Part shown: positions 1-64,000 of the stretch, piece by piece
Layout: each line of letters starts with the position of its first letter
Numbering within the stretch: position 1 is the stretch's first letter
From: Syntrophus aciditrophicus
Lineage (GTDB): Bacteria > Desulfobacterota > Syntrophia > Syntrophales > UBA5619
Length of the DNA stretch: 64,000 nt
Assembly (NCBI GenBank): GCA_020726025.1
Contig: DYTH01000001.1
Coordinates: 102 to 64,101, forward strand
Direction of reading: 5' to 3'
Notes under the pieces: generated by a model
Databases searched by the model: none
The model's input: only the letters and a program-made list of their open reading frames with translations
Told to the model about the DNA's origin: nothing
Made by a program: the position numbers and the translations under genes

Positions 1-398
1 TCGCAACCCATGGAAATCTGGGGAGCGAGCTTATCAAAGCGGCTGAAATGATACACGGCGCCATGAAACTCGTTACGCATGTTTCCGTAAGCCAGGACAA
101 AGGCGTGGAAGAGATCAAAAAGGAGATCAGCGTCGGGATCAAAAAGCTCGATCAGGGACAGGGCGTTCTGATATTGACCGATCTTTTTGGCGGAACGCCT
201 TCAAACCTCTCGTTGTCGTTTCTGAAGCCCGGAAAGGTGGAGGTTGTAACCGGCGTGAATCTGCCGATGCTCCTTAAGATGACGGAAATCCAGGACAGCA
301 GCAAAACCCTCGAGGAGTTTGCCCACTGTCTCAAGGAGTATGGAATAAAAAATATCTCCCTGGCCTCGGAAATACTCGGCAAGAAATTTAGCGGATAA
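1..398 (+). CDS. PTS EIIA component, mannose/fructose/sorbose family (5' end cut by window edge)
   Basis: The frame is open from nt 3 (ATHGNLGSELIKAAEMIHGA...), so the ORF-track Met at 48 is internal. It has a THG phospho-His region and the LILTDLFGGTPSN motif typical of EIIA-Man. Confidence 0.8.
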   Translation, partial: ATHGNLGSELIKAAEMIHGAMKLVTHVSVSQDKGVEEIKKEISVGIKKLDQGQGVLILTDLFGGTPSNLSLSFLKPGKVEVVTGVNLPMLLKMTEIQDSSKTLEEFAHCLKEYGIKNISLASEILGKKFSG

Positions 399-403
399 AT
401 ACA

Positions 404-904
404 TTGCACCCATCTTTGGACATAGCCCTGGTCAGGGTTGATAACCGTCTTGTGCATGGTCAGATACTGGAAGCCTGGATACCCTATATCAAGGCGGATT
501 GCATCATTGTCGTTGACGATTTGACAGCCTCCGATATGTTCAGGGAAACGGTCATTCGCATGGCTGTTCCCCGGGAGGTGGAGGTTGTGATCTGCGATGT
601 GGACGAGTTTGTAAAAACGATCCCTTACCACAAAGGAGACGGGCGCAGGACCATCGTTCTTTTTGGCGCTGTAGCGTCCGCCCGCCGGGCTTTCGAAAAC
701 GGTTTCCGCTTCACCCGGCTTAACATCGGCAATGTTTACAACGACTCCTACACGGTTTGCTGCACCCCTTCTGTTCTTCTGAGTGAAAACGACATTCACG
801 ATGTGACCTTTCTTCGTGATGCGGGCGTGAGGATTGAGTTGCGGCGAGTACCCAGGGAAAAGCCTGTCGATTTTTTCGAAGCGGTTCGCAGCGTCAAAAT
901 GTGA
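404..904 (+). CDS. PTS EIIB component, mannose/sorbose family
   Basis: VRVDNRLVHGQ matches the phospho-His motif of EIIB-Man (RIDDRLIHGQ type). The start is TTG at 404, or TTG at 416, which gives MDIALVRVD. It follows the EIIA stop by 5 nt. Confidence 0.8.
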   Translation: MHPSLDIALVRVDNRLVHGQILEAWIPYIKADCIIVVDDLTASDMFRETVIRMAVPREVEVVICDVDEFVKTIPYHKGDGRRTIVLFGAVASARRAFENGFRFTRLNIGNVYNDSYTVCCTPSVLLSENDIHDVTFLRDAGVRIELRRVPREKPVDFFEAVRSVKM

Positions 905-970
905 CATCAGGCAAGCGCCATCTTGCAGCTTCGATGCTTTCAGCAACAAAAAACCGGTGAAATTAATTAA

Positions 971-1669
971 ATGATTACGGATGTTATCATTGTATCGATA
1001 GTCGGCGGCATTTTCTGTCTGGATCGTGTTTCCGTACTTTTTATGGTATCACGACCCATCGTCGCCGCGCCGACCATTGGGTTTCTTCTTGGAGACGCCT
1101 ACACTGGCCTTGTTGCCGGCGCATTTATTGAACTGCTCTGGATAGACCGTCTGCCCATCGGGATGTATCAGCCTCCCAACGATACGATAACCGCCATTCT
1201 CATTGCCGCTTCTTCCATTGAAGCCGGGCGTCTTTTTGGCGCCATGCCTGATTCCCTGATCGTCCTTTCCGTTCTTCTTTTTGTCCCGTTCGGCCTGCTT
1301 GCCCAGAAAATGGACCGTTATCTTGTAAAGACCAACGAAAAACTCGCGGAACAGTTTATCGAAGATGTGAAAAATGGCCATTCGGAACATATTGCCCGGA
1401 GGCACCTTACCCCTCTTTTCAAGACGTGGGCATATTCCTCCGGATTCATGTTCGTTGCGCTTTTCATCGGGATTGCGCTGCTGAGTTTTTCCTATCCTCT
1501 TCTTCCCGGATGGTCGATTCGCGGGCTCGAGCTCTTTCATCCGATGATTCCTCTTGTCGGCACGGCGGTCGCCCTTAACTCCATCAACGCGCGGGGGGCA
1601 TTGCCGGTTTTCAGCGGCGCTTTTCTCTTGGGATCCTTTTTATTTCATTACCTCAAGGAAATGGGTTGA
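971..1669 (+). CDS. PTS EIIC component, mannose/sorbose family (membrane)
   Basis: 232-aa polytopic membrane protein. The N-terminal segment GGIFCLDRVSVLFMVSRPIVAAPTIGFLLGD resembles EIIC-Man. It sits directly after EIIA/EIIB. Confidence 0.7.
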   Translation: MITDVIIVSIVGGIFCLDRVSVLFMVSRPIVAAPTIGFLLGDAYTGLVAGAFIELLWIDRLPIGMYQPPNDTITAILIAASSIEAGRLFGAMPDSLIVLSVLLFVPFGLLAQKMDRYLVKTNEKLAEQFIEDVKNGHSEHIARRHLTPLFKTWAYSSGFMFVALFIGIALLSFSYPLLPGWSIRGLELFHPMIPLVGTAVALNSINARGALPVFSGAFLLGSFLFHYLKEMG

Positions 1670-1672
1670 CGG

Positions 1673-2218
1673 ATGAAAGCGAAGCTTAATGTTCACAAAA
1701 CGGAGTTTAATGTTCACAAAGCGAAGCTTAATGTTCATAAAACGGAGCTCGATCTTTACAGATATGCATTCATTGACGAGGGAAACTGCTCGCCGCAAGA
1801 TCTCGATGATATTGTAGAAATCGAAAAGGATTCGTTTTCCTCGCCCTGGTCCAGGGCTCTTTTTTCCGCCGAGTTGAAGAACCCGATCTCCCGAATTCTT
1901 GTCATGAAAACACTGCATCAGGACAGGGAAACCATCGCTGGTTACGCCGTTTACTGGCTTGTTGCCGACGAACTGCATCTGCAGAAAATCGCCGTCCGCA
2001 GGGAAATGCGAAACCGTGGACTGGCCGCAGCGATTTTGCGGGAGGCGTTTGCAGTTTCGTCGTCGCAAAATATCATGAAAGCGACGCTCGAGGTTCGCGC
2101 ATCCAACCTGCCGGCTTATCATCTCTACCGTAAATTCGATTTTTCTGTTAAGGGGAAGCGTCTCCGATATTACGACGACACAGGCGAAGATGCGCTCATC
2201 ATGTGGCGTGATCTTTAA
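1673..2218 (+). CDS. rimI: Ribosomal-protein-alanine N-acetyltransferase (GNAT) with a repeat-encoded N-terminal extension
   Basis: DLDDIVEIEKDSFSSPWS aligns with the E. coli RimI N-terminus. GNAT acetyl-CoA motif LQKIAVRREMRNRGLAAAIL. ATG 1673 is the only in-frame ATG/GTG/TTG before the conserved core. Confidence 0.75.
   Translation: MKAKLNVHKTEFNVHKAKLNVHKTELDLYRYAFIDEGNCSPQDLDDIVEIEKDSFSSPWSRALFSAELKNPISRILVMKTLHQDRETIAGYAVYWLVADELHLQKIAVRREMRNRGLAAAILREAFAVSSSQNIMKATLEVRASNLPAYHLYRKFDFSVKGKRLRYYDDTGEDALIMWRDL
1679..1741 (+). repeat. Three tandem 21-nt units of a dispersed repeat (GCGAAGCTTAATGTTCACAAA / ACGGAGTTTAATGTTCACAAA / GCGAAGCTTAATGTTCATAAA)
   Basis: Read directly from the sequence. 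The period is exactly 21 nt and the units are in frame with rimI (heptads AKLNVHK/TEFNVHK/AKLNVHK). Confidence 0.95.
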
Positions 2219-2262
2219 AAAGAGGGACATCCGTTAAGCAGACGATAGAGGAACAGGAGACT

Positions 2263-3069
2263 ATGATCATGACGAATGGAAGGATAACGGGAAATGTTCC
2301 GGCTGCGCCCGGCCATTTTATCCTCTCCATAGCGCTTCCGGCGACTTTTCAGGAGCCCTCTTTCGGTCAGTTCGTGATGGTGCGAAACCTTCTCAATGGA
2401 AAGGCGATGCTGTCTCGACCCTTCAGCGTCTATGGGTTTCACCGGGACGCCCATCAGTCGGCGCTTGAGCTTTTATGCCGGGTTGCCGGCCGGGAAACGA
2501 AGCTCCTGTCCGGGCTGAAGGCCGGGGCCGGCGTCGAGGTTCTGGGACCCCTCGGAAATGGATTTACGATCAGGAAAGATGTTGACCGGATTATTCTCGC
2601 AGCCGGCGGGGTCGGGGTGGCGCCGCTCTCTTTTTTTCTAAAGGAGCGGGCAAAATATCCCTCGAAAGCTGCCGTCTCCCTTTTTCTTGGCGCCAAAAAC
2701 GGGGAAATTGCCTCTGCCCTGGTGAAAGGCCTGTCCGATACATGCGCCGTGCATATTGCTACCGACGATGGAAGCCTCGGTTTTCACGGGCCGGTGACGG
2801 AAATTCTGGCTGCGGAGCTTTACTCCTGCGATTTTGAGAGAACCCGGATTCTCGCCTGCGGGCCGACCCCGATGACCAGGGCGCTTGCCCGGCTTCTTGC
2901 GGATAAGCCCATCGATTGCCAGGTTTCTTTGGAGGAGAGGATGGCCTGCGGTGTCGGCGCCTGCCTGGGGTGCGTCGTCCCCGTAAGAAACAGCCACGGT
3001 GATGCGATGTACAAAAGGGTCTGCAAAGACGGCCCCGTTTTTGATTTAAGGGAACTCCTATGGGATTGA
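2263..3069 (+). CDS. pyrK: Dihydroorotate dehydrogenase (type 1B) electron-transfer subunit
   Basis: Ferredoxin-reductase-like fold with a C-terminal 2Fe-2S Cys cluster ([15 protein letters not shown]). It overlaps the pyrD start by 10 nt. Confidence 0.85.
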
Positions 3070-3998
3070 GAAAAGAAAACGGCGAGGGGCTCAAACTGGA
3101 TGTCTCTATCGGTTCGCTGACTCTGAAGAACCCCGTCATGACGGCGTCGGGAACCTTCGGGTACGGTGAGGAATATGCGCAGTTTTTCGATCTGTCCCGT
3201 CTGGGGGCCGTGGTGGTGAAGGGGCTATCCCTGCTGCCGAGAATGGGAAACCGCCCGCCCCGGATTGTGGAGACGCCCTGCGGGATGCTCAACGCAATCG
3301 GGCTCCAGAATGTGGGGGTCGAGACGTTTATTGACGAAAAGCTTCCCTTTTTAAGACAATTCGACGTGAAGGTGATTGCCAACATCTTTGGCGAATCCGT
3401 CGAGGAGTATCAGAAATTGTCTGGTATTCTTTCCGGTGTGGACGGGGTGCATGCGTTAGAGGTCAACATCTCCTGCCCGAACGTCAAGAAAGGGGGCGTC
3501 GTTTTTGGAACGGATCCCGAGGTGGCGGCTCTTGTGACGCGGAAAGTGGCGGCAGAGACGGATATTCCCGTTATCGTGAAGCTTTCTCCGAATGTCACCG
3601 ATATCGCGCTGATGGCCCGGGCGGTTGAGGAGGCGGGCGCCGACGCCGTTTCCCTGATCAACACGCTGACGGGAATGGCGATCGATAGTGAATCGAGACG
3701 CCCCCTTCTGGCAAACATTACCGGCGGCCTTTCCGGTCCGGCGCTGAAGCCCGTCGCCCTGAGGATGGTCTGGCAGGTGGCTCATGCCGTCAGGATTCCG
3801 GTCATCGGCACGGGCGGGATAACCTCTTTCCAGGATGCCCTTGAATTCCTGATCGCGGGCGCCGCGGCCGTACAGGTCGGCACGGCCAATTTTGTCAATC
3901 CGCTGGCAACGATGGAGATACTCGACGGCATCAAAGACTATATGGAACGCCATGACATCATGGATATCCATGATGTTATTAATTCTTTACGCGCCTGA
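3060..3998 (+). CDS. pyrD: Dihydroorotate dehydrogenase 1B catalytic subunit
   Basis: [31 protein letters not shown] and GTGGI motifs typical of class 1 DHODH. Confidence 0.9.
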
Positions 3999-4171
3999 AG
4001 ACAGCCTTTTTTCAGCCATTCAGAAACAATATCCATCCCTGTGCTGTACGTGCATAAAAGCGGCTCCTTGCCCTGCCGGGCGCCGCTCCGTAGAGGTTCT
4101 TTCGTGGGGTGGAATAAAAGTGCAAAACTTTTGAACTCGCGTCAATTCGCTATTAAAAACGGTATGTTCCG

Positions 4172-4199
4172 AATGTCGGTGCACCGACATTGCTTTTTT
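4172..4199 (+). terminator. Rho-independent terminator candidate (downstream of pyrKD)
   Basis: Perfect 20-nt palindrome AATGTCGGTGCACCGACATT followed by GCTTTTTT. Confidence 0.6.
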
Positions 4200-4263
4200 G
4201 ATTCCCCCTGGGTTTTTCAGGTTCGAAGCCGTTTTAAGTCCGTATGCACCGCCCATCGGATTT

Positions 4264-4298
4264 GGCCCGCGGGCGTCTGTATGCAACGCCCGCGGGCC
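4264..4298. repeat. REP-like GC-rich hairpin (13-bp perfect stem)
   Basis: GGCCCGCGGGCGT / loop CTGTATGCA / ACGCCCGCGGGCC, in an ORF-free spacer. Confidence 0.7.
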
Positions 4299-4412
4299 AG
4301 GGCTTACGCCATTATAGCGCATCCCCGATGCGGATACGCACGCGAGAAGGGAACGTTAAAGGCCAAATTTTCGAACAGTCGTCAAAAACGCAGTCATAAT
4401 GATGTGTTAATC

Positions 4413-4437
4413 AATGTTGCGGCGCAACATTTTTTTG
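4413..4437 (+). terminator. Second rho-independent terminator candidate
   Basis: AATGTTGCG-G-CGCAACATT palindrome running into a T7 tract. The AATGT...ACATT stem ends are the same as in the terminator at 4172. Confidence 0.55.
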
Positions 4438-4603
4438 AGACCGCCCATCAGCGCCCTGTGATGGCGGCCATAGTAAAGAGTCGATACCCTCTTTCGAGGG
4501 GATAAAACTCGGAGATTCTTGCATTTGGCTCGGATTACTTCCTGCGTGGGATGCTGAGATTTGATTGCCCACTGTATTCCATACAGAACCAAAAATCGTT
4601 GCG

Positions 4604-7600
4604 TCAAACGATTCTTCGGATCTGTTCGATCAATGCATCGAGACGCTTCCGGGAAATGGGATAGGGGGTTTTGAGTTCCTGTGAAAAAACGGACACCTTG
4701 TACTCCTCAATCATCCAGCGGAGCTCTTCGAGCCGTTCGCTTTTTTCTTCGACGCATTTTGGAGCAGAGACCGACAGATCGGTGAACACACGTTCGATTT
4801 CGCTGATTTCCTTTCCGCGGATCAGCGCCTTTTCGAGGTGAACGGCGCCTTTTTCGGCCCGAATTCCAATGGAGCGCAGATAGCGGACAATGTGCGGAAG
4901 CCTTTTTTCATCGTATTTCAGCAGAAAGTCAGGCGGCGCAAGTCGGGAAGTCTCGTCGCGCAGTTCTCCGAGGAAGGCAGGGAGAGGACGGTTGGTCCGG
5001 TTGGCCGTCTCTATCTTTCGGAATCTTTCGAAGACCTCGTAGAGCGCCTTGACGACAGGGGCGGCCATTTTGACAATTTCCAGAGCGGTAGGGACGATTC
5101 GCGGACCAGAATTTTCAGCATGAGAAAAAAAATCGGTCTGTCTGCGGATATCGACGGCAAACAGGGTGTGAACCGTTTTTTCGTAGAGGGCGTTTTCCAG
5201 GGCTTTAGCCCCCCCGAACGCGGCGGCGTGGAGCTTCAAGTCTCCAGTAGCGGCAAGAGACTTGCGCATGATTTTCAACTCTTTCTGAAAATGCATGCAA
5301 AAAAGGGCCATCACGCCGTTTTTATGGGAGAGGTCGGCCTCGTGGGCGCTTTTGAAGAGGCGAAGCGAAACAGACTCTCCGGGGGACTCAAGCGCGGGAT
5401 AGAGGATCAGGGGTGTGTTTGTGTGCCCGTTAAACGCGACGCTTTGGGGGATATCGCCAAAATCCCATGATTTTAAATTCGTTTTTTCCCACGTTACGCG
5501 GGCCTGGGTGATGATTTTTTCCCCTTCAAGATCGGGAAATTTCTGTTCCAGAAGGGAAATATCCCTTCCCGCCGCAAGTTCCTGACCGCTGCCATCGACA
5601 ATGGAAAAGCGCAGGTTGAGCCTTTCATCAAGGGTGGCGCTGTTCCAGGCATCAGCGGGAACATCTACCCCGAGACGTTCGCGAACAAAGCGGCTCAGGG
5701 CGGCTGTCAGTCGTCCCTCGCGTGGCATTTCCCGCATGGCGCGATCCACCGCGTTGGCAAGGGGCATCAATTTTTTTCGGTATTCCCTGGGGAGGGAGCG
5801 CAAAAGCGCCTCGATCTTTTCCCGGAGAAGCCCCGGAACAGCCCAGTCAAGGGGGAGTAGTTGTGCCGAGCGCGTCGCCTGAACGGGAATTTTAAGCGTG
5901 ATGCCATCCTCTGGTTTACCCGGGGCAAATGCGTATCTGCATGCAAGTTTCCAGCCGGCCATCGAGACGCAATCCGGGTAGAGTGCAAGCTCCGAAGGGT
6001 TCGGCTCATTTTCCAGCAGATCTTCTTCTTTCATATAAAGAAATGCATCGCTTCCCCGGTCGCGCATCAGCCTCTGAAGCGTTCGAATATCGCAGATTCC
6101 GGGCAGTCTCTCCTCATAGAAGCGGAATATCTTTTCTTCATCAACCAGCAGGCTGCGGCGTCTGATTTTTTCCTCCATATCGGATATCTTCTTTATCAGG
6201 GCCGCGTTGCGGGTGTGGAAGGGGAGGGGGACGTTCAACTCACCCTCTACCAGGGCCGCGCGGATGAATATTCGCGATGCCTCGACCGGATCGATTTTCC
6301 CATAGGAGACGTTTCTACCGGAGACGATGACGAGCCCGAAAAGGGTCACCTGCTCGGAAGCCACGACTTCGCCGCGCTTTTTCTCCCAGTGGGGGGCAAA
6401 ATAGCTGTGGCGGCACAACGCGCCGGCCAGCTCTTCAATCCATCCCGATTCGATATTGGCCGCCGTTCTGGCAAATAAACGCGAGGTTTCGATCAGTTCA
6501 GCGCAGACAATCCAGTTCCCCCCGCTTTTGAAAAGCCCGGAGCCGGGAAAGATCATCGCCTCACGGCCGTGGGTTGCCGTGTAGATATTTTTTTCTTTTT
6601 TGACGGCAATATGACCGAGGAAGCCGCTCAGGACAGAGCGATGAATGGCCGTGCAGTAATCAGCCCCGCTTTGGGGCCTCTTTGCCGACGCCTCCCCGGA
6701 CGGCATCGTATTTTCATCCGGGGAGGTCTGCATGAAGCTGTTTTCTGCAAGGATCATGGCAAGTTGATTGCGTATTTCACGCCATTCCCGCATGCGCCGA
6801 TACGACAGGAGGTTGTCCCGGCAGAGCTTGCGGATGCGTCCCTGAGATTTTTCTGTTCCGTAAACAAAGTTGTAGATATTCAAAAGCGTGATGAAATCAG
6901 AGGCCGGATCTTTAAAGGGGGCGTGCAGTCTCTCGGCATCCTTTTCCCTGCCTGCGGGACGCTCCCGTGGGTCCTGAAGGGCGAGCGCCGAGGCTATGAC
7001 AAGCATCTCCTGAAGGCAGCCCTCTTTTCGGGATTCGACGATGATCCGGGCGACGCGGGGGTCGATGGGGAGACGGGCCATCATTTTCCCCATTTTAGTC
7101 AGTTTCCAGGTTTGCCCGGAGTCACTTTGCAGAGGTTCTATCGCCTGAAGTTCCCTCAATGTTTCCAGTCCATCCTTGATGCTCTTCGGGGTCGGCTTGT
7201 CGATAAACGGGAAGGATTGGATATCTCCCAGACCAAGAAAGAGCATCCGGAGAATAACGCCGGCAAGATTGGCCCGCAGGATTTCAGGCAGTGTGTAGAG
7301 AGGGCGGGCAAGGTACTCCTCTTCCGAATAGAGACGGATGCAGACCCCGCTTTCGATGCGCCCGCAGCGGCCCTTGCGCTGATCGGCGCTGCTTCGGGAG
7401 ATTGGCAGAACGGGAAGTCCGGCGGTTCGCGAGCGGGGATTATAGGTTGCCATCCGGGCGAGTCCGGCGTCGATTACGAAACGGATCCCGGGGATGGTCA
7501 GCGACGTCTCGGCGATGTTCGTGGCAACCACGATCCGTCTTGCTGCCGCACTCTGGAAGACGCGTTGCTGGTCAAGGCGGCTCAACCGCGAAAAAAGCGG

Positions 7601-8428
7601 TAAAATGACTGCATTTTCACCGTGGTGTCCAGTAAGGAGTTCGCAGGTCTCACGGATATCTTCTTCCGTCGGCATGAAGACCAGAATATCCCCCCGCTCC
7701 TTTTTCCGCACCAGTTCATCGACGGCGCTGAGCGCCCCGTCTATGTAATTGCGTTCGTTCATTTCGTCGGCATCCGGGGCAGGGGGGGCGTACCGTACCT
7801 CAACCGGGTACATCCTTCCGGAAACCTCAATAACCGGCGCGCCGCCAAAGGCCTCGGAAAATTTATCGGCATCGATCGTAGCCGAGGTGATGACAATGCG
7901 GAGATCATCACGCACTTTTCTAATATTATTCAGTATTCCAAGTACGAAGTCGATGTTGAGACTCCGTTCATGTGCCTCGTCAACAATGACGGTGTCGTAT
8001 CTGCGCAGAAGCGGGTCGGTGTGCGCCTCCATCAGGAGAATTCCGTCGGTCATCACCTTGACGACGGCGCCGGGCGGGGTGTGGTCGTCAAAGCGTATCT
8101 TGTAGCCGACCGACCTGCCGATTTCCTCCTCCATCTCTTCGGCAATTCTTCGGGCAACGGCAATCGCGGCTATACGGCGCGGCTGGGTGCAGGCGATCAT
8201 TCCCGTTTGTCCCCGGCCAGCCTCGATGCAGAATTTCGGTATCTGGGTCGTTTTACCCGAGCCGGTTTCCCCCGTTATCACGACAACCCGATGTTTTCTG
8301 ATGGCGGCAATGATATCATTTTTGCGTTCGAGGATGGGCAAATCGGGCGGGTAAACAATGCGGGGCTTATGGCGATTTGCCGGTTGTTTCCAGTATTTTC
8401 GGGATTGTCGTGGTTCTTGTTGCGTCAC
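4604..8428 (-). CDS. hrpA: ATP-dependent RNA helicase HrpA (DEAH box)
   Basis: 1274 aa with GETGSGKTTQIP, VIVDEAHERS, SATID, TNIAETSLTIPG and QRKGRCGR motifs and a long HrpA-type C-terminal region. GTG start. Confidence 0.9.
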   Translation of the reverse strand: MTQQEPRQSRKYWKQPANRHKPRIVYPPDLPILERKNDIIAAIRKHRVVVITGETGSGKTTQIPKFCIEAGRGQTGMIACTQPRRIAAIAVARRIAEEMEEEIGRSVGYKIRFDDHTPPGAVVKVMTDGILLMEAHTDPLLRRYDTVIVDEAHERSLNIDFVLGILNNIRKVRDDLRIVITSATIDADKFSEAFGGAPVIEVSGRMYPVEVRYAPPAPDADEMNERNYIDGALSAVDELVRKKERGDILVFMPTEEDIRETCELLTGHHGENAVILPLFSRLSRLDQQRVFQSAAARRIVVATNIAETSLTIPGIRFVIDAGLARMATYNPRSRTAGLPVLPISRSSADQRKGRCGRIESGVCIRLYSEEEYLARPLYTLPEILRANLAGVILRMLFLGLGDIQSFPFIDKPTPKSIKDGLETLRELQAIEPLQSDSGQTWKLTKMGKMMARLPIDPRVARIIVESRKEGCLQEMLVIASALALQDPRERPAGREKDAERLHAPFKDPASDFITLLNIYNFVYGTEKSQGRIRKLCRDNLLSYRRMREWREIRNQLAMILAENSFMQTSPDENTMPSGEASAKRPQSGADYCTAIHRSVLSGFLGHIAVKKEKNIYTATHGREAMIFPGSGLFKSGGNWIVCAELIETSRLFARTAANIESGWIEELAGALCRHSYFAPHWEKKRGEVVASEQVTLFGLVIVSGRNVSYGKIDPVEASRIFIRAALVEGELNVPLPFHTRNAALIKKISDMEEKIRRRSLLVDEEKIFRFYEERLPGICDIRTLQRLMRDRGSDAFLYMKEEDLLENEPNPSELALYPDCVSMAGWKLACRYAFAPGKPEDGITLKIPVQATRSAQLLPLDWAVPGLLREKIEALLRSLPREYRKKLMPLANAVDRAMREMPREGRLTAALSRFVRERLGVDVPADAWNSATLDERLNLRFSIVDGSGQELAAGRDISLLEQKFPDLEGEKIITQARVTWEKTNLKSWDFGDIPQSVAFNGHTNTPLILYPALESPGESVSLRLFKSAHEADLSHKNGVMALFCMHFQKELKIMRKSLAATGDLKLHAAAFGGAKALENALYEKTVHTLFAVDIRRQTDFFSHAENSGPRIVPTALEIVKMAAPVVKALYEVFERFRKIETANRTNRPLPAFLGELRDETSRLAPPDFLLKYDEKRLPHIVRYLRSIGIRAEKGAVHLEKALIRGKEISEIERVFTDLSVSAPKCVEEKSERLEELRWMIEEYKVSVFSQELKTPYPISRKRLDALIEQIRRIV

Positions 8429-8737
8429 CAGGCTTGTTTATCCTTTTTTAGTGTAATTCCCTCTTCTCGGATTACATACCTGTTTTTCTACGGAAATACA
8501 AAGGTGAATAACCTGACACCGTCACATTTGCGGGTAAATTTCCCTTGCAAAGCAAACAAACCTTATAGAACGGCAAATAATCAAAGAAACAGGCGAAGGA
8601 GAGGATCACAGCCGGGTTTACAAGAAACTGGAAATTTTTCACTCTTCACCATAGCGATCACATGGATATTGGACATGGCAGTGACTTCGTTGATTATCTC
8701 GGCCGGAAATTCAGGATAAGGTTGCAGGGAGAGAAAG

Positions 8738-9283
8738 ATGAATGAACCACGGTTTTATAACAGTAGAGTTGCTTCCACATATCTTGAATATCTGATCAAA
8801 TTCCGACCGGAAATCGATATACAAAAGCTCATTTCCGACTCAGGAATTGAATCATATGAGCTTGAGGATGAAGGCCACTGGCTGACTCAAAAGCAGGTTG
8901 ACGCCTTTCATGACGCCCTGGCGAAGCAGGCGGACGACCTTGCCCTGTCCAGGGAGGCGGGAAGGTACATGACCGCGTCCAGATCCTTTAGCGTAATCCG
9001 GCAATTTATTCTCGGGTTTATTGACCCGATGCACGCCTATTTGAGAATCCCCAGGATTGCCGGTTACATGAACCGAAGCGCCTCCTGTCAAGTAAAAAAA
9101 TTGGGTCCAAATAAGGTTGAGATAACGGTAAATATCGCCAACGGGGTTCACGAAAGACCGTATCAATGCGAAAACAGGATTGGAACTTTCGAGGCGATCG
9201 CAAATTTTTTTACACATAAGCTTCCGCTGGTGGAGCACCCTGTCTGCGTGCATAAGGGGGGAAGTAGCTGTGTGTGTATATAG
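8738..9283 (+). CDS. Stand-alone N-terminal sensor-domain ORF (V4R-like?), probably the detached 5' part of the downstream histidine kinase
   Basis: Good SD (GGGAGAGAAAGATG). The Cys-rich end (...PVCVHKGGSSCVCI*) terminates inside a (TG)4(TA)3 tract that overlaps the kinase start. The V4R call comes only from a remembered C-x-x-G-x-x-C-x-[FY]-x-[IV] pattern. Confidence 0.5.
   Translation: MNEPRFYNSRVASTYLEYLIKFRPEIDIQKLISDSGIESYELEDEGHWLTQKQVDAFHDALAKQADDLALSREAGRYMTASRSFSVIRQFILGFIDPMHAYLRIPRIAGYMNRSASCQVKKLGPNKVEITVNIANGVHERPYQCENRIGTFEAIANFFTHKLPLVEHPVCVHKGGSSCVCI
9269..9282. repeat. Dinucleotide microsatellite (TG)4(TA)3 at the junction of ORF 8738-9283 and ORF 9274-11586
   Basis: TGTGTGTGTATATA, read directly. 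Confidence 0.95.
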
Positions 9284-11586
9284 TAAGCTGGGAAGAACCT
9301 TTCTATCTTAAATTAAGGCGCGTCAGGAACTATCTGTCAGGGTTACTTATTCCGCTGCTGACCGTCTGCGGTTTTCTTGCCTCTCCGCTGCACTTTATTG
9401 GATGCGCCTTCATTTTTTCAGGGATATTGACTGGTATGTCTTATTACAGCCAGCTCATTGAAAAAAAAGAGATTCAGGAAAAAATAGAGATTCAGGGAGA
9501 CACCGCCAGTCGTCTCCTCGATCAGATTATCGAAAGTTATGAGAATTCGGTGCTCGTTCAGGAGACAGGTCAGGCGTTATCGAATACGCTGGACATCGAC
9601 AGATTTCTCGAAGTTATTAAAGATACACTGGAAAAAAGACTGAACTTCGATCGCGGGATGATCATGCTTGCCAACTTTGACAGGACAGAACTTACCTTCG
9701 CTGCCGGATATGGATACACGCCTGAACTGGAAAACGTTCTCCATAGAACCTTTCATCTGGACAACCCGGACTCCCCGGGGCCTTTCGTCAGTGCCTTCGT
9801 TAAAGGCATTCCTGTACTTATCCATGATATTAATGATATAAAACATAACTTCTCGCCACGGGGAATGGAATTTTCCGAAAAATTGGGCGCCAATTCCTTT
9901 ATCTGTGTTCCCATTGTTTATGAGGGCATTTCCCAGGGAATTCTCGCGGTGGACAATCACAAATCCAGCCGACCGCTCGGCCAGAGCGGGGTCAATATGC
10001 TGATGGGTATTGCCACACAAATAGCAATCAGCCTCAATAACGCGAAGAACCACCGTAAACTCAAGGAAAGCGAGGAGCGTTTCCGCGCCCTGAGCGAAAA
10101 CTCGCCTGATATCATCTACACGGTTGACAACAGGGCCGTGATTACCTGCGTCAACCCGGCGTTAAAGGAAACACTTGGCTACGCTCCGGAAGATATTCTC
10201 GGAAAGCCCTTAATCGACATCGTCAAAAAAGAGGACGTCGCCATCTTTACCGAGCTATTTGAAAAAGTCATGCAGGAATCGGAAACAGTACAACATTTTA
10301 ATATAAAACTATTGACCAGAAAAGGCAGGGAGCTTCTGTTCAATATAAGCGCCGCGCCTAATATCAACGGCGCGGGAGAAATGACAGGAATAGTTGGAAC
10401 ACTGAAAGATGTAACCGAACAGCGCCGACTTGAGGAGCAACTCAAGCATAACTCGAAAATGACCGCCGTTGGTCATCTGACAGGTGGCATTGCCCATGAT
10501 TTTAATAACATTTTGCAGGCTATTGGCTCTTATACAGAGCTTTTGCGGCTCCATAATCATGAAAATGCATCGGAGGAAGCCAAAAAGTACATAAGCAATA
10601 TACAGGAACTAACAGGCAGGGGCGCCGATCTTGTCAGACAGATGATGATGTTCAGCAGAAAGGCGGAAAGCAAGCTTTGTCCGCTGGATTTAAACAGGGA
10701 GATCAAAAATTGTTCAGAACTTCTCCATGGCGCTTTACCCAAGTCTATTTCAATAAAATACGTGCTTGCCGATGACCTGAAGCCTGTCAATGGAGATTCG
10801 GGACAAATAGGACAGGTGATCGTTAATCTGGCAGTAAACGCGAAGGATGCCATGCCCGATGGGGGGATTCTGGAAATTGAGACAAGAAATGCAGATATTG
10901 TAAAACCGCTTGACCATTCTTCGGTAAAAATACCCTCCGGTCGTTACGTTGTTTTACGCGTTTCCGATGCCGGTTCAGGGATAGAACAAAAGGCGCTGGA
11001 ACATATTTTCGAGCCTTTTTTTACCACCAAGGAGATCGGCAAGGGAACAGGGATCGGGCTTGCCGTTGTTTATGGTGTTATCAAAAACCACGGCGGCTAC
11101 ATCTTTTGCAACAGCGAAGTTGGCAAGGGGACGACGTTTGAATTCTATCTGCCCGCTGTTGACGCTCCCGTCGTTCTTTTAGAAAATGAAAATATTCCAT
11201 CCGTTGAGAAGGGGGGCGGGGAAACGATTCTTCTCGTTGATGACGAGGATGCGCTTCTTGAAACCGGCCAGGAACTCCTTTCTCTTTCAGGATACACCGT
11301 TCTTACCGCCGCTTCCGGAGAAGAGGCGCTGGATGTGCTCCGGGAGAATGGAGAAAAGGTGGATCTTATGATCATGGATGTGATGATGCCCGGTATGGGG
11401 GGAAGCAAGTGTCTCCAGGAGGTGTTGAAAATATATCCTGAAATGAAGGTGATTATGGCGAGCGGCTTTATTGAAAACGAAAAAAAGAGGACGATTCTGA
11501 ATACAGGGGCGGTTGGGTTCATCAAAAAACCATACAGAATAAATGATCTTAACGAGAAAATAAGGGAGGTGTTTGAGAAAGTATAG
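9274..11586 (+). CDS. Hybrid sensor histidine kinase (2 TM - GAF - PAS - HisKA - HATPase - REC)
   Basis: Hydrophobic hairpin at aa 20-55. GAF-like region ending ...ICVPIVYEGISQGILAVDN. PAS (SPDIIYTVDN...). H-box GGIAHDFNNIL and G-box GTGIGLAVVYG. C-terminal receiver ILLVDDE...MDVMMPGMGG. GTG start at 9274 if independent. Confidence 0.85.
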   Translation: MYIVSWEEPFYLKLRRVRNYLSGLLIPLLTVCGFLASPLHFIGCAFIFSGILTGMSYYSQLIEKKEIQEKIEIQGDTASRLLDQIIESYENSVLVQETGQALSNTLDIDRFLEVIKDTLEKRLNFDRGMIMLANFDRTELTFAAGYGYTPELENVLHRTFHLDNPDSPGPFVSAFVKGIPVLIHDINDIKHNFSPRGMEFSEKLGANSFICVPIVYEGISQGILAVDNHKSSRPLGQSGVNMLMGIATQIAISLNNAKNHRKLKESEERFRALSENSPDIIYTVDNRAVITCVNPALKETLGYAPEDILGKPLIDIVKKEDVAIFTELFEKVMQESETVQHFNIKLLTRKGRELLFNISAAPNINGAGEMTGIVGTLKDVTEQRRLEEQLKHNSKMTAVGHLTGGIAHDFNNILQAIGSYTELLRLHNHENASEEAKKYISNIQELTGRGADLVRQMMMFSRKAESKLCPLDLNREIKNCSELLHGALPKSISIKYVLADDLKPVNGDSGQIGQVIVNLAVNAKDAMPDGGILEIETRNADIVKPLDHSSVKIPSGRYVVLRVSDAGSGIEQKALEHIFEPFFTTKEIGKGTGIGLAVVYGVIKNHGGYIFCNSEVGKGTTFEFYLPAVDAPVVLLENENIPSVEKGGGETILLVDDEDALLETGQELLSLSGYTVLTAASGEEALDVLRENGEKVDLMIMDVMMPGMGGSKCLQEVLKIYPEMKVIMASGFIENEKKRTILNTGAVGFIKKPYRINDLNEKIREVFEKV

Positions 11587-11714
11587 CAAACTGCCTTGTT
11601 ATAGTCCACTCCTGAAATTTTGTTTGGTATTTCTTGATTTTCCTCCGCGATTCTTTTATAGGTAGCCATAGTAAATTCTTCATCAGTGATCCATCGTGAT
11701 TTTGGAGGCATGCT

Positions 11715-14417
11715 ATGCCGCTTGTCGCTTTTTATTTTCAACTCCACCAGCCCTTCAGACTCCATCCCGACGGGGAGAAATTTCTCTGGGAAGAACAAAA
11801 CAAAGAGATATTTCTCAAGGTTGCCGATAAATGCTATCTTCCCGCCGTGCGGATGTTTACCACGCTTGTCAAGGAAAATCCGCTCTTCAAGATAGCCCTG
11901 GGATTGTCGGGAACATTTTTGGAACAGGCAGAACAGTACCGTCCTGAGGTTATTGGCGCCCTTCAGGAATTGAACGACGCAAGTGCGGCCAACGGTCAGC
12001 TTGAGATTCTCGACGAAACCTATTACCACTCCCTGACCAGCCTTTTTGCCGACCCGAAAAAAAAGGAATTCCGGGCGCAGATACTGCTCCATCGGGAGTT
12101 GATCAAACGATTATTCGGCATTTTCCCCACCTCGTTTCGCAACACCGAACTCATGTACAATAATGAAATCGCATCTGTTGTTGCGGAGATGGGGTACAGG
12201 GCGATGCTCTGTGAAAAACGCAACGACATGTACAATCGCGAAGGGGAGACGATTTCGCCCAACACCGTTTTCCGTGCCCGGAATTCCAGCATGATCGTCA
12301 TTCCCCGCAACCGCGAGCTGAGCGACGACATTGCGTTCAGATTTCCGCATAGTCCCATTACGCCTGATAAGTACGCATCTTACCTGTCGCTGATCGACGG
12401 CGAGGTCGTGCTGCTCGGCTATGATTTTGAACATATCGGCGAGCATATCTGGGAAGAGTCGGGCATTTTTGATTTCTGGCGGGGACTCCCCGAGGCCCTG
12501 AGCCACCATTCCAACGTCGTTGTTTCTACCCCAACGGAAATAGCATGCCATTTTCAGGACGTTCCCTGTCCGATCGTCGATATTCACGGCCTGTCGACGT
12601 CCTCATGGGCCGATGCCGGGCGCGACACCTTCGGCTGGCTTGGCAATCCCACCCAGTATGAACTCTTTCGCGACATAGAAGAACTGGAAAAGGGCGCCAA
12701 GAGGGCAGGGGGGGATCTTCTCAAGAGGTGGAGGCATCTTACAACTTCGGATCATGTCTATTTTCTCCACGAAAATATTGGCGAGGACCATGCCGTTCAC
12801 GCCTATTTCAACCCTTATGGCGGGTCGATTGCCCAGCCAACCCATATTCTCACCCGGAAGATCGACAAGCTCGATGTTGCTGTAAAGCGGTTCCATGTCA
12901 TCAAGAAAAAGGAAAAGACGGCCATTCTGATTATTTCGCCGGAAACGGGGAGACTGCCCGAAGACATGGGCGCCCTTGCCCGGTTCATCTCCGGGAAAAG
13001 CGGCGGTCAGGGAGAGGTTGTCTCCGCGTTATGCGAGGGGCTTACCGAGCGCGGGATCGAGGTTCATCTTGCCATCCTGAATCTCAAAAAGAGATTTCAG
13101 CGGGAATTGCAGATGAGCGAGATGCAGTGGCGGGAGGTTCGCTACCGGATCGATCCGGAAAACATCCATCTGATCAGCTCCTCGCTATTCGCCGACTTTT
13201 CCAGCGCCTACGGGGGGAATCCGGTCGAGACAGCCGCCGAGTTTCAGAAGGAAATCGTGAAGAATGTGATCAAAACGGTGCGCGCCCACTCGGAAAACAG
13301 GCTGATCATCCACACGCACGACTGGATGGCGGGCGGGGCCATTCCGGCCTATGCGAAGGCCACGGGACTGCCTGTTCTGCACACCGTCCACAACATCTTC
13401 ACCTCGTTGATCCCGCTGCATCTCATGGATGGAATAGACATAGACCGTATGTCCGACATGCTTTATCTTTCTGAAAAGGATGGAAACCCGGCCCTCGACG
13501 CCCAGGCGACAGCGATAAAGAATGCGACCATGATTAACTTTGTCGGCGAGCGTTTTTTACACGAGGTTGTCGAAGATTATTTCATGGACCGGAATCTTGT
13601 CCCTCCCAGCGTACGCAATGAGGTCAAGGAGAAGTTCCGGTACGGCGCGGCCAGGGCGATCATCAATGCCCCTTCGTCGCTTATGTACCCGGAAAATTGC
13701 GAGGCGCTGGTAAAAAAGTATGGCCCGGACGACGATGTTCTGGAGGCCAAAAAGGAAAACAAACTGGAATTCCAGAAAAGAATGGGGCTGAACGTCGATC
13801 CCGATGCGATTCTGCTCTACTGGCCGGCCCGTCTCGACGCATTTCAGAAGGGGGTGGAGCTGATCGAGGCGATTGTTCTGAATTTTATCGGGAAACATCA
13901 CGATGTTCAGTTTGCCTTCGTCGCGGATGGAATCGGCAACGACAGAACCCATGTTGACATTCTGGGCGGCATCGCCTGGGGATCCGGAGGGAGGATAGCG
14001 TACAGGGGTTTTGATGAAGAGTTGTCGCTTCTGGGCTATGCCGCGGCAAATGATGTCTTCGGGGCTTCTCTTTATGAACCGTGCGGGCAGATTGACCAGG
14101 TCGGCAACATTTTCGGGGCAACCGCCACGAACCGCGACACGGGCGGCTATCACGATAAAATCCATGAACTTCGAGTTAAGGACGACGGCTGCCTGCTTGA
14201 TTTCGGCAACGGCTTTCTTTTTCAGCACTACGACGCGGGCGGACTCTGGTACGCCCTTGAAAAAACCGTGGCTTTTCACAGGCGACCGGCTGAAATACGA
14301 ACGCGGCAAATTGTCCGGATTATGCGGGCAGCACGGGAGCGCTACAGTCTTGGTCACATGGTTGCCGAGTATATCGCCATCTACGAAAAACTCAACGGAG
14401 ACCGCCCGCTCCTTTAG
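11715..14417 (+). CDS. Fusion protein: GH57 glycoside hydrolase domain (aa 1 to ~395) plus glycogen/starch synthase-like GT domain (aa ~402-900)
   Basis: GH57 conserved regions: FQLHQPFR, GQLEILDETYYH, FRNTELMY (Glu nucleophile position), GYDFEHIGEH (Asp position). GT half: ILIISPE...KSGGQGEVVSAL, resembling the GlgA KTGGLADV motif, plus HTHDWMAG. SD GGAGG sits 8 nt upstream. Confidence 0.75.
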   Translation: MPLVAFYFQLHQPFRLHPDGEKFLWEEQNKEIFLKVADKCYLPAVRMFTTLVKENPLFKIALGLSGTFLEQAEQYRPEVIGALQELNDASAANGQLEILDETYYHSLTSLFADPKKKEFRAQILLHRELIKRLFGIFPTSFRNTELMYNNEIASVVAEMGYRAMLCEKRNDMYNREGETISPNTVFRARNSSMIVIPRNRELSDDIAFRFPHSPITPDKYASYLSLIDGEVVLLGYDFEHIGEHIWEESGIFDFWRGLPEALSHHSNVVVSTPTEIACHFQDVPCPIVDIHGLSTSSWADAGRDTFGWLGNPTQYELFRDIEELEKGAKRAGGDLLKRWRHLTTSDHVYFLHENIGEDHAVHAYFNPYGGSIAQPTHILTRKIDKLDVAVKRFHVIKKKEKTAILIISPETGRLPEDMGALARFISGKSGGQGEVVSALCEGLTERGIEVHLAILNLKKRFQRELQMSEMQWREVRYRIDPENIHLISSSLFADFSSAYGGNPVETAAEFQKEIVKNVIKTVRAHSENRLIIHTHDWMAGGAIPAYAKATGLPVLHTVHNIFTSLIPLHLMDGIDIDRMSDMLYLSEKDGNPALDAQATAIKNATMINFVGERFLHEVVEDYFMDRNLVPPSVRNEVKEKFRYGAARAIINAPSSLMYPENCEALVKKYGPDDDVLEAKKENKLEFQKRMGLNVDPDAILLYWPARLDAFQKGVELIEAIVLNFIGKHHDVQFAFVADGIGNDRTHVDILGGIAWGSGGRIAYRGFDEELSLLGYAAANDVFGASLYEPCGQIDQVGNIFGATATNRDTGGYHDKIHELRVKDDGCLLDFGNGFLFQHYDAGGLWYALEKTVAFHRRPAEIRTRQIVRIMRAARERYSLGHMVAEYIAIYEKLNGDRPLL

Positions 14418-14484
14418 CCGCCAAAAACGTTGGGTCGCGCCTTTTGGGCGGCATGATCTTTTGGGGAAAGTCCCGATGAAGTTC

Positions 14485-14513
14485 TTGACACCCCAGCCAG
14501 GAAAGAATATAGA
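14485..14513 (+). promoter_or_regulatory. Sigma70-type promoter candidate for tRNA-Leu
   Basis: TTGACA - 17 nt - TATAGA, ending 18 nt before the mature tRNA 5' end. Confidence 0.55.
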
Positions 14514-14531
14514 CGTCAACCTCAACAAGGC

Positions 14532-14619
14532 GCCTGGGTGGCGGAACTGGTAGACGCAAGGGACTTAAAATCCCTCGATCCTTGTGGTTGTGCGGGTTCG
14601 ATTCCCGCCCCAGGCACCA
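14532..14619 (+). tRNA. tRNA-Leu (anticodon UAA), class II with long variable arm, encoded CCA
   Basis: Cloverleaf folded by hand. Acceptor GCCTGGG/CCCAGGC. Anticodon stem AGGGA/TCCCT with loop CTTAAAA. T arm GCGGG-TTCGATT-CCCGC. Discriminator A followed by CCA. Confidence 0.9.
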
Positions 14620-14775
14620 TTTTGATATCTGTTTTGTTTTTGCCATAAGCAATGCCCGAGTTTCCTTCCACAGACTTTTTATTTTTTTCATCCTTCGTCG
14701 CTCCGCCGTCCGGCAGGGAGGTTTTATGGAAATGAAAATTGATGAGCTCGTCAAAAGTCAAAAATGTCCAAGAAA

Positions 14776-14876
14776 CGTCATTCCGGTGAAAACCGGAAAG
14801 CGAAGCTTAATGTTCATAATCCAGAGATTTCAACGCGTTACATAAACACTGGACACCGGTTTTCACCGGTGTGACG
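14776..14876. repeat. REP/MITE-like element: 21-bp inverted arms flanking a ~59-nt core
   Basis: Left arm CGTCATTCCGGTGAAAACCGG (14776-14796). Right arm CCGGTTTTCACCGGTGTGACG (14856-14876). The arms are complementary at 19 of 21 positions. The right arm supplies the spurious GTG 'start' (MTTFYESIN) of the MFS ORF. Confidence 0.7.
14800..14820 (+). repeat. Single copy of the 21-nt dispersed unit (GCGAAGCTTAATGTTCATAAT), nested inside the inverted-repeat element
   Basis: Matches unit 3 of the rimI array at 20 of 21 positions. Confidence 0.9.
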
Positions 14877-14912
14877 ACTTTTTACGAGAGCATCAACAAT
14901 GGAGCCGGAGAA

Positions 14913-16256
14913 ATGCGCGACAAGACGACTGTTCCCGAAGGCTACCTGTTTTCAAGATCCTACACCAGTTATCTGTTCATCCTGCTTTGGCTTCTCTATT
15001 TTTTCGACTATGTTGACAGGATGGCCGTTGTGTCGATCTTTCCCTTTCTGAAAACCGAATGGGGACTGAGCGACGCCCAGTGCGGCGCGATGGTTTCCGC
15101 CGTTTACTGGGCGATTGTTCTTTTTTCGTTTCCCGTCTCAATCCTCGTGGATCGCTGGAGCCGAAAAAAGAGCATCGGGATCATGGCCGTCTTGTGGAGT
15201 CTGGCGACGGCGGCCTGCGCGATCACCAGAAATTTCAGCCAGTTGTTTGCCGTACGGGCCGCCATCGGCCTGGGGGAGGCGGGTTATGCGCCGGGCGGTA
15301 CGGCCATGATATCGGCCATCTACCCGCAAAAGAGACGGGCCTCGATGGTGGGAATCTGGAATTCTTCCATACCGCTGGGGATGGCGGCGGGAATCGTTCT
15401 CGGCGGAGTGATCGCCTCCCACTGGGGATGGCGCCATGTCTTCGGAATCGTTGCGCTTCCCGGCTTGATCATCGCCGTGCTGTTTTTTTTCACCAGAGAC
15501 TACAAGACGGTTCAACTGAGCAAACACTCTGAAAATCCAGAAAACAGCGACAGCCTTCCCGAGACAGGGCGGATGACGAAAAAGGAAATAGCGCGCTCTT
15601 TCCTGGGTACGCCATCGCTCCTTCTGACCTATTTCGGCTTTGCCGGAATGATGTTTACCTCGATATCGATGTCAACCTTTTTGCCGACATATTTTCAAAG
15701 GGTGCAGGGTTTTCCTCTTCAGAAGGCCACCCTTCTGGCAAGCGGCATCATGCTGACCTCCATCATCGGTTCGCCGCTCGGCGGCTGGCTTTCCGATCTC
15801 TGGATGAAAAAAAGAACAGACGCCCGTCTTCTGCTCCCCGCCATTTCCGCCATCTTGACGACAGTTTTCTTCATTGCCGGTTTTCATTTCATGAAAAACG
15901 GGATACTCCAGTACATCGTTTTTCTGTTTGCCGGAGTTGCTTCCATCGCGTGGGCCTCGTCGGCCATTTCGGTCACCCAGGACGTCGTCCATCCCGGGCT
16001 GCGGGCCGTCTCCTATTCTCTGTGCGTTGTCGTTCAGAATCTTCTCGGAAGTTCCCTGGGTCCCATTGTTACGGGGATGCTTTCCGATCGCTACGGAATT
16101 AAATCGGCGCTGACTTTAGCCAGTGCGATGGCGCTCATCTCATTTCTTCTTTTCTATCTGGGTTCAAGGTATTACGAAAGAGACTTAAACAAGGTTGTTA
16201 AGGTTTCACTGATGCCTGAAGATGCGCCTGTCACGCGAAGGCAGTTAAACGGCTAA
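14913..16256 (+). CDS. MFS transporter (12 TM)
   Basis: Motif-A-like DRWSRKK between TM2 and TM3, hydrophobic throughout. The start is moved from the ORF-track 14871 to ATG 14913 because the first 14 codons lie in the repeat element. Confidence 0.75.
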   Translation: MRDKTTVPEGYLFSRSYTSYLFILLWLLYFFDYVDRMAVVSIFPFLKTEWGLSDAQCGAMVSAVYWAIVLFSFPVSILVDRWSRKKSIGIMAVLWSLATAACAITRNFSQLFAVRAAIGLGEAGYAPGGTAMISAIYPQKRRASMVGIWNSSIPLGMAAGIVLGGVIASHWGWRHVFGIVALPGLIIAVLFFFTRDYKTVQLSKHSENPENSDSLPETGRMTKKEIARSFLGTPSLLLTYFGFAGMMFTSISMSTFLPTYFQRVQGFPLQKATLLASGIMLTSIIGSPLGGWLSDLWMKKRTDARLLLPAISAILTTVFFIAGFHFMKNGILQYIVFLFAGVASIAWASSAISVTQDVVHPGLRAVSYSLCVVVQNLLGSSLGPIVTGMLSDRYGIKSALTLASAMALISFLLFYLGSRYYERDLNKVVKVSLMPEDAPVTRRQLNG

Positions 16257-16287
16257 AGTATTTTATTAAGGAAAGGACGAAGAATTC

Positions 16288-17295
16288 ATGCCCTCGATTT
16301 ACACATCTGAGGGACAATCACCGGATGCATTACGCCGTTTGCTCGATATGTTTCCGAAAACATTCAACAATGGCGACAGGATCGGAATCAAGCTGCACTG
16401 GGGAGAAAGGGGAAACGAGAATTTCATCCGCCCGATGTATGCGCGGGAAATCGTTCGCTGGCTGAAGGAAAAGGGCGCAAACCCGTATGTTTTTGACACG
16501 ACGGTTCTCTATTCCGGCGGAAGGAGAAACGGCGCCGACAGCCTCAAAACCGCCGCCGAACACGGCTTCACCGAGGAGTTTCTCGGCTGCCCCGTTCTGA
16601 TTGGAGACGGTCTGGACGGGAGGGACGTCATAGATATTCCCAGTGTCGGAAGGCATTTTGATACGGTGCAAGTGGTCGGCATCATGGAAAAGACAGACGG
16701 TTTTGTCGTTTTTTCACACTTCAAGGGGCACATGGAGGCCTCTTTCGGGGGTTCGATCAAGAACGTCTCGATGGGAATGGCGTCGCGCGCCCAGAAACAG
16801 CGGATGCACTCCGACGCCCATCCGGTTCTGATCGAAAAACGGTGCATCCGTTGCGGGATATGCCGGGAGGTCTGCCCGGTCGGCGCCGTCACGATGGAGG
16901 AGGACCGCTTCCCCGCCTACGACCTCGACGTCTGCATCGGCTGCGCGCAGTGCATCGCCCATTGCCCGCAGACGGCCCTGAAAATATTCTGGGAAACGGA
17001 CATCTCCGTTTTTCAGGAAAAGCTGGTAGAGACGGCCGCGTCTGTCTGGAAAAGAATCGGGCCCCAATCCATCGTCATTAACGCGTTGATTCAAATCGTG
17101 TCCGAATGCGACTGCATGGCGGGAAATCACCCCCCGCTTTCGGGCGATTACGGTTTTGTCGGTGGATACAACCCGGCTGTTGTGGATGAGGAATCGATGA
17201 ACATCGTCGGCGCTGACAAATTTGACGCAGCGCACCCCGGCATTCCCTGGCGGCGCCAGTTCAGTTATGCCCGTGAAATCGGTTTATTCGCGTGA
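16288..17295 (+). CDS. DUF362-family iron-sulfur protein with inserted 2x[4Fe-4S] ferredoxin domain
   Basis: Two CxxCxxCxxxCP motifs (CIRCGICREVCP, CIGCAQCIAHCP). The flanking regions resemble DUF362 (IGIKLHWGE..., FSHFKGH). Confidence 0.65.
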   Translation: MPSIYTSEGQSPDALRRLLDMFPKTFNNGDRIGIKLHWGERGNENFIRPMYAREIVRWLKEKGANPYVFDTTVLYSGGRRNGADSLKTAAEHGFTEEFLGCPVLIGDGLDGRDVIDIPSVGRHFDTVQVVGIMEKTDGFVVFSHFKGHMEASFGGSIKNVSMGMASRAQKQRMHSDAHPVLIEKRCIRCGICREVCPVGAVTMEEDRFPAYDLDVCIGCAQCIAHCPQTALKIFWETDISVFQEKLVETAASVWKRIGPQSIVINALIQIVSECDCMAGNHPPLSGDYGFVGGYNPAVVDEESMNIVGADKFDAAHPGIPWRRQFSYAREIGLFA

Positions 17296-17331
17296 AATAA
17301 ATCCTGTGCATGCGGATGATTTTTTACCACG

Positions 17332-17637
17332 ATGGAGGATCTGATCGGAAAGTCGAAAAAATATCCTGGCGCCGAGCACAAAGGCAGAGGTCGGGGTTAC
17401 AACAAATCGGCGCTGGTGATTGTGGATGAGGTTGGTTATACTCCGATCGACAGAGAGGAATGCAATCTCTTTTTCAGATTCATTGCCAATCGTTACGAGA
17501 CGGCCAGCTCAATAATCACATCCAACAAAGCCTTCTCTGACTGGACCGAACTATTCCATGATCCGGTCATTGTCACGGCATTTCTGGACCGCCTTCACAG
17601 GGAGACGAGAAAACGGGTCCGTTCCATGAATGCCTGA
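17332..17637 (+). pseudogene. IstB-like (IS21-family helper ATPase) C-terminal fragment
   Basis: LVIVDEVGYTPIDREECNLFFRFIANRYETASSIITSNKAFSDWTELFHDPVIVTAFLDRL matches the Walker B-to-C-terminal part of IstB. There is no Walker A or N-terminal half, and the tail diverges after LDRLH. Confidence 0.75.
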
Positions 17638-17813
17638 TGATGGAGGTTTTCTCCTGTTTTGGAAAAGGCGCTTTTCGTGAGAATGGATATCAAAACATCT
17701 TTACGGATCTCACGCAGCATCTCTGCCCTTTACATCTGCCGCCTCCCCAGGCGACGTCAGCAAACCGGACAGATTGTGTGCTACAAAACCGGACAAATCA
17801 CGAATCACTGACA
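17332..17813 (+). mobile_element. IS21-family right-end remnant (truncated istB plus terminal repeats)
   Basis: Direct repeats AAACCGGACA at 17762-17771 and 17786-17795, then ...CACTGACA (complement TGTCAGTG), compatible with a TG...CA terminus. No istA is present and no left end is visible. Confidence 0.5.
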
Positions 17814-17830
17814 CAGCAATAAAAAAGTAC

Positions 17831-17898
17831 TTGACCAATTGCCACTTAAGACCTAAAATATGACCATAATTTATCTTAAAATTAAACTCATTATGGTG
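17831..17898 (+). promoter_or_regulatory. Toxin-antitoxin promoter (TTGACC - 17 nt - TAAAAT) with a downstream 8-bp inverted repeat as candidate operator
   Basis: -35 at 17831-17836 and -10 at 17854-17859. Inverted repeat ACCATAAT (17863-17870) / ATTATGGT (17890-17897), just before the ATG at 17904. Confidence 0.55.
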
Positions 17899-17903
17899 TA
17901 AAC

Positions 17904-18155
17904 ATGAAAACCGTTCTAGCAAATTGCTCAGCAAGTATCTCCGAATTAAAAAAGAATCCCAGTGCCCTTATTGACCAGGCAGAGGGTGAACCTGTAGCCA
18001 TTCTGAATCATAACAGACCGACGGCATATCTCATTCCGGCTGAAACTTATGAGCAACTTTTGGAAAAACTCGAGGACCATCAACTTGGCCTGATTGTAAA
18101 AGAAAGGCAAAATGAAAAAATTTCTGCCATTGAAGTGAATGTTGATGAATTATAA
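17904..18155 (+). CDS. Type II antitoxin, Phd/YefM (StbD-like) family
   Basis: 83 aa. ISELKKNPSALIDQAEGEPVAILNHNRPTAYLIPAETYEQLLE is the typical Phd/YefM N-terminal fold signature. It overlaps the toxin gene. Confidence 0.8.
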   Translation: MKTVLANCSASISELKKNPSALIDQAEGEPVAILNHNRPTAYLIPAETYEQLLEKLEDHQLGLIVKERQNEKISAIEVNVDEL

Positions 18156-18441
18156 ATACAAGCTCAAATTTCTTCCCACAGCCCTTAAGGAATGGGAAAA
18201 ACTCGACGGCTCCATTCAGTCGCAATTTAAGAAAAAATTAAAGGAACGCCTCCAGGAGCCACATATCAAAGCGAGCCAGCTTTCAGGCTTTGAGAACCAC
18301 TACAAAATAAAATTGAGAGCAAGCGGATATCGCCTTGTTTATGAGGTAATCGACCAGGAAATATGTGTTATGGTTATTGCAGTTGGGAAAAGAGACAAAG
18401 GCGAAGTTTACAGGCAAGCTCAACAAAGAACCAAAAAATAA
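18139..18441 (+). CDS. Type II toxin, RelE/ParE (StbE-like) family
   Basis: 100 aa with YKIKLRASGYRLVYEVIDQEICVMVIAVGKRDKGEVY. It overlaps the antitoxin stop by 17 nt. Confidence 0.8.
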   Translation: MLMNYKYKLKFLPTALKEWEKLDGSIQSQFKKKLKERLQEPHIKASQLSGFENHYKIKLRASGYRLVYEVIDQEICVMVIAVGKRDKGEVYRQAQQRTKK

Positions 18442-18644
18442 TGAAAAATTGCTAACGAATAAGGATAGATCGGCTTCCGGGAAAAAAGGTGAAGGACTTG
18501 TCCGCTTCCACCCCCTCTCGAAAAGAGGAGTGACGCGCGGCGTCGCTCAGCAAACTCATGTTTTAATTCTGGAATAAACGATCCAAAAAAAGTTTTGGTC
18601 TTTGCTGGAATGTCAACATTGGTCGATGATTGTATATTTTGCCG

Positions 18645-19172
18645 TTACTCTATCCGTTCCATCCCCTCGTCCAGGTATTTTTTGGCAAGATCGATGTAGA
18701 GCTGCTTGCCTGCGTCCCAGAAATCCCTGTCTTTGGGGCTTATTTCCCGCACGACGTGTGCCGGATTTCCGGCAGCCACGACGTTTGAAGGGATCGCCTG
18801 GTTCCACTTGACCACGGCCCCTTCCGCCACGATGGAGCGCTCCCCGATTTCCGACAGGATGCTGAGAATGGAACCCATTCCGACAACCGCCCCGTCGCCT
18901 ATTTTTTTCCCATGCACGACAGCCCCATGACCGATGGTTACCCTTGCCCCTATCCGGCACACATCGCCGGGCGGGGCATGAACGATCGCCCCTTCTTCGA
19001 TGGCCGTCCCGTCGCCGATTTCAATTCTTCCGTAGTCGCCCCGCAAAATCGCGCCATGGCCGATATAACAGTTGTTTCCAATCACGACATCTCCGATAAT
19101 GTTTGCAAGTTCGCTTATGTAGGAATCTTTCCCTGCCACAGGCCGCTTGCCGTCAAATTTGTACAGCATCAT
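18645..19172 (-). CDS. Hexapeptide-repeat protein, gamma-carbonic-anhydrase/PaaY-like family
   Basis: Left-handed beta-helix repeats (IGHGAILRGD, IGDGTAIEEG, IGHGAVVHG). The start is trimmed to MMLYKFDGKRP, which has an upstream GAGAAAGGGG SD. The ORF-track N-terminal 39 aa look spurious. Confidence 0.7.
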   Translation of the reverse strand: MMLYKFDGKRPVAGKDSYISELANIIGDVVIGNNCYIGHGAILRGDYGRIEIGDGTAIEEGAIVHAPPGDVCRIGARVTIGHGAVVHGKKIGDGAVVGMGSILSILSEIGERSIVAEGAVVKWNQAIPSNVVAAGNPAHVVREISPKDRDFWDAGKQLYIDLAKKYLDEGMERIE

Positions 19173-19370
19173 GACCCCTTTCTCATTCCTGTTTTCACCA
19201 TCCAGAACATGGGCGTGCATGTAGCACACTTTTCCGTCAGAAACAAAAAACCACCGCCATGAATCTTCCCTTTTGCGGATATTTATCATTGACCACCCCG
19301 GTCATTTAACTTATAAGCCGTTGCCGACAAAGGCGCATGCATTATTTTTTTATGAAAAGGTTGATTGACA

Positions 19371-21329
19371 ATGATTGATTACAAAAAGGCCCTGAATGCC
19401 GAACAGCTTCAGGTAGTTGAAGAACCGGGCGGGCCGATGCTGGTCATCGCCGGGGCGGGAAGCGGGAAGACCCGGACGCTTACCTGCCGCGTTGCCCACC
19501 TCGTGGAAGAGGGCATCCATCCCGAGGGGATACTTCTTGCCACATTCACCAACAAGGCCGCCCGCTCCATGCTCTCTCAGGTCGAGTCTCTGATCGGCCG
19601 GGACATCAACGGCATCTGGGGTGGAACGTTTCATCATCTGGCCCATCGCACCCTCCGTGTCCATGCGAGCCGACTGGGCTTTGCCTCCGGTTTTTCCATC
19701 CTCGATGGCGAGGACGCGCGGCAACTGATCAATGCCTGCATCAAAGAACTTGGAATTGATGGGAAAAAAGGTAAATTCCCGAAGGGTGATGTTGTGGGCG
19801 GCATGATAAGCCTTGGAATTAATACAGGGATATCGCTTCAGGAGAATATCCGCGACCGTTACCCCTTCTTTGAAAACCTCACGGACGACATTGTTGCCAC
19901 AGCCGCGCGGTACAAAACGCGAAAGCGGGCGTTGAACGTAATGGACTTCGACGATCTGCTTTTTTTCTGGCGCGAACTCCTTCTCAATTTTTCGGAAGTG
20001 AGGGATTACTACGCAGAACGTTTTCTTCATGTCCTGGTTGACGAGTATCAGGACACCAACCACCTCCAGGCACAAATCGTCAATCTGCTCGCGTCGTGCC
20101 ACCGCAATCTGATGGTGGTGGGCGACGATTCGCAGAGCATCTACTCATTTCGGGGTGCAAATTATGAAAATATCATGAAATTCCCCGAGTTGTACCCGGA
20201 TTGCCGCATCTTCAAACTGGAAACCAATTACCGCAGCACCCCCGAAATATTGAATCTTGCCAATTTGAGCATCGACAACAACGAAAACCAGTACCGGAAA
20301 ACCCTGCGGGCGGTCCGGGGAAATGGGGCCCGCCCCATCCTTGTTCCCACCCGAAACGTGCTTCAGCAGGCCGATTTTGTTTCGCAGCGGATTCTTGAAA
20401 TAAACCGGGCCGGTGTGCCTCTTGGAGAGATCGCGGTTCTGTATCGGGCGCATTTTCATTCCATGGAAGTGCAGATGGAGCTCACGAGGAGGGGAATTCC
20501 CTTTGAAATACGTTCCGGCATCCGGTTTTTTGAGCAGGCGCACATAAAGGATGTAACCGCGTATTTGCGGGTTATCGTAAATCCTAAAGATGAAATGGCC
20601 TGGAAAAGAGCTCTGGGGCTCTACGAAAAAATTGGCCCCGTGACCGCGGACAAGCTCTGGCGTTTCATAGACTCAAAACAGGATCCGCTTGATGCCGTGC
20701 TGACGGAGGACTTTAAAAAGGCGGCGCCCCGTTCCTCCCTTTCCGGGCTCGGCCGTTTTCTGGAAACCTTCCGTGCCGTTTACGACGCAAAAGAGGCCTC
20801 GCCGCCCCGTGTGGTAGAGGCAGTGATAAAAAACGGGTACTTTGACCTTCTCAGGGAAACCCGTACCGATGCGTCGTCGCGTGAGGACGATCTGCTCCAG
20901 TTCATGAATTTTGCCTCGCGTTTTTCTTCCCTTGACGGTTTCTTGAGTGAACTTGCGCTTTTGACCAGCGTCAACGACGACGAGAAGGAGCAGGAAGCTA
21001 TGGCGCAAGACAAGGTAGCGCTCTCTTCCATCCACCAGGCCAAGGGGCTCGAATGGAAGGCGGTTTTGATGATCTGGTGCAGCGAGGGGATGATGCCGCT
21101 GGCGCGCGCGTTGAACGATCCGGGCGGCGAAGAGGAGGAGCGGCGACTTTTTTATGTCGCCGCGACCCGCGCGAAGGATCAGTTGTACCTCTGCTATCCG
21201 CTTATGGACTACGCGCGGGGGATGGGAAACACCATCGTCCGGCCATCGCGCTTTATCCTGGAGCTTAAGTCAGGTTCACGCGGCGCCGGGGATATGCCCT
21301 ACGAACGATGGCAGGTGGACGACTATTAA
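19371..21329 (+). CDS. UvrD/PcrA/Rep-family ATP-dependent DNA helicase
   Basis: Walker A AGAGSGKT, DExx box VDEYQDTN, and TNYRS, IHQAKGLEW and YVAATRAK motifs. Start taken at ATG 19371 (the ORF-track TTG is at 19365). Confidence 0.85.
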   Translation: MIDYKKALNAEQLQVVEEPGGPMLVIAGAGSGKTRTLTCRVAHLVEEGIHPEGILLATFTNKAARSMLSQVESLIGRDINGIWGGTFHHLAHRTLRVHASRLGFASGFSILDGEDARQLINACIKELGIDGKKGKFPKGDVVGGMISLGINTGISLQENIRDRYPFFENLTDDIVATAARYKTRKRALNVMDFDDLLFFWRELLLNFSEVRDYYAERFLHVLVDEYQDTNHLQAQIVNLLASCHRNLMVVGDDSQSIYSFRGANYENIMKFPELYPDCRIFKLETNYRSTPEILNLANLSIDNNENQYRKTLRAVRGNGARPILVPTRNVLQQADFVSQRILEINRAGVPLGEIAVLYRAHFHSMEVQMELTRRGIPFEIRSGIRFFEQAHIKDVTAYLRVIVNPKDEMAWKRALGLYEKIGPVTADKLWRFIDSKQDPLDAVLTEDFKKAAPRSSLSGLGRFLETFRAVYDAKEASPPRVVEAVIKNGYFDLLRETRTDASSREDDLLQFMNFASRFSSLDGFLSELALLTSVNDDEKEQEAMAQDKVALSSIHQAKGLEWKAVLMIWCSEGMMPLARALNDPGGEEEERRLFYVAATRAKDQLYLCYPLMDYARGMGNTIVRPSRFILELKSGSRGAGDMPYERWQVDDY

Positions 21330-23215
21330 ACCCAACGGTCTGACTTTGTTTTTGCTTCGTACTCCTCGCGCAGGGCGATCTGCGTCGCCTCGGCGATGTC
21401 CTCGACCCTCTTGACCCAGTCTTCGAACTTGATATCAACGCCGAATACGCCCACGATCTCGTCATTCGTATCGACAATCGGGGAGGAGGCGGTGATGCAG
21501 AGCGCCCCCGTCATCTTGGAAATGTAGAAATTGGTCACGTGGATCTTGCCGGTTTGCAGCGGCTTGATAAACCACTCCCGATCGGACTGGTCGGTGCCCA
21601 CACCGTAATTCTCGTATTTGGTGCGATCGGCGATGTTTGTGATATTTCTCGTTGTTTTACGACCGCTCGTATCGACCACATAGGCAAACTGGATCGACGG
21701 GTTTTCCTCGATGAATTGCATCATGACCGCTTCCTGAAGCTCCGGATTCATGGTCTTCATGTCGGCATGTTCAATGACCTGATTGACCACGGCAACGGCG
21801 GCCTGGGATGCGTCAAATTTAATTTTGTCCAGTTCAGACATGAAGAGTTCCGGAATGTATTTCTGAACCCGTTTGACAAGCTCTTCGTTGGAGATGCTCG
21901 TAACCCGACCGGAGGCGTATTCTTCCGCCACCCATTTATGGATGCGCGAAACGCCCGGGTGGCGTTTGTCCACGGCGCTGTCCCCCTTCAGGCCGAAATG
22001 GGAGTTGATCCAGAACGCGATCCCGGCCTTGCCGGAAACATCGGTCACCATCGGCATGATCGGCCTCTTCAGCAACGTGGCCGTATCGAAGATGTTGTAG
22101 ATCTCTTCGTTTTTGATCAGGCCGTCGATGTGGATGCCCGCCCTGGTCACGTTGAAATCGGCGCCGACAAAGGGATAATTGGGCGGTATCCGGACGCCGA
22201 TTTCCTTTTCGAAATAATTGGCGATGTCGGTGATGACGGTCGTATCAATCCCGTTAGTTTCGCCTTTCAGGGAGATGTACTCGATGATCAGCCCTTCGAG
22301 AGGCGAATTTCCGGTCCGCTCGCCCATCCCGAGGAGCGTCGCATTGGCGGCGGCGCAGCCGTAGAGCCAGGCGTGGGAGGCGTTGACCATTCCCTTGTGA
22401 AAATCGTTGTGGCCGTGCCATTCGAGAAGCTGACCGGGAACCCCGGCGTCATCGATAAAGGCGCGCACCAGCTTGTCCACGCTGCGCGGAAGCGACGCGC
22501 CGGGATAGGTGACGCCGTAACCGAGCGTGTCGCTCAGCCGGATCTTGACGTCAATGCCGCTTTCCTCCCGCAGTTTCATCAGTTCGATGGCAAAGGGAAT
22601 GCAGAAGCCGTAAATGTCGGCACGTGTCAAGTCTTCGAAATGACAGCGTGGTTTTATCCCGGCTTCAAGAATGGAGCGGACAACATCGAGATAGCCCTCC
22701 ATCACCTGGCGGCGGGTTTTATTCAACTTAAGAAAGATATGGTAGTCGGAGACGGAGGTGAGAATGCCCGTTTCGGTGATCCCCGCCTCTTTGACTAAGG
22801 GGACATCGTCAGCCGACGCCCTGATCCAACTGGTGATCTCCGGAAAACGGAAGCCGAGCTCCCGGCATTTCTCCATGGATTCCCTGTCTTTGGCGCTGTA
22901 GAGAAAAAACTCCGTCTGGCGGATCACACCGTTGGGGCCGCCCAGTTTGCTCATCAGAGTAAAGAGATCGACGATCTGCTTCACCGTGTAGGGCGGACGC
23001 GCCTGCTGGCCGTCGCGGAACGTCGTGTCCGTGATGAACATCTCCTCGGCGGGGCTTATCGGAAGGAGCTTGTGGTCGAAATCGATCCGGCTTACCTCGC
23101 TGTAGGGAAAGACATCCTTCTGAAGATTCGGTTCGTCAACATCCTTCAGGTCGAACTTCCAGAAGTTTGTGTGCTGGTGATCGAGAACCCTTCTTTCCTT
23201 ATTCCATCTGGCCAT
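21326..23215 (-). CDS. Homocitrate/2-isopropylmalate synthase-family (DRE-TIM) enzyme, Re-citrate-synthase-like, with C-terminal Cache-like domain
   Basis: ITDTTFRDGQQ and EWHGHNDFH metal/substrate motifs of the HMGL-like fold (aa ~55-360). The segment at aa ~465-600, ...DREWFIKPLQTGKIHVTNFYISKMTGALCITASSPIVDTNDEIVGVFGVDIKFEDW, matches the Cache consensus (R-x-W[YF]...Y.d..tg...it...P[iv].d....GV.g.Di). Confidence 0.7.
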   Translation of the reverse strand: MARWNKERRVLDHQHTNFWKFDLKDVDEPNLQKDVFPYSEVSRIDFDHKLLPISPAEEMFITDTTFRDGQQARPPYTVKQIVDLFTLMSKLGGPNGVIRQTEFFLYSAKDRESMEKCRELGFRFPEITSWIRASADDVPLVKEAGITETGILTSVSDYHIFLKLNKTRRQVMEGYLDVVRSILEAGIKPRCHFEDLTRADIYGFCIPFAIELMKLREESGIDVKIRLSDTLGYGVTYPGASLPRSVDKLVRAFIDDAGVPGQLLEWHGHNDFHKGMVNASHAWLYGCAAANATLLGMGERTGNSPLEGLIIEYISLKGETNGIDTTVITDIANYFEKEIGVRIPPNYPFVGADFNVTRAGIHIDGLIKNEEIYNIFDTATLLKRPIMPMVTDVSGKAGIAFWINSHFGLKGDSAVDKRHPGVSRIHKWVAEEYASGRVTSISNEELVKRVQKYIPELFMSELDKIKFDASQAAVAVVNQVIEHADMKTMNPELQEAVMMQFIEENPSIQFAYVVDTSGRKTTRNITNIADRTKYENYGVGTDQSDREWFIKPLQTGKIHVTNFYISKMTGALCITASSPIVDTNDEIVGVFGVDIKFEDWVKRVEDIAEATQIALREEYEAKTKSDRWV

Positions 23216-23288
23216 TTTTCAATCCTTTCGTCTGAAAATGCATGCAAATATTCTCGATACGGCGCTCTTTTTACTCCCTCTTTGGCAA

Positions 23289-25055
23289 CTATACGACAAC
23301 CTTCAGGGAAAGTTCCATCAGTTGCTGCATACTGACATCGGACGGCGCATCCGTCAGAAGGCAGGTTGCCTTCTGGGTTTTCGGGAAGGCGATCACATCG
23401 CGGATCGATTCCGCGCCTGTCATCAGCATCACCAGACGGTCGAGGCCGAAGGCGATTCCACCGTGTGGGGGGGTTCCGTATTCGAGTGCGTCCAAAAGAA
23501 AGCCGAACTTGAGGCGGGCGTTTTCCTCGTCAATCCCCAGCGCCTTGAAGATGGCGGACTGCACGTCCTTCTGGTGAATCCGGATGCTGCCGCCGCCAAT
23601 CTCGGAGCCGTTCAGCACCAGATCGTAGGCGCGTGCGTGTATTTTGCCCGGGTCGGTCTCGATAAACTGCATGTCATCCATGACCGGCGCGGTAAAGGGG
23701 TGGTGCGTCGCCATGTAGCGTTTTTCGGTGTCGCTGTACTCGAAAAGCGGGAAGTTTGTAACCCATGTGAAGGCAAGCGCAGCCGGGTCGATCAGTCCGA
23801 GCTTCTTGGCCAGATGGACCCGCAGGTTTCCGAGCGCGTCGCGGACAACGCCCGGCGTGTCTGCGACAAACAGGATGACCGCCCCTTCTTTGGCCTCCAT
23901 CCGTTCGTTGATGGCGGAGACCTCCTCCGGCGTCAGGAATTTGAAAATCGGGGAGGTCCACCCCTCCGGCGTCACCCTGGCCCAGGCCAGCCCGCCGGCC
24001 CCGTACTTGCCGACGAAATCCTTCAACTCATCGAGGTCTTTTCGGGACAACCCTTTTGCGTCGTCCACCTTGATCGCCTTGATCACCCCGCCGGAGGCGG
24101 CGATGTCGGCAAAAAGCTTGAGCCCGGAATTCTTCAGGATGTCGGTCAGTTCCCTCATCTCCATGCCGAAGCGCAGATCGGGGTTGTCCTTTCCAAAGCG
24201 GCTCATCGCCTCCTGGTAGGTAATGCGGGGGAAGGGGAGGGGGAGCTTTTTTTCGAGACACGCATCGAAGAGGTGCGTGATCAGTCCTTCGATCAGCGTG
24301 ATGATCTGCTCCTCGGTGATGAAGGACATCTCGACGTCGATCTGGGTGAATTCCGGCTGACGGTCGGCCCGGAGGTCTTCATCTCTGAAGCATTTAACAA
24401 TCTGAAAATACTTGTCAAATCCGGATACCATCAACAACTGCTTGAAGAGTTGCGGCGACTGGGGGAGGGCGTAAAACATCCCCTGGTTGACCCGGCTCGG
24501 GACAAGATAGTCGCGCGCGCCTTCCGGCGTGCTCTTCGTCAAAAACGGGGTTTCGATCTCGATGAATCCCTCGCGGTTGAAATAATCCCGGGTGGCCATC
24601 GCGACCTTGCTCCGCAGAATCAGGTTTTTCTGCATCTCCGGTCGGCGCAGGTCAATATAACGGTACTTGAGACGAACGCTCTCCGATATCTCCGTTGTCT
24701 GGTCGAGCATGAAGGGGGGCGTCTTTGATTCGTTGAGGATTTCCAGCTCGTCGGCCACAACCTCGATCTTTCCCGTTTTCAGATCGGGATTTTCCATCCC
24801 CTCCGGGCGGCGGCGCACCCGACCGTGAATTGCGAGCACGAATTCACCGCGAATCCGCCCTGCCTCCGCGTGGCAGGCCTCGCTGGTTTCAGGGTTGAAA
24901 ACCACCTGGGTTATCCCCTCGCGGTCCCGGAGGTCAACAAAAATGACGCCGCCGTGGTCCCGTCGGCGGTGAGCCCATCCCATCAGGACAACATCCTGGC
25001 CGTCGTTGTTCTCGTTTAGATCTCCGCAGTAATGCGACCTTTTGTATCGCGTCAT
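23289..25055 (-). CDS. aspS: Aspartyl-tRNA synthetase (bacterial type)
   Basis: Class II motifs [26 protein letters not shown] and GLDRLVM. Start trimmed to [13 protein letters not shown] (ATG at 25055), 17 nt after the hisS stop. Confidence 0.9.
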
Positions 25056-25072
25056 GAAATCCGACAAAGCAT

Positions 25073-26326
25073 CTACCTCTCTAATTGAATGATTGTTTCT
25101 TCCAGCATATCCAGGCGCGCTTCCTGTTGTTCTCCTGTGCGCATATTGCGCAGTGAGGCGCGGTTTTCTTCGATTTCCCGGTCGCCGACAATGAGCGCGT
25201 ACCTGCATCGGAGCTTGTCGGCCCGCTTCATCTGGCTCTTCAGGCTGCGGCCGGCGTAGTCCATTTCGACGGCGAGCCCCTTCATCCTAAGGCTGTTGCA
25301 GATATGAAACGCCTTTTTCAGCGCCGCCTCACCCATCGCCGCGATGAAAAGAAGCGGGGGGAGGGCGTCGTCCGCCTCCGGCATCATCGCGATGAGCCGT
25401 TCGAAACCGATTGCAAATCCGATTCCGGGGATATCCGGTCCGCCGAGGTCGCGCACGAGGTGATCGTAGCGGCCGCCTCCGACCACGGCGTTCTGGGCGC
25501 CGAGAAATTCCGTCGTAATTTCAAATGTGGTGCGTGTGTAGTAATCCAGACCGCGCACCATTTTCGGATTCAGCGTAAACGGCAGGCTGAACAGGCCGAG
25601 AGATTCCTGAAGGGTTTCAAAGTGTTTCCGGCAATCGCCGCAGAGATATTCCGGCAGTCGGGGGGCATCGGCGATCACCGTCTGGCAGCTCTCCACCTTG
25701 CAGTCAAAAATCCGAAGCGGGTTGGTGTTCAGACGACGCTGGCAGTCCGGGCAAAGTTCCTTCTCGCGGCCGCGCAGAAATGAGACAATGGCCTTCTGAA
25801 AGGCGGGACGGCAGTTCGGGCAGCCGAGCGAGTTGATCTCGAGGGCAAGGTTCTCAAGCCCCAGCTTCCGGAGAAAATGGGTCAGCATCAGGATGAGTTC
25901 CGCATCGGTGCGCGGGTCGTCCGGGCCGAGAATCTCCGTATCGATCTGGTGGAACTGGCGGTAGCGACCCTTCTGCGGCCTCTCGCGGCGGAACATGGGG
26001 CCGATCGTGTAGAGTTTTGTCACCGTCTCCGACGCATGGAGGGAGTGTTCGATGTAGGCGCGAATGACGGAGGCGGTCGCCTCGGGGCGCAGCGTAAGCG
26101 ATTCCTCGCCCCGGTCGGTAAAGGTGTACATCTCCTTTTCGACGATGTCGGTTGACTCGCCTATGCCGCGCCGGAAGAGTTCCGTTTTTTCCAGCACGGG
26201 GATCCGTATCTCACGGAAGCCGAACGAGCGGAAAACCTCGTGCGCCGTCTTCTCGACCCTCTGCCATTTATCCGTTTCCGGGGGAAGAATGTCCCTGAAC
26301 CCCCTGACGGAGTTGATTGTTTCCAT
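25073..26326 (-). CDS. hisS: Histidyl-tRNA synthetase
   Basis: [33 protein letters not shown] and GGGRYD motifs. Confidence 0.9.
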
Positions 26327-26457
26327 AAAGCAAAACCACCCGTACCCGTAAATTTAAGAGTAGGGCTGATACCATAACAGCTTCTCAAACGCAACAGAAA
26401 TGAAGCCGGAGGGGTTGCCTCTTATGTCGTATGCCCGTTTCGACGAATCGGTTGGAT

Positions 26458-27792
26458 TCATTCATGCGGCATCGACAGGCTTGCGCCGATTTTGCGGGCA
26501 ATCCGGCGAACCTGTTCCATGACTTCATTTTCGTCGATTGTTGTAAGGCGTCGATTCTTCATGACAACCTTTCCATTGATGAGGACTGTCTCCACGTCGG
26601 CGCCGCTTACGGCGTAGGCAAGGTGGGAATATTCGTCGTACATCGGCGTGAGGTGCGGTTTGTTCATGTCGAGGATAGAGATGTCAGCCTTTTTGCCGAC
26701 CTCGATGGTTCCGACGAGATCGCCCATCCCGAAAACCTTCGCGCCGTTTGCGGTTGCCATCCGGATGACTGTCTCCGCGGACATGACCCTCGGGTCGAGA
26801 CGTGCCGATTTTTCCAGTTTTGCCGCCGTATCCATCTCCTGAAACATATCGAGGTTGTTGTTGCTGGCGCATCCGTCCGTTCCAAGCCCGACGGTTATCC
26901 CCTTTTTGAGCATCGCGGAAATGGGGGCCACGCCGGAGGCAAGTTTCATGTTGCTTTCGGGGTTATGCACCACCTTGCAGCCGTAATCGGCAAAGATGGC
27001 AATGTCTTCGTCATCCATGACGACGCCGTGAAACGCGATAAAACGCTCATCGAGAATACCGGCCTGTTCAAGAAATTTTGTCGCGCGCATGCCGAACTTC
27101 TTTTCCAGTTGAACGGCTTCATTCATGTTTTCGAGAAGATGGGTGGCAAAGGGGACGCGATAACGATCGGCCAGCTCCCTGGCCGATTGAAGCAGGGCGG
27201 GCGAACAACTGTAGAGGGAATGGGGTTCCACCATCGTTCTGATAAGCGGGTCGTCGGCCCATGTCCTGATGAGATTCTCCGCACGAATCAGACACTCGGC
27301 AGGCGTTTTGCAGGCCGGCGATGGGAAATCGAAAAGGCCTTCCCCGATGATGCAGCGCATACCGGCCTGTTTGGCGGCGCGGGCCGTTTCTTCCTCGAAG
27401 AGGTACATGTCGGAAAAGGTCGTCGTTCCCGATTTGATCATTTCCGCGCAGGCAAGCAGGCTGCCCCAGTAGGCCAGCTCCGGATTTACATTACGGGATT
27501 CGGCCGGGAAGATATACCGGGTGAGCCAGTCCATAAGCTCCATGTCGTCGGCAATTCCCCGGAAGCAGGTCATCGCGGCATGGGTGTGGCCGTTGATGAG
27601 CCCCGGCATGATGATGCTGTGGGGATTGTCTATTGTCTCTTTTGCGGTGTACATACCCAGCAGCTCTTTTTTGTCTCCCACGGCGACAATTGTATCTCCC
27701 GTGACGGCGACAGCCCCTTCATGCAGTTTTACATTGTCCCGATTCAGCGTCAGGACCGTTCCCCCCGTAATCAAAATGTCCGCGGATTTCAT
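26458..27792 (-). CDS. mtaD: 5-methylthioadenosine/S-adenosylhomocysteine deaminase (amidohydrolase)
   Basis: DILITGGTVLT N-terminus, metal-binding LINGHTHAAM, and HLLE, HGV and GTDG motifs of the MtaD/ATZ-TRZ amidohydrolase group. Confidence 0.8.
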   Translation of the reverse strand: MKSADILITGGTVLTLNRDNVKLHEGAVAVTGDTIVAVGDKKELLGMYTAKETIDNPHSIIMPGLINGHTHAAMTCFRGIADDMELMDWLTRYIFPAESRNVNPELAYWGSLLACAEMIKSGTTTFSDMYLFEEETARAAKQAGMRCIIGEGLFDFPSPACKTPAECLIRAENLIRTWADDPLIRTMVEPHSLYSCSPALLQSARELADRYRVPFATHLLENMNEAVQLEKKFGMRATKFLEQAGILDERFIAFHGVVMDDEDIAIFADYGCKVVHNPESNMKLASGVAPISAMLKKGITVGLGTDGCASNNNLDMFQEMDTAAKLEKSARLDPRVMSAETVIRMATANGAKVFGMGDLVGTIEVGKKADISILDMNKPHLTPMYDEYSHLAYAVSGADVETVLINGKVVMKNRRLTTIDENEVMEQVRRIARKIGASLSMPHE

Positions 27793-27806
27793 TCAGATAG
27801 CTCCCT

Positions 27807-27827
27807 ATTGTGAACATGAAACTTCGT
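27807..27827 (-). repeat. Copy of the 21-nt dispersed unit on the minus strand (ACGAAGTTTCATGTTCACAAT), 15 nt upstream of the mtaD ATG
   Basis: Reverse complement read directly. It is preceded by ATGAAA and followed by AGGGAG, the mtaD SD. Confidence 0.85.
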
Positions 27828-27977
27828 TTTCATCAGTGCCGGGGCGTATAGCAAAAAAATGAATGGGCCTCAATCAATTAATTTATTCATGCACGATGTG
27901 AAGCGATGAGCCCTGTGCGATCTCATCAGGTCATGATCACTCTGCCATGGGACGCGGCAATCTTCTCTTCAGAGAAA

Positions 27978-28019
27978 GCGAAGCTTCATGTTCACAAAAC
28001 GAAGCTTCATGTTCACAAA
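27978..28019 (+). repeat. Two tandem 21-nt units (GCGAAGCTTCATGTTCACAAA, ACGAAGCTTCATGTTCACAAA) upstream of dtd
   Basis: Read directly. Exact 21-nt phase, ending 58 nt before the dtd ATG. Confidence 0.95.
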
Positions 28020-28076
28020 CAGCTTGATGAATGAACCGATTATTGATATCAGACTCGCGGATGAAGGACGAATGTC

Positions 28077-28526
28077 ATGCGGGCTGTCGTACAGAGGGTC
28101 GAATCGGCCAAAGTTTCTGTAAGTGATCGATCTGTTTCTGAAATTGGAAAGGGCGCGGTTGTTTTTTTAGGCATTGAAGAGGGCGACGGCAAGCCGGATG
28201 CGCAGTATCTTGTGGACAAGATCGTCCATCTGCGCATCTTCGAGGACGAATCCGGAAAAATGAACCTGTCGCTGCTCGATGTCGATGGTGAAATGCTGGT
28301 CGTTTCGCAGTTTACCCTTCTTGGCGATTGCCGGAATGGACGGAGACCCTCTTTCACGCAAGCGGAAAAACCGGGGCTGGCCCGTCCCCTGTACGACTAT
28401 TTCCTCTCCCTGATGAAAATGAAGGTACGGGTGGCGGTCGAAGGCGAATTTCAGGCAATGATGAAGGTGCATCTTGTCAACGACGGCCCGGTCACCATGC
28501 TTTTGGACAGTAAAAAATTATTTTAG
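28077..28526 (+). CDS. dtd: D-aminoacyl-tRNA deacylase
   Basis: MRAVVQRV start, SQFTLLGD, GRRPSF, and NDGPVT near the C-terminus. Confidence 0.9.
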   Translation: MRAVVQRVESAKVSVSDRSVSEIGKGAVVFLGIEEGDGKPDAQYLVDKIVHLRIFEDESGKMNLSLLDVDGEMLVVSQFTLLGDCRNGRRPSFTQAEKPGLARPLYDYFLSLMKMKVRVAVEGEFQAMMKVHLVNDGPVTMLLDSKKLF

Positions 28527-28541
28527 TAAACTGGAGGTTTT

Positions 28542-30005
28542 ATGCTGGATGATACCGTAGTTGACGCTTACACTTTCGACGATCTGCTCCTGGTTCCCGC
28601 AGAATCGAACGTATTGCCGAGGGATATTGACACCGCAACCTTTTTGACCAACACCATTAAACTTAATATTCCCATCATCAGCGCGGCCATGGACACGGTG
28701 ACCGAGTCGCGCACGGCAATCAGCCTTGCCCAGGAGGGCGGAATCGGAATCATTCACCGAAACATGAGCATCGGGCAGCAGGTGGTTGAGGTTGACAAGG
28801 TGAAGAAATCGGAAAGCGGCATGATTGTCGATCCGATCACCATCGAGCCGGATCGGAAGGTGAAGGACGCCCTTGAACTGATGAACCACTACCATATATC
28901 CGGGGTTCCGGTGGTCAAAGATAAGGTTCTTGTCGGCATTTTGACCAACCGCGACCTCCGGTTTGAAAACGACCTGGAACAAACGGTCTCCCAGGTGATG
29001 ACGAAGGAAAACCTTGTGACGGTTTCTTCCAGCAACATCTCCCTTGAGGATTCCAAAAAACTTCTCCATAAACACCGCATCGAGAAGCTGCTCGTTGTTG
29101 ACGAACACTACCGGCTCACAGGACTGATTACCATCAAAGACATTGAAAAAATAAAGAAATACCCGCTTTCCTGCAAGGATTCGCTGGGCAGGCTGCGTGT
29201 CGGGGCGGCGGTGGGCATCGTCGATCGCGAGGAGAGAATAGACGCCCTTTTAACTGCCGGGGCGGATGTCATCGTCATTGACACATCCCACGGCCACTCC
29301 ACCGGGGTGCTCGATGCCGTTCGGGCCACAAAAAAGAATTTCCCGAAATGCGAGCTGATTGCCGGAAATGTCGCTACAAGCGAAGGGACTCTCGCGCTGA
29401 TCAAGGCAGGGGTTGATGCGGTCAAAATCGGCGTCGGACCGGGGTCGATCTGCACCACAAGAATTATTGCCGGCGTGGGGGTGCCGCAGATGAGCGCGAT
29501 CCGCGACGCATACAAAATTGGAAAAGCCCATAACATTCCCGTCATAGCCGATGGCGGCATCAAATATTCCGGCGATATTGTCAAGGCGCTCGCTGCAGGC
29601 GCCCACACCGTCATGATCGGAAGCTTCTTTGCCGGCACCGAGGAGAGCCCCGGCGAGACGGTTCTTTATCAGGGACGCAGCTACAAGGTCTATCGGGGCA
29701 TGGGGTCGCTCGAGGCCATGAAAATGGGCAGCAAGGATCGCTATTATCAGGATGAACAGGAGAGCAACGCCAAGCTCGTGCCTGAAGGAATCGAGGGAAG
29801 GGTTCCCTACCGCGGGCCCATTTCAGCCGGCATTCACCAGTTGATGGGCGGCATCAAGGCGGGGATGGGGTATGTCGGCTGCCGCACGATACCCGAGCTG
29901 CACCAGAAGGCCAGATTCGTCAAAATAACATCGGCGGGGCTTCGGGAAAGCCACGTCCATGACGTCATCATTACCAAGGAAGCTCCCAACTACTGGCTGG
30001 ATTGA
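28542..30005 (+). CDS. guaB: IMP dehydrogenase
   Basis: CBS pair insertion, catalytic loop [11 protein letters not shown], and GGIKYSGD and EGIEGRVPY motifs. Confidence 0.92.
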
Positions 30006-30009
30006 TATC

Positions 30010-33000
30010 ATGGGTTCTTCCGATTTTGTTCACCTGCACGTCCACACGCAGTACAGTCTGCTTGATGGGATGATCCGGCTCGAAGACCTCTTCAAAAGGG
30101 CCCGGGAATTCGGCATGCCTGCCGTCGCCATGACCGACCACGGGAATATCTTCGGCACGGTTGACTTCTACAAGCAGGCAATGAAAGCCGGCGTCAAGCC
30201 GATCATCGGCTGCGAGATGTACATTTCTCCCACCAGCCGCACCGATCGCGCAGGCTCCGGGCCGGGAGAAAAGGCCTACCACCTGATCGTCCTTGCCAGC
30301 GATATGACCGGCTACAAAAACCTGATGAAACTCTCCACACAGGCGTTTCTCGACGGTTTTTACTACAAGCCCCGGATCGACAAGGAGATTCTGCGAAAAC
30401 ATCACGAAGGCCTCATCGGCATGAGCGCCTGCCTGCACGGGGAAATTGCCTCCGCGATACTTCGCGACAACATCGACGAGGCGCGGAGATATGCCGGGGA
30501 GTACCGCGACATCTTCGGCGACGGCAATTTCTATCTCGAGATTATGGAAAACGGCATTGCCGAACAGACAAAGGCCAACGAGGGGCTGATCGCGCTCGGC
30601 CGCGAGCTTTCCATTCCGCTGGTTGCCACGAACGACTGCCATTATCTCAACCGCAAGGACGCGGAGGCGCAGGAGGTTCTTCTTTGCATCCAGACCGGAA
30701 AAACCCTGGAAGACAAGGAGCGGATGCGTTTTTCCACCGATCAGTTTTACTTCCGTTCCCCCGAGGAGATGAAGCAGCTCTTTCACTATTGCCCGGAAGC
30801 AATCGAAAATACTGTCAAAATTGCAGAAAGGTGCAACCTTTCCTTTGAATTCGGCAAATTCTACCTTCCCACGGTCGAGGTTGAAGAAGGCGAAACGCTC
30901 GACGGGATGCTCGAGAAAAAGGCGCGTGAAGGATTTGCCGCCCTGCTTCCGACTCTGTTGGGCGAAGGCCGGGAACACCTCCGGGAAACATACGAAAAGA
31001 GGCTCGATGAAGAGCTGAAGATGATTCAGACCATGGGGTTTCCCGGCTATTTTCTCATTGTTGCCGATTTTATCGCGTACGCCAGAAGCCAGGGCATACC
31101 GGTCGGACCGGGCAGAGGGTCGGCAGCCGGAAGCCTTGTCGCCCTTGCCACCGGAATCACAAAGGTTGATCCCATACGCTACAATCTCTTTTTCGAGCGG
31201 TTTCTCAATCCGGACAGGGTCAGCATGCCCGATATCGACACCGATTTTGCCCCGGAGGGACGAGAGAAAATCTTCGATTACGTGACCGAAAAATACGGCA
31301 GGGATCATGTTTCCAAAATCATCACCTTCGGAAAAATGCAGGCAAAAGCGGTGATTCGCGATGTCGGCCGGGCGATGGGCGTGCCCTACGGCGAGGTGGA
31401 CAAGATCGCCAAGCTGGTGCCGAATGTCCTCAATATCAGGCTTGACGACGCGATCAAAGCGGAAAAACGTCTCCAGGAGGAAGAGAAAAATAACCCCCAG
31501 GTCAAGAAACTGCTTGAATATTCAAGGGCATTGGAGGGACTGAACCGCCACTCCTCCATCCATGCGGCGGGGGTGGTCGTCTCCGACATACCTCTTGTCG
31601 AAAGAATCCCGCTCTCGAAGAGCTTGAAAGAGGACATCGTTTTTACGCAGTTCGCGATGAACGAGGTGGCCGATGTCGGTCTTACCAAATTCGATTTTCT
31701 CGGACTTAAAACCCTGACGGTCATCCATGACGCCGCCCGGTTTGTCCGGGAGGGGAGGGGAGTGACGCTCGACATTGACAATCTTCCCCTTGACGACCGC
31801 CCGACCTACGAACTGCTGATGCGCGGCGATACCGACGGCGTCTTCCAGCTTGAAAGCTCCGGGATGAAGGACATGCTTGTCCGGATGAAACCGGACTGCA
31901 TTGAAGACGTAATCGCCCTGATCGCCCTGTACCGTCCGGGGCCGATGGAAAACATCCCGGAGTTCATCGCGCGCAAGCAGGGAAAAACAAAAATCATATA
32001 CGAAACCGAAGAGTTAGAGACGATACTTAAAGAAACTTATGGGATCATCGTCTATCAGGAACAGGTGATGCAGATAGCCGTCGCCATCGGCGGCTACAAG
32101 CTCTCCGAGGCGGACACGCTGCGCAAGGTCATGAGCAAGAAGAAGACCGAGGAGATGGAGACCCGCGAGAAGCCGAAGTTCATCGCGGGGGCCAGAAGCA
32201 GGAACATCCCGGAGGCGAAGGCGCTCAAAATCTGGGAGCAGATGGAGACCTTCGGCAAATACGGGTTCAACAAGTCGCATTCCACCGCGTACGCCCTGGT
32301 GACCTACCAGACCGCCTATATCAAGGCCCACTATCCCGCCGAGTTTATCGCGGCCCTTTTGACCAGCGAGAAGGACAACCGCGACAAGATCATCAGCCAT
32401 ATCGGAAGTTGCCGGGAGATGGGAATCCGTGTTCTGCCGCCAGATATCAATGAATCGATGAGGGATTTCAGCGTGGCTGGCGATCACGTCCGTTTTGGCC
32501 TTGCCGCGGTGAAGAATGTCGGCGCCGGGGCGATTGAATCTGTCATCGAAGTCAGAAATGAAGGCGGCCCATTCACATCGTTTGTCGATTTTTACAACCG
32601 GATCGATCCCCGCAAGATCAACAAACGGCTCATCGAAAGCCTGATCAAATGCGGCGCTTTCGATTCAACAGGCAACAACCGCAACCAGTTGATGAGCTGT
32701 TATGAAGACATCATCGAAAAATCGCACCATCGCCGCAAACTAAAGGCCACGAACCAGGCAAGCCTTCTGGATGAACTTGAAGAATCATCTCCAAATACAA
32801 AAGATGATTACATTTTCCCGGATATTCCGGAATGGGACAATAAGGAACTCCTCGCCTGTGAAAAGGAAACTATTGGTTTTTACATCAGCGGACACCCTCT
32901 GTCGCCGTACAAGGAACGGCTGGGGATGATCGTCACGGCGGATTCCTCCACTCTGCAAAAAAAAATGGACCGGGAGCCCGTTGTTGTCGCCGGCATTGTA

Positions 33001-33468
33001 AGCAGCATCCGCGATACCCAGACAAAACGAAAAGAGACGATGGCCTATATCCAGCTTGAAGACATGAAGGGTTCCGTCGAGATGGTCGTTTTTCCTGATT
33101 CCTATAAAACCGCCTGGCAGCTTCTCCACGGCGACGCCCCCATCGTGGTCAAGGGGGTTGTGGATGCCGGCGAAGACAATCCGAAGGTTCTCGCCGCCGA
33201 GGTATCCCTGCTTGCCGAGGCGGCCGAAAAATCGTACAGCCAGGCCTGTATTACAGTGGATCTGAAGCAGACAGGGCCTGAAGACATCGAGGCGCTCCGC
33301 TCATGTCTCGAGCGCTATTCCGGAAAGCTCGACGGCTTCATCCGATTGCTCGAGCCGCGATCAGAGACATTGATATACCTTGGCGCCGATATGAAACTCG
33401 ATTCCTCCGTCCGGTTAAAAAGTGATGTGGAGCATATCCTTGGAACGGGAACGATCCAATTTGTTTAG
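30010..33468 (+). CDS. dnaE: DNA polymerase III alpha subunit
   Basis: PHP domain FVHLHVHTQYSLLDG, palm PDIDTDF, and a C-terminal OB fold. Start trimmed to ATG 30010, 4 nt after the guaB stop. Confidence 0.92.
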   Translation: MGSSDFVHLHVHTQYSLLDGMIRLEDLFKRAREFGMPAVAMTDHGNIFGTVDFYKQAMKAGVKPIIGCEMYISPTSRTDRAGSGPGEKAYHLIVLASDMTGYKNLMKLSTQAFLDGFYYKPRIDKEILRKHHEGLIGMSACLHGEIASAILRDNIDEARRYAGEYRDIFGDGNFYLEIMENGIAEQTKANEGLIALGRELSIPLVATNDCHYLNRKDAEAQEVLLCIQTGKTLEDKERMRFSTDQFYFRSPEEMKQLFHYCPEAIENTVKIAERCNLSFEFGKFYLPTVEVEEGETLDGMLEKKAREGFAALLPTLLGEGREHLRETYEKRLDEELKMIQTMGFPGYFLIVADFIAYARSQGIPVGPGRGSAAGSLVALATGITKVDPIRYNLFFERFLNPDRVSMPDIDTDFAPEGREKIFDYVTEKYGRDHVSKIITFGKMQAKAVIRDVGRAMGVPYGEVDKIAKLVPNVLNIRLDDAIKAEKRLQEEEKNNPQVKKLLEYSRALEGLNRHSSIHAAGVVVSDIPLVERIPLSKSLKEDIVFTQFAMNEVADVGLTKFDFLGLKTLTVIHDAARFVREGRGVTLDIDNLPLDDRPTYELLMRGDTDGVFQLESSGMKDMLVRMKPDCIEDVIALIALYRPGPMENIPEFIARKQGKTKIIYETEELETILKETYGIIVYQEQVMQIAVAIGGYKLSEADTLRKVMSKKKTEEMETREKPKFIAGARSRNIPEAKALKIWEQMETFGKYGFNKSHSTAYALVTYQTAYIKAHYPAEFIAALLTSEKDNRDKIISHIGSCREMGIRVLPPDINESMRDFSVAGDHVRFGLAAVKNVGAGAIESVIEVRNEGGPFTSFVDFYNRIDPRKINKRLIESLIKCGAFDSTGNNRNQLMSCYEDIIEKSHHRRKLKATNQASLLDELEESSPNTKDDYIFPDIPEWDNKELLACEKETIGFYISGHPLSPYKERLGMIVTADSSTLQKKMDREPVVVAGIVSSIRDTQTKRKETMAYIQLEDMKGSVEMVVFPDSYKTAWQLLHGDAPIVVKGVVDAGEDNPKVLAAEVSLLAEAAEKSYSQACITVDLKQTGPEDIEALRSCLERYSGKLDGFIRLLEPRSETLIYLGADMKLDSSVRLKSDVEHILGTGTIQFV

Positions 33469-33469
33469 C

Positions 33470-34216
33470 ATGACGACCCCGGATGCCGCCCGCTATTTCA
33501 TTCGCGATTACCGTAACAAAACAGGTAGAAACAACCTTAAGAACTTCACTGCAAGTATCAAGGAATCCGATCTTTTTATCAGAGCCGACACCGATTTGAC
33601 TCAGGAAGCCCTGGATTCCTTATACAAAGTCCGAGCACAGCTTGAAGGCTACATAAAAATCCGTCGCGAATTTTTAACATCCTTAAAACCAATCGGTTTC
33701 GACATCAAGGCGCCCCACGCGGCGCAGGAGATGTTAAAGGCCTCAACGGCCGCGGGTGTGGGGCCTTTTGCGGCGGTGGCCGGAGCGGTAGCCGAAGCCG
33801 TTGGACGAGATCTGATGGGGCTCTCCCGCAATCTGATCATAGAAAACGGCGGGGATATCTGGCTTAACACCGAAAATGAAGTTCAAGTCGGTATTTTCGC
33901 AGGAGAATCATCCTTAAGCAACCATCTTGCCATCACGATAAAAAAAGAGGAAATGCCTCTGGGCATCTGCACCTCGTCGGCAACGGTGGGACCGTCTTTG
34001 AGTTTCGGGAAAACGGATGCGTGCTGCGTCAAGGCTCGTTCGGCCGCACTTGCCGATGCGGCTGCATCATCTGTCGGCAATCTCGTGCAATCCTCGAAAG
34101 ACATTGCCCAGGCGTTGGAAAAGGGGATGACAATCAACGGAGTACTGGGCATTGTCATCATCATGGGTGATCATCTCGGGGCGATTGGCGACATCGAACT
34201 CCATAAAGCTGATTGA
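33470..34216 (+). CDS. UPF0280/ApbE-superfamily protein
   Basis: GVGPFAAVAGAVAEAVG...ENGGDIW pattern recalled from the UPF0280 family. Start trimmed to ATG 33470, 1 nt after the dnaE stop. Confidence 0.5.
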   Translation: MTTPDAARYFIRDYRNKTGRNNLKNFTASIKESDLFIRADTDLTQEALDSLYKVRAQLEGYIKIRREFLTSLKPIGFDIKAPHAAQEMLKASTAAGVGPFAAVAGAVAEAVGRDLMGLSRNLIIENGGDIWLNTENEVQVGIFAGESSLSNHLAITIKKEEMPLGICTSSATVGPSLSFGKTDACCVKARSAALADAAASSVGNLVQSSKDIAQALEKGMTINGVLGIVIIMGDHLGAIGDIELHKAD

Positions 34217-34313
34217 ATTCCAGAAAGCACGGCCGTCCCGTCCGCAAGAACCAGACAATACGGGCAAGAGCGATTACGCTTTTTGATTCGATGCACTGTT
34301 TAAAGGTGAATAA

Positions 34314-34622
34314 ATGCACTGGACGGAATGGGTCGGTTTCACCGGCGGATTATTGACAACAATGGGAATGGTCCCGCAGGTATGGAGGCTTTTTAAACTC
34401 AAAAGCGCCCATGAGATCAGCATGTCATTCAGCCTGTTTTTCTGTCTGGGCATTTCATTCTGGCTGCTCTATGGAATTCTGAACGGTCTTGTGTCCGTTG
34501 TTATCTGGAACGGCATATCTTTGTTTCTTGGCTGCGGAATGCTGTACGCCAAAATAAAATGGGGAAGACCTGAAACGCCGAAAGAAAAAAACGAAAAACA
34601 CACCTTCCCAGGTAAAAACTGA
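34314..34622 (+). CDS. SemiSWEET / PQ-loop family small transporter (3 TM)
   Basis: 102 aa with three hydrophobic helices and a PQ motif in TM1 (MGMVPQVWRLFK). Confidence 0.65.
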   Translation: MHWTEWVGFTGGLLTTMGMVPQVWRLFKLKSAHEISMSFSLFFCLGISFWLLYGILNGLVSVVIWNGISLFLGCGMLYAKIKWGRPETPKEKNEKHTFPGKN

Positions 34623-34756
34623 TAACACCGGGCGGGGCCACTTCCGTGTGAAACGAATCTACGCGCATCCAGCGGGGGGCGGCATTTTTATGTCCTGAAC
34701 GAGCGCGGTACGATCCCCGTGGTTAAGTTTACATAACATATCTTATGGGCTGAGAA

Positions 34757-35695
34757 TCATATCCCTTCATCGGCAAGTTTTTTGATCAAACTGGCCTGGG
34801 TTGAGGTCAGCTTCCTGGGGACATCAATAGTGATCTTCACAAACTGATCTCCGTGGGGGGCGCTGGAGCCCTTGAGAGCAGGCACGCCGAGTCCCTTGAG
34901 TCTGATCTTCGTTCCGCACTGCGTGCCTGCAGGAACCTTCACCCTTTTTATCGAACCGTCTATCGTCGGCACTTCGATAGACGCCCCCTGAACGGCCTGC
35001 GTGAATGATATCGTCTTTTCCAGATGGATGTCGTTTCCATCGCGGGCAAATAGTGGATGGGGAAGAACGTTGATATTAAGGTAGAGATCGCCATTGGGTC
35101 CGTTATTTGTTCCGGGATAGCCCTTCCCGGATAGCCTCAATTTTTTCCCGGTGTTGATTCCCACCGGAATTTTGACCGTTATTTCATTGATTCCATGTTC
35201 GGTTCTCAACGAAATCTGTTTTTCGGCCCCTGCGACGGCCTCCTCCAGGTTTATGGAGAGATTGTAATGAATATCTTCACCCTTTTGAGGCATGGAGTAG
35301 CCTGATTGTCCTCCTCGAAAGAGGTCTTCAAAGCCGCCTCCGCCGGACTGAAATGTGAAGCCGCCCCGCCGTCCCGAGCTGCGGAATCCGCCACCCATGC
35401 CGCCGAATCCGAACCCTCTCAGGATTTCATTCAGATCGACATTTCGGAAGATGTCCTCCTGACTGTAGCGCTGACTGAACTGGTCTGATCCGTAGGTATC
35501 GTACTGCTTGCGTTTTTCCGGGTCGCTCAAAACAGCATACGCTTCGCTGATCTTCTTGAATTTTTCCTCGGCTTCCCGGTTATCGGGGTTTCTGTCGGGG
35601 TGGTACTTCATGGCCAGTTTCCGATAGGCCTTTTTCACCTCTTCCTGGTCCGCCCCTTTTTCAACTCCGAGCACCTTGTAATAGTCGTCACTCAT
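34757..35695 (-). CDS. cbpA: DnaJ-class co-chaperone without zinc finger (CbpA-like)
   Basis: J domain DYYKVLGV...YHPDRN, a G/F-rich linker, and two C-terminal beta domains. There are no CxxCxGxG repeats. Confidence 0.75.
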
Positions 35696-35729
35696 GCTGT
35701 TTCACCTTTTTTTGATGCCCCGCAAGTGT

Positions 35730-36407
35730 TCAACTGAGGGTAGATATCTTGCGTTTGAGCAGGATGGAGTTTACCGGATCGGCTGTTTTTGACAGCGCCT
35801 TCTGGTAGAACTCCAATGCCTTTTTATTATCCTTCAAGGCTTCGTAAATTCTGGCGGTATTTTTGTAACTGAGGTACTCGAATGACGCCGCCGACTTTGT
35901 TTTCATCGCCATTTCATAGTATTCAAGGGCCTTTTTGAACTCTTTTTTCTGTTCTTCGCACGCGCCCATTCCGTTATAGGCCAGTGTAAGGAGGTCGTTC
36001 CGGGACGAGGCGCTATCGATAAATTTCTGATAGTGCAATTTTGCGTTGTCATAATCCCGTTTCGTGAAGTAGATGTTGGCAAGACGATAATAACCAAGAA
36101 CGGCTGCATTGCTGCGGGGATACCTGGAGATCACATCCTTGAATCCCTTGATGGCATTATCCGCCGCATCAGGCGTATTTGTCTTCATCTGGGCGCTGAA
36201 AGCCCCATTGTACAGATCCGCCGCCTTGTTTTCATAGTTCATCTGGTAAAAATACACGCCCCCGGCCAGCAGAAAAAGGATGGCCACAGCTCCCGCCCCC
36301 ATGTAAATCCTGGTGCGGTGCGTTTCGATGAATGCCCTTATTTTCATAAGAAAAACGGTAACTTGATCAGGCGCTTCCAGCTCTTTTTTCTCCAGCTTGT
36401 TCGTCAT
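35730..36407 (-). CDS. Membrane-anchored tetratricopeptide-repeat protein
   Basis: One N-terminal TM segment (IYMGAGAVAILFLLAGGVYFY) followed by TPR-like A-x-x-x-Y/ALEYY repeats. Confidence 0.6.
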   Translation of the reverse strand: MTNKLEKKELEAPDQVTVFLMKIRAFIETHRTRIYMGAGAVAILFLLAGGVYFYQMNYENKAADLYNGAFSAQMKTNTPDAADNAIKGFKDVISRYPRSNAAVLGYYRLANIYFTKRDYDNAKLHYQKFIDSASSRNDLLTLAYNGMGACEEQKKEFKKALEYYEMAMKTKSAASFEYLSYKNTARIYEALKDNKKALEFYQKALSKTADPVNSILLKRKISTLS

Positions 36408-36495
36408 TGATTTTATGTATCTCCTTTGGTGTTATTGAAATGCAATACGTCAAACTTAGAATATAAGTAACTAAATATACATGGCTTCTGATAAA

Positions 36496-36942
36496 TCACG
36501 GCGTATGGCGTTCTCCGTCTTTGAAGGCTGTTTTCAGTCTGTCGGTTATCATGGCGGGAATACGGATAACCTTTCCAAACGAATCGGTGCAGGCATGAAC
36601 GGTATAGCCTTCGGCAAGCAGGTTTTTGTGTTCCTCATCCCATATTTTGTGAACAAATTTGATACTGGCCCGTTTAATGAAATCAATGTCCGTCTCCAGA
36701 AGAACCAGATCGTCATACCTCGCAGGCAGGTGGTAATGGCAGTAGGCCTGCGTCAGGGGAAGGTTAAAGCCTCCAGACTCTACATCCCTGTATGCGATCC
36801 CGATATTCCGGAAAAACTCCGTCCTGCCTGTTTCAAACCAGCGGATGTAATTGGTGTGATAGACGATGCCCATCGCATCCGTGTCCGCGTAAATAACTCG
36901 GATCTTTACAGTTTTTTTATCCAAAGACATGATCGAGATCAC
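36496..36942 (-). CDS. Acyl-CoA thioesterase, YbgC/4HBT hotdog family
   Basis: VIYADTDAMGIVYHTNYIRWFETGRTEF carries the catalytic Asp region of the YbgC/FcoT type. Confidence 0.8.
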   Translation of the reverse strand: MISIMSLDKKTVKIRVIYADTDAMGIVYHTNYIRWFETGRTEFFRNIGIAYRDVESGGFNLPLTQAYCHYHLPARYDDLVLLETDIDFIKRASIKFVHKIWDEEHKNLLAEGYTVHACTDSFGKVIRIPAMITDRLKTAFKDGERHTP

Positions 36943-38134
36943 CAGTAAAGCTCTCGATAAACCGGTAGCCGGGAGCGATCATGTTTCCGGAAATACGGGC
37001 ATTGCCTTCTCCGAAAGGAAGACCGCCGCCCCGATTTTCGCTGGCGCGCGACGATAAAAATGCTACCGGGCTCGGGTCCGCAATGTGTGTTTTAAGAACG
37101 ATCGGTGTCGGATGGTCGCTCAATACGGCAACCCGGTACTCACCCAGGCCCGGAAGACCTTTAAGCGCAGTGCCGACCACTTTGTCGTCGAAGTCTTCAA
37201 TGGCCTTTATTTTTCCCTGCAAATTGCCTTCGTGCCCCATTTCGTCGGGGGCCTCCACGTGAAGAAAGACAAAATCGAGTCTCTGGAGCGCCTCCAATGC
37301 CTTTTGGGCCTTGCCGAGATAGTTGGTGTCGGTGTATCCCGTGGCCCCCTCGACTTTCAGAACCTCAAGGCCGGCGTAAATTCCGATTCCGTTCAACAGA
37401 TCCACTGCGGAAATCATCCCCCCCGTGAGATGAAATCTGTCCGTGAATTTCTCGATTTTGGGCGCCCTCCCCTGCCCCCAGAGCCAGATCGACGTGGCCG
37501 GTTTTGCCCCGCGCGCCACCCTTTCATTGTTTACCGGGTGATCGGCAAGAACTTTCCGGGAAAGATCCATAAGACGGGATATCGCATCGGCGCCAGTTCC
37601 GGAGGGAAGCCAGGGAGCAATCTTTTTCCCGGTTATGTCGTGCGGGGGCGTAACCTTCATTCCCAGCTCTCCGCCATGCCAGACCAAAAGATGGCGGTAC
37701 CCTACTCCGGGATGGAAACTGAACTCTTTTGAGCCCAAAGCCAAATCCAGGTCTTTTATTATCCGCGCCGCTTCGTTAGAGGAGATATGGTCGGCCGTAA
37801 AATCCTCCATAACCGGTTCCGAGGAATCGCTCAACGTAACGAGATTACAGCGAAAAGCAACATCGTCCGGTGCAAGCGCAACCCCCATGTTGGCCGCTTC
37901 CAGAGGCGCCCTTCCGGAATAGAACGAACGGGAATCGTAACCCAGCACGGCCATATTGGCAACGTCGCTTCCCGGAGCAAGGCCGGGGGGGATGGTGTCG
38001 ATCAGGCTTAAATTCCCCTGCGCGGCCATGCGGTCCATGTTGGGGGTATGGGCATATTCGAGAGGCGTTTTACCGTTCAGGGCGTCAATGGGATAATCCG
38101 CCATCCCGTCTCCGAGTAAAATGATGTATTTCAT
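36917..38134 (-). CDS. Cofactor-independent phosphoglycerate mutase-like metalloenzyme (ApgM family); probable alternative homoserine kinase
   Basis: MKYIILLGDGMAD N-terminus, HVEAPDEMGHEG and LSDHPTP metal-site motifs of the archaeal-type iPGM family. Its ATG overlaps the hom stop (ATGA). Confidence 0.7.
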   Translation of the reverse strand: MKYIILLGDGMADYPIDALNGKTPLEYAHTPNMDRMAAQGNLSLIDTIPPGLAPGSDVANMAVLGYDSRSFYSGRAPLEAANMGVALAPDDVAFRCNLVTLSDSSEPVMEDFTADHISSNEAARIIKDLDLALGSKEFSFHPGVGYRHLLVWHGGELGMKVTPPHDITGKKIAPWLPSGTGADAISRLMDLSRKVLADHPVNNERVARGAKPATSIWLWGQGRAPKIEKFTDRFHLTGGMISAVDLLNGIGIYAGLEVLKVEGATGYTDTNYLGKAQKALEALQRLDFVFLHVEAPDEMGHEGNLQGKIKAIEDFDDKVVGTALKGLPGLGEYRVAVLSDHPTPIVLKTHIADPSPVAFLSSRASENRGGGLPFGEGNARISGNMIAPGYRFIESFTGDLDHVFG

Positions 38135-39447
38135 GAGAGCTTGTCATCCTCGATTCGGATCAGCATCGTTTTTCCCATTGCCACATCAAGCTTGTCTATA
38201 TCGGCCAGCGCCTTCTGAACATCGCGCTCCCTCGCTTTGTAGGTGGTCATCACAATCGGAACCGCGCCGTCCTGTTTTCTTCCCTTCTGGATGACGGTCG
38301 CAATACTGATGTTATTTTTCCCAAGTATTCCGGATATTTGAGATAAAACACCCGGCTGGTCTGCCACGGAAAAACGGAAATAGTAATTGGTAACAATCTC
38401 CTCAAAGGGCAGAAGGTTGATTTCCGTGATTTTTTCCTCATCCAGCACCCGCGGAGGCACCCTGACGGAAACTCCCTTGATGATGTCGCGGGCAATATCG
38501 ACGACGTCGCTTATCACCGCGCTTGCCGTAGGCATCATGCCCGCCCCCTGGCCGTAAAGAAAAACAGAGTCGGCGGCGTCGCCAATGATATGAAATGCGT
38601 TGAAATTACTGTTTACATTAGCCAGGATGTGGTCAAAAGGAACCATCGTCGGGTGAAGTCTCGCCTCGATGTACCCGCCGCGGTTGATGGCAATTGCGAG
38701 CAATTTGATCCGGTAGCCCAGCTCGCGGGCAAAAACGATGTCCTGCTCGCCGATACTGGAAATTCCCTCCCGGTGCAGGTCTTCAAGGCGCACCTTTTTG
38801 CCGTAAGAAAGGGAGAGCAGGATGGCAAGTTTGTGGGCCGCATCGACGCCTTCAATATCAAAAGTGGGGTTGGCCTCTGCGAAGCCGAGTGCCTGCGCCT
38901 CCTTCAGCACCGTCGCGAATGAACCTCCCTCGTCGGTCATTTTGCTCAAGATAAAGTTCGACGTTCCGTTGACGATCGCCATGATCGATTCTATCCGGTT
39001 GCCGATGAGGCTTTCCTTGATTGTTTTGATGACCGGTATCGTTCCGCCCACGCTGGGCTCAAAGCCGATATTGACTCCGTTACGGTTGGCGCTGCGGAAT
39101 ATGTCGTCGCCATGGGTTGCAAGAAGGGCCTTATTGGCGGTGCAGACATGTTTTTTGTTCTCCATGGCCTTCAGAAGAAAGGTGCGGGCCGGTTCGTATC
39201 CGCCCATCAATTCGATCACAATGTCGATATCGGGGTCGTTGAGAATATCGTCTGCCTTTGTCGTAAGTATGCCATCGGGAAGCTCAACCCCGCGCGGGGT
39301 GGTAATGTCGATATCGGCAATTCTCTTGATCTTTATCTCGGCGCCCACCCGCTCCGAGATCAACGCGCCGTTCTTCTGGAGAAGCCTGATGACCCCCGTG
39401 CCAATTGTCCCAAATCCTATAAGTCCCAGGTTAATCGTTTTCTTCAT
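38131..39447 (-). CDS. hom: Homoserine dehydrogenase with C-terminal ACT domain
   Basis: GLIGFGTIGTG NAD site, the catalytic-domain motif NGTSNFILSKM, and a C-terminal ACT-like segment (YYFRFSVADQPGVLSQISGILG). Confidence 0.9.
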   Translation of the reverse strand: MKKTINLGLIGFGTIGTGVIRLLQKNGALISERVGAEIKIKRIADIDITTPRGVELPDGILTTKADDILNDPDIDIVIELMGGYEPARTFLLKAMENKKHVCTANKALLATHGDDIFRSANRNGVNIGFEPSVGGTIPVIKTIKESLIGNRIESIMAIVNGTSNFILSKMTDEGGSFATVLKEAQALGFAEANPTFDIEGVDAAHKLAILLSLSYGKKVRLEDLHREGISSIGEQDIVFARELGYRIKLLAIAINRGGYIEARLHPTMVPFDHILANVNSNFNAFHIIGDAADSVFLYGQGAGMMPTASAVISDVVDIARDIIKGVSVRVPPRVLDEEKITEINLLPFEEIVTNYYFRFSVADQPGVLSQISGILGKNNISIATVIQKGRKQDGAVPIVMTTYKARERDVQKALADIDKLDVAMGKTMLIRIEDDKLS

Positions 39448-39529
39448 TTCGTCTTTCTCTCATGTGTATTGTTACAACAGGGACGTCTGCCTTTCAAGAC
39501 GGGTAAACGCCCCTTCATTTATTCTTGAG

Positions 39530-40882
39530 TTATGAATGTTTCAGCCCGCAGCAGACTGCCTCGGCGGCCTTAATCAGAGGGTAGAAAATCGGGGAGCCGG
39601 TTAGAAGCGGATGGGTTCCCACCTGGGCCGTCAACATGGAATTTACCGTCATTCTGTTCTGTATTGCAAAACCGATCAGGTTAATCAACTCACCCGTGCT
39701 CGGGCCTCCGATAACCTCCCCGCCTAAAATGACGCCGGATTCCTGGGCGGCAATCAGTTTGATTGTCTGCTTGTGGGCGCTGGGGAGCGTCCCTGGATGG
39801 GAATCAACCCCTGTAAAGGCGCCGGTGATGATGTCAAGCCCTTCTTTAGCAGCCTGGTTTTCCGTCAATCCCGCCGCCCCGAAGGCCAAATCTCCCAGCG
39901 CGGTGGCAAAGATTGCAATCGTGCCGCTGAACGATTTCACCGAGGAAAGTTTGTAGAGATTCATCCCGGCGGTTCTCGCCTCGGCGCAGGCGATGGAGGC
40001 AAGCATCACGCCGGTCGGCTTGCCGACGACAAAATCCCTCTTTGCGGCGCAGTCGCCAGCGGCAAAGATGTCTTTGTTCTCTGTTCTCATATAGCGGTCA
40101 ACATCGATGAACCCCAGTTCGTTGAGTTTCATTCCAGCCTTTTCGGCGATGGAGACATTGGGACGGTAGCCCATGGACAAAATGACAGCATCCGCTTCAA
40201 GTTTTTCTCCGTTGCTCAAGAGCACCCCGTTGACCTTGCCGTCTCCGAGTATTTCTTTGACGCCAACGCCGGATACGACCTTAACACCGCGGGATTTCAA
40301 GAGGTCTTCAACGCTGATGGCAATTTCATCATCGAATACAAGGCCAAGAATATGGGGAAGAATCTCGACAATGGTTACATCCTTGCCCCTTTTATTGATC
40401 TCATCGGACATTTCCACGCCAATAAAACCGCCCCCAATGGTGATAATCTTTTTTACGTCTTTGAGTGCGTCAAGGATGCCGTCGATGTATTCTTTACTCT
40501 TGGGTATCGTGAATACGTTTTTCAGCTCCGCGCCTTTGAGCCATTTGGGAACCGTAGGGGTTGAGCCAACCGCGAGCACCAGTTTTTCAAATCCAATTTC
40601 AGAGCCGTCGGAGACATGACAGACTTTGTTCGGAATATCAAGCGAGTCCGCCTCGCCGATCTTGATGTCAACACCGGCATTTTTCAATACGGCATCGGGA
40701 ATAACATTCTTGTCGCTGCTGTCGAGTGACCCGAAAATATAGGGTATTCCGCAGGGAACCATAACCTGCTTTTCCTGCCTCAAAAGTAGAAAACTTTTGT
40801 CCGGGTAACTCGATTTGCCCGTTAACGCCGCAATGATGCCCGCCGCACTGCCGCCAACAACCAATACATCCGTTTTTTCCAT
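39530..40882 (-). CDS. FAD-dependent pyridine nucleotide-disulfide oxidoreductase (NADH oxidase / CoA-disulfide reductase-like)
   Basis: VLVVGGSAAG FAD site, single redox Cys in VPCGIPY, second dinucleotide site GGGFIGVE. Start trimmed to MEKTDV, which has a GGAGG SD. Confidence 0.75.
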   Translation of the reverse strand: MEKTDVLVVGGSAAGIIAALTGKSSYPDKSFLLLRQEKQVMVPCGIPYIFGSLDSSDKNVIPDAVLKNAGVDIKIGEADSLDIPNKVCHVSDGSEIGFEKLVLAVGSTPTVPKWLKGAELKNVFTIPKSKEYIDGILDALKDVKKIITIGGGFIGVEMSDEINKRGKDVTIVEILPHILGLVFDDEIAISVEDLLKSRGVKVVSGVGVKEILGDGKVNGVLLSNGEKLEADAVILSMGYRPNVSIAEKAGMKLNELGFIDVDRYMRTENKDIFAAGDCAAKRDFVVGKPTGVMLASIACAEARTAGMNLYKLSSVKSFSGTIAIFATALGDLAFGAAGLTENQAAKEGLDIITGAFTGVDSHPGTLPSAHKQTIKLIAAQESGVILGGEVIGGPSTGELINLIGFAIQNRMTVNSMLTAQVGTHPLLTGSPIFYPLIKAAEAVCCGLKHS

Positions 40883-41034
40883 CTCTTCCTCCCTGTTATT
40901 GTATTGCACCTGTTCGCCAGATGTTAACAAACTCAAACCAGAAAATCCGCGCAACAATAAGGGGTGAATTCGGATTTGTCAATAAAAATAAGATTGCACA
41001 TGGAAAACCCGACGATGGGAACAAGGGCTGTTGT

Positions 41035-43488
41035 TCACCCGGTTTTGGCAATGTCCAGGCGACCTTCCCACCGGTGGATCAGTGTTTCCTTGAGAGCCTG
41101 ATGCTTTCCTTCTGTAAGATCCGGATCTTCATTCACGATGGAAAAGGCGTCTTCCTTGGCTTCGGCCAGTATCCGTCCATCCCGTGCGATATTGGCAATC
41201 CTGAAATCGGGAAGGCCCGATTGCCTGGCGCCCATGAATTCACCCGGCCCTCGAATGGCGAGATCTTCTTCTGCAATGCGGAAGCCGTCGCTTGTTTCCT
41301 CCATAATGCGCAATCTCTTTCGGGCATCCCCGGAAAGAGGCTTCTGTGCCAGAAGGATGCAGTACGAAGCCTCCCCACCCCGGCCGACGCGTCCCCTCAA
41401 CTGGTGGAGCTGGGAAAGACCAAAGCGTTCGGCGTGCTCTACAACGATCAGGGATGCCGAGGGAATGTCAATTCCGACCTCAATGACGGTTGTTGCTACA
41501 AGGATTTGCACTCTTTTTTCGACAAAATCTTTCATGACCTGTTCTTTTTCCCTGCCTTTCATCCGGCCATGGACAAGACCTACCGAAAAATCGGGAAAGA
41601 CATCGCGGCCAAGATGTTCGGCCATCCGGACGGCATCCTTCAAATCAAGGGCTTCCGATGTTTCCACAAGGGGATAGACGATGAAGGCCTGATTGCCCTT
41701 CAAGGCTTCCCGACGGATGAACGCATAGACGCGCGCCCTCTGGGATTCTGCATAGACTTTTGTTGCCGGGGGTATTTTGCCGGGCGGCATCTCATCGATA
41801 AGAGATACGTCAAGATCGCCGTAAACGGTCATGGCCAGCGTGCGGGGAATGGGCGTTGCGGTCATGATCAGAACGTCGGGCATGTCTCCTTTTTTACGCA
41901 GAGAAGCCCGCTGAACAACGCCAAAACGGTGCTGCTCGTCAATGACGACAAGCCCGAGCCGATTAAATGATACTTTCCCCTGAATCAGCGCATGCGTCCC
42001 GATAATGATCCCCGCCTGCCCGGTTTCGATTCTCTTTATCACCCCGGTTTTCTGTAGCGTGGAAAGATTTCCCGTCAATAATTCACAGGGAATCCCGAGC
42101 TGTGACGACATTTTGGATATATTGCGAAAGTGCTGTTCGGCCAGTATCTCCGTCGGGGCCATGATAGCCGCCTGATATCCGTTCGCACAGGCAAGAAAAG
42201 ACGCGGCTGCGGCAACGACCGTTTTTCCCGAGCCGACATCTCCCTGCAAAAGTCTGTTCATCGGCATGGGCGAAGCCATGTCTTTGTGAATCTCGGACAA
42301 GGTCCGCCTCTGGGCGGCGGTCAGCGTAAAGGACAATGTCTGGCTGAATCTGTTCACAATTTCCGGAGTAACACGAAAAGAGATTCCCCTTTCCAGCAAC
42401 TGCCCCTTTTTCCTTAATGCCATCCCCAACTGAAAGAAGAAAAACTCATCGTAAATGAGGCGGCGATGGGCTTCAGAGGCGGCTTGCTGGTAGAGATCAA
42501 TCTTCTGGTCATTGCCGGGGAAGTGCACCATCCTGACGGCCTCTTCAAAATCCATCAAAGAGCGAGCCCGGCATATTTCTTCCGGTACGGGACTTGTCAT
42601 AAGAGGCGCAAAGGATTGCACCGTTTTCCAGGCGATACGGCGGATGGTTTTTTGCGGTAGCCCCGCCGTTTCAGAATAAACAGGCACAATTCTCTTGAAG
42701 TGGAGGAGCTGGTCTTCGTTTTCGCTTAATATCTCGAATTCCGGATGAATCATTTCACGATCAAACGGAAAGCCTGTCGCCACGCCTGCAAGAATGACCC
42801 GTGCATCATTCGGAAAAGCCTTACGTAGAAAAGCCTCCTGTCCCTTGAACCATTTGGCCTTGATCATACCGGAAGAGTCTTCGACGGAAACCTCAAAAAT
42901 CTTTCTTTTGCCGTAATCATGCATTGCGGAATGCACAACCCTTCCCACGACGATTTGTTTTACCCCGGGGATGGTCTCCATAATCAGGGAAATGTGCCGC
43001 CGGTCTTCATAGCGGCGGGGCAAAAAATAGAGGATATCTTCGACGGTAAAGATATCCTTGCGGGCGAAGAGCCCGGCCAGCCTCGGCCCTACCCCGGGCA
43101 GGAATTTGATGGAACCCGACAGCGCCGCCCGACCCCGGGTTGCGGGTTCTTCTTTTTTCCTGGCGGATTCACCAGAAATAACCTGTTGCAGGGTGATTTT
43201 CATGGCGGCAAGCTCGCTTAACGCCGATTGGATGATCTCTATTTTTTCATCGCTCGTCCCGGCATCGAAGCCCTGGAAAAGCGTCTCAAGGGCGACGGTT
43301 TGACTTCTGGCAGCTTCAATCGAAGGGTGGTTGCCGTCGTTTTTTGTCAGGATCGTTTCCAACTGCTTCAAGAGGGTGATGACGGTCTCCCTGAGGTTTT
43401 TTACCAGGGAAAGACGGCTGTATGAGTTCCAGGCGGCAAATAAAAGCGGGGTCTCAATCTTTTCGATTAAATTAACGCGCGTGTCCAT
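41035..43488 (-). CDS. recG: ATP-dependent DNA helicase RecG
   Basis: Wedge domain followed by GDVGSGKT, VIDEQHRFG, MTATPIPRT and QLRGRVGRG motifs. Confidence 0.9.
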   Translation of the reverse strand: MDTRVNLIEKIETPLLFAAWNSYSRLSLVKNLRETVITLLKQLETILTKNDGNHPSIEAARSQTVALETLFQGFDAGTSDEKIEIIQSALSELAAMKITLQQVISGESARKKEEPATRGRAALSGSIKFLPGVGPRLAGLFARKDIFTVEDILYFLPRRYEDRRHISLIMETIPGVKQIVVGRVVHSAMHDYGKRKIFEVSVEDSSGMIKAKWFKGQEAFLRKAFPNDARVILAGVATGFPFDREMIHPEFEILSENEDQLLHFKRIVPVYSETAGLPQKTIRRIAWKTVQSFAPLMTSPVPEEICRARSLMDFEEAVRMVHFPGNDQKIDLYQQAASEAHRRLIYDEFFFFQLGMALRKKGQLLERGISFRVTPEIVNRFSQTLSFTLTAAQRRTLSEIHKDMASPMPMNRLLQGDVGSGKTVVAAAASFLACANGYQAAIMAPTEILAEQHFRNISKMSSQLGIPCELLTGNLSTLQKTGVIKRIETGQAGIIIGTHALIQGKVSFNRLGLVVIDEQHRFGVVQRASLRKKGDMPDVLIMTATPIPRTLAMTVYGDLDVSLIDEMPPGKIPPATKVYAESQRARVYAFIRREALKGNQAFIVYPLVETSEALDLKDAVRMAEHLGRDVFPDFSVGLVHGRMKGREKEQVMKDFVEKRVQILVATTVIEVGIDIPSASLIVVEHAERFGLSQLHQLRGRVGRGGEASYCILLAQKPLSGDARKRLRIMEETSDGFRIAEEDLAIRGPGEFMGARQSGLPDFRIANIARDGRILAEAKEDAFSIVNEDPDLTEGKHQALKETLIHRWEGRLDIAKTG

Positions 43489-43680
43489 AGGTTTAGCTGT
43501 CCAGGGTAAAAAATGACCTTGAAATAAGAAAGCGTAGTCTTTTTAGCAGATTATAAATTATATGGCAAGGAAATATTTGACTTTCCATGGAATGTGAGCT
43601 ATGGAGTCGGCGCAAAAGGCAGACGTTCTGATGGATTGATATTTTTTTCAGGAATAATTTATTTCAGGGAGATGATGTGC

Positions 43681-44724
43681 ATGCTGGATAAAATGACGTA
43701 CAGTGAATCGGGGGTTGATATCGATGCGGGCAATGCTTTTGTGGAGAGGATAAAACCTCTGATAAAAACCACCTCCCGAAGAGAAACGATGAGTGGAATC
43801 GGCGGGTTTGGAGGGCTTTTTCATCTCGACACAGAAAAAACAAAGGATCCCATACTCGTTTCTTCCACAGACGGTGTCGGCACGAAACTCAAAATCGCCC
43901 GGATGATGGACAAGCATGACACCGTCGGGATCGATCTGGTTGCGATGTCTGTAAACGATATCATTGTTCAGGGAGCGGAACCGCTCTTCTTTCTCGACTA
44001 TATAGCCACCGGCAAACTCGACGTTGATAAAAGCGTCAAGATTGTTGAGGGCATCGTCAAGGGCTGCCAGGATGCAAACTGTTCTCTTCTGGGTGGCGAG
44101 ACGGCTGAAATGCCCGGTTTTTATACCGATGGTGAATACGATCTTGCCGGCTTCTGCGTCGGTGTCGTGGATTCCGACAGGCTGATAGACGGCTCGGAAA
44201 TCCGCGTCGGGGACAGGATCATTGGAATCGCCTCCTCGGGACTGCACAGCAATGGTTTTTCCATGGTGCGCCGCGTACTTTTTGACGAGGGCAAACTGAA
44301 ACCAACCGACGTGATAGAGGGCTTCGACAACCCACTGGGGCTCGAACTGCTCACGCCGACGAAAATATACGTAAAACCGATCCTGAATCTTGTTAAAAAT
44401 TTCAACATCCACGGAATTGTCCACATTACCGGAGGGGGATTTATAGAAAACATTCCCCGCATCACCCCTTCGCAGTGCTGCAGCCACATCCGGAACGGCA
44501 GTTGGCCTGTTCCTCTCGTCTTTGATCTGATCCGCGATGTCGGAAAGATCGACATGGACGAGATGTTCCGGGTATTTAACATGGGAATCGGAATGATCCT
44601 TATCGTGGCAAAAAATGATGAAGCAGAGATTATCGACAGGCTGGAAAAATTGGGAGAGACCGCTTATTCCCTGGGCTCCATTGAAATGAGAGGGAATAAC
44701 GCCCCTCTGGTTTCCTTCATCTGA
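43681..44724 (+). CDS. purM: Phosphoribosylformylglycinamidine cyclo-ligase
   Basis: YSESGVDIDAGN, GIGGFGGLF, DGVGTK and GGETAEMPG motifs. Start trimmed to ATG 43681, 9 nt after the CAGGGAG SD. Confidence 0.9.
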   Translation: MLDKMTYSESGVDIDAGNAFVERIKPLIKTTSRRETMSGIGGFGGLFHLDTEKTKDPILVSSTDGVGTKLKIARMMDKHDTVGIDLVAMSVNDIIVQGAEPLFFLDYIATGKLDVDKSVKIVEGIVKGCQDANCSLLGGETAEMPGFYTDGEYDLAGFCVGVVDSDRLIDGSEIRVGDRIIGIASSGLHSNGFSMVRRVLFDEGKLKPTDVIEGFDNPLGLELLTPTKIYVKPILNLVKNFNIHGIVHITGGGFIENIPRITPSQCCSHIRNGSWPVPLVFDLIRDVGKIDMDEMFRVFNMGIGMILIVAKNDEAEIIDRLEKLGETAYSLGSIEMRGNNAPLVSFI

Positions 44725-44739
44725 GATTAAGGGTGCACT

Positions 44740-45408
44740 GTGAACAGGAAAAAAATCAGACTGGGCGTTCTTGTTTCAGGAAGCGGCTCGAATTTGCAAT
44801 CCATCATAGATCATAGTGAAAAAGATCAGCTTGACGCCCGGATATCCATTGTAATCAGCAACAACCCCGATGCGTATGCACTTGAACGGTGCAGAAGGCA
44901 CAACATTCCTGCCGCTGTTCTGGATCATCGCGCTTTTCCAGAAAGAGCGGATTTTGACAGACAGATGATTGAGATCCTCCATGCATCCGGTGTGGATCTT
45001 GTCGTTATGGCGGGATTCATGCGGATTCTCACCCCGATTTTCTTTCGCGCCTTTCCAATGAAAATCATGAACATCCACCCAGCCTTGCTGCCCTCTTTTC
45101 CCGGACTTCATGTTCAGCAGAAGGCCCTTGACTACGGGGTGAAATTTTCCGGCTGCACCGTGCACTTCGCCGAAGAAGGGGTCGATACCGGGCCTGTGAT
45201 TATCCAGGCCGTGGTTCCGGTATTTGAGGGTGATGATGAAAAGATTCTCTCGGAGCGAATCCTGAAAGAGGAGCATCGGATATACCCCCAGGCGATTCAG
45301 TACTATGCGGAGGGCAGGCTTGAGATAATCGGCCGTACCGTTCGCGTCAAAAGCTCCGGGAAAATAGAAGCGGCTTCCCTCGTCAATCCGCCGGTGACAA
45401 TAACCTGA
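44740..45408 (+). CDS. purN: Phosphoribosylglycinamide formyltransferase
   Basis: LGVLVSGSGSNLQ, NIHPALLPSFPG and SGCTVHF motifs. GTG start. Confidence 0.9.
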   Translation: MNRKKIRLGVLVSGSGSNLQSIIDHSEKDQLDARISIVISNNPDAYALERCRRHNIPAAVLDHRAFPERADFDRQMIEILHASGVDLVVMAGFMRILTPIFFRAFPMKIMNIHPALLPSFPGLHVQQKALDYGVKFSGCTVHFAEEGVDTGPVIIQAVVPVFEGDDEKILSERILKEEHRIYPQAIQYYAEGRLEIIGRTVRVKSSGKIEAASLVNPPVTIT

Positions 45409-45417
45409 AGGAGGAAG

Positions 45418-46803
45418 ATGATCATGAAAAGTGACAACGACTATGATTTTACCATCCAGACACTGGGTGAGTGTACTATCCCTTCTCCTGTTTCCGTCAG
45501 CTATTTTGTCCCCGAAACGAGGAGACTTCTCTTCAATAACTATCTCAATGAGTTTGATTCGCTGAAATCACCGGACGGATCGCCTCTTTCGTTCGAGATG
45601 GCCGGTCCTCGTCAAAAGATATATTTCGAACCACCCAAGACCAAGGCGGCAATTGTTACCTGCGGAGGGCTCTGCCCCGGAATCAACGACGTCATCCGTT
45701 CGCTGGTTATGGAAGTCCACTACCGTTACGGCGTGCATAATGTTGTCGGCATTCAGTACGGGTATCAGGGACTCATTCACAAATATGGTCATCCCATCGT
45801 TGAGCTTACACCCGATACTGTAAAAGACATCAACAATCTCGGGGGATCCATTCTTTCCTCCTCACGCGGCCGTCAGGATATCGGAGAGATGGTGGATGCC
45901 CTCAAAAGGATGAACATCGATCTGCTTTTTATCATCGGGGGTGATGGAACCATCCGGGGGGCCGAAGGAATTACCGAAGAAATCACGCGCCGGGGGCTTA
46001 ATATCGGCGTAATCGGGATACCCAAAACAATAGACAATGACCTGAATCTCATACAGAAATCATTTGGGTTCGATACCGCGGTTTCAGAGTCGGTCAAGGC
46101 AATCCAGTGTGCCCATATTGAGGCGAAAGGGGCGCCAAACGGCATTGGACTGGTAAAAATCATGGGCCGGGAGGCCGGCCATATCGCCGCCGGGGCGGCC
46201 CTGGCCCAGAATGACGTAAATTTTGTTCTGATTCCGGAGATTCCCTTTGATCTTGATGGTGAAAAAGGATTGCTCAGGGCTCTTCAGGAAAGGCTTTCGA
46301 AAAGCTCGCATTGCGTGATTCTTGTGGCCGAAGGCGCCGGCCAGTATCTTCTGTGTGAAGAGGGAAACCAGAAACAAGAAAACAAAAATGTCGCCTATGG
46401 GGCAACCTGTGCCTACCCTCCTGATCGTCAGAAGAAAATAGAGACCGACGCCTCGGGCAATCCCCGACTCCTCGATATCGGCGCCTATCTGAAAAAATCC
46501 ATTGAGGCCTTTTTCAAACAACTGAATAAGGAGATTAACATCAAGTACATTGATCCCAGCTACATGATACGGAGCGTTCCAGCCAATGCCTGCGACAGCC
46601 GGTACTGCGGAGCGCTTGGCCAGTACGCCGTTCACGCCGGAATGGCCGGTAAAACGGGGATGCTGGTCGGTCTGGTCAAGGATGAGTACGTCCATATTCC
46701 GTTAAAAATGATCGGCTCCGGAAGCAGGCTTGATCCGCACGGAAATATCTGGATGCGGGTACTGGAGGCCACCGGTCAGCCCCCTTCCCTGGTCAACGAT
46801 TAA
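45418..46803 (+). CDS. 6-phosphofructokinase, long-form PfkA family (GGDG motif suggests ATP-dependent)
   Basis: [29 protein letters not shown] and MGREAG motifs. ATG 45424 is an alternative start. Confidence 0.8.
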
Positions 46804-46868
46804 AAAATGCTTGCATTTCTTGCCCGGATGATTTAAACCTCCGCAACAATTCAACGAGGAGTGCGGCT

Positions 46869-47066
46869 ATGTCAAGGGTATGCGAAGTGTGCGGGAAGAA
46901 ATCGTTACGGGGAAATAAGGTAAGCCACGCAAACAACAAACATGCAAAGGTGTGGCAGCCGAATCTGCAGAAAATCCGGTGTGTGGATGAAAAGTCCGGT
47001 GGAATCAAACAGGTGAAGGTCTGCACCCGTTGCATCCGGTCGGGTTTCGTCAAAAAGGTTGTCTAA
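46869..47066 (+). CDS. rpmB: 50S ribosomal protein L28
   Basis: [11 protein letters not shown]...[10 protein letters not shown] is a typical L28 sequence. SD GAGGAG upstream. Confidence 0.9.
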
Positions 47067-47088
47067 ACAGTTTACTCATCCGTATGGG

Positions 47089-47130
47089 AAGGCCGGGAAA
47101 CCTCACCAGTTGACCCGGCCTTTGTTGGTT
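47089..47130 (+). terminator. Terminator candidate after rpmB
   Basis: Stem AAGGCCGGG / CCCGGCCTT (9 bp) with a 16-nt loop, followed by TGTTGGTT. The large loop lowers confidence. Confidence 0.4.
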
Positions 47131-47138
47131 ATGATAAT
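47110..47138 (+). promoter_or_regulatory. Sigma70-type promoter candidate for recJ
   Basis: TTGACC - 17 nt - GATAAT, 20 nt upstream of ATG 47159. Confidence 0.45.
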
Positions 47139-47158
47139 TTCCATAGAATCAAAGCACG

Positions 47159-48895
47159 ATGTCCGTTCATAATCTTCCGCTGACCCGTTGGTGTTTGCGG
47201 GAAGAGAACATCGAAACCCGGAATTTGCTGGCCGCCGGGATGAACATCCGGGCCATCGTTTCCAGAATCATCGCCAACCGGGCCATCGGAACCCCCGAAG
47301 AAATCAGACAGTACCTCAATCCTTCCCTGAATAACCTGCACAATCCATTTTTGATGCGCGATATGAAGGAGGCAGTCGAAAGAATGACCGCCGCCTTTCG
47401 CCGCAAGGAAAAAATTGTCGTCTATGGGGATTACGATGCGGACGGAATAACATCGGTTGCGGTTCTTTACCGCTTTATACGAAAAATCCACGATAACGTG
47501 ACCTTTTACATACCGGACAGGATGGCGGAAGGTTATGGCCTCAATCCGGCTGCCGTCGCCAGGTTTCACTCCGAGGGTGTAACGCTGATTGCAACCGTTG
47601 ATTGCGGGATGGCTAATCATGAAGAGATCGATCTGGCCAAAAAGCTTGGGATCGACGTGGTCATCCTGGATCACCATGAACCGTCGGAAACACTTCCCAG
47701 GGCGGAGGCCATCGTCAATCCGAAAAGGCACGACTGCCCTTTTCCGTTCAAACAGCTCGCCGCTGTCGGCATTGTCTTTAATTTTCTGATAGCGCTGCGG
47801 GGCATATTGAGAAACGAGGGGTTCTGGACCGAGAGCAATTACCCGAATCTGCGCGACTATCTTGACCTTGTGGCCCTGGGAACCATTGGCGATGTTGTTC
47901 CGCTGGTCGATGAAAACAGGATATTCGCCAAAATCGGCATGGAGCTGATAAACCAGGATAAAAGGGCGGGAATCCGCGCCCTGAAAAGGGTCTGCACGAT
48001 GGAGGGAAAAACGGTGGAGGCCAGCAGGGCTTCATTCACGCTGATCCCCCGGATAAACGCCGCGGGAAGAATCGCCTCGGCCTCTCATGCGGTGGAACTG
48101 CTCCTGGCTGAAAGCGACGACGATGCCCTCATTCTTGCGCAGATGCTCGAGGGATTCAACAAAAAAAGACAGTCCATGGAACGAACGATATTTGCCCAGC
48201 TTCTGGAAACCGTTTCAAAAGCCGCAAATTCCGGGGAAAATGAGCCGATGGTTTTCTCTTCTTCGGACTGGCACCCCGGGGTAATCGGAATCGTGGCATC
48301 CAGACTGGCCGACCGTTTTGGTCGCCCGGCTATCCTGATCAGCATCAAAGACGGCGTCGGGAAGGGTTCCGGACGCAGCGCCGCCGATTTCAACCTGTTC
48401 GAAGGGATCAAACGGTGTGAGTCGCATCTGCTGGCCTATGGCGGGCATCGGTTCGCGGCCGGCATTCTGATTGAAGAAGAAAACATTGTCCCTTTTACCG
48501 AACAGCTCAGCAAGATCATCACCGACAGTTGCCCGGAAGAGGAATTTGCCGCCTGCACAACGATCGATGCCTCATGCGTTTTGTCTGATGTAGATATGGA
48601 ACTTTTTGAACAAATGCAGATGCTGGCGCCATTCGGGAGCGGCAATCAGGAACCCGTTCTCCATGCGAGAAATGTCGGCGTCTTGTCAACTACCATTGTC
48701 GGCAACAACCACTTGAAGATGCGGGTGTCGCAGGATGGCGCTGTCAAGGAGGCGATATGGTTCAATCAGGGCCAATTGCTTGCCGATTTAAACCATGCAT
48801 CGCTTGACATTGTTTTCATGCCAAAGATAAACGACTGGAATCATTCTGGAAATATACAGTTGGTCATCAAGGACGCGAAAACCGCGGCATCCTAA
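47159..48895 (+). CDS. recJ: Single-stranded-DNA-specific exonuclease RecJ
   Basis: DHH-family motifs VYGDYDADGITS, DCG and ILDHHEP, followed by a DHHA1 region (GGHRFAAG). Confidence 0.9.
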   Translation: MSVHNLPLTRWCLREENIETRNLLAAGMNIRAIVSRIIANRAIGTPEEIRQYLNPSLNNLHNPFLMRDMKEAVERMTAAFRRKEKIVVYGDYDADGITSVAVLYRFIRKIHDNVTFYIPDRMAEGYGLNPAAVARFHSEGVTLIATVDCGMANHEEIDLAKKLGIDVVILDHHEPSETLPRAEAIVNPKRHDCPFPFKQLAAVGIVFNFLIALRGILRNEGFWTESNYPNLRDYLDLVALGTIGDVVPLVDENRIFAKIGMELINQDKRAGIRALKRVCTMEGKTVEASRASFTLIPRINAAGRIASASHAVELLLAESDDDALILAQMLEGFNKKRQSMERTIFAQLLETVSKAANSGENEPMVFSSSDWHPGVIGIVASRLADRFGRPAILISIKDGVGKGSGRSAADFNLFEGIKRCESHLLAYGGHRFAAGILIEEENIVPFTEQLSKIITDSCPEEEFAACTTIDASCVLSDVDMELFEQMQMLAPFGSGNQEPVLHARNVGVLSTTIVGNNHLKMRVSQDGAVKEAIWFNQGQLLADLNHASLDIVFMPKINDWNHSGNIQLVIKDAKTAAS

Positions 48896-49692
48896 AGCCA
48901 CCTTTTGCGTCGTCTGTACGATTTGACTTCATCGTAGGACTTGGCGTCGCCGGAAACGGACATTCCCAGATAAAATTCCTTGATATCCGGATTTTCCCTT
49001 ACCTCTTCCGCGGGACCTTCCATGACGATTTTTCCGTTTTCCATGACATAGCCATAGGTTGCAATCTTGAGCGCCATCTTGGCGTTCTGCTCGACCAGAA
49101 TAATGGTTGTGCCCTCATCTTCGTTGATGCGGCGGATAATATCGAATATCTCTCGAACCAGTATCGGCGCAAGCCCCAGGGATGGCTCGTCAAGCATAAG
49201 CAATTCAGGGTGAGCCATCAGTCCCCTGCCAATGACGAGCATCTGCAATTCACCTCCGCTGCAGTAACCGGCAAGTTTTTTGCGCATGTTGCTCAACTGG
49301 GGGAAATACTTGTAAACCTTATCGAGGTCCTCCTGATACGGCTTCCCTGCGCGCGTTGCGGTTCCAACCCGCAAGTTTTCCTCAATCGACAGATATTTAA
49401 ATGGCTGACGGCCTTCAAGTACCTGAATAATACCGTGTCTGGTGATCTCTTCGGGCGACTTGTTGTGCATCGGGAGGCCTTTATAAACAATTGCCCCCTC
49501 CGTCACCATGCCGTTTTCGGGTTTCAGAAGCCCGGAGATGGCTTTGAGCGTGGTTGTCTTGCCGGCGCCGTTGCTTCCGAGCAGTGAGACAATTTGTCCT
49601 TTCTCAACAGAAAGTGAAACGCCCTTGAGCACCTGAATCACGTCTGAATAGACGACCGATATATTATTGATCTGCAGCAGTTTCTGTTCCAT
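48892..49692 (-). CDS. ABC transporter ATP-binding protein, LivF-like, with basic C-terminal tail
   Basis: Walker A GSNGAGKTT, signature SGGELQ, Walker B LLMLDEPS. Start trimmed to MEQKLLQINN. The extra tail is ...SYDEVKSYRRRKRWL. Confidence 0.85.
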   Translation of the reverse strand: MEQKLLQINNISVVYSDVIQVLKGVSLSVEKGQIVSLLGSNGAGKTTTLKAISGLLKPENGMVTEGAIVYKGLPMHNKSPEEITRHGIIQVLEGRQPFKYLSIEENLRVGTATRAGKPYQEDLDKVYKYFPQLSNMRKKLAGYCSGGELQMLVIGRGLMAHPELLMLDEPSLGLAPILVREIFDIIRRINEDEGTTIILVEQNAKMALKIATYGYVMENGKIVMEGPAEEVRENPDIKEFYLGMSVSGDAKSYDEVKSYRRRKRWL

Positions 49693-49702
49693 TGAAAAAC
49701 CT

Positions 49703-50776
49703 TTAGTAGGGGAAGGGCCAGAGGCGGAAGTTGGAGCGGACAATCCGCCATAACTCCGCCAGTCCGCGAGGTTCAAAGAGTATGAAAAGGACGATTGCGA
49801 CCCCGTAAAAGAATTCCCGCAGAGGGGCCAGACTCAGACCAAGCTGGGTGACGATGGCGCTGTTCATCAACGTGTCGGTCATCAGGCGCAGCAGCTCGTT
49901 TAAGGCGGTAATGAAGACTGCGCCGAAAATCGAGCCGGAGATGCTTCCCATACCGCCGATAATCACCATGGCGAGGTATTCAACGGAAAGCGACAGGTTG
50001 AATGGTTCCGTTGTGATGCTTCCCATATAGTACGCCCAGAGGGCGCCGGCAAACCCGGCGTAAAACGAACTGACCGCAAAGGCAAACACCTTGTAGGGGA
50101 AAATAGGGATCCCCATTCCCTCGGCCGCACGGTCGTTATCTCTGATCGCAATCCATGCCCGGCCGAAACGGGTGCGGATGATATTCACGGCAATCCAGGT
50201 CATCAGGATAAGCAGGGGAAATATCAAATAAAAGAAGGGAACATCTCCCATGAGCGTGAATCCGCCGAGTTTCGGCATCGGCAATGTTATCCCCATGGTG
50301 CCTTTGGTCATGTATTCCCAGTGCACAAGGACATATTCAATGATGAACTGACCGGCCAGGGTGGCAATGGTCAGGTAGAGGCCTTTAAGCCTTCCGGACG
50401 GCACGCCGAAAATCATCCCAACTCCCGCGGTAATCAATCCGGCGGCGGGAAGGGTGATGAAAATGGGAAGGTTTAATCTTGTAGCAAGAATGGCGCCTGC
50501 ATAGGCGCCGACCCCGAAAAAAGCCCCATGCCCCAGGGATATCTGCCCGGTGAAGCCTGTCAGAAGGTTCAGTCCGACAACGGAAATCGCGGCGATCCCC
50601 GTAAGATTCATGACATAAATGATATACGGGCTGATCGGCAAAAAAGGGACAAGGAAAAGAAGGAGTATCCCGACCACGACCCCTATTCTGCCGAAATCGG
50701 TAGAATAAATGGTAAGCTCACTGTTGTAGGATTCGTTGTAGTTTCCACATGGATGTAGTTGAAATTTTTTCATCAT
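49703..50776 (-). CDS. ABC transporter permease, LivM-like
   Basis: Polytopic membrane protein with GQISLGHGAFFGVGAY, a typical LivM motif. Confidence 0.85.
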   Translation of the reverse strand: MMKKFQLHPCGNYNESYNSELTIYSTDFGRIGVVVGILLLFLVPFLPISPYIIYVMNLTGIAAISVVGLNLLTGFTGQISLGHGAFFGVGAYAGAILATRLNLPIFITLPAAGLITAGVGMIFGVPSGRLKGLYLTIATLAGQFIIEYVLVHWEYMTKGTMGITLPMPKLGGFTLMGDVPFFYLIFPLLILMTWIAVNIIRTRFGRAWIAIRDNDRAAEGMGIPIFPYKVFAFAVSSFYAGFAGALWAYYMGSITTEPFNLSLSVEYLAMVIIGGMGSISGSIFGAVFITALNELLRLMTDTLMNSAIVTQLGLSLAPLREFFYGVAIVLFILFEPRGLAELWRIVRSNFRLWPFPY

Positions 50777-51654
50777 TAAACCCGTTCAATTTCTTTCAAA
50801 CCAAACAAGCCGTATGGTTTGACCAGCAGGATAAACACCAGGATGATATACGGGATAACATCACGAAGCGACGGTGAGATGTAGCCGCCGGTGAAGGTCT
50901 CCAGAATTCCTATGATCAGGCCGCCAACAATCGCGCCGCCGATACTGTCAAGGCCGCCCAGGATGATGACCGGAAACACCTTCAGTCCCAGAGCCGACAA
51001 ATCATGGACATTGACTCCGTTGATAATTCCGAGCACCACGCCGCTCATCCCGGCCACAAGGGCGGCAATGGCCCAGGAGAGTGCGAAAACGCGCCGGACA
51101 TTAACCCCGAGGGACAAAGACGCCCGCTGGTTGTCGGCAACGGAGCGCATGTAAATTCCCTGAGAGGAGAATTTGAAGAACAACCCGAAAAGCACCAGAA
51201 AGAATATTCCGATTCCAAAGGTTGCCACATAAACAGGAGGAACCTGAACCACCCCAAGCTGGATACCCATGGCTGCCGGAAGAAAATCGGGGTATGTGTA
51301 GAGATTTCCTCCAAAGATCAGCAGCAGCAGACCCTTGAACATGGCCGCCAGACCAACTGTCAGCATGATGACAAAAATCAGTTTTTCCCCGATCAGCGAT
51401 CGGAGGAAAACCCTTTCAATCAGGATTCCGGTAATGAAACAGGCAAGAAGTGTAAAAATGAAGGCAAGGATGACAGGCAACTTTACGATGGTTATAAAAA
51501 TAAGAAAGAAATAACCTCCCAGCGCCAGCAGTTCGCCGTGGGCAAAATTCAGGACGCTTGACGATTTGAAGATCATCACGAATCCCATGGCGGAGAGCCC
51601 GTAAACAAATCCAACGGAAAGCCCCCCAATCAAAAGCTGCATGAAAAAATCCAC
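50776..51654 (-). CDS. ABC transporter permease, LivH-like
   Basis: Polytopic membrane protein with NFAHGELLALGGY, a typical LivH motif. It abuts the livM-like gene with a 1-nt overlap. Confidence 0.85.
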   Translation of the reverse strand: MDFFMQLLIGGLSVGFVYGLSAMGFVMIFKSSSVLNFAHGELLALGGYFFLIFITIVKLPVILAFIFTLLACFITGILIERVFLRSLIGEKLIFVIMLTVGLAAMFKGLLLLIFGGNLYTYPDFLPAAMGIQLGVVQVPPVYVATFGIGIFFLVLFGLFFKFSSQGIYMRSVADNQRASLSLGVNVRRVFALSWAIAALVAGMSGVVLGIINGVNVHDLSALGLKVFPVIILGGLDSIGGAIVGGLIIGILETFTGGYISPSLRDVIPYIILVFILLVKPYGLFGLKEIERV

Positions 51655-51698
51655 TTTCCCCTCCCTGATCTTGCGTTTTGAAATTTCCCGGCTGCTCT

Positions 51699-53657
51699 TT
51701 ACGAAGCGGTCAGAACGCGGACGGTGGTATCCATTTCACCGATTTGTCCATCCCGATAGCGTATCTTGCCCTTGACCGGTATTTCGGCATCGCCGGCGTA
51801 CATCCCCTCGATAAGGCGACTGTACGATTCGCTGACAAAGTGGCGGCGAACCTTTCCCGTCCGGGTCAATTCCTCGTCATCGGCGTCAAGCAGCTTGTAC
51901 AGGAGTATGAACTTGCTGACCTTCATGAAATCCAGCAACTGTTTGTTGACGGATTCGACTTCCGCGAGAATCAGCTCCTCCACTTTGGATTGCTGGGAAA
52001 GATCGAGATACGTCGTGTAGGGGATCATTCTCTTTTCTGCCCAGCTTCCCGTATTGCCCAAATCGATATTGATCAGCGCCGTCAAAAAGGGACGTCCCTC
52101 GCCGAAGATGACGGCCTCTTTGATATAGGGGCTGAATTTGAGTCTCGTTTCGATGAAATCAAGGGAAAATGCCTCCCCGCTTTTCGTGCGGATCACCTCT
52201 TCCTTACGACCAATAATCAGCAGATGTCCATCCTTGTCGAAGTAACCGGCATCGCCGGTTCTCAACCAGCCGTCGCGGAAGGCCTCACGGGTCGCCTCCT
52301 CGTTTTGATAATACCCCTGAAATACCGAGCCGCTTTTGATGAGAACTTCCTGATTTTCATCGATTTTAAGCTCCACTCCCGGAAGGGGTCTGCCCACCGT
52401 TTCCGGTTTCACCTCATCATCCGGCTGAATCTGAAATATGCCTCCCGATTCGGTCAGGCCGTAACACTGCTTGAGATTGAGCCCAAAAGAACGGAAGAAG
52501 GTGATCACATCCGGGCTTATGGGATGCCCGCCCGTATAGGCGCCGAGGAAATTGGCGCAGCCGATCCGATCAAGCAGTCGTCGATAAACAGTGACCGAGG
52601 CAAGACTATAGAGCAGCTTCAGGCTCCAGGGAGGGCTTTTTTTCTCGACCCGGAGTGCCTCCATCGTACGCCCTGTTTTCTCGGCGGTATTGAAAAAATA
52701 GCGCTTGATAAAACCCGCATCGGACATCTTCACGCGAATCTTCGAGGCCATGTCTTCCCAGAAACGGGAACCGGTAATAATTCGTGAAGGGCCAATCTCC
52801 CGAAAATCGTCCATCACGGTTTCCGGCATTTCGGGGAAATTCAGCGTCATTCCGGTGTAAAGAGCAACACCAAAACACCACATCTGATCAACAATCCATG
52901 CGGGAGGCGACATCGACAGCCAGTTTTCCCCGGGTTTGATATCGACCGCCGCAGACCACATTCTACCGATGGAGATCAGGCCGTTGTGAGAGAGCGTTGC
53001 CATTTTGGGCAATCCGGTCGTCCCCGAAGTCTGTATCATCAGGGCTGTTTCGTCGCCCCTGCCTTTTTTGAGTTCCTCGTGGAAGAGCTCCGGATTCTGA
53101 CTGTCGAGTTTTTCGCCTTCAGCAAGCAGATCGGCAAAAGAGATAATCCAGTCATTATCCTTGTAGTAACGCATCCCCGTAGGATCTATGTAGATTATTT
53201 TTCTGACATGGTCTAATTTCTGACGGCTTTCGAGAAGCTTGTCAACCTGCTCCTGATTTTCCGCGAAAACGTAAGCCGCGCTTACCCTGCCGAGGGCGAT
53301 GGCAAGCTCCCCGGCTACGGCTGAAGTAAAAAGGTTGAGACTGATCCCTCCAACCGCCTGCGTTCCCGTTTCAGCAAAAAGCCATTCAGAGTGGTTGTCG
53401 GTAATAAGTCCTACAACTTCCTTGCGTTTTATGCCGATTGCAATCAGACCAAGAGCGACCTTTTTTACGTAGCCAAGGTAATCTTTCCAACTGTACACAT
53501 CCCAGATCCCATAGGCTTTTTCCCGTATGGCCGGGTTATCGCCAATACCGCTTTCGGCCTGGTATGCCAACATTTGGGGAACAGTTCCCTGGAAACTGTT
53601 CTTATTTGCGTCGTTGTCGAGACTCAAGAATGTTCCCCTTTCAGAGATTGTTATCAT
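51699..53657 (-). CDS. AMP-forming acyl-CoA ligase (long-chain-fatty-acid-CoA-ligase-like), embedded in the ABC operon
   Basis: AMP-binding motif I MIQTSGTTGLPK, and YGLTESGG and TGDAGYFDKDGHLLIIGR motifs. It overlaps the LivG-like gene by 17 nt. Confidence 0.85.
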   Translation of the reverse strand: MITISERGTFLSLDNDANKNSFQGTVPQMLAYQAESGIGDNPAIREKAYGIWDVYSWKDYLGYVKKVALGLIAIGIKRKEVVGLITDNHSEWLFAETGTQAVGGISLNLFTSAVAGELAIALGRVSAAYVFAENQEQVDKLLESRQKLDHVRKIIYIDPTGMRYYKDNDWIISFADLLAEGEKLDSQNPELFHEELKKGRGDETALMIQTSGTTGLPKMATLSHNGLISIGRMWSAAVDIKPGENWLSMSPPAWIVDQMWCFGVALYTGMTLNFPEMPETVMDDFREIGPSRIITGSRFWEDMASKIRVKMSDAGFIKRYFFNTAEKTGRTMEALRVEKKSPPWSLKLLYSLASVTVYRRLLDRIGCANFLGAYTGGHPISPDVITFFRSFGLNLKQCYGLTESGGIFQIQPDDEVKPETVGRPLPGVELKIDENQEVLIKSGSVFQGYYQNEEATREAFRDGWLRTGDAGYFDKDGHLLIIGRKEEVIRTKSGEAFSLDFIETRLKFSPYIKEAVIFGEGRPFLTALINIDLGNTGSWAEKRMIPYTTYLDLSQQSKVEELILAEVESVNKQLLDFMKVSKFILLYKLLDADDEELTRTGKVRRHFVSESYSRLIEGMYAGDAEIPVKGKIRYRDGQIGEMDTTVRVLTAS

Positions 53658-54468
53658 CCCCGAGGTATGCCTTGATCACCTCGGGGTGTTTGACGACTTC
53701 ACCGGGTGCGCCTTCAGTCAGTTTCTCTCCGAAATTGAGCACAGCTATCCTTCGGGAAATACTCATGACGATAGCCATATCGTGCTCGACCAGGATCATT
53801 GTCTGGCCCCACGCGCGATTAAGCTCAAGGAGAAAACGCACCATGTCCTCTTTTTCTTCGAGATTCATGCCGGCAAACGGTTCATCCAGCACAAGGAGGT
53901 CCGGCTCAAGGGCAAGCGCACGCCCAAGTTCGATCCTCTTCATCATTCCGTAGGGAAGCGATCCAACCGGCTTGTTCCGGACGGACTGAATTTCAAGAAA
54001 ATCAATGATCTCCTCCAGGATGCGGCGATGGGCAATCTCTTCTTCCTTGACCGATCTGGAAAAAAAACAGGCAGGCAAAAAACCGTAACTGTAGTGGATG
54101 TGCCTGGCAAGAAAAAGGTTGGAAATAACGGTCATGCCGGGGAAAAGTTCAATATTCTGAAATGTCCTTCCAATGCCGATTTTTACAAGCTCATGGGGGT
54201 GCAGATTCTGGATTTCATTTCCGTTAAAGATGATCTTTCCAGCCTCGGGGTGGTAGAAGCCGGTAATACAGTTCATGAGACTGGTCTTGCCGGCTCCATT
54301 GGGCCCAATGACGGAAAAAAGCTCGCCGCTCTTTACCTCAAGATCAACATTTGTAAGCGCCCTCACGCCTCCGAATGAAAGGGACAGCCCTTTGATTTGA
54401 ATATCCGCCGGTCTTCTGGCTTTTTCTTTGTTTTTGTATATGGACGGCTGTCCCCTGAACGCCTTCAT
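53641..54468 (-). CDS. ABC transporter ATP-binding protein, LivG-like
   Basis: Walker A GPNGAGKTS and Walker B LLVLDEPFAG. Confidence 0.85.
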   Translation of the reverse strand: MKAFRGQPSIYKNKEKARRPADIQIKGLSLSFGGVRALTNVDLEVKSGELFSVIGPNGAGKTSLMNCITGFYHPEAGKIIFNGNEIQNLHPHELVKIGIGRTFQNIELFPGMTVISNLFLARHIHYSYGFLPACFFSRSVKEEEIAHRRILEEIIDFLEIQSVRNKPVGSLPYGMMKRIELGRALALEPDLLVLDEPFAGMNLEEKEDMVRFLLELNRAWGQTMILVEHDMAIVMSISRRIAVLNFGEKLTEGAPGEVVKHPEVIKAYLGDDNNL

Positions 54469-54540
54469 CTGAGTCTATCCCCCTGTTTAGAGCGCATACG
54501 GATACCCTTATGCCATGAGAGCCCATTGTAAAATCAGTCT

Positions 54541-54578
54541 GTCCGTCGCCCCGGCAAAAGCCGGGGCCCAAAACGGAC
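54541..54578 (-). other. Intercistronic stem-loop between the binding-protein gene and the rest of the ABC operon
   Basis: GTCCGT-c-GCCCCGG-caaaag-CCGGGGC-ccaaa-ACGGAC (plus-strand reading): a 7-bp GC stem extended by a 6-bp outer stem, with no T tract on either strand. Confidence 0.5.
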
Positions 54579-54601
54579 TGAAAAGATGTTCTCACAGTGT
54601 C

Positions 54602-55801
54602 TTATTTGATCAGTTTTACATTTTCCTTGCCGGGGACGTAAAAGTTCGTCAGCGGTGTAAAGGTCCCATCCTCATTGACCGCAACCATCCGGCCGCTGAA
54701 GGATGCTTCATGATTGGCAGGCGAGTAGGAAACAGCGGGGATTAAACCACCAAAGTCTTCATTTTTGAACGATTCCATAGCGCTGTTGATTGTTGCGCTG
54801 TTGATGGCCTTGGATTTTTCATTTGCCCGAATCATGGCGCGTTCCATGATGCTTCCGACAACAACCCCTTCCCAGTAGGCGTTGTCAAATTTATCGACGG
54901 TCTTGTAGCGCTTGATCAACTCGTTCATCAGCTCAATTCCCTTGTTGTTGTCTCCGGGGAGGCAACCGGGAAACTGCATGGTGAGACGGTGTTTGATAAG
55001 ACCCTGTCCCATCTTGAAGAAATCCGGATCCGTCGAGGTCCAGGTGCCGAGAAATGGAACATCGTATTTTATACGGTCGGCGCTGCGCAGTGCGGTAATG
55101 ATGGCGGATGGAAGCATCTGAATGAAAAGATACTCGGCGCCGGCTTTCTGCAGGCGTAAAAGTTCTGTTGAGAGATCAACCGTCTTGGGCGGAAATTCCT
55201 CGATTGCAACGATGTTGATATTCTTTTTAGCTGCATATTCCTTCGCGGGTTTGTGTATGGAGCGTCCGTAGGCGTTGTTGTAGGTGAGAAGACCGACTTT
55301 CGGCGCATCTTTCCCTTTGTGAATGGCATGAATGTAGTCAAGAACAGCCTCAGAATCCAGGCGGTAGCTCCCGAAAGGCAGGTACATGTACTGAATGGGG
55401 GCTTCCAGAATCTCCCAGCCGGTCGAATAGTTAATGGTGGGAATTTTGTAATTCTGGATGACCGGTTTGGCGGCAAGCCCTTCTCCTGTTCCCCATGTGG
55501 CGATCATGTCAACCTTGTCCTGAACGGCGAATTTCTTGACCGCGGCTACCGCCTCGGGGACTTTGTAAGCGGTGTCAACAAGAATCATGTCAATCTTGTT
55601 GCCGGCAACACCGCCCTTTACTTCGTTCACATAGCGGAAATAGTCCTGCTGTCCCTTGGCGTGGAATTTCCCCCAGCTTGACGCGGGGCCCGTTAAATTA
55701 ATGGCAGCGCCTACCTTGATAGCCTCCGCGAAAGCCATTCCGGTCCACAGAAAAGAAACGGCAACGATGCCAACCAGACACACTCTCCTAAAAATTTTCA
55801 T
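54602..55801 (-). CDS. Periplasmic substrate-binding protein, LivK/type-1 PBP family
   Basis: Signal peptide MKIFRRVCLVGIVAVSFLWTGMAFA, then IKVGAAINLTGPAS. Start trimmed to the ATG at 55801, which has a GGAGGAGGG SD. Confidence 0.85.
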   Translation of the reverse strand: MKIFRRVCLVGIVAVSFLWTGMAFAEAIKVGAAINLTGPASSWGKFHAKGQQDYFRYVNEVKGGVAGNKIDMILVDTAYKVPEAVAAVKKFAVQDKVDMIATWGTGEGLAAKPVIQNYKIPTINYSTGWEILEAPIQYMYLPFGSYRLDSEAVLDYIHAIHKGKDAPKVGLLTYNNAYGRSIHKPAKEYAAKKNINIVAIEEFPPKTVDLSTELLRLQKAGAEYLFIQMLPSAIITALRSADRIKYDVPFLGTWTSTDPDFFKMGQGLIKHRLTMQFPGCLPGDNNKGIELMNELIKRYKTVDKFDNAYWEGVVVGSIMERAMIRANEKSKAINSATINSAMESFKNEDFGGLIPAVSYSPANHEASFSGRMVAVNEDGTFTPLTNFYVPGKENVKLIK

Positions 55802-55857
55802 GTTCACCCTCCTCCAATAAAAAAAATTATGAGCCACAGTAGACCACTTATACCGTG

Positions 55858-55873
55858 GGCATCTAACCGCCCA
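55858..55873 (-). promoter_or_regulatory. Weak sigma54 (-24/-12) promoter candidate upstream of the ABC operon
   Basis: The minus strand reads TGGGCGGTTAGATGCC. GG and GC have the canonical spacing (TGGCAC-N5-TTGC) but only the core positions match. A-tract-rich DNA lies upstream, and the adjacent upstream gene encodes a sigma54 activator. Confidence 0.25.
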
Positions 55874-56019
55874 GACAAATCAAATCAATGTCCATGGCGC
55901 TACCCCGCAAGAAGAAACCGACGCAACCGTTTTTTTTGTCAAACCTGCTTTTTTTTGGAGTTTTGCATTTCTGTGTTTGTGTGCTCGAGTGGGTCTATAA
56001 AACACGGGCCATGTCAAAG

Positions 56020-57429
56020 TCAAGGAAATTTTGCTTCTCCCGCGCATATTCCCAGCTTTTCGCACCGGTAATGGAGAGAATCATACGTTATGCCCAGAAA
56101 CTCGGCAGCCTTTGTTTTGGATCCACTGGATTTTTTCAGCGCCTTTTGTATGAGGCTCTTTTCAAATACCTCCATCATCTCGTTGAGATTCCCTGCTTGT
56201 TCGGAAACATCGACTTGCAGAGCGGCGCTGACCTGATTTTTCTTTTGATCGACGATCATCACATTGTCCGGAAAAAGATTGTCGGGCAATATGATATTGG
56301 AGTTCTCCATGGCCACGCTTCTTTCGATGATGTTCTTCAATTCGCGAATGTTGCCTGGAAATGGATAATCCATCAGCAGATCGAGCGCATAAGATGAAAT
56401 TGTTTTCACCTCTTTTTTCTGCTCTTGTGAATACTGATCAATAAAGTGTTTGACCAGAAGCGGGATGTCTTCCTTTCTTTCGCGAAGCGGCGGGATCGAA
56501 AGAGGAATGACATTGAGTCGGTAGTAGAGATCCTCACGGAATTTTTCCGATTTGACCATTTCGTAAAGATTTTTGTTGGTGGCGGAAATAATGCGCACAT
56601 CAACCAGTATGTCATCGGGACCTCCAATGCGTCTGAAGGTTTTTTCCTGAACCACCCTGAGAAGCTTTACCTGCAGGGAAGGGGGAAGCTCCGCTACCTC
56701 ATCCAGAAATATGGTCCCCCCGTTCGCAAACTCGAAAAGCCCCTGTTTGTCGCTGTAAGCCCCCGTAAAGGCGCCCTTGCAATAACCAAAGAGCTCGCTT
56801 TCAAGAAGGTTTTCCGGTATCCCCCCGCAGTTGATGACGACAAACGGCATTTTGTTGCGGGAGCTGTTTTCATGGATTGCCCTTGCCACAAGCTCTTTGC
56901 CCGTCCCGCTTTCCCCGAGAATCAGGACATTTGTGGTCGTTTGTGCGATTTTTCTTATTATTGCGAATATTTTCAGCATTTCATCACTGCTGCCGATCAT
57001 TTTTCCGAAATGCTCCTGCTCCCCAATCTCTTTAAGAAACAGCATGTCTTCGAGTTTCTTTTCCGTTCCGGCCAGGGCTTTTTTTGCGATCTCCTTTAAA
57101 TCTTCAATCCGTGAACTCTTTTCAAAATAGTCGAAGGCGCCCTCCTTCATAGCCTCGAGCGCGGTTTCCGCTGACGCGTAAGCCGTCATGAGAATGACCA
57201 TGGTTCCTGGTGAAGTTTTTTTTACATCCTTGAGAAAGGTCAATCCGTCGGTATGGGGCATTTTCAAGTCGGTAATGACCAGGTCGAAGGATTCCTTGCG
57301 ACAGCGCAGGATTGCCTTTGCGGCGTCCGGCGCCGTGGCAACCCTGTGCCCCTCCCTGCTGAACATGATCTCCAGAAGCTCCCGCATGCCTTGCTCATCG
57401 TCAACGATAAGAATATTGGACATTTTCAC
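56020..57429 (-). CDS. Sigma54-dependent response regulator (NtrC/AtoC/PilR family)
   Basis: Receiver domain (ILIVDDE...LVITDLKMP). AAA+ domain with GESGTGKE, the GAFTGA sigma54-contact loop, and FLDEV. C-terminal Fis-type HTH. Confidence 0.9.
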   Translation of the reverse strand: MKMSNILIVDDEQGMRELLEIMFSREGHRVATAPDAAKAILRCRKESFDLVITDLKMPHTDGLTFLKDVKKTSPGTMVILMTAYASAETALEAMKEGAFDYFEKSSRIEDLKEIAKKALAGTEKKLEDMLFLKEIGEQEHFGKMIGSSDEMLKIFAIIRKIAQTTTNVLILGESGTGKELVARAIHENSSRNKMPFVVINCGGIPENLLESELFGYCKGAFTGAYSDKQGLFEFANGGTIFLDEVAELPPSLQVKLLRVVQEKTFRRIGGPDDILVDVRIISATNKNLYEMVKSEKFREDLYYRLNVIPLSIPPLRERKEDIPLLVKHFIDQYSQEQKKEVKTISSYALDLLMDYPFPGNIRELKNIIERSVAMENSNIILPDNLFPDNVMIVDQKKNQVSAALQVDVSEQAGNLNEMMEVFEKSLIQKALKKSSGSKTKAAEFLGITYDSLHYRCEKLGICAGEAKFP

Positions 57430-57445
57430 CTCTTCAACGCAAATT

Positions 57446-59134
57446 TTAATTTTTACAGTAAAGAACCTGTACTGGGAAAGTAACGGTGAACGTGGTCCCC
57501 TGCTTTGGTTCGCTGTTCACGGTAATTGTTCCCATCCAATTTTCAATGATGCGGCTTACCACTGCCAGCCCCAATCCTGTCCCCACGGTGCGCGTGGTGT
57601 AGAAGGGATCAAAAATTTTCTGCAAATCTTTTTTTTCAATGCCATTCCCGCTGTCTTTGATAACGATCTCCACGGAATCTATCCCTTCAAGCAAAACATT
57701 TTTCGCTTCCAGAATGAGTGTCCCGCCATTGGGCATCGACTGAAGGGCGTTTGCGGCAATATTCCATAAAATTTGTTTTAGTTCTGCAACGTTAACAGTG
57801 ATCCTGAATTTCTCCGGAGGAAGTTTGATCCTCAAATCCAGCGGTTCGCGCCAGTCGGGGAGAAGACGAAGAGAATCGACAACCTCGTTAATGACCTCCT
57901 GGAGAACAACGTCTTCACAGATGCCGGGTGCAGGACGGGCCAACAGAAGAAAATCCTTCAGAAATTTTTCCAGTTGTTCCTTTTCTCTCAAAATGATGTC
58001 AAAAAGTTTCTGGTTGCCGTGGTCAAGCAGGATATCCTGTCTGAGGAGCTGGACTGACCCGCCTATGGCGGCAAGGGGATTGCGTATTTCATGGGCGAGA
58101 TTGGCGGCAACTTCACCGGTAAAGGCCAGGCGGCGATTCTTTTCCAGGGCCTCTCGCATATTCATTACTTCTGTAATATCCTGAAATATTAAAATATCTC
58201 CAATGACATTGTCCTGTGGATCCTTCAGGCTGGAAAAAGAAGCGCCAAGTTTCAATTCCAGACCTTTCAGTGTATGAAATATTCCCTCGAAATGTGCCGA
58301 CTTGGAGGAGCTGCCTGTCTGTGTTTTCTGCTGCTGCAGATAACTGTCAAGATCAGGAAATATCTCGGAAAGCAGGTGATTTTCCACTTCGCTGAAAAGA
58401 TAGCCAGTAATCGTTGATGCCGTACGATTGAAAGATTTTATTCTGCCATTCAGATTTACGGTAATGATTCCCGTGCTGACAGACTCAACAATGCTTTTAT
58501 ACAGGATGTCAAGCCGGGCGAAAGCATCCTGCTTCTCAGCCAGAAGCGCCCTCGTTTTTCTTTCCTGACCGACGACGTAAATGGATAGTAATGCGGTAAA
58601 ATAGAAGGATAATATATGGGTGACAACCCTGGCCAGCACATAGCCGACCTCAAGACGATACGTTGTGAACTGGGAAACAACTAACGGATTTATCAGTCCG
58701 TAATACTCAAGGATTGCCAAAAGAGCGTAAAGGACGGCCGCGGCGGTGGCAATCACCAACCCTCCTTTTTTTTCAAGAAATATGACTGTGTAGATGATGA
58801 CGAGGGGATAAAAGATTGAATAGATGCTTTGGATCCCGCCTGTTCCGTAAACAAAGGATGTTATGAGAACAAGATCCGCACCACTCTGAATGTAGATGTT
58901 AACGGCCGTGTTTCTATGATAACGGAGGAGCAAAGCAAAAATTATCGAAAACGTGCAGGTAAAAATGATAGCCAGCGCGAAGATGGAAATGGGGGTATCA
59001 AAGAGTCCGGCTCCAGAATTTAATTCGGCATAGACATGGATGCCCAGAATGAAGGTAACAATAAACAGCCGGGAGAGGATAACCAGACGAATTCGTTCTA
59101 TTGTACTATCCGGCGGAATGGTTTTTTCTTCCAT
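57446..59134 (-). CDS. Membrane sensor histidine kinase (multi-TM N-terminus - PAS - HisKA - HATPase), PilS-like architecture
   Basis: About six hydrophobic helices in aa 15-200, a PAS-like segment, H-box LAHEIRNPL, and G-box GTGLGLAVV. It lies 16 nt upstream of the response regulator gene. Confidence 0.85.
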   Translation of the reverse strand: MEEKTIPPDSTIERIRLVILSRLFIVTFILGIHVYAELNSGAGLFDTPISIFALAIIFTCTFSIIFALLLRYHRNTAVNIYIQSGADLVLITSFVYGTGGIQSIYSIFYPLVIIYTVIFLEKKGGLVIATAAAVLYALLAILEYYGLINPLVVSQFTTYRLEVGYVLARVVTHILSFYFTALLSIYVVGQERKTRALLAEKQDAFARLDILYKSIVESVSTGIITVNLNGRIKSFNRTASTITGYLFSEVENHLLSEIFPDLDSYLQQQKTQTGSSSKSAHFEGIFHTLKGLELKLGASFSSLKDPQDNVIGDILIFQDITEVMNMREALEKNRRLAFTGEVAANLAHEIRNPLAAIGGSVQLLRQDILLDHGNQKLFDIILREKEQLEKFLKDFLLLARPAPGICEDVVLQEVINEVVDSLRLLPDWREPLDLRIKLPPEKFRITVNVAELKQILWNIAANALQSMPNGGTLILEAKNVLLEGIDSVEIVIKDSGNGIEKKDLQKIFDPFYTTRTVGTGLGLAVVSRIIENWMGTITVNSEPKQGTTFTVTFPVQVLYCKN

Positions 59135-59180
59135 GATTGCCTGAATCGGTTAATAAAATGGAAAGTTAAAAAGCTCTGTC

Positions 59181-59209
59181 CTATTACGTTCAGTGAACGT
59201 AAAAGTCAA
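59181..59209 (-). promoter_or_regulatory. Sigma70-type promoter of the kinase/regulator operon with a 19-bp palindrome in its spacer
   Basis: The minus strand reads TTGACT - 17 nt - TAATAG. The palindrome TTACGTTCA-N-TGAACGTAA (59184-59202) fills the spacer and overlaps the -10. Confidence 0.5.
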
Positions 59210-59259
59210 CACGGCAGTTGCAAATTGTCCGCGGGTTTACAAGCTCGAACGGTTATTGC

Positions 59260-59288
59260 TTGACAACCGGAAACTCTTGCTCTAATCT
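59260..59288 (+). promoter_or_regulatory. Sigma70-type promoter candidate for adk
   Basis: TTGACA - 17 nt - TAATCT, about 130 nt upstream of ATG 59417. Confidence 0.5.
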
Positions 59289-59416
59289 TCCGCCGCTTTT
59301 TGGATTTTCTCCGTTCTTTCTTTCAGACGGAGCGATCACAACCATGCACAACGGTTTCGTGTGAAGATGCTGACATCCAGTAATCAATAATCTAATTTCA
59401 GAAAGGGGTATGCTCA

Positions 59417-60091
59417 ATGAACATTTTGATTTTTGGCCCGAATGGAAGCGGAAAAGGGACTCAGGGAGCGCTGATAAAAAAAAGGTTCGGCGTCCCACAT
59501 ATAGAAACCGGCGTCATATTTCGTGAAAACATAAAAAAACAGACGGAGCTCGGAAACAAAGCCAGGGGATTTATCGACCGGGGAGAGCTGGTTCCAGATG
59601 AAATAACCGTACCGATGATCCTCAACCGCCTCCAGGAAGAGGACTGCAAAGCGGGATGGCTGCTCGACGGTTTTCCCCGCAACCTGGCCCAGGCAGAGGC
59701 TCTTGCCGAAGCGCTGGATAAAGCTGGCATGAAGCTCGATTACGTCATCGAGATTGCCCTGGCCCGAGAGACGGCCAAAAACCGGATCATGGGACGTCGC
59801 ATCTGCGCGGTTGACAATAACCATCCCAACAATATTTTCATCGATGCGATAAAGCCGGTGGAAAAAGACGGCAAACTGGTCTGCAGGGTGTGCGGTTCCG
59901 ACCAGTTAAGCGCCAGGGCTGATGACCAGGACGAGGGAGCCATCAACAAGCGGCATGACATCTACTATGACAACCAGACGGGGACGCTTGCCGCCGTCAA
60001 CTATTTCCGGAATCGGACGAGGGTCATCGAAGTTGACGGAGCACCCGGCGTAGGCGAGGTATCGGCGGCCCTTGCCGCAAAACTTTCCTGA
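59417..60091 (+). CDS. adk: Adenylate kinase (long LID with Cys/His metal motif)
   Basis: P-loop GPNGSGKGTQ, LLDGFPR, and LID sequence GRRICAVDNNH...CRVCG...RADD. Confidence 0.9.
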   Translation: MNILIFGPNGSGKGTQGALIKKRFGVPHIETGVIFRENIKKQTELGNKARGFIDRGELVPDEITVPMILNRLQEEDCKAGWLLDGFPRNLAQAEALAEALDKAGMKLDYVIEIALARETAKNRIMGRRICAVDNNHPNNIFIDAIKPVEKDGKLVCRVCGSDQLSARADDQDEGAINKRHDIYYDNQTGTLAAVNYFRNRTRVIEVDGAPGVGEVSAALAAKLS

Positions 60092-60147
60092 GAGGGAAAA
60101 TCAGGCAAGCCGTTCACGATGCACCACATAAAACATGACGGGGATAT

Positions 60148-61944
60148 ATGGACAAAATTAGAAATTTCAGCATCATAGCCCATATAGACCACGGCAAGTC
60201 AACCCTTGCCGATCGTCTGATCCAGTTTGCAGGCATTGTCGAGGATCGCAATTTCCAGGATCAGATCCTCGACAATATGGATATCGAACGGGAACGGGGG
60301 ATCACGATCAAAAGCCAGGTCGTCTCCCTCCCCTACAGTGCCAAAGACAAAAAAGACTACACGCTGAACCTGATTGACACGCCGGGCCACGTTGATTTCA
60401 GCTACGAGGTGTCGCGGTCGCTGGCCTCCTGCGAAGGGGTCCTGCTGCTGATCGACGCCGCCCAGGGCGTGCAGGCCCAGACGCTGGCAAATCTCTACCT
60501 CGCCATGGAGCATAACCTTGAAATTATTCCCGTCATCAACAAAATAGACCTCCCTTCGGCCGACGTGGACCGGGTGATCGAACAGATCGAATCAGAGCTG
60601 GGTCTGGATGCGACGGATCATCTGAAGTGCTCGGCGAAGATGGGAATCGGCATCGAAGAGATCCTGGAGGCCGTCGTGACGCGCGTCCCCCCGCCCGAGG
60701 GCGATCCGGACGCCCCCCTTGCCGCTTTGATCTTTGACGCCAAGTACGACTCCTTTCGGGGAACGGTCATCCACTGCCGGGTATTCAACGGCACGGTGAA
60801 ATCCGGCGATACGATTCGTTTTGTTTACAACAACTCCTCCTACAGAGTGGAAGAGGTTGGCCATTTTCTCCTGCAGCGGGAAAAAAGGGACCGCCTGAGC
60901 GCCGGCGATGTCGGATACATCATCGCCGGGGTGAAGACGGTTTCCGATGTCCGCACCGGCGATACGATTACGCTGGAAAATCGCCCCTGTGCAAAACCGC
61001 TCCCCGGATTCAAGGAGGTAAAGCCGGTTGTTTTTGCCTCGATCTATCCGATTGCCGCCGACGATTATTCTGATCTATCCGATTCTCTTGATAAATTTAA
61101 ACTCAACGACGCTTCGTTTGTTTATGAGAAAGACTCCTCCGCCGCCCTTGGTCAGGGTTTTCGCTGCGGCTTTTTGGGATTGCTCCACCTGGACATTGTT
61201 CAGGAACGTCTGGAGCGGGAGTTTGACCTCTCGATCATCATCTCCGTCCCCAGCGTCCGCTACCGCTTTACGCTGAAGGACGGCACAACGCTGTTTGTGG
61301 ACAACCCCGCCCATTACCCGGACCAGATGTCCATTCTCAAAGGCGAAGAACCGTACATCCGGGCTGCCATGATGCTTCCGGAGAGGTACATGGGCGCCGT
61401 GATGAAGCTCTGCATGGAAAAAAGGGGCGTCAATTCAACCCTGAACTACCCTACCCCCGGACGCGCGGAGCTTACCTATGAGATGCCCCTTGCCGAGGTG
61501 ATCTTCGATTTTTACGACCGCTTCAAGTCCATCACCCAGGGATACGGCTCATTTGATTACGACATTATCGACTACCGGGAAAGCAGCCTGGTCTTGCTCG
61601 ACATTCTGGTGAACGGGGAAAAGGTTGATGCCCTGTCCCAGATCGTCCACCGCGAACGTGCCCGCACCCGCGGTCTTCAGGCCTGTGAGCGGCTCAAGGA
61701 AGAAATACCCAAACAGATGTTCAAGATCGCCATCCAGGGGGCAATCGGCGGCGAGATCATCTCCCGGACAACCATTACCGCGTTCCGCAAGGACGTCATC
61801 GCCAAGTGCTACGGCGGCGACATCTCCCGGAAGAGAAAACTGCTCGAGAAACAAAAGAAGGGCAAAAAGAGGATGAAGATGATCGGTAACGTCAGTATCC
61901 CGCAGAGCGCCTTTCTGTCCGTCTTGAAGTCCGACGCGGAATAG
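60148..61944 (+). CDS. lepA: Elongation factor 4
   Basis: IRNFSIIAHIDHGKSTLADR, DTPGHVDF and NKIDL motifs, with the LepA-specific C-terminal domain. Confidence 0.92.
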   Translation: MDKIRNFSIIAHIDHGKSTLADRLIQFAGIVEDRNFQDQILDNMDIERERGITIKSQVVSLPYSAKDKKDYTLNLIDTPGHVDFSYEVSRSLASCEGVLLLIDAAQGVQAQTLANLYLAMEHNLEIIPVINKIDLPSADVDRVIEQIESELGLDATDHLKCSAKMGIGIEEILEAVVTRVPPPEGDPDAPLAALIFDAKYDSFRGTVIHCRVFNGTVKSGDTIRFVYNNSSYRVEEVGHFLLQREKRDRLSAGDVGYIIAGVKTVSDVRTGDTITLENRPCAKPLPGFKEVKPVVFASIYPIAADDYSDLSDSLDKFKLNDASFVYEKDSSAALGQGFRCGFLGLLHLDIVQERLEREFDLSIIISVPSVRYRFTLKDGTTLFVDNPAHYPDQMSILKGEEPYIRAAMMLPERYMGAVMKLCMEKRGVNSTLNYPTPGRAELTYEMPLAEVIFDFYDRFKSITQGYGSFDYDIIDYRESSLVLLDILVNGEKVDALSQIVHRERARTRGLQACERLKEEIPKQMFKIAIQGAIGGEIISRTTITAFRKDVIAKCYGGDISRKRKLLEKQKKGKKRMKMIGNVSIPQSAFLSVLKSDAE

Positions 61945-61946
61945 AC

Positions 61947-63068
61947 GTGTCGCAGCCCGGTCTGTACATTCACATCCCGTTTTGCAAAAGCAAATGCCGT
62001 TATTGCGCGTTTTATTCCGTTACAGGCTGCTTGTCCCGGACAGAAGAATTTCTCGCAGCCCTGCGGCAGGAAATGGCCCTCTCCAGCGACTGGACGGCTG
62101 CTTTCGATACGCTCTATATTGGAGGGGGAACCCCTTCCGTTCTTTCCCCGGCTCAATTGACGCGCATGATCGCCGATGCCCGCCGCTCCTTCTCCATTGA
62201 GGGGGAAGCGGAAATCACCGTTGAGGCGAATCCGGCCGATATAACGACCGACCTTCTTAAAGGCCTCCTTCAGTCCGGGGTCAACCGAATCAGCATGGGC
62301 GTTCAGTCCTTCAACGATGCGCTTCTCCGCTTTCTTGGCAGACGGCATCGTGGAATGCAGGCTGAAGAATCAGTGCGACTGGCGCAAAAAAGGGGCTTTG
62401 ACAATATATCCCTGGATCTCATTTACGGAATTCCCGGACAGAACAGGAAAGTCTGGGAAGATACCCTCCGCCGGGCAGTCTCACTTCACCCCTCCCACCT
62501 CTCCTGCTACCAGTTGACCGTGGAAAAAGGAACCCCCCTGCATCAAGAGGCCGCTCAAGGCAGGGTTCTGCTGCCCGATGAAAACAGCCAGGCGGAGTTC
62601 TTTTTTTTCACCTCCGAATTTCTGCAAAAAGAGGGGTATCTTCACTATGAGGTCTCCAATTTTGCCCTGCCCGGCCATGAATCGCGCCATAATCGTAAAT
62701 ATTGGGATCACACCTGCTATCTCGGTCTGGGACCGTCGGCGCACTCTTTCAGGGCGCATCAGAGGCATTGGAACATCTCTTCGGTGGATGGCTACAGCAA
62801 CGCACTGACGACCGGGCATCTCCCCGTCGAAGGAAAAGAGACGCTGAACCAGGAAAATTTACGGATGGAAAGCCTGTTTCTCGGCTTCAGGACGCGGGCC
62901 GGGATCTGCCTCCAGGATTACAACCTCCGTTTTGGCGGGGACCTGCTGAAAGAAAAAAAGGGTGCAATCGATCACCTTGTCAGAGGTGGTTTTCTGGAGA
63001 TAAAGGACGGTTTTCTCAAGCCAGCCATCAAAGGGATGGCCATCGCCGACAGCCTCGCTTTATTGTAA
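61947..63068 (+). CDS. hemW: Radical SAM heme chaperone HemW (HemN-like, oxygen-independent coproporphyrinogen oxidase family)
   Basis: LYIHIPFCKSKCRYCAF (CxxxCxxC), GGGTPS, a short HemN-like length (373 aa), and the common lepA-hemW synteny. GTG start. Confidence 0.8.
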   Translation: MSQPGLYIHIPFCKSKCRYCAFYSVTGCLSRTEEFLAALRQEMALSSDWTAAFDTLYIGGGTPSVLSPAQLTRMIADARRSFSIEGEAEITVEANPADITTDLLKGLLQSGVNRISMGVQSFNDALLRFLGRRHRGMQAEESVRLAQKRGFDNISLDLIYGIPGQNRKVWEDTLRRAVSLHPSHLSCYQLTVEKGTPLHQEAAQGRVLLPDENSQAEFFFFTSEFLQKEGYLHYEVSNFALPGHESRHNRKYWDHTCYLGLGPSAHSFRAHQRHWNISSVDGYSNALTTGHLPVEGKETLNQENLRMESLFLGFRTRAGICLQDYNLRFGGDLLKEKKGAIDHLVRGGFLEIKDGFLKPAIKGMAIADSLALL

Positions 63069-63069
63069 A

Positions 63070-63110
63070 ACACCCTCCAGCGCCCTGTTTACGATGGGGC
63101 TGGAGGGTGT
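63070..63110. terminator. Bidirectional terminator hairpin between convergent hemW and the NifX-like gene
   Basis: 12-bp perfect stem ACACCCTCCAGC / GCTGGAGGGTGT. A TTTT run follows on the minus strand, and only a weak T-rich tail on the plus strand. Confidence 0.6.
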
Positions 63111-63126
63111 TTCCCTGATGGTAAAT

Positions 63127-63528
63127 TTATACAGACAACGTGATATGTTTTCGTGCTTCCCCTTTTTCGAGTTCGGTAAAAACATCTCCGATGTTTTCCT
63201 GAATGCGCTTGATCCCTTCGTTGATTTCGCCCCCGAGGAAGCGAACGCAGGCGAATTTTTTGAGAATGCGCGTGATGTTCGGGCCAAAGTTTTTCGAAAC
63301 GGCCACATTGACCTTTTCCTTCACCAGGAGTCCCATGATTCCCCCTGCCTTGACAGGGTCCCCGTGAACATCCTCAGCATCGTCTTTGTCTGTGGAATTA
63401 TCGATTCTTTTGATTAATTTCACGTTGTTTTCGTCAATTTCGTAAATATCGAAATAACGGGCGTCTCCAAAATGCCTTTCCATGAAACTCTTGCCGTCGT
63501 CCGTGGCAAATGCGGCTGTAATCTTCAA
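63127..63528 (-). CDS. NifX/NifB-C-terminal-like (dinitrogenase FeMo-cofactor-binding fold) small protein
   Basis: 133 aa. MKITAAFATDDGKSFMERHFGDARYFDIYEI resembles the N-terminal strand-loop of the NifX/NafY-like family. Confidence 0.55.
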   Translation of the reverse strand: MKITAAFATDDGKSFMERHFGDARYFDIYEIDENNVKLIKRIDNSTDKDDAEDVHGDPVKAGGIMGLLVKEKVNVAVSKNFGPNITRILKKFACVRFLGGEINEGIKRIQENIGDVFTELEKGEARKHITLSV

Positions 63529-63537
63529 AATGCTCTC

Positions 63538-64000
63538 CTATATCTCTTTGAGCTTCAGCGCCTGTTCGGTCAAAAGCGACTTGAAGCGGTCCAGCGTAAC
63601 ATTGTAGCCTTGCAGAGGAATTCCCATCCAGTCGGAGTATTCGATAAACTCTTCGGGGCGCTCTTCCATGAACTGATCGATGTACCCCACGCCGTCGAGC
63701 ACGATTGCCCCGCCGGTGTGCTTGGGGAAGTTTTCCGTGGCAAAGCCGACGTCCTTGTAGTAGCCCCTGAAGACCTGTTCGCGAAACTTGACCCATCCCG
63801 GCGTCATCCACCACACCTTCTCGCCGCCGGCCACCTCCTGGGCAATCCTTTCGCGCTCCTCTTCCGAGGCGATCATGTCCATGCAATGGGTCGCATTGAC
63901 CCGGGCAACCCCTTCACCCAGATCGGCGATGACCTTTTTCATGGTTCTGTAGGGATCGACCATGTTGATGTAACAGAACTTGCCGCCGTAAACGACGATG
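63538..64000 (-). CDS. DUF1638-family protein (5' end beyond window edge)
   Basis: The frame stays open past the ORF-track Met (…IVVYGGKFCYINMVDPY…). The family call rests on remembered DUF1638-like motifs (CMDMI..., WWMTPGW). Confidence 0.45.
   Translation of the reverse strand, partial: IVVYGGKFCYINMVDPYRTMKKVIADLGEGVARVNATHCMDMIASEEERERIAQEVAGGEKVWWMTPGWVKFREQVFRGYYKDVGFATENFPKHTGGAIVLDGVGYIDQFMEERPEEFIEYSDWMGIPLQGYNVTLDRFKSLLTEQALKLKEI

What the first reader, a model, noticed from the sequence alone, without database searches (positions are those of the whole stretch)
1673..1745. Tandem 21-nt repeats form the translated 5' end of rimI (heptad extension MK-AKLNVHK-TEFNVHK-AKLNVHK-TELD)
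Three exactly phased 21-nt units (1679-1741) begin 6 nt after ATG 1673. That ATG is the only ATG/GTG/TTG in frame before the conserved GNAT core. If rimI is expressed, the repeats are therefore translated as a ~30-aa N-terminal extension, which E. coli-type RimI lacks.

The same unit occurs at three other places in this window: 14800, 27807 (minus strand) and 27978-28019. So this is a dispersed element that has been recruited as, or has inserted into, a gene start, rather than an old part of RimI. A 21-nt unit is 7 codons, so copy-number changes stay in frame. That allows length-variable N-termini.
Basis: seen in the sequence. Interest (0 to 1): 0.6.

Follow-up and report, generated by a model that had tools for sequence, protein, structure and literature searches.

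The report
Mobile 21-base repeat inside rimI start
A 21-base sequence that has copied itself to many places in Syntrophus-type genomes landed just after the start codon of the rimI gene and multiplied there, so the enzyme very probably carries a floppy, strain-variable tail of 7-amino-acid repeats; the same thing has happened at the start of at least five other genes.

Summary
Three exact 21-nt units (1679-1741) plus a degenerate fourth (1742-1762) follow ATG 1673. That ATG is the only canonical in-frame start before the GNAT core of a bona fide rimI. Orthologous loci with the same gene order carry 0, 0, 1, 3, 3, 4 and 4 units between a conserved ATG-AAA and a conserved TAT-xxx-TTY core. Three alleles occur among strains whose RimI is >98 % identical.

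The unit, AAARCGAAGYTTAATGTTCAY, is a short interspersed repeat specific to Syntrophus/Syntrophales. It inserts precisely between G and AAW, without a target duplication and without terminal inverted repeats. It sits exactly 6 nt after the start codon of five further genes, inside carA, at gene 3' ends, at three sites of one MITE family (each seen empty and filled), and inside an ISH6-family IS end. Intergenic copies show no orientation bias, so a promoter role is not supported.

The unit begins with the d(GCGAAGC) mini-hairpin motif, and positions 1 and 7 co-vary. AlphaFold predicts the heptads as a disordered tail. How a 21-mer is mobilised remains unknown. Novelty: new variant of a known kind.

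The parts
1673..1678 (+). Ancestral rimI start ATG plus codon 2 (AAA). The G|AAA here is the insertion target.
   Evidence: ATG lies 4 nt after the IIC stop in all six orthologous loci. The empty sites read ATG AAA TAT (L002) or ATG ATC TGT (L005).
1679..1741 (+). Three intact 21-nt units: GCGAAGCTTAATGTTCACAAA, ACGGAGTTTAATGTTCACAAA and GCGAAGCTTAATGTTCATAAA. They encode AKLNVHK, TEFNVHK and AKLNVHK.
1742..1762 (+). Fourth, degenerate unit ACGGAGCTCGATCTTTACAGA (TELDLYR). Its 3' half is shared by the window, L001 and L004.
   Evidence: Unit-by-unit layout and alignment A1.
1763..2218 (+). rimI core (GNAT fold), starting with beta-1 YAFI.
   Evidence: TIGR01575 114 bits; Pfam Acetyltransf_1; AlphaFold pLDDT above 90 from residue 30; matches to PDB 2CNM and 5ISV.
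971..1669 (+). Upstream PTS sorbose-type IIC gene. Its stop TGA (1667-1669) lies 3 nt (CGG) before the rimI ATG and is in frame with it.
   Evidence: PF03609; conserved synteny in L001, L002, L003, L005 and L086-L088.
14797..14820 (+). Single unit (AAA GCGAAGCTTAATGTTCAT AAT) inserted at a CCGG|AAT site of a MITE-like hairpin element.
   Evidence: The same filled context occurs in L016, L022, L028 and L038.
14777..14875 (+). MITE-like element hosting that unit. Its inverted ends are GTCATTCCGGTGAAAACCGG and CCGGTTTTCACCGGTGTGAC.
   Evidence: Read directly from the sequence; related elements appear.
27807..27830 (-). Single unit (AAA ACGAAGTTTCATGTTCAC AAT) ending 14 nt upstream of the mtaD-like amidohydrolase start. 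It is preceded by ATG, which creates a 14-codon upstream ORF.
27975..28019 (+). Two-unit array ending 57 nt upstream of dtd.
   Evidence: In a strain 99.7 % identical (L089) the second unit has G instead of A at position 1.

Best explanation
The repeats are copies of a short interspersed repeat found in the Syntrophus lineage, with the 21-nt unit AAA-RCGAAGYTT-AATGTTCAY.

**Insertion.** The unit is copied precisely into sites of the form G|AAW. It creates no target-site duplication and has no terminal inverted repeats. The very common gene start ATG-AAA contains such a site. In an ancestor of this strain, one unit landed between codons 2 and 3 of rimI (ATG AAA | TAT).

**Amplification.** The array then grew and shrank in steps of 21 nt. 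This happened either by replication slippage or unequal exchange between units, or by re-insertion at the G|AAA site that each insertion regenerates at its 5' side. The state here is four units.

**Consequence for RimI.** The unit is 7 codons long and stop-free in this frame, and the only usable start codon lies upstream of it. RimI is therefore made with a 28-residue, Lys/His-rich tail in front of beta-1 of the GNAT fold. The tail is predicted to be disordered and its length differs between strains. It is most likely a tolerated passenger rather than an adaptation.

**Status of each step.** Shown: the repeat family, its target, the empty and filled sites, the copy-number variation, and the intact reading frame. 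Inferred: translation of the tail, its neutrality, and the way the unit is mobilised. For mobilisation I favour a single-strand DNA process that exploits the d(GCGAAGC)-type mini-hairpin at the unit's 5' end.
For: **(1) Orthologous series.** The same IIC-rimI junction carries 0, 0, 1, 3, 3, 4 and 4 units with identical flanks. Three alleles occur within a cluster more than 98 % identical. One of them (P0126) equals the window minus its 5'-most unit.

**(2) Lineage-specific dispersed family.** A scan of 185,579 species genomes was capped at 80 loci. Most hits are in Syntrophus/Syntrophales MAGs, including dozens from one bin. Single hits in unrelated taxa occur at about the rate I estimated for chance.

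**(3) Target.** Position -4 is G in 80 of 87 non-redundant arrays, and positions -3 to -1 are A in 82-85 of 87. In one MITE family, three different G|AAT sites each exist empty (4, 7 and 7 copies) and filled (10, 4 and 5 copies). The filled versions carry exactly +21 or +42 nt, and the 5' junction is always GAAA, so this is not a duplication.

**(4) Other genes.** The same event, in the same frame and exactly 6 nt after the start, occurs in radA, a GFO/IDH/MocA oxidoreductase (2 units), an AAA_14/DUF4143 ATPase, a class-V aminotransferase and an AI-2E transporter. There is also a 7-aa in-frame insert inside carA and a 4-unit C-terminal array in a DUF188 protein. All hosts were verified by Pfam.

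**(5) Start codon.** No alternative canonical start exists, and the ancestral ATG is conserved.

**(6) Structure.** AlphaFold gives pLDDT below 50 for residues 1-25 and above 90 for the core (pTM 0.80).

**(7) Hairpin.** The unit starts with GCGAAGC, a DNA mini-hairpin with Tm 76.5 C (PMC13037366). Positions 1 and 7 are G-C in 58 copies, A-T in 28 and mismatched in 4 (Fisher 8e-19).
Against: - Translation of the tail has not been observed. Frame preservation is automatic for a 21-nt unit and is therefore not evidence of selection.
- The position 1/7 covariation could be two sub-families related by descent rather than a structural constraint.
- Nearest-neighbour folding gives only -1.7 kcal/mol, no better than shuffles. 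The review states that such models miss this motif.
- No mobilising enzyme was found. No HUH/Y1 transposase homologue occurs in about 0.6 Mb of fetched DNA. That test is weak: the queries were recalled from memory and the genomes were sampled only around hits.
- Many copies sit inside MITEs that may themselves have multiplied, so independent insertion events (at least 16 distinct sites) are fewer than copies.
- Copy numbers come from short-read assemblies, and two contigs break at or in the array (L004, L088).
Confidence: 0.75

Rival explanations
1. The units are cis-regulatory sites: an operator for a DNA-binding protein, a promoter built from adjacent units (TTCACA-N17-CAYAAW), or a 5'-UTR RNA element. 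On this reading their presence in the rimI 5' end reflects regulation rather than insertion of a selfish repeat.
For: In the window, all three intergenic loci point the same way as the downstream gene and lie 14-94 nt from the start. Adjacent units do create a weak -35/-10-like pair, as read from the sequence. A 21-bp period equals two helical turns.
Against: - In the larger sample, orientation relative to the neighbouring gene is random (12 sense versus 11 antisense upstream of starts).
- The consensus promoter scan finds nothing at 1400-2000.
- The rimI site is not conserved: close relatives carry 0-4 units.
- Units occur inside carA, at gene 3' ends, inside MITEs and inside an IS end.
- Predicted mRNA structure around the start does not differ consistently between filled and empty sites.
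Confidence: 0.08
2. The repeats are not translated. RimI initiates at a non-canonical codon downstream (for example ATT 1772, which aligns with Met-1 of E. coli RimI), or rimI is inactive in this lineage. On this reading the array is only spacer or 5'-UTR between IIC and rimI.
For: ATT 1772 (residue 34) aligns with residue 1-2 of solved RimI. Translation was not measured.
Against: - Relatives without units start at the same ATG, two codons before the conserved Y-x-F-(I/L)-D strand. That strand would be cut off by a start at 1772.
- The SD-like AAGGA and the 3-nt gap (CGG) between the IIC stop and the ATG are conserved.
- Five other genes show the same arrangement with no alternative start, for example GFO/IDH/MocA, where the Rossmann motif follows immediately.
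- The rest of rimI is intact and conserved.
Confidence: 0.1
3. The heptad tail is an adaptive, selected peptide module attached to several unrelated proteins, for example a basic RNA- or ribosome-binding arm, or a localisation or stability tag. Copy number would tune its function.
For: The same peptide frame (A/T-K/E-L/F-N-V-H-K) sits at residue 3 of six unrelated proteins. The tail is Lys/His-rich, and RimI acts on a ribosomal protein. Both substitutions in the first unit of L001 are synonymous.
Against: - The position and frame are explained by the G|AAA target in ATG-AAA together with loss of insertions that introduce stops.
- The host proteins have nothing in common: RimI, RadA, an oxidoreductase, an aminotransferase, a membrane transporter and an ATPase.
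- Most copies are non-coding.
- Other frames are used elsewhere (KRSLMFI in carA).
- Close relatives do without the tail.
- The tail is predicted to be disordered.
- Two synonymous changes are too few to count as evidence.
Confidence: 0.05
4. The 21-mer is a footprint, the fused ends left after excision of a larger transposon, or an assembly artefact.
For: Two contigs end at or in the array (L004, L088).
Against: - In 0.54 Mb, left and right halves of the unit are essentially always contiguous. The few orphans are degenerate whole units, and no split element exists.
- The same array is found in independent NCBI, JGI and Logan assemblies.
Confidence: 0.02

Closest known systems
Rickettsia palindromic elements (RPEs)
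   Same: Both are a selfish interspersed repeat that inserts in frame into protein-coding genes and is carried along as extra peptide without destroying the host protein. This description of RPEs is from my own knowledge (Ogata et al. 2000); the MITE review PMC10969869 came up in the literature search but was not read.
   Different: RPEs are about 100-150 bp, palindromic and single-copy per site. This unit is 21 nt, has only a 4-bp mini-hairpin, forms tandem arrays, and shows a defined G|AAW target.
Mycobacterial interspersed repetitive units (MIRU-VNTR)
   Same: Both are dispersed minisatellite-like units found as tandem arrays whose copy number varies between strains. Both often lie at gene junctions inside operons, where they stay in frame with or overlap the flanking ORFs (own knowledge; Supply et al. 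1997).
   Different: MIRUs are 40-100 bp and essentially intergenic. They have no known precise single-unit insertion target and no mini-hairpin.
REP/BIME elements mobilised by RAYT (HUH Y1) transposases, and IS200/IS605 peel-and-paste transposition
   Same: All involve a short hairpin-containing unit next to a conserved 5' flank, no target duplication, many copies, and clustering into arrays.
   Different: REPs are about 35 nt with a long imperfect palindrome and a GTAG flank, and they are extragenic. Here the stem is 4 bp, the flank is G|AAA, copies enter coding DNA, and no Y1 transposase gene was found in the DNA fetched.
d(GCGAAGC) mini-hairpin motifs at phage G4/ssiA priming sites and N4 early promoters
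   Same: The unit begins with exactly this heptamer (G-C variant), extended by A-T pairs (AAGC-GAA-GCTT). The review reports Tm 76.5 C for the heptamer (PMC13037366).
   Different: The known examples are single functional sites in phage or plasmid origins and promoters. They are not a dispersed, coding-compatible repeat family. The A-T variant (ACGAAGT) lacks the outer G-C pair that the review calls essential.
Simple-sequence contingency loci (phase variation)
   Same: Both are a hypermutable tandem repeat at the 5' end of a gene with strain-to-strain copy-number change.
   Different: Contingency repeats have unit lengths that are not multiples of 3 and switch genes on and off. This unit is 7 codons, so it changes tail length only.

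Membership tests
RimI (ribosomal protein S18-alanine N-acetyltransferase, TIGR01575) | Scores above the curated equivalog cut-off over the full model, with a GNAT fold. | tested here: met
   114.3 bits against a cut-off of 86.4, model positions 1-132 on residues 43-177. Pfam Acetyltransf_1. PDB 2CNM and 5ISV matched. AlphaFold pTM 0.80.
MITE | Terminal inverted repeats and a target-site duplication. | tested here: not met
   The unit ends (AAAGCGAAG... and ...AATGTTCAT) are not inverted repeats. Empty G|AAT becomes GAAA-unit-AAT in all 19 clean filled copies of the host MITE family, so there is no duplication.
REP/REPIN-RAYT | An imperfect palindrome of about 20-40 nt that forms a hairpin. | tested here: inconclusive
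   Only a 4-bp stem plus a GAA loop is present. Positions 1 and 7 co-vary (58 G-C, 28 A-T, 4 mismatched), but the predicted dG is -1.7 kcal/mol.
REP/REPIN-RAYT | A conserved GTAG-type 5' tetranucleotide and extragenic location. | tested here: not met
   The flank is G|AAA. Copies lie inside rimI, radA, carA and other genes.
REP/REPIN-RAYT and IS200/IS605 | A cognate HUH Y1 transposase gene in the genome, typically flanked by the repeats. | tested here: inconclusive
   There were no phmmer hits at E<=10 among 3,647 open frames of the window and loci. The queries were recalled from memory and the genomes were sampled only around hits.
MIRU-type dispersed VNTR | The same unit at many loci, as tandem arrays with strain-variable copy number. 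| tested here: met
   109 arrays or singletons, with array sizes 1-5 and up to 6. rimI alleles carry 0-4 units.
MIRU-type dispersed VNTR | Unit length of 40-100 bp, located in intergenic spacers of operons. | tested here: not met
   The unit is 21 nt. Many copies are inside ORFs, MITEs or an IS end.
Rickettsia palindromic elements | In-frame insertion into ORFs that remain intact. | tested here: met
   Six N-terminal, one internal and two C-terminal cases occur in Pfam-verified genes.
Rickettsia palindromic elements | A palindromic consensus of about 100-150 bp, restricted to Rickettsia. | tested here: not met
   The unit is 21 nt and the hosts are Syntrophales.
Phase-variable contingency locus | A change in repeat number shifts the reading frame or the promoter spacing. 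| tested here: not met
   The unit is 21 nt, that is 7 codons. All alleles stay in frame.
Xer/dif-like site | A 28-bp dif-type sequence with XerC and XerD arms. | tested here: not met
   The S. aciditrophicus dif TTGTCCTATAAGATATATTATGTAAACC (PMC2731167) does not resemble the unit.

The most novel reading that the evidence does not exclude
The 21-mer may be the smallest mobile DNA unit yet seen in bacteria: a 'micro-transposon' consisting of little more than an ultra-stable d(GCGAAGC) mini-hairpin plus a 12-nt tail. On this reading it is copied in trans, by an unidentified single-strand DNA enzyme or by hairpin-induced template switching, into G|AAW sites. Because it is exactly seven stop-free codons long, it would systematically add heptad peptides to protein termini (especially after ATG-AAA) across a whole bacterial lineage.
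Probability: 0.3. Interest if true: 0.8.

Novelty: new variant of a known kind. Interest (0 to 1): 0.55.

Why it matters
**Annotation.** In Syntrophus-type genomes, odd repetitive N-termini such as MK(AKLNVHK)n are real insertions behind the true start codon and should not be trimmed. The longer antisense shadow ORF across the array should not be called instead.

**Mobile DNA.** A 21-nt sequence with no inverted ends and no target duplication is nevertheless found precisely inserted at 16 or more distinct G|AAW sites. The sites include coding DNA, MITEs and an IS. This is below the size at which known transposition mechanisms are thought to work, and it points to an undescribed way of copying DNA. 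The extraordinarily stable GCGAAGC mini-hairpin may be involved.

**Protein evolution.** This is a natural, ongoing experiment in adding short disordered peptide modules to protein termini. It resembles the Rickettsia palindromic elements but uses a much smaller, tandemly expandable unit.

**Strain typing.** The arrays change between strains more than 98 % identical at the RimI protein level, so they could serve as VNTR-type markers for uncultured syntrophs.

Tried and rejected
- **Promoter or 5'-UTR function.** I suspected this because the window's intergenic units all point toward the downstream gene. I rejected it because orientation is random in the larger sample and the consensus scan found no promoter.
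- **Effect on translation-initiation structure.** Filled and empty sites show no consistent difference.
- **Xer/dif-like site.** The unit does not resemble the published S. aciditrophicus dif.
- **HUH/Y1 transposase nearby.** None was found, but the test is weak.
- **Conserved 'promoter-unit-RNA' locus (L015, L026, L031, L041, L063).** This turned out to be the right end of a multicopy ISH6-family IS, not an RNA gene.
- **Rfam.** Only the tRNA at 14532-14616 matches in the window.
- **Protein-database search for heptad arrays.** It returned only four short spurious ORFs over intergenic arrays. Single or double heptads are too short to score against 5.8 billion sequences.
- **Viral origin.** Three viral contigs share one unrelated phage sequence that lacks the GAAA flank.
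- **Metagenome scans anchored on the IIC-rimI junction.** One scan returned nothing and the other returned one unrelated hit.
- **Footprint of a larger element.** No split half-units exist.
- **18-nt element plus 3-nt AAW duplication.** Rejected because empty GAAT becomes GAAA...AAT.
- **Literature.** The unit string is absent from the searchable full text, and no paper describing such a repeat in Syntrophus was found.

Full report
**1. The observation**

Tandem Repeats Finder reports a period-21 array at 1676-1749. That is 7 matches against 0.03 expected from dinucleotide shuffles. A profile built from 64 units finds no other full copy in the window.

The ORF 1673-2218 is rimI. It scores 114 bits on TIGR01575 against a cut-off of 86, and the model begins at residue 43. 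It also matches Pfam GNAT families.

ATG 1673 follows the stop of a PTS sorbose-type IIC gene after 3 nt (CGG). It is the only ATG/GTG/TTG in frame before TTG 1874 and ATG 1904 (residues 68 and 78), which lie inside the conserved core. Residue 1 of the solved Salmonella and E. coli RimI structures aligns with about residue 33. Every factual statement in the finding is therefore correct.

One refinement applies. The 'TELD' after the third unit is the start of a fourth, degenerate unit (ACGGAGCTCGATCTTTACAGA, TELDLYR, 1742-1762). The array is 4 x 21 nt, and the RimI core resumes at TAT GCA TTC ATT (YAFI).

**2.

A protein search and exact look-ups recovered the same locus from related uncultured Syntrophus-type genomes. 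The gene order is the same in all of them: pyrG, PTS IIA, IIB, IIC, rimI, pyrK, pyrD. Aligning the junction gives this series:

| Locus | Nucleotide identity to the window | Units | Reading |
|---|---|---|---|
| L002 | ~85 % | 0 | ATG AAA TAT GTC TTT CTT GAC |
| L005 | ~85 % | 0 | ATG ATC TGT GAA TTC CTT GAC |
| L003 | ~88 % | 1 | ATG AAA [GCGAAGCTTAATGTTCATAAA] TAT AAA TTC CTT GAC |
| L001 | 94 % | 4 | AKL-AKL-TEF-TEP* |
| Window, L086, L087 | 99.9 % | 4 | AKL-TEF-AKL-TEL* |
| P0126 | same >98 % protein cluster | 3 | TEF-AKL-TEL* (the window minus its 5'-most unit) |
| L004 / P0001 | 99.6 % | 3 | TEF-AKL-AKL* |

More distant Syntrophales RimI proteins have no units.

The ATG, the IIC stop just before it, and an SD-like AAGGA are conserved throughout. 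The ATG is therefore the ancestral start. The units are an insertion behind it, and their number and order change even between nearly identical strains.

**3. What the unit is**

Most loci are from Syntrophus/Syntrophales MAGs, and dozens come from a single bin. Isolated single hits in unrelated taxa occur at about the rate I estimated for chance in 596 Gb.

Listing all copies with flanks and re-scanning the loci gave 109 sites: 95 singletons and 14 arrays of 2-5 units. Arrays of up to 6 units appear in the protein database.

The 5' flank is strongly conserved. Position -4 is G in 80 of 87 non-redundant sites, and positions -3 to -1 are A in 82-85 of 87. Single units end in AAT (48) or AAA (28).

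Many copies are nested in MITE-like elements built from GTCATTCC(C/G)G hairpins. In one such family, three different G|AAT positions each occur both empty (4, 7 and 7 copies) and filled (10, 4 and 5 copies). The filled forms carry exactly 21 or 42 extra bases, and the 5' junction reads GAAA, not GAAT.

The inserted sequence is therefore the 21-mer AAARCGAAGYTTAATGTTCAY, placed between G and AAW. There is no target-site duplication, and the unit has no terminal inverted repeats. Left and right halves of the unit are never found apart, so it is not the footprint of a larger element. The unit also lies 42 nt inside the right end of a multicopy ISH6-family insertion sequence found in several species.

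**4. rimI is not a special case**

The unit lies exactly 6 nt after the start codon, in the same A/T-K/E-L/F-N-V-H-K frame, in five further genes:
- radA (L007)
- a GFO/IDH/MocA oxidoreductase (L014, two units, followed directly by the Rossmann motif IRIGVVGTGHLG)
- an AAA_14/DUF4143 ATPase (L017)
- a class-V aminotransferase (L076)
- an AI-2E transporter (L065)

It also forms a 7-residue in-frame insert (KRSLMFI, the second open frame) in the amidotransferase domain of carA (L057). It forms C-terminal additions in a DUF188 protein (L049, four units) and in the L014 oxidoreductase. All hosts were verified with Pfam.

The A-variant of the unit is stop-free in three of six frames. The ATG-AAA and ATG-GAA starts contain the G|AA target. 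Target preference, combined with loss of disruptive insertions, is enough to explain the pattern.

In non-coding DNA, orientation relative to neighbouring genes is random (12 sense versus 11 antisense upstream of starts). The agreement seen in the window is therefore chance, and a promoter or 5'-UTR role is not supported. The consensus promoter scan is also negative, as is Rfam.

**5. A structural clue**

The unit begins with GCGAAGC, the heptamer that forms the extraordinarily stable GAA-loop DNA mini-hairpin. The review reports Tm 76.5 C and states that conventional thermodynamic models do not account for it (PMC13037366). That explains the unimpressive -1.7 kcal/mol from ViennaRNA.

With the conserved upstream A's, the stem is AARC/GYTT. 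Positions 1 and 7 are G-C in 58 copies, A-T in 28 and unpaired in only 4. This is what a hairpin constraint predicts, but a single double change inherited by two sub-families would look the same.

A hairpin next to a conserved flank, with no target duplication, recalls REP/RAYT and IS200/IS605 single-strand transposition. However, no Y1 transposase was found in the roughly 0.6 Mb available (a weak test), and the stem is far shorter than in any REP. How the unit is copied remains unexplained.

Each insertion regenerates a G|AAA site at its 5' side. Repeated insertion could therefore build arrays, as could slippage or unequal exchange. The mixed unit types within arrays and the P0126 allele fit either route.

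**6. Consequence for RimI**

AlphaFold with a 38-sequence alignment gives a confident GNAT core from beta-1 (R30-I34; pLDDT above 90; pTM 0.80). Residues 1-25 have no structure (pLDDT below 50).

The predicted product is a normal RimI with a 28-residue Lys/His-rich flexible tail. Predicted mRNA structure around the start does not differ consistently between filled and empty alleles. Nothing suggests that the tail is adaptive. Close relatives lack it, and the other host proteins are unrelated to RimI.

**7. Comparison with known systems and novelty**

In behaviour, the closest systems are these:
- Rickettsia palindromic elements (in-frame invasion of genes)
- MIRU-type dispersed VNTRs (variable tandem arrays at gene junctions)
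- REP/BIME elements (a hairpin unit with a conserved flank)

The unit fails defining features of each, as it does for MITEs, contingency loci and dif sites (see the membership table). The unit string and a description of such a repeat in Syntrophus were not found in the searchable literature.

I rate it a new variant of a known kind, namely short interspersed repeats that tolerate or exploit coding DNA. There is an open possibility, about 0.3, that its mobilisation mechanism is new.

**8. Verdict**

The finding generalises from one gene to a lineage-wide 21-nt repeat family with a defined insertion site. Interest 0.55.

Noticed in passing
window 27789-27833 (- strand): The single unit upstream of the mtaD-like amidohydrolase is preceded by ATG-AAA. 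This creates a 14-codon upstream ORF (MKTKFHVHNRELSE) whose TGA stop overlaps the mtaD start codon (ATGA). The mtaD Shine-Dalgarno (AGGGAG) lies inside this small ORF. It could couple or interfere with mtaD translation.
   Followed up: partly
window 14777-14875; also L008, L016, L022, L028, L038, L055 and others: Several families of MITE-like elements are built from GTCATTCC(C/G)G...C(C/G)GGAATGAC hairpins. One hairpin reads ATTCCCGCGCAGGCGGGAA, which from memory is almost the same as the Neisseria dRS3/NIME repeat. One family has ends GGTAATTGCAAAAC...GTTTTGCAATTACC. They are the commonest hosts of the 21-mer.
   Followed up: partly
L015:1-160, L026:280-460, L031:1-555, L041, L063: A multicopy ISH6-family insertion sequence (NF041731, transposase C-terminus) is shared by several Syntrophales species. 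It carries one 21-mer 42 nt inside its right end (...TGGAGCGCATTATTCCAGGTCTCCTATTGACAACGCTACCAA|), just downstream of a TTGACA box. It could be a vehicle that spreads the unit between genomes.
   Followed up: partly
window 1640-2230 (- strand): The antisense frame of the unit (FVNIKLR) is also open. This gives a 196-aa shadow ORF that is longer than rimI (181 aa). A length-based gene caller picks the wrong strand here, as my own crude caller did.
   Followed up: yes
window 1667-1675: The IIC stop codon TGA is in the same frame as rimI (TGA CGG ATG), so stop-codon read-through would fuse IIC to the heptad-tailed RimI. The 3-nt spacing between stop and ATG is conserved in all relatives and suggests translational coupling.
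   Followed up: no
window 48-1669 and relatives L001, L002, L005: Mannose/sorbose-type PTS IIA, IIB and IIC genes are present without a IID gene. They are conserved between pyrG and rimI-pyrK-pyrD in all Syntrophus-type relatives, which is an unusual neighbourhood for rimI. In many bacteria rimI sits with the tsaB/tsaE genes (own knowledge).
   Followed up: no
window 1686-1705 (any unit-unit junction): The junction of two units (AAUGUUCACAAAGCG) shares the octamer UCACAAAG with the classical E. coli 'downstream box' AUGAAUCACAAAGUG, recalled from memory. This is probably coincidence. The rRNA-pairing model for that box has been discredited (from memory), and I could not check the Syntrophus 16S rRNA.
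   Followed up: no
window 27978-28019 versus L089:2106-2147: In a strain 99.7 % identical overall, the second unit of the dtd-upstream array has G instead of A at unit position 1. This turns an unpaired A..C unit into a paired G..C unit. It is a single observation and is compatible with gene conversion between units.
   Followed up: partly

Follow-up and report, generated by a model that had tools for sequence, protein, structure and literature searches.

The 21-nt element that flanks the mtaD/dtd spacer is very probably a dispersed insertion repeat, and the small upstream open reading frames (uORFs) around it are by-products of its insertion. The window, which is the whole 64,000-nt stretch of DNA that was analysed, contains seven such units, three in the mtaD/dtd spacer and four more at other places. 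All the features that the initial annotation had described in the spacer are found in its sequence. The units and the features connected with them are as follows, with a slash marking the junction of flanks.

1678–1740, plus strand: three tandem units that follow ATGAA at the beginning of rimI (ATG at 1673), read in frame as AKLNVHK-TEFNVHK-AKLNVHK
1741–1761, plus strand: old degenerate fourth unit AACGGAGCTCGATCTTTACAG (TELDLYR), 21 nt extra compared with the empty site ATGAA/ATATG of L190
14776–14876, plus strand: host repeat with CGTC-tagged inverted hairpins, CGTCATTCCGGTGAAAACCGGAA ... CACCGGTTTTCACCGGTGTGACG, between a tRNA gene and the MFS gene
14799–14819, plus strand: single unit AGCGAAGCTTAATGTTCATAA at CCGGAA/TCCAG, within this REP/REPIN-like host repeat
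27789–27833, minus strand: 14-codon uORF, MKTKFHVHNRELSE and stop, whose TGA overlaps the mtaD ATG (27792–27790) as ATGA
27801–27806, minus strand: mtaD Shine–Dalgarno sequence AGGGAG, 8 nt upstream of the mtaD ATG, host sequence outside the unit
27808–27828, minus strand: single mtaD-side unit AACGAAGTTTCATGTTCACAA, left flank ATGAA, right flank TAGGGAG
27933–28034, plus strand: 33-codon uORF, MITLPWDAAIFSSEKAKLHVHKTKLHVHKQLDE and stop, traversing both dtd-side units and ending 42 nt before the dtd ATG (28077)
27977–27997, plus strand: first dtd-side tandem unit AGCGAAGCTTCATGTTCACAA, 3' of CAGAGAA
27998–28018, plus strand: second dtd-side tandem unit AACGAAGCTTCATGTTCACAA

The seven units match a 20-mer with at most three mismatches, where 0.00 matches are expected (100 shuffles). 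In a position-weight scan they score 36–43 bits, while the best of 20 shuffled windows reaches 17.5 bits, and the gap between 17.5 and 36 bits is empty of units. The identities of the neighbouring genes are confirmed as amidohydrolase/MtaD-like, Dtd, RimI and MFS transporter. Covariance models of Rfam 15 give no match at E<=1 in positions 27650–28150, and the sole match at gathering threshold in the whole window is a tRNA. A scan of the mtaD/dtd spacer finds no promoter, terminator or known RNA motif. Copies of the host repeat family of 14776–14876 without the unit are present in L034, L116, L118 and L162; PMC3733652 deals with REPs of the CGTC-tagged class.

Empty and filled sites

In two relatives with Dtd identities of 83% and 87%, the orthologous mtaD/dtd spacers (L185 and L184) contain none of the three units. 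On the dtd side they read CAGAGAA/ACAGC (L185) and AAGAGAA/ACAAC (L184) and are exactly 42 nt shorter than the window. On the mtaD side they are ~21 nt shorter, with the AGGGAG Shine–Dalgarno sequence and the start codons retained. The left junction on the mtaD side is GATGAA in the window and GAGGCA in the empty orthologue, and a simple cut-and-insert event does not explain this difference of two bases. With the polarity of insertion inferred from outgroups, the lineage of the window seems to have gained two units beside dtd and one beside mtaD, and the relatives' spacer apparently works without units. An exact look-up of Dtd returns only one strain (L180, 99.7% identical), which has the same units and reads AGCG within the second dtd-side unit. 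Units are also kept in a lineage with 94% identical Dtd.

The rimI orthologues can be compared at exactly the same site, where L190 has no unit, L191 a single one, L192 two and the window three. Between close relatives the copy number at rimI varies from 1 to 3, and the order of the unit variants differs. The N-termini of the RimI proteins agree with the degenerate fourth unit as an added 21 nt. Together, the filled/empty pairs comprise three orthologous sites (dtd side, mtaD side and rimI) and four paralogous sites in MITEs, and the unit length is exactly 21 nt in every comparison. Insertions measure exactly 21 nt or a whole multiple of it, and the copy number at a site differs between close relatives. 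DNA alignments at the livM/livG-like junction (L005, L050 and the window), the RlmL/AI-2E spacer (L092, L007, L051) and the L021/L085/L032 locus are uninformative, being too diverged or missing the whole host repeat. L098 was rejected as an orthologue of the window at ~4.1 kb, because nothing beyond a conserved block of 107 nt is common to the two.

Both uORFs and the ATGA overlap with mtaD are real, as confirmed by translation of 27833 to 27789 and of 27933–28034. The orthologous spacers of L185 and L184 do not contain the 14-codon uORF. These also have no uORF at the position of the 33-codon one, where they are 42 nt shorter and their upstream part is diverged. The two uORFs are best read as by-products of unit insertion, since two of the unit's three sense frames are free of stops and its insertions often fall 3' of a pre-existing ATGAA. 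A unit landing there makes a short ORF, from which the uORFs and the ATGA overlap follow. In its antisense orientation the unit has stops in two frames.

A direct comparison agrees with the earlier count of 28 identical positions out of 33 between the minus-strand copy and the rimI copy. The boundaries then assigned to the element need revision. ATGAAA had been taken as its head, but in rimI ATGAA belongs to the start of the gene itself, and in the orthologues 0–3 units follow it. GGAG had been taken as its tail; it belongs to the start of the next unit at rimI (AACGGAG...) and to the pre-existing flank at mtaD. AGGGAG is indeed present as the mtaD Shine–Dalgarno sequence, but it is not the tail of the element, because it is kept in the unit-free L185 (TAGGGAGTATCTGAATG).

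Anatomy, target site and orientation of the unit

The unit consensus is ARCGAAGYTTMATGTTCAYAA (A-R-C-G-A-A-G-Y-T-T-M-A-T-G-T-T-C-A-Y-A-A), in which the 11-nt tail AATGTTCAYAA is very highly conserved across copies. The left and right halves are found together 73 times and solo 2 + 2 times. The idea that they are the ends of a longer element was rejected, as they do not occur apart in that way. The left half contains a predicted fold:

27976–27986, plus strand: predicted single-stranded DNA mini-hairpin AAGC-GAA-GCTT with a d(GCGAAGC) core, in the left half of every unit

This mini-hairpin has a 4-bp stem and a 3-nt loop and takes up 11 of the 21 nt. It is the minimum-free-energy DNA fold of single units, a weak one whose energy is no better than that of shuffles. 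For d(GCGAAGC) a Tm of 76.5 °C is given, and standard energy models miss its stability (PMC13037366). Stem pair 2:8 in 70 copies is G:C (43), A:T (18) or T:A (1), with an observed covariation score that is unreached in 500 shuffles. This covariation is of one pair in two subfamilies and could come from shared descent.

GAA stands directly 5' of 50 of the 56 first units, and of 54 last units, 29 are followed by T and 22 by A. ATGAA is the most frequent left flank (13/56), with GGGAA, CCGAA and CGGAA also among the commonest. GAA is present in the empty sites too. To judge from these flanks, the unit is inserted just 3' of a pre-existing GAA, before T or A and in a fixed orientation. The junction has a 2-nt AA ambiguity, which fits a 2-bp target duplication as well as flush insertion.

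Most copies are intergenic. In the orientation census, for which genes were called by a codon log-likelihood caller that gives crude calls, copies outside MITEs are co-oriented with the local genes 26:10, point to the gene start 14:5 in informative contexts and lie in sense 8:2 inside ORFs. The non-random orientation that the initial annotation had suspected is therefore borne out. By 44:23, the unit's top strand coincides with the strand that is locally richer in G. Selection or a regulatory role could account for the sense-strand bias just as well. At all four loci of the window the element does point toward the downstream gene, as had been stated, but in a divergent spacer this is automatic, and two of the four loci are informative. 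The census of the sampled copies relative to genes shows an orientation bias but no fixed placement, with 13 to >150 nt between unit and next start and with either orientation in MITEs (11 toward the gene start, 14 toward the gene end).

Insertions in MITEs and in coding sequence

Units are nested in MITE-A, MITE-B and the F3 composite repeat, and tandem arrays contain 2–5 of them. MITE-A is empty at L008:3705-3835, and its other copies hold 21 or 42 nt at three GAA/T sites, with insertions in both orientations relative to the MITE. Empty and filled copies both exist for MITE-B as well. Inside genes units are tolerated, since 21 nt make seven codons and two sense frames out of three lack a stop. 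A CarA homologue has an exact 7-residue insertion, KRSLMFI, compared with E. coli CarA (1bxr_B), and this insertion is at the surface. A Gfo/Idh/MocA protein starts with MK and two copies of TKFNVHK, N-terminal to its Rossmann fold. In the IS91-like Y2_Tnp gene of L093 the inserted unit brings in a stop and the gene is broken; this transposase, itself interrupted by a unit, was rejected as the mobilising gene.

Distribution and search for an enzyme

The genome scan yielded 52 stretches with a full unit, of which 51 belong to Syntrophales-type MAGs of at least 15 species representatives. As far as sampled, the repeat family is confined to Syntrophus/Syntrophales genomes. A metagenome scan for MtaD gave 80 distant loci (61–74% identity), none with a unit or an adjoining dtd. 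They could not serve as orthologous spacers, but these unit-free loci show that the element is not widespread. Three matches on viral contigs, without the hairpin prefix, were discarded as chance matches.

In Tolypothrix, a 21-nt array situated between inverted heptamer arrays is identical to the unit at 18 of 21 nt in the same phase. A BLAST search of plasmids with this array found nothing.

Around the copies, a partial sample of ~0.4 Mb of DNA was searched for enzymes. E. coli RayT gave no phmmer match in it, and no Y1-like ORF was found in the sampled DNA. All-against-all clustering of the neighbour proteins from this partial sample gave no recurrent transposase family; the only clusters are ABC ATPases and regulators. 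A literature search on 15-mers of the unit or on Syntrophus repeats found nothing relevant.

Alternative explanations

The initial annotation had read the element as a portable translation-initiation or leader module, which supplies an ATG and an SD-like tail and places regulatory uORFs before the downstream gene. A discrete portable module, distinct from a REP-type palindrome, is indeed what we find. In favour of a leader role stand the confirmed uORFs and ATGA overlap, the first rank of ATGAA among the left flanks, and the 14:5 and 8:2 ratios of the non-MITE copies. However, mtaD and dtd of the relatives appear to be served by unit-free spacers with the same Shine–Dalgarno sequence and start codons, GGAG is flank or next unit outside the consensus, and the ATG at rimI is that gene's own start followed by 0–3 units. 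The variable unit-to-start distance also speaks against a leader, as do the copies inside carA, those that lie either way round in MITEs and the one that disrupts a transposase gene. A built-in start codon and Shine–Dalgarno sequence are not supported, and we regard a leader module as very improbable. It is unlikely, too, that the units are selfish and the three spacer copies co-opted, with the ATGA-coupled uORF tuning mtaD or with promoter spacing altered. The stop/start overlap is the classic arrangement of translational coupling, and the units are kept in the 99.7%-identical strain and in the lineage with 94% identical Dtd. Nevertheless no function is needed, as a unit inserted after an ATGAA that lies 15 nt upstream of a pre-existing Shine–Dalgarno sequence and ATG gives this arrangement by itself. 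The spacer has no promoter, terminator or known RNA motif, and unit number is unstable at other loci.

Binding of a protein would offer another reading, in which the unit is an operator and its copies define a regulon or nucleoid-organising sites. Its 21 bp equal two helical turns, tandem units keep a 21-bp phase, the tail AATGTTCAYAA is very highly conserved, and copies are mostly intergenic. But binding sites do not arise as exact 21-nt insertions, in MITE stems or as 7-codon insertions in conserved enzymes; moreover the unit has no dyad symmetry and the genes beside the copies are functionally unrelated, which makes an operator highly improbable. GTAG- and CGTC-tagged REPs and REPIN–RAYT systems are treated in PMC3116915 and PMC3733652, and a REP/REPIN-type element mobilised by a RAYT would resemble the unit in being short, abundant, hairpin-bearing, mostly intergenic and presumably moved in trans. 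REPs also occur within genes (PMC3733652), and the CGTC-tagged REP-like repeats of the same genomes host many copies of the unit. Against this identity, the 4-bp hairpin covers only 11 of 21 nt with no extended palindrome, neither a GTAG nor a CGTC tag is present at the ends or elsewhere in the unit, the arrays are direct tandems instead of inverted doublets, and the sampled DNA contains no RayT-like ORF. The units insert into REP-like hosts and are improbable as REPs themselves. A plain minisatellite, a local 21-nt tandem whose copy number changes by replication slippage with no insertion, would explain well the 1–3 copies and shuffled variant order at rimI, by slippage or unequal exchange. 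It leaves unexplained why over 50 single units lie scattered through unique sequence with the same boundaries, and the 0-to-1 transitions at empty sites and the single-unit filled/empty pairs contradict it, so that we find it scarcely credible; slippage likely contributes to array length only. A DNA-uptake sequence was also considered and rejected, because the units come as whole 21-nt insertions, unlike point-mutation drift.

Relation to known systems and a possible mechanism

The preferred reading of the unit as a dispersed insertion repeat has a precedent. To our knowledge, mobile DNA units of ~20 nt have been described only once, as the small dispersed repeats (SDRs) of Nostocaceae in 2008. 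Elhai reportedly defined SDR1–8 there, with lengths of 21–27 nt. Their mechanism of mobility is said to be unknown, with no known enzyme, and SDR4–6 reportedly have a conserved secondary structure with compensatory changes. The earlier statement that no described family has such properties is therefore not quite correct. Judged by behaviour, SDRs would be the closest known kind. Papers that cite them include PMC5861425, PMC4390886, PMC2884548 and PMC3116915. SDR5 inserts between nucleotides 3 and 4 of HIP1, and SDR-like repeats are reported absent outside Nostocaceae among the cyanobacteria examined.

Like the SDRs, the Syntrophales unit is a dispersed repeat of ~21–27 nt, far below MITE size (MITEs have TIRs, a target-site duplication and ~50–500 bp, whereas the 21-nt unit has no TIRs). 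Both occur within miniature transposons and in tandem arrays, also beside copies of themselves, both insert precisely (SDR5 in HIP1, the unit after GAA), and both show mobility by presence or absence at otherwise identical sites. The small structure of the SDRs may have a counterpart in the predicted mini-hairpin of the unit, which has one covarying pair and a computed energy that is not significant, and for neither is an enzyme known. They differ in phylum (Thermodesulfobacteriota/Syntrophales for the unit), in the association with heptamer arrays or HIP1, which the unit lacks, and in the in-frame heptapeptide insertions, which are prominent in the unit. Rickettsia palindromic elements, of 100–150 bp, are reportedly also inserted in frame in genes and translated (Ogata et al., Science, 2000). 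They resemble the units as selfish, translated in-frame insertions, with no relationship in sequence or size.

Elements of the IS200/IS605 family (IS608, ISDra2), moved by the Y1 HUH transposase TnpA, have two different hairpinned ends and at least ~100 nt even as PATEs. They insert 3' of a short specific target, in fixed orientation and with no duplication, and a strand bias is expected from lagging-strand-template targeting. The unit may insert likewise, its AA ambiguity also allowing a 2-bp duplication. By analogy, the predicted mini-hairpin may correspond to the small DNA hairpin that is recognised, and the 11 nt from its foot to the end of the unit may correspond to cleavage at a fixed distance 3' of the hairpin foot. 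In contrast to two hairpinned ends, the unit has 21 nt with one 4-bp hairpin, and no TnpA was found. The resemblance would thus concern a possible way of working, not membership.

Along these lines, the unit would be a selfish, non-autonomous element moved in trans. Its left half would fold in single-stranded DNA into a very stable AAGC-GAA-GCTT mini-hairpin, and the 3' tail AATGTTCAYAA would carry the recognition and cleavage information. An enzyme of the HUH/Y1 type acting on the hairpinned single strand would cut the target 3' of GAA and the end of the unit 3' of YAA, at replication forks, as for IS200/IS605 and REP/RAYT. Such cutting at forks would give the fixed orientation, the conservation of the 5' flank only and the excess of the top strand on the G-rich gene-sense strand. 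Tandem arrays may lengthen through slippage, through insertion of further units at the ...YAA end of one already in place, or through both. This specific single-strand HUH mechanism is tentative, and we put it forward as possible but doubtful. More speculative still is an actively mobile "nano-transposon", moved by an enzyme through the mini-hairpin and the 11-nt tail, pasted after GAA and sharing machinery or ancestry with the SDRs; the link to the SDRs is suggested because the Tolypothrix array shares 18 of 21 nt in phase. If true, no class of mobile DNA would be smaller.

For the original claim the outcome is sobering, as the apparent leader module at mtaD/dtd is in all likelihood an insertion by-product. 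The Syntrophales family would be a second, independent mobile system of ~20 nt, in another phylum. Its anatomy is clean, with exact 21-nt filled/empty sites, a GAA/W target, a fixed orientation and a predicted single-strand mini-hairpin, which makes the mechanism testable by phyletic profiling and simple oligonucleotide biochemistry. Real proteins (RimI, CarA) acquire heptapeptide blocks from the units, and annotation is misled by the spurious uORFs and N-terminal extensions to which insertion gives rise. The units also break metagenome assemblies, and the ends of the contigs L181–L183 fall inside the dtd-side array.

Units in the window

The element around the divergent mtaD/dtd spacer (27793–28076) was read in the initial annotation as a portable leader module. 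Its copies are present in the described inverted orientation, both uORFs translate as claimed, the stop of one overlaps the mtaD start (ATGA), and the second ends 42 nt before the dtd start. Our analysis makes it very probable that the 21-nt unit is one of a family of very small insertion repeats in Syntrophales and that the uORFs at mtaD and dtd are by-products. Three units are found in the spacer and four more elsewhere in the window; they are listed with a decayed unit and a host repeat:

27808–27828, minus strand, unit AACGAAGTTTCATGTTCACAA, mtaD/dtd spacer
27977–27997 and 27998–28018, plus strand, tandem unit pair, mtaD/dtd spacer
1678–1740, three tandem units, before or inside rimI
1741–1761, older, decayed unit, rimI locus
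14799–14819, single unit, between a tRNA gene and the MFS gene
14776–14876, REP/REPIN-like host repeat with CGTC-tagged inverted hairpins (CGTCATTCCGGTGAAAACCGGAA ... CACCGGTTTTCACCGGTGTGACG), between the tRNA (14532–14616) and the MFS gene

Seven matches to the 20-mer at up to 3 mismatches are observed against 0.00 expected. In a weight-matrix scan seven units score 36–43 bits, the best score of shuffled windows is 17.5 bits, and no intermediate scores occur. The identities of the neighbouring genes were confirmed. The window organism is Syntrophus-like, and its sole near-identical match is a JGI metagenome contig (99.7%).

Empty sites at mtaD/dtd

Neither units nor an adjoining dtd were found at 80 loci of more distant mtaD homologues (61–74% identity), so close Dtd homologues were searched and their contigs fetched. 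The divergent arrangement is kept in two relatives, L185 (Dtd 83% identical) and L184 (Dtd 87%). Where the two dtd-side units sit, both contigs fall short of the window by exactly 42 nt (alignment A3), the empty sites being ...CTCTTCAGAGAA/ACAGCTTGATGAATGA... in L185 and ...CTCAAGAGAA/ACAACTTGAAGAATGA... in L184 (a slash marks the insertion point throughout). The mtaD-side unit is absent from both as well; in L185 this site is CACTGAGGCA/TAGGGAGTATCTGAATG, which by our count lacks 21 nt of the window's length. Since L185 nevertheless retains the AGGGAG Shine–Dalgarno and the start context of mtaD, this motif is host sequence and not the tail of the element. Judged from these alignments, both uORFs are lineage-specific consequences of unit insertions.

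In a closer lineage (Dtd 94%) the dtd side holds at least two units, and all three contigs of this lineage, which are independent metagenome contigs (L181, L182, L183), stop within the array at their starts. The repeat fragments short-read assemblies, and unit copy numbers in MAGs are therefore underestimates. The mtaD-side unit has GATGAA at its left junction (27829–27834), against GAGGCA at the empty L185 site (about 1395–1400); two substitutions exactly at the junction create ATGAA, the commonest left flank. The element may bring along, or convert, a few bases next to it.

The rimI series

The lengths of RimI homologues (P-numbers) step by 7 residues.

N-termini of RimI homologues, with identity to the window RimI
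P0124, 80%, MK/YVFLD...
P0123, 79%, MK[AKLNVHK]YKFLD...
P0121, 98%, MK[TEFNVHK][AKLNVHK]AKLDLYRYAFID...
Window RimI (query), MK + three units + TELDLYRYAFID...
P0122, 91%, MK + three units, order differing from the window

At the DNA level the empty site is ATGAA/ATATG (L190), where L191 carries precisely one unit (alignment A4). At rimI, then, the units are translated and ATGAA belongs to the gene itself. The supposed ATGAAA head of the element is accordingly the rimI start codon followed by the opening two nucleotides of a Lys codon; its GGAG tail is the start of the next unit. Among close relatives (window 1673–1761, P0121–P0125) the proteins differ only in 0–4 heptapeptide blocks after Met-Lys, and gene callers give them as 167, 174 and 181 residues. 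The series forms a natural set for asking whether heptapeptide insertions affect protein function.

Distribution and landing sites

A scan of one genome per species in a 596-Gb collection gave at least 99 matching stretches. The full unit including the A[AGT]C prefix is found in 52 of those listed, and MAGs of at least 15 species representatives, assigned to Syntrophus, Syntrophaceae, Syntrophales or "Deltaproteobacteria", supply 51 of these 52. The 47 listed stretches lacking the prefix are nearly all single matches in unrelated taxa; from the pattern degeneracy and the collection size we estimate about 140 chance matches.

In one Syntrophus MAG the host repeat MITE-A has an empty copy (L008:3705–3835), and other copies are longer by precisely 21 or 42 nt at three distinct sites inside the repeat (alignment A1), namely CCCGAA/T, CGGGAA/T and, on the other strand, GCGGGAA/T. 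The host repeat holding the 14799 unit (CGTCATTCC-hairpin-GGAA/TCCAG) is empty at four loci and filled at about 10, some of them at both inverted ends. The CGTC-tagged host repeat family is widespread in Syntrophales MAGs, the 3' foot of its hairpin being a favoured landing site.

Genes are also entered. In a CarA homologue the 21-mer coincides precisely with exactly 7 residues, KRSLMFI, that E. coli CarA lacks, and a Gfo/Idh/MocA oxidoreductase begins MK[TKFNVHK][TKFNVHK]EIRIGVVGTG. In an IS91-like (Y2_Tnp, zinc-finger) transposase gene (L093 1–1070) a unit at GTGGAA/TTTGGG introduces a stop; further small repeated inserts close to the 3' end have also degraded this gene. At least 5 MAGs (L021, L028, L036, L048, L056, L078, L083, L085; e.g. 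L036 3200–3400) share a composite repeat of about 190 nt, GAAACGCCCATGACGG..GGGGATGAA[21-mer]AATGCGAGACCCATCCCC..GAAGGGGAGGAAA.., always with the 21-mer at the same internal position.

On the alignment evidence, a discrete 21-nt segment is added in whole numbers 3' of GAA in fixed orientation, and such additions occur in unique DNA, other repeats and genes, at sites that vary among close relatives. These contexts point to insertion rather than to a leader. The leader reading is not supported: both uORFs are missing from two relatives that keep the divergent mtaD/dtd arrangement, and copies lie in MITEs, in coding DNA and in the rimI frame.

Anatomy of the unit

We gathered 70 distinct copies via the right half, leaving the left half unselected. 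The halves co-occur 73 times and stand alone only 2 + 2 times; as they practically never separate, the unit is not the fused ends of a larger element. G-A-A lies immediately left of 50/56 first units (ATGAA 13, GGGAA 9, CCGAA 7, CGGAA 5 as the commonest flanks), and the base right of the last units (n = 54) is T in 29 and A in 22. GAA pre-exists in the clean empty sites (three MITE-A sites, the host repeat MITE-B, the dtd side and rimI), the exception being the diverged mtaD-side site in L185, and GAA is therefore target rather than cargo. Because of the AA at the junction, a flush insertion cannot be told from a 2-bp duplication.

The left half, A-A-R-C-[G-A-A]-G-Y-T-T, forms a 4-bp stem closed by C:G with a GAA loop, which corresponds to the d(GCGAAGC) mini-hairpin in copies of the commoner subfamily. 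This hairpin melts at 76.5 °C and is missed by standard thermodynamic models (Hirao review, PMC13037366). With DNA parameters in ViennaRNA it is the minimum-energy fold of single units at -0.6 to -1.7 kcal/mol, no better than shuffles. At the variable pair of the stem, 43 copies have G:C, 18 A:T, 1 T:A and 1 G:T, and 7 are unpaired; the covariation score of this pair is reached by 0/500 shuffles, and slid registers collapse. Involving one pair and essentially two subfamilies, this covariation is suggestive of a stem rather than proof. The 3' tail AATGTTCAYAA is almost invariant over the 70 copies.

Orientation

The element was said to point toward the downstream gene at all four loci. This is true and informative at only two, because it is automatic on both sides of a divergent spacer. 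The wider idea of a portable module with an orientation bias is supported, the bias being borne out by our census. Genes in the census were called with a codon log-likelihood model for which the loci served as training set; the calls are crude yet right for the known window genes.

Orientation census
Non-MITE copies, informative context: toward gene start 14, toward end 5
Non-MITE copies inside ORFs: sense 8, antisense 2
MITE-embedded copies: toward start 11, toward end 14

The bias is a property of free-standing insertions. In 10-kb neighbourhoods the orientation of non-MITE copies agrees with that of most genes 26:10 (p = 0.011), and over all copies the top strand lies on the locally G-rich strand 44:23. 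Possible causes are insertion into ssDNA on the lagging-strand template, selection, given that two frames contain stops in the antisense orientation, and preferential use of ATGAA, a string enriched where genes begin.

Proposed mechanism and related systems

We infer a selfish, non-autonomous element moved in trans. Its single-stranded top strand, with mini-hairpin and tail, would be recognised by an HUH/Y1-type hairpin-directed nuclease/transferase, by analogy with IS200/IS605 and REP/RAYT. Reasons for favouring this are conservation confined to the 5' flank, the fixed orientation, a constant 11 nt between hairpin foot and 3' end, and the strand bias. We still regard this specific mechanism as rather unlikely, because clustering of neighbouring proteins and a RayT homologue search in the DNA around copies found no mobilising enzyme, the hairpin is single, and the mtaD-side junction differs (GATGAA against GAGGCA). 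Arrays probably grow as new units enter at the YAA end of one already in place, together with slippage or unequal exchange; the differing unit order in P0122 and the window belongs here. The family offers clean empty and filled sites with a plausible ssDNA handle, in a kind of element rarely described.

The 21-mer is not itself a MITE. Identity with REP/REPIN is rejected, since the unit has neither tag nor extended palindrome and its arrays are direct. It matched no known RNA family, and its 15-mers did not occur in the literature searched.

In how it behaves, the unit comes nearest to the small dispersed repeats (SDRs) of Nostocaceae. These were described by Elhai et al. in 2008 and are reportedly 21–27 nt long, nested in minitransposons and arrays, and restricted to Nostocaceae among the cyanobacteria examined. 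Their insertion is site-specific, SDR5 entering inside HIP1. The likeness drawn here is one of behaviour; to our knowledge, no mechanism of SDR mobility has been described. In Tolypothrix sp. VBCCA 56010 (NZ_JBPAOH010000043.1; L086 6040–6260, minus strand) the scan also picked up about 10 tandem 21-nt units, ACTCGAAGTTTCATGTTCAGA, which match the window's unit at 18/21 positions in the same phase. They sit between inverted heptamer arrays (GGGGCAT / CCCCATT), the classical context of cyanobacterial SDRs. The likeness could be chance, given the database size, or shared machinery.

A separate 107-nt intergenic block (window 4365–4471; L098 3377–3483) is 88% identical between two genomes, with flanks that do not align. 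It has no Rfam match. Its plus-strand end, GTTGCGGCGCAAC followed by T7, is terminator-like, and the block is possibly a small RNA gene.
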